From an uncultured archaeon (lineage in GTDB: Archaea; Iainarchaeota; Iainarchaeia; Iainarchaeales; CSSED10-239): DNA of 7,577 nt. Under the pieces are notes generated by a model. That model was not told the origin of the DNA and searched no databases. It was given only the letters and a program-made list of their open reading frames with translations. Location: NCBI GenBank assembly GCA_964468895.1, contig CAYXWT010000021.1, forward strand, positions 5,323 through 12,899, in the 5' to 3' direction. The position numbers and the translations under genes are program-made. Shown here piece by piece: positions 1 through 7,577 of this stretch; position 1 is the first letter of the stretch; every line of letters starts with the position of its first letter.

Positions 1-12
1 AATGTGAAAAAT

Positions 13-3000
13 ATGTCTTTTGCTGATAAATATCAAGAATTTTTAGAAAAAATAAATAATAGAATTCCTATCAAAGGAATTACTAATAAATTAGATTCAA
101 AAAATAAATTGATTTCTTTTTATATTTTTATTATATTAATAGTAATTATAATTTTATTAATATTTAAGCCATTTTCTTTATTTAATGATCCAATTCCTAA
201 TTATAATGATGTTAGTTTCAAGTTAGCAGATAGTAATGGAAATTTACTTCCTAATTTTACATTTAAAATAAAAGATTTAGATTTAGATGAAATTCAACAA
301 TATGCTACAGATAATACTGGTGAAACAAAGGTCACTTTAGATGTTTCTAAATTATATGAATTTCAAGTTGAAAAACCAGGTTTTGAATCAAAAGTACAAG
401 ATGTAGATCCAAATGAATTAAATTATAATATTATTTTACAAATATTTAATTTAACAACTGAAACTACAAGAGTTTTAAGTTTTGTAGATCCAAAAACTGG
501 TGAATTAATAACTGAAGATATGCAAGTAACTTTAAGTTGTGAAAACAGAGAGTATGTGGTTTCACCACAAAGTAATCAAGTAAATGGATCTTATGAAGTA
601 AGTGTTCCTTTAGATTGTGGTAATTTAATGGTTAGTGCTCATAGTGATAATTATGAAATTAATAGTGTTCCTGTTTCTGAAACTAATAGTATAGTTGAAA
701 TGGATGAATTAGATATTGTAAGTAGTTTTGGAAGTTTACAAGTTATGACTCAAAGTGGAAATAATTTACTTACAAATATTAGAGTTATGGTTTATTCTGT
801 AAATGATTTAATAAATCATGTAAAAGTAGGAGATACTATTAGTGGGTCTATTAGATTTTCAGAAATTCCTATAGGAGATTATAAAATTATATGTGATGAT
901 ATTTCTGGAATTTATGCTTCAAGTGAAAAAGAAATTAATATTAAAAAAAATAAACTTAATGTAGAAATAATGGATTTAGTAACAGTAAATGGATCTGGAA
1001 ATTCTGGAGATGTTGATTCTAATATTACTACAAATCCTATAAATGTATTTTTAAAAGATTCTTTTACAGATTTAGAAATTACAGATACTTTGTTAAATCC
1101 CATTATATCATTAATAGATGGGAACCAAACAGTTTCTTATAAGATGTATACTCAAGGTGGAGTCACTTTTAATATTGAACCAAATAAAGATTATAGTATA
1201 AAAGTAGAAGTTGATAATTATCTTAATGTTAGTAAAGATATAACAACAGGTTTTGATAATATTGAGATATCTTTAGATCCAGTTACACCAGATAATTCTT
1301 CTGATATTTATGTAAATATAAAAGATGAAGATTTATTAGCTGTAAATAATTCTTATGTTTGGATTTATGATCAGGTTTGTGAGTATCAAGATGTTAGATA
1401 TTCACCAGTAGTAAGTGATAGTAATGGTCAAGCTTTGTTTGAAGATATAGCCATTGGAAATTATTGTTTAAAAACTATAAAGGGACCTATTAATGGAGTT
1501 AGTGATTCTTTTGAATTAATTGCAAATGATGATAGTAATGTAAGTTTAAATGTTTTTATAGGTCAAGGTACTATTAATTTAAATATTAAAAACAAATATG
1601 AAGATATTATTACTGGAGCAAATGTTGATGTTTATAATAGTGTAGATGAATTTATTGGTAGTGATTTTACTAATAATAGTGGTGTATTTAATCATAGTGT
1701 TAAAGCAGATAAAAAAATATATTTAAAAATTAGTAAAAGTGGATATTTAGATTATTATACTACTCTTTTAGAAATTTATGATAATAAAACAATTTCAAAA
1801 GATATTGTTTTAGAAAATATAACAACACCAGTTTTACCTGACATTAAATTTGATGGAATATATAATTCTGATAATCAAAAAGTAAATGTTTTATATCAAA
1901 ATAATTATTATACATATAAATTTAAAATTATAAATCCACTTGATGGAAGTTTTGGAATCAGATTTAATATTGGTGATGAATATTTAGTAAGTAATGATAT
2001 TGTTTATATTAAAGATATTTCAGAAAACTTTGAAAGTGTTGTTTATTATAATGATTCTAATTTTACAAATTTAGTGAATAGTAATATTCCTTCAAATTCA
2101 ATAGATGTTTATTGGCCTAGTTCTAGTTCTGCAGTTTATGAATTAGAAATTCCAATTAAGGTTAAAAATGCACTTTCTGGAAATGCTGTTCCTTTTAAAT
2201 ATTGGAGTTATAAAGATTTTATAATTGGAGATGAACATCAAGATGTTTATTATTTAGATACAGAAAGTTTATGTGGAAATGATTTTTGTATATCTGGACA
2301 ATATTATGATTTAGTTGATAATATAGTAACAGATATTGGTCAAGCTCCTATTATTTTTAAAATTAATAGTCCTTATAATTTGAAATATGAAATTACTAAT
2401 GCTTCTAGTAATTCTTATGAAAATCCTAAATTAATTTTAAAAAATAAAAATGTTGAAGGTGGTCAAGATCAATCTTTAGATTTTACGAGATCTAATATAA
2501 ATCAAATTACAAATAATACTTCACAATCTAATGTTTTTTATAGTTCAGAAAATTCAACTTTAGGTTCTCAAAATTTTATTTTACCATATAATGGTTTGTT
2601 TTTAGAATCTGATAAATTAAATGTTTATGATAACATTAACTTTGATTTAGATATTTTACCAATAGTATATGGTAATACAAAGATAAATCATGAAATTAGA
2701 TCTCAGCAAAGTATAGTTTATAATGATGATTTAGATATTGTAGTTTCAGAAGAGTTTGAAGATATGTATGTTAATTATTCACCACATAATATTGTTCCAA
2801 ATACTAATTTTGTATTAAACTTAAATATAAAAGATAAAGATGATTTGCCATTAAGTGATGTTATTGTTAATATTTCTAGTATATCTAATGGTAGAAAAAC
2901 AAATTTATCTGCTGGTTTATATACTAATTTAGAAGGTGTTCTAAACATAGATATTCCTGCTTTAGAAAATGGAGAAACTTTAGAAATACAAGCTACTAAA

Positions 3001-6000
3001 CCTTATTATCATACTGATCCTATAATAATAAATATTCAAGAAGATTTAATAGATATTTATAAAGACAATTCTTTAATTAGTGATGATAATCCTTTTGAAA
3101 TTAATATTAATAAAAATTTAATTACTGGTGTAGTTGAAACTATAACTTTAAAAAATAAAACTAATTATGATTTAGAATTAAATTTATTAAATTCTAAAGA
3201 TATTTCTTTTACGTATAATGATTATTTAAATTTAAATCAAACATTAAATTATATAAATAATAATATTGGTAATGTTGATTCACAAGAAAGTAATTTTATT
3301 ATTAATGCAAATTCAGAAAAGAATTTAGATATTAAATTAAGTCCAAGTACTTCAGCTCAAATACTAAACCAATCTTTAGATATTGCTGGTTCTATTAAGT
3401 TTAGTTTTTCTAAAGAAAACTCTAGTGCTAAGTATTTAGTAAATCTTCCAATAAAAAGTGTACTGTCTATTGGAGAAGGTGTTTTTAGAAATGATTGTTT
3501 AATAATAAGTGATATTCAAAATCCTTGGACTGGTATAGCTAGTTCTGGTGTTCCATTAATGTCACAATTTAAAATTATGAATGTTTGTAAAAGCTTTGAA
3601 AATTCTGCATTTCCAATAACTTTAAATAATATAAAAGTAAAAATTGTTCAACAAGAAGATAGATATGGTTATTATGATTTAACTATTGGAAATATTACTA
3701 AAAGATTAAGAGAAGGAGCTTATGAAGAAATTATAAATAATATTGAACCTAATAGAGAATATGTCGCAACTTTAAAATATACTCCTTTAAATGTAAAAAA
3801 AGGAAATATTTCTACTAAGATTTATTTTAATGGAGAAGTAGAAACTAATAATGGTTTAGAATTTGTAAATGCTGAAGAAGGAACTAGTTCAATGATAGAA
3901 ACTGAATTTAAAATTCTAAATCTAACAGATTGTATTGATTTTTATGATGGAACTAGAAAAATAAATGATGTTTTTGAAATTGGAGAAGATGTTTCGGAAA
4001 TAACTGGTACAAAAGAATTAACTCTAAAAAATAAATGTTCAGATATAGAAGATTTAAAAGTTGTTTTTTGTGAAAATTATGAAGAAGGTTGTCTAGATCT
4101 TTTAACTCTTGGTTTTGGAAATATGACTGGATCTAATAATAATGAATTAGATTTTAGTGTAGGTGAAAGCGAACAAGTAATAGATATTCCAAAGCCAGAA
4201 ATACCTGGTGCATATAAAATTACTGTTGATGTGTATGCTATTACTAATAATAATAGAAAAATAGCTGGTGGAGAAAAAAGATTAAAAATAAATGTTAAAG
4301 ATAGATTATTTACTGGTATTAAGAAAAATACAGATGCTCCATTTGTAGAAATGACTAAAACAACAATAGATGGAGAAGATTGTTATATTTCTGATGAAGT
4401 AATTTTATATAATAATGATCTTAATTATACACCTTGGCATTATGCTACTAGAAAATCTACTGAAAAAATTGGTTTTAGTAAATATATGGATGATTCAGAT
4501 GAAGCAATAGCAGTTCTTAAAAAGGTATATGGAACTGATCCTAATGATTATAATGATTCGTTTATAGGTAGTAATACTGAATTTTATAAACTTATAAAGT
4601 TTGAAAAATTAGAAGACTTAGATAATTCACATACTGGTGGAAATTTAGATAGTGGTTGGTGGAATTTTGGGGGTACTGTTTCAGGATTATCTGGAGTTTT
4701 AGGAGCGGTAGCTGGCTTAGCTGCTCCTGCAGTAGCAGGAACAGCAGCAATAGCAGCAACAACAACTACTACAATTGTAGCAACAGCAGCAGCAACAGCT
4801 ACTACTACAGTTGCAACTACAGCTGGGGCAGCTGTGGCTGGGACAGCAGCAGGAACTGGAATCTTTGCATCTGCTGGACCTGTACTTGCAAGTTTAGGGC
4901 CTTATGGTTGGGCAGCTTTGGGAGTGATTTCTATAGGTTGTTTTTTAGCAGATACTTTTGAAAATGATTATACTTGGGATGTGGATTATGAATTTGTAGA
5001 TTTAGATAGTTTATACACTTTGCCAGAATTAATTGATTCTAAAATAATCACTATAGAGAATACTGATCTTCAAGATGAAAGAATTGATGTGTTTGATATT
5101 ACTGGTGCTAGATTTATAAATTATTTAGAGGCGTATGGTTATACTACAAAAGGTGGTCAATCTGATAAACTTCTTAATGATCAAACTTTAGAAATGGATA
5201 TTCCTAAATGTAATGGTGCTGAACATAGATATTTATTAGATAATTTTGAATATATTACAAATAGTAAGAATTGTTCAAGTTCTTTTTCAAGTAAAGATAT
5301 TGGTGATGATTCTATAGTTTATAAAACTAAATGTTATGGTTCTTGGCCAAGAAATAAAATAACTTTAGAGGAATCATCTTATACAGCTTGTGCTTATGAT
5401 AAAGAAATTTGGCCAGAACAAGCTGGTTATAAACCTTTAATATTTAAAGTTACTAAAGAAAGTGATAGAGAAGCTTATGATATTTTAGAAAACGGGGGTA
5501 ATTTTTATAAAACTATTACATTTTATCCAGATTTAGATGATTCTACTCAAGATATAGATTATGCTTTTATAGGTGCAGTTCCTATAAATCAAGATGGTGA
5601 ATATAGATTCGAGTTACATGTTCAAGATGTACCTGAACAAGTAGATCCTGATCTTAATTATGTGGATTGTTATACTGATACAGGTATATATGGTAAAACT
5701 GGACTTGGTGCAGTTCCAAAAGTTAAATTTAATTGGGATTGGAGTAATATTGAACCAAATAATAATTGTCAAGATAGTTATTGTGATGCTACACAATTAA
5801 CTCAACAAATTTTATATAGAATATATAAAGCTAATAATTTAATAGATGAACAAAAGGATAAGATAGTATGCCCAAAAAGTAATAAAGAATTATTAGATGA
5901 ATCAAACGATGGCAGTTATGTTTTGTATACAGATAATGATTCTTTAGAAAATGAAGTTTTACCTTCAAAAGTTGGTATATCTAATATTAATCTAAGTACT

Positions 6001-7577
6001 GATAGTAATTTATTTAAAATTAGTGTAGATATACAAAATAGAACCACTTCTTTACAAGGTGGTGTTTTAGATTTTAATTTAAATAATTATGCTATTCCAC
6101 AAAGTGTTGAATTATTTGCTTGTAGAGCTTTAATGGATTGTAGTAATCCTAACTCTTGGTATTGGATAAATAGAGATTATAGTTCTTCAGGTATGTCTTT
6201 AGAAGTTCCTTATGGTTATGAAGATGTCTCTTCTTTAGTTTTTACTTATGGTACTCAAGATGATCCACTAATAGGAGATGATTTACAATTATCTGTTAAT
6301 TATACTGGTGATAATTTAGATACTTATCATTCTACATTTGAGAGTACAATTACTTTAAATACATATCAATCTCAAACTTATGATTCTTGTTTAGTTCCTG
6401 CAATAACATCTGTTATGAATGGAGTAAGTTATATTGATATGTGGTTTAATGATAGTACTAACGCATATCCACAAAATGTAGAATCTAGTTGGGATATAGA
6501 AGATATAAATGCTTTAAAGAATTATTTAGAGTTTGAAGCTTATTTAATTACAGACAAATATAATAAATCATTTATAAATGATTTTGATAAAGCATATGCT
6601 GGATCAGCATCTAGAAAACAAGGCATTTTAGAAAATGTAGAAGGTTATTTTACAAATGAACCTTATTCAGGAAATAATGGATTTTTATCACCTTTATTTA
6701 AAAATAATTTAGAATTTTTAGATAAATTTTCTTCTAGCCCTGATGGTGTTGATATTTTAACTCCTGGTTTATATAAAATTAGAATTGATTTTATATTTGA
6801 TAATGAAAAATGGGATTTTGTAGTTGATGATGAAATAGATGTAAGTACAATTGTAAGTTTTACAAAATTAAGTAATCCAATAGATAATAGTGCATTTTAT
6901 AGATTGCCATTTGATGGATCTGTTGGTTATAAATATGATGATCAGTCTTATACTAGATTTGGATATGGTCTTTCCTATTTAGGAGATAATATTAAATTAT
7001 ATGATGGTAGTAGTTCAGACATGTTTTCTGTATTTACTGGACAAGATACTGGTGGTGCTCCATTTAAATATTTAAATGTAAATAGAGAAACAGATTTCTT
7101 TAAAATAAATAGTAATATTGATACTAGAGGAAAAATACTTACTATCAAAACAAATAATTTCAATTCTAATCAAATAGATATGATGTTTGCTCCAAGTGTA
7201 GCAACTCCTGTTTTATTAAATATTCAAAGAAATATTACTAGTCCATTTAGTATTTATTATCAATTAGTAAATAATTCTGAAAATGAAATTGTATTTGGAA
7301 ATAATACTTTAAATTATTGGAATGGTGTTGGTAATTATTTAGATTTTAGTGGTGCTCCAGTTTATAGTCAGTTCCAAAACTATTATGATAGGTCTACTAG
7401 TTATGATGATGCTGTAAATCAAGGATATGCTATAGATTGGGATAATGTTGTTAGAACTGGACAAGTAAATTTAAGAACTATATTTTACACTCCAATTGAC
7501 CAGTCTAGTAATTTTGAGAAACCTTATAGTTTGAAAATTAAAAGTACTGGTAATGATCCAACTTCTAAGTTTTATAA
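13..7577 (+). CDS. Giant membrane-anchored, repeat-rich surface (adhesin-like) protein. The 5' end is probably in the window; the 3' end is truncated by the window edge (at least 2,521 codons).
   Basis: Frame +1 has no stop from nt 1 to nt 7577 (2,525 complete codons plus 2 nt). Every 60-nt line starts in frame and each was checked. The other five frames give nothing longer than 101 codons in the supplied track. Codon usage is uniform throughout: strong A/T third-position bias, Leu TTA, Arg AGA, Gly GGT/GGA, Ala GCA/GCT. The first in-frame ATG is at 13, and GTG at 4 is an alternative. Only 12 nt lie upstream with no in-frame stop, so an earlier start cannot be excluded. ATG 13 is favoured because a ~32-aa Lys-rich tail and then a hydrophobic helix follow it, the layout of a type II signal anchor. 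A weak GTGA (4-7) could be a partial Shine-Dalgarno. No stop occurs before the window edge. Confidence 0.92.
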   Translation, partial: MSFADKYQEFLEKINNRIPIKGITNKLDSKNKLISFYIFIILIVIIILLIFKPFSLFNDPIPNYNDVSFKLADSNGNLLPNFTFKIKDLDLDEIQQYATDNTGETKVTLDVSKLYEFQVEKPGFESKVQDVDPNELNYNIILQIFNLTTETTRVLSFVDPKTGELITEDMQVTLSCENREYVVSPQSNQVNGSYEVSVPLDCGNLMVSAHSDNYEINSVPVSETNSIVEMDELDIVSSFGSLQVMTQSGNNLLTNIRVMVYSVNDLINHVKVGDTISGSIRFSEIPIGDYKIICDDISGIYASSEKEINIKKNKLNVEIMDLVTVNGSGNSGDVDSNITTNPINVFLKDSFTDLEITDTLLNPIISLIDGNQTVSYKMYTQGGVTFNIEPNKDYSIKVEVDNYLNVSKDITTGFDNIEISLDPVTPDNSSDIYVNIKDEDLLAVNNSYVWIYDQVCEYQDVRYSPVVSDSNGQALFEDIAIGNYCLKTIKGPINGVSDSFELIANDDSNVSLNVFIGQGTINLNIKNKYEDIITGANVDVYNSVDEFIGSDFTNNSGVFNHSVKADKKIYLKISKSGYLDYYTTLLEIYDNKTISKDIVLENITTPVLPDIKFDGIYNSDNQKVNVLYQNNYYTYKFKIINPLDGSFGIRFNIGDEYLVSNDIVYIKDISENFESVVYYNDSNFTNLVNSNIPSNSIDVYWPSSSSAVYELEIPIKVKNALSGNAVPFKYWSYKDFIIGDEHQDVYYLDTESLCGNDFCISGQYYDLVDNIVTDIGQAPIIFKINSPYNLKYEITNASSNSYENPKLILKNKNVEGGQDQSLDFTRSNINQITNNTSQSNVFYSSENSTLGSQNFILPYNGLFLESDKLNVYDNINFDLDILPIVYGNTKINHEIRSQQSIVYNDDLDIVVSEEFEDMYVNYSPHNIVPNTNFVLNLNIKDKDDLPLSDVIVNISSISNGRKTNLSAGLYTNLEGVLNIDIPALENGETLEIQATKPYYHTDPIIINIQEDLIDIYKDNSLISDDNPFEININKNLITGVVETITLKNKTNYDLELNLLNSKDISFTYNDYLNLNQTLNYINNNIGNVDSQESNFIINANSEKNLDIKLSPSTSAQILNQSLDIAGSIKFSFSKENSSAKYLVNLPIKSVLSIGEGVFRNDCLIISDIQNPWTGIASSGVPLMSQFKIMNVCKSFENSAFPITLNNIKVKIVQQEDRYGYYDLTIGNITKRLREGAYEEIINNIEPNREYVATLKYTPLNVKKGNISTKIYFNGEVETNNGLEFVNAEEGTSSMIETEFKILNLTDCIDFYDGTRKINDVFEIGEDVSEITGTKELTLKNKCSDIEDLKVVFCENYEEGCLDLLTLGFGNMTGSNNNELDFSVGESEQVIDIPKPEIPGAYKITVDVYAITNNNRKIAGGEKRLKINVKDRLFTGIKKNTDAPFVEMTKTTIDGEDCYISDEVILYNNDLNYTPWHYATRKSTEKIGFSKYMDDSDEAIAVLKKVYGTDPNDYNDSFIGSNTEFYKLIKFEKLEDLDNSHTGGNLDSGWWNFGGTVSGLSGVLGAVAGLAAPAVAGTAAIAATTTTTIVATAAATATTTVATTAGAAVAGTAAGTGIFASAGPVLASLGPYGWAALGVISIGCFLADTFENDYTWDVDYEFVDLDSLYTLPELIDSKIITIENTDLQDERIDVFDITGARFINYLEAYGYTTKGGQSDKLLNDQTLEMDIPKCNGAEHRYLLDNFEYITNSKNCSSSFSSKDIGDDSIVYKTKCYGSWPRNKITLEESSYTACAYDKEIWPEQAGYKPLIFKVTKESDREAYDILENGGNFYKTITFYPDLDDSTQDIDYAFIGAVPINQDGEYRFELHVQDVPEQVDPDLNYVDCYTDTGIYGKTGLGAVPKVKFNWDWSNIEPNNNCQDSYCDATQLTQQILYRIYKANNLIDEQKDKIVCPKSNKELLDESNDGSYVLYTDNDSLENEVLPSKVGISNINLSTDSNLFKISVDIQNRTTSLQGGVLDFNLNNYAIPQSVELFACRALMDCSNPNSWYWINRDYSSSGMSLEVPYGYEDVSSLVFTYGTQDDPLIGDDLQLSVNYTGDNLDTYHSTFESTITLNTYQSQTYDSCLVPAITSVMNGVSYIDMWFNDSTNAYPQNVESSWDIEDINALKNYLEFEAYLITDKYNKSFINDFDKAYAGSASRKQGILENVEGYFTNEPYSGNNGFLSPLFKNNLEFLDKFSSSPDGVDILTPGLYKIRIDFIFDNEKWDFVVDDEIDVSTIVSFTKLSNPIDNSAFYRLPFDGSVGYKYDDQSYTRFGYGLSYLGDNIKLYDGSSSDMFSVFTGQDTGGAPFKYLNVNRETDFFKINSNIDTRGKILTIKTNNFNSNQIDMMFAPSVATPVLLNIQRNITSPFSIYYQLVNNSENEIVFGNNTLNYWNGVGNYLDFSGAPVYSQFQNYYDRSTSYDDAVNQGYAIDWDNVVRTGQVNLRTIFYTPIDQSSNFEKPYSLKIKSTGNDPTSKFY
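109..165 (+). other. N-terminal signal-anchor transmembrane helix (LISFYIFIILIVIIILLIF)
   Basis: Nineteen consecutive uncharged, mostly Ile/Leu/Phe residues. They are preceded by KGITNKLDSKNK (four Lys, nt 73-108) and followed by KPFSLFNDP. The n-region is too long (~32 aa) for a typical cleaved Sec signal. The positive-inside rule predicts N-in with the rest of the protein outside. Confidence 0.75.
205..1815 (+). repeat. Six tandem, diverged ~85-105-aa beta-sandwich repeats (protein-level), carboxypeptidase-regulatory-like / Cna-B-like pattern
   Basis: Each unit shows the recurring pattern [D/N/S]-x-[N/T/S]-G ... hydrophobic-alternating strand ... G-x-Y-x-[IL]. Unit 1: ATDNTGETKVTL..LYEFQVEKPGFES (307-390). 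Unit 2: NGSYEVSVPLDCGNLMVSAHSDNYE (583-657). Unit 3: ISGSIRFSEIPIGDYKIIC (838-894). Unit 4: GGVTFNIEPNKDYSIKVEVDNY (1156-1221). Unit 5: SDSNGQALFEDIAIGNYCLK (1414-1473). Unit 6: TNNSGVFNHSV..KIYLKISKSGY (1669-1746). The anchor Gly codons at 319, 586, 844, 1159, 1426 and 1681 are spaced 255-315 nt apart. The family assignment comes from remembered motif shape only. Confidence 0.55.
2806..3040 (+). other. Isolated seventh copy of the same beta-sandwich repeat type
   Basis: NFVLNLNIKDKDDLPLSDVIVNISSISNGRKTNLSAGLYTNLEGVLNIDIPALENGETLEIQATKPYYHT has the same layout as units 1-6: a short 'v.v.d..g.pl..v.v' start, an x-E-G-V-L-N-I strand, then G-E-T-L-E-I-Q-A-x-K-P-Y-Y. Confidence 0.45.
3088..4305 (+). 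repeat. Three larger (~125-150 aa) beta-sandwich modules of CARDB/DUF11-like appearance, two sharing an FEI..ITG..TLKNK signature
   Basis: Module 1 has FEI 3094-3102, ITG 3121-3129 and TLKNK 3145-3159. Module 3 has FEI 3973-3981, ITG 4000-4008 and TLKNK 4021-4035, the same order and spacing apart from a 1-residue indel. The middle module (about 3472-3920) has the analogous WTG..SQFKIMN..ITLNNIKVKI. A further ILKNK lies at 2434-2448. Each module ends in an alternating-hydrophobic strand (KYLVNLPI, IETEFKIL, KRLKINV). Borders are approximate and the family name is a guess. Confidence 0.4.
4651..4950 (+). other. Internal 100-residue charge-free Ala/Gly/Thr-rich hydrophobic segment (candidate multi-span, hairpin or membrane-insertion element)
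   Basis: There is no D/E/K/R/H between Asp 4648-4650 and Asp 4951-4953. Counted composition is 28 Ala, 17 Gly, 16 Thr, 9 Val, 7 Leu, 6 Ser, 5 Ile, 3 Trp, 3 Phe, 3 Pro, and 1 each of Asn, Tyr and Cys. The rest of the protein is dominated by N/D/K/I/E/S. GxxxG motifs are present (GTVSG, GAVAG, GTAAG), with aromatic residues at both ends (GWWNFGG ... GPYGWAALG). GC is about 50% over 4681-4920 (121/240 by hand count). Confidence 0.75.
4741..4854 (+). repeat. Cryptic in-frame triplet low-complexity tract (GCA/ACA/ACT/GCT-type codons) encoding an Ala/Thr run
   Basis: The tract reads aca gca gca ata gca gca aca aca act act aca att gta gca aca gca gca gca aca gct act act aca gtt gca act aca gct ggg gca gct gtg gct ggg aca gca gca gga. 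It translates to TAAIAATTTTTIVATAAATATTTVATTAGAAVAGTAAG. Confidence 0.65.
4951..7577 (+). other. C-terminal polar region (at least 875 aa, truncated) of unknown fold, with a Cys-containing sub-region at 5209-6390
   Basis: This is the same ORF, downstream of the hydrophobic segment. It has 11 Cys codons at 5209, 5272, 5332, 5389, 5668, 5767, 5782, 5869, 6121, 6139 and 6388, several in close pairs, then none from 6391 to the window edge. It is rich in Tyr, Trp, Asp and Asn. I recognise no catalytic or binding motif: no HExxH, no P-loop, no Ser-protease signature. Confidence 0.4.

Follow-up and report, generated by a model that had tools for sequence, protein, structure and literature searches.

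Background

DPANN archaea make up a large share of archaeal diversity, and their surface molecules are almost entirely unknown. To our knowledge, no S-layer protein of a DPANN archaeon has so far been determined, and the SPEAREs of the Nanohaloarchaeota are the only giant proteins that have been discussed. The adhesin-like proteins of Methanobrevibacter and Methanosphaera and the bacterial giant Ig-repeat adhesins contain many near-identical repeats in variable copy number, have numerous scattered paralogues, and use different anchoring and secretion routes. In Mycoplasma mobile, an operon encodes the giant surface proteins Gli123, Gli349, and Gli521, which are membrane-anchored and of fixed size and which, together with the product of an NTPase gene, form one machine. 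The SPEAREs (SVXNc_0300 and BNXNv_0298) are 5,000-9,400 aa long and combine a Sec signal and beta-propellers with a VirB4/TraG-like ATPase domain that faces the cytosol, and a VirB4 gene lies downstream (PMC10266531). This ATPase domain was formerly called a 'restriction endonuclease', and a serine protease domain was originally proposed.

The window described here is the whole 7,577-nt stretch of DNA that was analysed. Like the SPEAREs, the protein that it encodes is the product of the largest gene of a tiny DPANN genome, and the two are alike in being acidic (pI ~4) and membrane-bound, with a huge Ig-like-rich ectodomain and a presumed role in cell-cell interaction (PMC10266531). However, the window protein is ~2,600 aa long and starts with a conserved tail and a signal-anchor, and an internal hydrophobic element and an orphan, unrelated head come further on; it is set apart from SPEARE as published, and common to both are only generic beta-sandwich (Ig-like) domain types. 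Its AF2 models show beta-sandwiches and no propeller. An earlier note, made from this DNA alone, had seen none of the protease or nuclease signatures of SPEARE, and this can be extended to the ATPase: Pfam and NCBIfam give no match to a VirB4/TraG ATPase or serine protease domain in the window protein or 17 relatives, and neither a Walker A nor a GxSxG motif was found in the window protein. SPEARE membership was rejected because no ATPase, protease, or nuclease signature is present.

Reading frame and extent of the gene

Frame +1 contains no stops over its 2,525 complete codons when read with translation tables 1, 4, 6, 11, 15, and 25, just as the earlier note had claimed. An alternative genetic code or recoding is unnecessary, given zero stops under all six tables. 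From the base composition of the window (A 38.0 %, T 36.7 %, G 15.9 %, C 9.5 %; GC 25 %), stops would be expected at ~9.7 % of triplets, and the computed ln P of finding none in frame +1 is ~ -258, so that the note's estimate of a chance well below e^-200 was correct. The remaining five frames have 146-465 stops each, with longest open runs of 51-105 codons. The statement that these frames reach at most 101 codons is right for the longest listed ORF, but raw open runs of 102 and 105 codons occur, a trivial difference. Similarly, the giant ORF is indeed absent from the ORF track that had been supplied, but this is a listing artefact rather than a biological signal, because ORFs running off either end of the source are omitted from such a mechanical list.

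The ORF runs off the 5' end, where a stop-free, in-frame leader (nt 1..12; translation NVKN-M; this and all features below are on the + strand) precedes the likely start, the ATG at nt 13; the beginning of the product, MSF..., is kept in all orthologues. Within the window the product has 2,521 aa, a mass of 283 kDa, and a pI of 4.3. In alignments, the orthologues extend 58-77 aa beyond the window end with a C-terminal tail of the form ...CV(T/x)..xG...(F/V)(W/Y)(W/Y)NP..IY, and therefore the window should lack only ~58-77 C-terminal residues. The product had been called still incomplete, which it is, but by only ~60-80 residues as judged from the orthologue ends. The complete protein would thus be acidic, with about 2,600 aa, about 290 kDa, and a predicted membrane anchor.

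Full-length, single-gene orthologues are found in eight loci from Iainarchaeota/Diapherotrites metagenome-assembled genomes. They have 2,426-2,525 aa, are 33-52 % identical to the window protein, and are collinear with it end to end, with near-constant length. Thus, in these loci the orthologues are not split into several genes, and a check for in-frame stops found none in frame +1. Long DNA repeats are absent from the window (the longest is 39 nt at 74 %), and short tandem arrays occur at a single site, nt 4729-4838. For these reasons a chimeric assembly is unlikely, and collapsed repeats were rejected. It might still be argued that the window, which has neither a stop nor flanks and does contain the low-complexity array at 4729-4838, represents what is left of a pseudogene, a chimeric assembly or a collapsed repeat, an open frame that does not code, or a gene of a virus or mobile element. 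It could also be held in favour of this that the window's own contig did not turn up in public collections, whether by an exact look-up of the protein, by a scan of metagenome contigs for an identical 58-nt stretch, or by a scan for close relatives. Given the ln P of ~ -258, the collinear orthologues that are 33-52 % identical along the whole length, and the lack of long DNA repeats in the window, such an artefact is barely conceivable. Furthermore, searches of PHROGs, phages, and viral contigs gave no relatives, and a viral or mobile origin was rejected on this basis; the contigs of the related loci are chromosomal and reach 671 kb, and a search for RNA genes in the window found none. As read from its sequence, the window is one genuine, intact gene of the Iainarchaeota (Diapherotrites, DPANN) that lacks its last ~60-80 codons.

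Cytoplasmic tail, membrane anchor, and stalk

The earlier note had described an N-terminal anchor, a stack of beta-sandwiches, an internal hydrophobic element, and an unrecognisable C-terminal part, and all four elements are present. From N- to C-terminus, the protein consists of a 34-aa tail, a TM anchor, ~14 beta-sandwich domains, a linker, the hydrophobic element, and a ~900-aa, Cys-bearing module. Invariant cysteines occur both N- and C-terminal of the hydrophobic element, and it is only from the conservation of cysteines, hydropathy, and the positive-inside rule that the topology is predicted. Queries of the curated libraries Pfam, NCBIfam, PHROGs, and PDB sequence, made both with the protein itself and with profiles, gave generic beta-sandwich matches in the N-terminal half and nothing else. 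Enzymatic, viral, or mobile signatures were sought in Pfam, NCBIfam, PHROGs, and by motif searches, and none was found.

The start codon and the conserved tail (aa 1-34, MSFADKYQEFLEKINNRIPIKGITNKLDSKNKLI) occupy nt 13..114. The tail is the best-conserved region among the orthologues (50-85 % identity), with the family-wide motif (D/E)K(W/Y)(Y/Q)..(L/I)(D/E)K(I/V)(D/N)..(I/V)P(I/V).K(I/V)..(I/L)D...P.F, and this motif reappears in the distant giants of loci L004, L007, L013, L014, and L016. Because the tail is basic (K+R = 7, D+E = 4), it is placed inside the cell by the positive-inside rule. It is followed by the N-terminal TM anchor (aa 35-55, SFYIFIILIVIIILLIFKPFS, nt 115..177), which hydropathy predicts to be a type II signal-anchor. 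Its Kyte-Doolittle maximum over 19 residues is 3.48, the summed Hessa-type dG of the best 19-residue window (aa 33-51) is -7.3, and the segment is rich in Ile, Leu, and Phe and free of Ala. An N-terminal TM anchor is found in nearly all family giants, and the window protein shares with them the succession of a conserved N-terminal motif and a single strong TM anchor.

The predicted stalk falls into two regions. Region A (aa 56-620, nt 178..1872) would comprise ~6 prealbumin/CarboxypepD_reg-like beta-sandwich domains, a number that reflects its length, and it holds the invariant pair C176/C202. Pfam matches CarboxypepD_reg at aa 524-600 (E 4.7e-9), SpaA at aa 462-493 (E 3.9e-7), and, weakly, PEGA at aa 101-140; CarboxypepD_reg matches are present in all 18 of 18 family giants. 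Region B (aa 621-1440, nt 1873..4332) has ~8 predicted domains of MG/ASH/Ig-like type and the conserved pairs C754/C759, C1162/C1192, and C1307/C1342. Its AF2 model is all-beta, with a pLDDT of ~85-95, and in Foldseek it resembles hydin/ASH arrays, the MG arrays of A2ML1, CD109, and C5, and the Ig domains of PrgB with a probability of 1.0. The TM-scores are only 0.1-0.26, however, and consequently the likeness to MG/ASH arrays is one of individual domains and not of overall arrangement. With its collinear array of ~14 beta-sandwiches and the Cys pairs C176/C202, C1162/C1192, and C1307/C1342, the window protein has the stalk of the family.

Several known proteins with comparable domains have been considered. 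The MG arrays of alpha-2-macroglobulin, A2ML1, CD109, and C5 and the ASH/PapD-like arrays of hydin resemble Region B at the level of fold only. There are weak Pfam matches to MG4 (aa 928-995 in Region B) and bMG3 in the window protein and family members. However, membership in the alpha-2-macroglobulin family was rejected, since the protein has neither the thioester CxEQ motif nor a TED domain; CUB and bait regions are likewise absent, and the head has no match to a TED-like helical toroid. NOMO, a protein with a rod and spacer role in the BOS complex, is also a membrane-anchored rod with CarboxypepD_reg/prealbumin-like domains, and the family profile matches NOMO2 (E 2e-4). Yet NOMO is a eukaryotic protein of the ER lumen, has a C-terminal anchor, and lacks a head or an internal element, so that the likeness comes down to one domain type.

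The internal hydrophobic element

An acidic linker (aa 1441-1554, nt 4333..4674; D+E = 22, K+R = 10) connects the stalk to the internal hydrophobic element. It is poorly conserved (16-35 % identity among orthologues), and its short helices are modelled with a pLDDT of ~50-60. The element itself (aa 1555-1650, nt 4675..4962) contains two hydrophobic segments, of which the second, GPYGWAALGVISIGCFLADTF, is the conserved one. It is uncharged, lacking K and R throughout its 96 aa, and 68 % of its residues are Ala, Gly, Ser, or Thr (29 % Ala, 18 % Thr, 15 % Gly); elsewhere in the protein, Ala amounts to 1.8-3.5 % per region, the Ala-free N-terminal TM excepted, and the GC content rises locally to 0.40 at the element. 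Of 101 family giants, 64, the window protein included, have an element at the equivalent place, ~830-1,000 aa before the C-terminus, with a median content of these four residues of 45 % versus 24 % in the N-terminal TM. In the window protein this family feature is expanded and only marginally hydrophobic. Short tandem DNA arrays with periods of 9, 12, 33, and 36 nt (nt 4729..4838) encode an Ala/Thr-rich expansion that is specific to the window protein, being aligned as an insertion of ~50 aa relative to P0001-P0003.

How this element is disposed can be considered from its predicted insertion energy. The Hessa-type dG is +3.1 in the window protein, +0.6 to +2.5 in the orthologues, and as low as -4.2 in distant members; the AF2 pLDDT is below 50 except for a predicted helix at aa 1631-1645. 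Because the dG in the window group is marginal (+0.6 to +3.1) and the pLDDT low, the element may not span a membrane at all. On the other hand, because distant members carry a strongly hydrophobic helix pair, an ancestral hairpin in the cell's own membrane is favoured.

It is in this context that a membrane-active contact device must be weighed. In this model, the element would be a segment like a fusion peptide or glycine zipper, carried on a stalk and inserted into the membrane of a partner cell, and its insertion would bring about the close contact, pore, or fusion observed where DPANN cells meet their hosts. The composition of the element is extreme for a genome of 25 % GC, while the protein's own TM anchor is rich in Ile, Leu, and Phe; the element is small-residue-rich across the family, it has 19 small-xxx-small motifs, both of its flanks are acidic, and its predicted insertion energy in the window's orthologue group is marginal. 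In addition, a stand-alone paralogue of the head, encoded directly upstream of the giant gene in L001-L003 and L007-L009, has its own cleavable-looking signal peptide and, after it, an amphipathic, Gly-rich stretch to which the second hydrophobic helix is homologous. However, the likeness of the element to a fusion peptide is compositional only, and in the AF2 model, as set against class I fusion proteins and fusexins, the module after the element is rich in beta structure and has neither long coiled coils nor heptad-repeat machinery. The element is also the least conserved part of the protein (9-25 % identity among orthologues), with a slippage-type tandem expansion in the window; distant members have an ordinary pair of strongly hydrophobic helices in its place, and there is no known host. 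Consequently, the contact device is regarded as improbable. The same grade attaches to its broadest version, in which the element, located ~1,500 residues out on the stalk, would act with the orphan head and the secreted paralogue as a phylum-wide apparatus that breaches or fuses with a partner membrane; this too must be called a long shot.

The C-terminal head

The C-terminal module (aa 1651-2521, nt 4963..7575) is cut by the window end; its size in the family is ~900-960 aa. The AF2 model (pLDDT 84, pTM 0.65) predicts a Cys-stabilised, mostly beta, multidomain head. A Foldseek search of the PDB and BFVD gave no global fold match, only per-domain, Ig-like noise with TMq <=0.10, and the comparison with BFVD gave no viral structural match. 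No entry of Pfam, NCBIfam, PHROGs, or PDB sequence covers the module, whether the query is the protein itself or a profile. The earlier note's view of a large unrecognisable part and a possibly uncharacterised family is thus supported, since no curated library or solved structure describes the family, and no confident full-length match to a characterised family was obtained with Pfam, NCBIfam, PHROGs, PDB sequence, or Foldseek.

Two parts of the head are especially well conserved. The signature hinge (aa 1886-1960, nt 5668..5892) has the form DC.TD.G..G.TG...PKV.F.W.W ... YCDATQL ... CP, in which C1886, C1919, Y1923, C1924, D1925, and Q1928 are invariant in the family and C1953 and P1954 nearly so; the model shows a long helix here, at model residues 276-296. 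The most widely conserved core (aa 2126-2521, nt 6388..7575) carries the motifs FEA.LITD.Y, R.GYG.SY.GD, TRG.IL.I, F.PS.ATPV, and LRTIFYTP and is 40-61 % identical among orthologues. Both are related to the stand-alone paralogue upstream, which contains the hinge motif (E 3e-12) and aligns to the core with a probability of 100 and an E of 1e-44 in hhalign. The window protein has all the invariant residues of the family signature, C...G.TG...P.....W.W ... YCDATQ ... CP ... R.GYG ... TRG ... LRTIFYTP. The head has 23 invariant residues, and the only polar ones other than Cys are D1925, Q1928, and R2315. Catalytic motifs were not found in the head, and there is no H, S, K, or E among the 23. A binding role for the head is thus suggested by the absence of catalytic signatures rather than by a positive match.

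The gene family and its neighbourhood

Searches with a profile of the head, whose positions 1-897 are covered by the window module and the orthologues, define a family of at least 555 representative clusters (50 % identity), 265 of them at E <=1e-30. The head lies almost always at the extreme C-terminus, mostly in proteins of 2,300-3,100 aa, and the most distant members align to profile positions ~450-890 only. The 12 related genome loci that were compared are labelled Candidatus Iainarchaeum, Diapherotrites, 'archaeon', and, in one case, Micrarchaeota.

The window carries just 12 nt of flank, and relatives with 33-52 % identity are the basis from which its synteny is extrapolated. In L001-L003 and L005-L009, a module paralogue lies directly upstream of the giant gene, and downstream are genes for a small secreted protein, a ~750-aa Gly-rich protein, a second giant, and a polytopic membrane protein. 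The giants that share this syntenic cluster are also beta-sandwich proteins, and its polytopic membrane proteins are small. A paralogue of Region B is a separate gene (P1) two genes upstream in L009 and L003. In the more distant L011-L013, small polytopic membrane proteins and coiled-coil proteins are encoded after the giant-gene cluster, as is a protein of ~500 aa. The earlier note had proposed to look among the neighbours for components of secretion, glycosylation, or pili; the cluster neighbours in the relatives gave nothing significant in Pfam, NCBIfam, or PDB searches.

The block downstream in L011-L013 has nevertheless led to the idea that the giant forms the extracellular arm of a machine for secretion or DNA transfer, comparable to SPEARE as re-interpreted, in which Ig-like surface proteins are coupled to VirB4/TraG-type ATPases. 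The only PDB similarities of the ~500-aa protein are five matches to HerA-family ATPases, all in one region, and the conserved cytoplasmic tail of the giant could dock onto such a motor. Moreover, the re-analysis of SPEARE describes Ig-like domains together with a VirB4/TraG ATPase, and a further ATPase downstream (PMC10266531). However, the HerA-like matches are sub-threshold (E 0.1-0.7) and lack significance, and the lysine of the putative Walker A motif varies. The giant itself has neither an ATPase domain nor a Walker A motif, and the small membrane proteins of the cluster have no matches in Pfam, NCBIfam, or PDB searches. Furthermore, in the window's closest loci, which break off too early, the downstream block does not appear. 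An arm of this kind therefore appears very improbable.

Proposed function

Taken together, the constant length, collinear domains, fixed synteny, strong conservation of the tail, and lack of DNA-level repeats argue for a fixed structural complex of the envelope or of cell contact. The reading that is somewhat favoured, on the strength of these sequence features, is that the giant is a fixed-length, membrane-tethered stalk-and-head subunit of a multi-protein envelope or contact apparatus. In this model, the short tail would stay in the cytoplasm and the hydrophobic segment would anchor the protein in the membrane (type II, N-in), while the exported beta-sandwich domains would form a rod tens of nanometres long. 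The internal hydrophobic element might then bring the chain back to a membrane, either peripherally or in the form of a helical hairpin. The head would be displayed outside the cell, where its invariant cysteines could stabilise it as disulfides, and would serve as a binding or assembly module and not as an enzyme. The cytoplasmic tail may couple the giant to an intracellular or insertion partner. The result would be a doubly tethered stalk-and-head protein that, with its paralogues, builds a defined envelope or contact apparatus at the cell surface.

The earlier note had instead likened the protein to the adhesin-like proteins (ALPs) of Methanobrevibacter and Methanosphaera. These, like SiiE, LapA, and PrgB, are surface strings of beta-sandwiches (Big_1, CarboxypepD_reg, and SdrD_B types), and the Ig domains of PrgB are among the Foldseek matches of Region B. 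However, the window protein differs from the ALPs and from the bacterial adhesins in that its domains are divergent and not repeated at the DNA level, its length is fixed, its locus is syntenic, and its tail and head are conserved. A role in adhesion or host interaction is conjectural, and near-constant length, collinearity, fixed synteny, and a conserved tail are unlike fast-evolving, repeat-variable adhesins such as the Methanobrevibacter ALPs. An analogy to the proposed apparatus may be the gliding proteins of Mycoplasma mobile, since there, too, a minimal, AT-rich genome carries an operon of giant proteins. This is an analogy only; the gliding system is bacterial, no likeness in sequence or fold to the window protein is expected, and Iainarchaeota are not known to be motile.

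A different envelope role has also been considered, in which the giant and its cluster paralogues are the lattice and anchor proteins of an S-layer-type cell wall of the Iainarchaeota, like SlaA/SlaB, with the TM-anchored stalk setting the pseudo-periplasmic spacing and the head forming the canopy. S-layer proteins (SlaA/SlaB of the Sulfolobales; NEQ300, Micr_00292, and MJ1_0160) are similarly Ig-like-rich, extracellular, and orphans in sequence, and some have membrane-anchored stalks. The acidic, Ig-like-rich, membrane-anchored architecture with conserved cysteines would suit this role, as would the conserved, syntenic, fixed-length occurrence of the family across the phylum. However, the DPANN S-layer proteins that have been proposed have ~1,000 aa and ~5 Ig-like folds, not 2,500 aa. 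S-layer proteins in general are usually poorly conserved and have no conserved cytoplasmic tail, whereas the tail is the best-conserved part here, and neither the internal hydrophobic element nor the 900-aa head has an S-layer counterpart. S-layer families (SlaA/SlaB, DUF1608, S_layer_N/C, and others) gave no match in Pfam, NCBIfam, or PDB sequence. Finally, sequons number 14, 17, and 10 where 8.9, 13.7, and 11.7 would be expected from composition; sequon density is thus not clearly enriched, and sequon enrichment was dropped as evidence for surface glycosylation. An S-layer of this kind is consequently thought unlikely, and the stalk-and-head subunit of a multi-protein apparatus is retained as the preferred reading.

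Significance

The gene, which presumably takes up ~1 % of a genome estimated at ~1 Mb, exemplifies a second giant DPANN surface-protein family besides, and unrelated to, SPEARE. The family is widespread, strongly conserved in length and domain order, and found in syntenic clusters in the related loci examined. Its conserved cytoplasmic tail, its small-residue-rich internal element, and its confidently modelled 900-aa head without fold relatives have no described counterpart. Thus, the family merits a new Pfam or arCOG entry and provides a concrete target for work on enrichments of Iainarchaeota. If the family does form an envelope or contact apparatus, it would bear directly on the unsettled matter of whether these archaea have hosts or are free-living, and a membrane-inserting element, if true, would provide a molecular handle on how DPANN cells gain cytoplasmic contact with their hosts.

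An intact giant gene

The window (7,577 nt, GC 25 %) is open from end to end in frame +1, as the earlier note had claimed: its 2,525 codons hold no stop under six translation tables, and the remaining five frames carry 146-465 stops each and no open run longer than 105 codons. With ~9.7 % of triplets expected to be stops from the base composition, ln P of the frame +1 run is about -258. The same note had remarked that the giant ORF is missing from the ORF track. This is true, but it is a listing artefact and not a biological signal, because ORFs running off either end go unlisted; the listing consequently holds four ORFs only, of 60-101 aa. The longest off-frame ORF (4656-4961, + strand, frame +3, 101 aa, TTG start) coincides exactly with a GCN/ACN-rich low-complexity stretch and is almost certainly a compositional by-product, not a gene. 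No tRNA or Rfam match and no long direct or inverted DNA repeat is present in the window (the longest is 39 nt at 74 %), and the sole notable tandem arrays lie at 4729-4838 on the + strand (periods 9, 12, 33 and 36 nt; scores 31-102). Thus, the assembled sequence gives no hint of repeat collapse or of a chimera.

A search of 5.8 billion proteins returned three full-length relatives (2,525, 2,465 and 2,487 aa; identity 52, 36 and 36 %, respectively) that cover 99-100 % of the query, together with two further, more distant giants. On its own contig, each relative is encoded by a single gene without interruption. Five orthologous and seven more distant loci came in addition from a scan of GTDB species genomes, and one related-locus contig is 671 kb long; the loci are labelled Candidatus Iainarchaeum, Candidatus Diapherotrites, "archaeon" and, once, Micrarchaeota. 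The eight orthologues (2,426-2,525 aa) are collinear with the window protein from Met-1 to the window end, and the start at nt 13 (MSF...) is conserved across them. They run 58-77 residues past the point where the window stops; consequently, the product is indeed incomplete, by only the last ~60-80 codons, and judging from the orthologues the full product should be ~2,580-2,600 aa. With eight collinear single-gene orthologues and an open run of this improbability, the claim of a real giant gene holds: the gene is genuine and conserved, belongs to an Iainarchaeota (DPANN) archaeon, and encodes a giant multidomain protein. The reading in which it is an artefact or a viral gene is scarcely credible and is effectively excluded.

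A membrane anchor and a stack of beta-sandwiches

The window-encoded part of the giant (283 kDa, pI 4.3) has the layout first proposed for it, namely a membrane anchor, a beta-sandwich stack, an internal hydrophobic element, and an unrecognisable C-terminal part, all encoded on the + strand. The N-terminal tail (aa 1-34, window 13-114) is basic, with seven Lys or Arg against four Asp or Glu, and is the best-conserved part among the orthologues (identity 50-85 %). Its motif, (D/E)K(W/Y)(Y/Q)..(L/I)(D/E)K(I/V)(D/N)..(I/V)P(I/V).K(I/V)..(I/L)D...P.F, has no Pfam match and is also found at the N-termini of distant giants in related loci L004, L007, L013, L014 and L016, proteins that are otherwise only ~20 % identical overall. 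The tail is followed by an Ile/Leu/Phe-rich TM helix (aa 35-55; Kyte-Doolittle maximum 3.48) with a summed dG of -7.3. All summed dG figures are on a Hessa-type scale, with values after the published table.

Region A (aa 56-620) matches the Pfam families CarboxypepD_reg and SpaA/prealbumin and, weakly, PEGA. CarboxypepD_reg occurs in 18 of the 18 family giants scanned, and the sole other Pfam families found in them (SdrD_B, bMG3, Big_1 and MG4) are all beta-sandwich types. AlphaFold2, run on a 35-sequence alignment, models region B (aa 621-1440) as all-beta, with ~8 consecutive sandwiches at pLDDT ~85-95. Foldseek matches this region with probability 1.0 to hydin/ASH arrays, to the macroglobulin arrays of A2ML1, CD109 and C5, and to the Ig domains of PrgB, at TM-scores of only 0.1-0.26; the likeness is therefore per domain, and the overall shape differs. 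No thioester CxEQ motif is found in the giant. Membership in the S-layer, alpha-2-macroglobulin or adhesin families of Pfam and NCBIfam was rejected, only generic domain folds being held in common. An acidic, poorly conserved linker (aa 1441-1554) follows.

The internal hydrophobic element

The hydrophobic element (aa 1555-1650) contains no Lys or Arg and consists of 29 % Ala, 18 % Thr and 15 % Gly. Elsewhere in the giant, Ala makes up 1.8-3.5 % of each region, and the N-terminal TM helix is free of it. Because of this composition the local GC content rises to 0.40, against ~0.25 elsewhere, and no other patch of the window is GC-rich. A lineage-specific Ala/Thr expansion makes up approximately 50 residues of the element; it is coded by 33-36-nt tandem units within the arrays at 4729-4838 and is missing in the orthologues. 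Acidic sequence flanks the element on both sides, and its AlphaFold pLDDT is below 50 except in a predicted helix at aa 1631-1645.

Hydrophobic segments, singly or in pairs, lie ~830-1,000 residues from the C-terminus in 64 of the 101 family proteins that reach 1,900 aa. Small residues abound in these internal segments (median Ala+Gly+Ser+Thr 45 % vs 24 % in the N-terminal anchors of the same proteins). Distant members have ordinary helix pairs of strong hydrophobicity there (summed dG to -4.2), often with a CP(P/V)C or GP.GW turn between the helices and acidic residues after them; the segments of the window's orthologue group are marginal (summed dG +0.6 to +3.1). Family-invariant cysteines lie both N-terminal (C176/C202, C1162/C1192 and C1307) and C-terminal (C1886, C1919 and C1924) of the element, and C1342 is invariant only among four close relatives. 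From these patterns we infer that both large parts of the giant would be extracytoplasmic and that the element was ancestrally a two-helix membrane hairpin. In an improbable alternative, the giant would be a membrane-active contact device whose Ala/Gly/Thr-rich element enters a partner membrane; the element is also the least conserved sequence in the giant (identity 9-25 %).

An orphan C-terminal module

The C-terminal module (aa 1651-2521 and beyond the window end) is an orphan unit. A 4-sequence profile searched against 1.84 billion cluster representatives gave 555 matches at E <= 1e-3, 475 at 1e-10 and 265 at 1e-30, most of them proteins of 2,300-3,100 aa with the module at the extreme C-terminus and some of them module-only proteins of ~960-1,020 aa. 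No family match was found in Pfam, NCBIfam or PHROG, and comparison of the window sequence and family profiles with PDB sequences gave nothing significant (best E 0.55). An AlphaFold2 model from a 48-sequence alignment (mean pLDDT 84, pTM 0.65, 385 residues at >= 90) has beta-rich N-terminal domains, then a helical Cys-rich hinge with an invariant YCDATQ, a beta-sandwich, and a helix-plus-beta core of ~380 aa. Foldseek of this model against 350,542 PDB chains and BFVD gave only single Ig-like-domain matches (query-normalised TM <=0.10). Given the lack of a curated-family, PDB-sequence or global fold match to the module, the suggestion of a different, uncharacterised family stands. Full-text literature on giant, large or surface proteins of DPANN and Iainarchaeota yielded no description of the family, which is weak evidence given the incomplete coverage.

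Across the 48 sequences, the module invariants are Cys, Gly, Pro and Trp/Tyr, plus D1925, Q1928 and R2315; no His, Ser, Glu or Lys is invariant, and Walker A, HExxH and GxSxG motifs are lacking. Since catalytic-type invariants and motifs are absent, the module is read as a non-enzyme, and it would be a structural or binding head.

Gene neighbourhoods in related loci

The gene directly upstream of the giant in L001-L003 and L007-L009 encodes a module paralogue of ~960-1,010 aa (L002:702-3731, L003:2260-5211, L009:2391-5285, L001:1-2544; BLASTP 2e-29 plus 3e-12; hhalign probability 100, E 1e-44). This paralogue carries a signal peptide of its own and then a Gly-rich segment, which can be aligned by eye to the second hydrophobic helix of the giant (NPIVHG.L.GA.S.INTF vs GP.GWAALG.ISIG.FLA.TF). 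In L005 and L006 the protein at this position is shorter (634 and 442 aa) and belongs to the same broad similarity cluster. The second gene upstream of the giant encodes a region B paralogue (L009:3-2357, L003:1-2220; E 5e-17 over window aa 897-1429). Being paralogues of module and region B, the upstream pair resembles an unfused copy of these two parts of the giant, which suggests a history of duplication plus fusion, or of fission. The earlier note had named homologues consistently split into several genes as evidence against its claim; the unfused pair is no such case, because the orthologues themselves are never split. L002 (Logan contig, SRR8925748) and L007 (GenBank MAG contig JBAYPN010000003.1) have giants of equal length (2,465 aa) and upstream paralogues of equal length (1,009 aa), with at most one difference in the N-terminal ~95 residues; the two are probably the same population sampled twice.

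Downstream in L005, L006, L007 and L009, a conserved co-directional cluster (at ~12.6-22.3 kb) encodes a small secreted protein, a Gly-rich protein (~700-800 aa), and a second giant (~2,000-2,130 aa) that has only the beta-sandwich part in common with the first. A polytopic membrane protein (~120-150 aa) follows the second giant in L005 and L009; L006 and L007 end or differ there. In the more distant L011-L014, this polytopic membrane protein follows a single giant, along with further small membrane proteins, and L011-L013 additionally encode coiled-coil proteins and a ~500-aa protein. Masked sequence (runs of N, X when translated) breaks up two L011 genes (2031-4967 and 14828-14935), which makes their N-termini unreliable. 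L004, a 101-kb "MAG archaeon" contig, has three giant genes within 26 kb (2344-9339, 10001-18847 and 20324-27754; 2,331, 2,948 and 2,476 aa), two with the C-terminal module and one with the beta-sandwich part only, and a PIN-domain gene sits between giant genes.

No cluster protein has a significant library match. The ~500-aa protein (L013:14040-15554, L011:14936-16501, L012:9534-11138) has five sub-threshold PDB matches to HerA-family ATPases in the same C-terminal region (E 0.1-0.7), and its putative Walker A lysine varies among members; it may be a degenerate FtsK/HerA-like protein. It is very improbable that the giant would serve as the extracellular arm of a secretion or DNA-transfer machine, by analogy with the re-interpreted SPEARE proteins of Nanohaloarchaeota (PMC10266531). 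SPEARE proteins have 5,000-9,400 aa, propellers, and a VirB4/TraG ATPase domain (PMC10266531). SPEARE membership was rejected, the giant having neither that size nor those domains. By general kind, the giant counts among the giant surface proteins of ultrasmall symbiont-type archaea, which are membrane-anchored and Ig-like, and it would work as they do.

A model for the giant

Taken together, these results lead us to favour slightly, on balance, a defined multi-protein envelope or contact apparatus, with a head for binding or assembly and a tail for coupling, over a variable adhesin. This preference rests on the constant length and domain order, the absence of DNA-level repeats, a syntenic cluster with paralogous parts, and the fact that the cytoplasmic tail and the head's distal core are the most strongly conserved parts, a pattern that leans toward a fixed structural complex. 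The earlier note's interpretation is thus supported in part, its adhesion or host-interaction role being a candidate one. A rather unlikely alternative is an S-layer-type lattice and anchor protein: DPANN S-layer candidates are likewise orphan Ig-like proteins (bioRxiv 10.1101/2023.10.27.564410), but they have ~1,000 aa and no conserved tail. In the apparatus model, the giant would insert as a type II membrane protein with its tail inside and export a beta-sandwich rod tens of nanometres long; the hydrophobic element would bring the chain back to the membrane, and a disulfide-stabilised head would be displayed.

A giant surface protein in a DPANN genome would, as such, not surprise a specialist. 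Testable leads into the cell-surface biology of Iainarchaeota come from how large the family is and from three features: the orphan head, the conserved cytoplasmic motif, and the unusual hydrophobic element.
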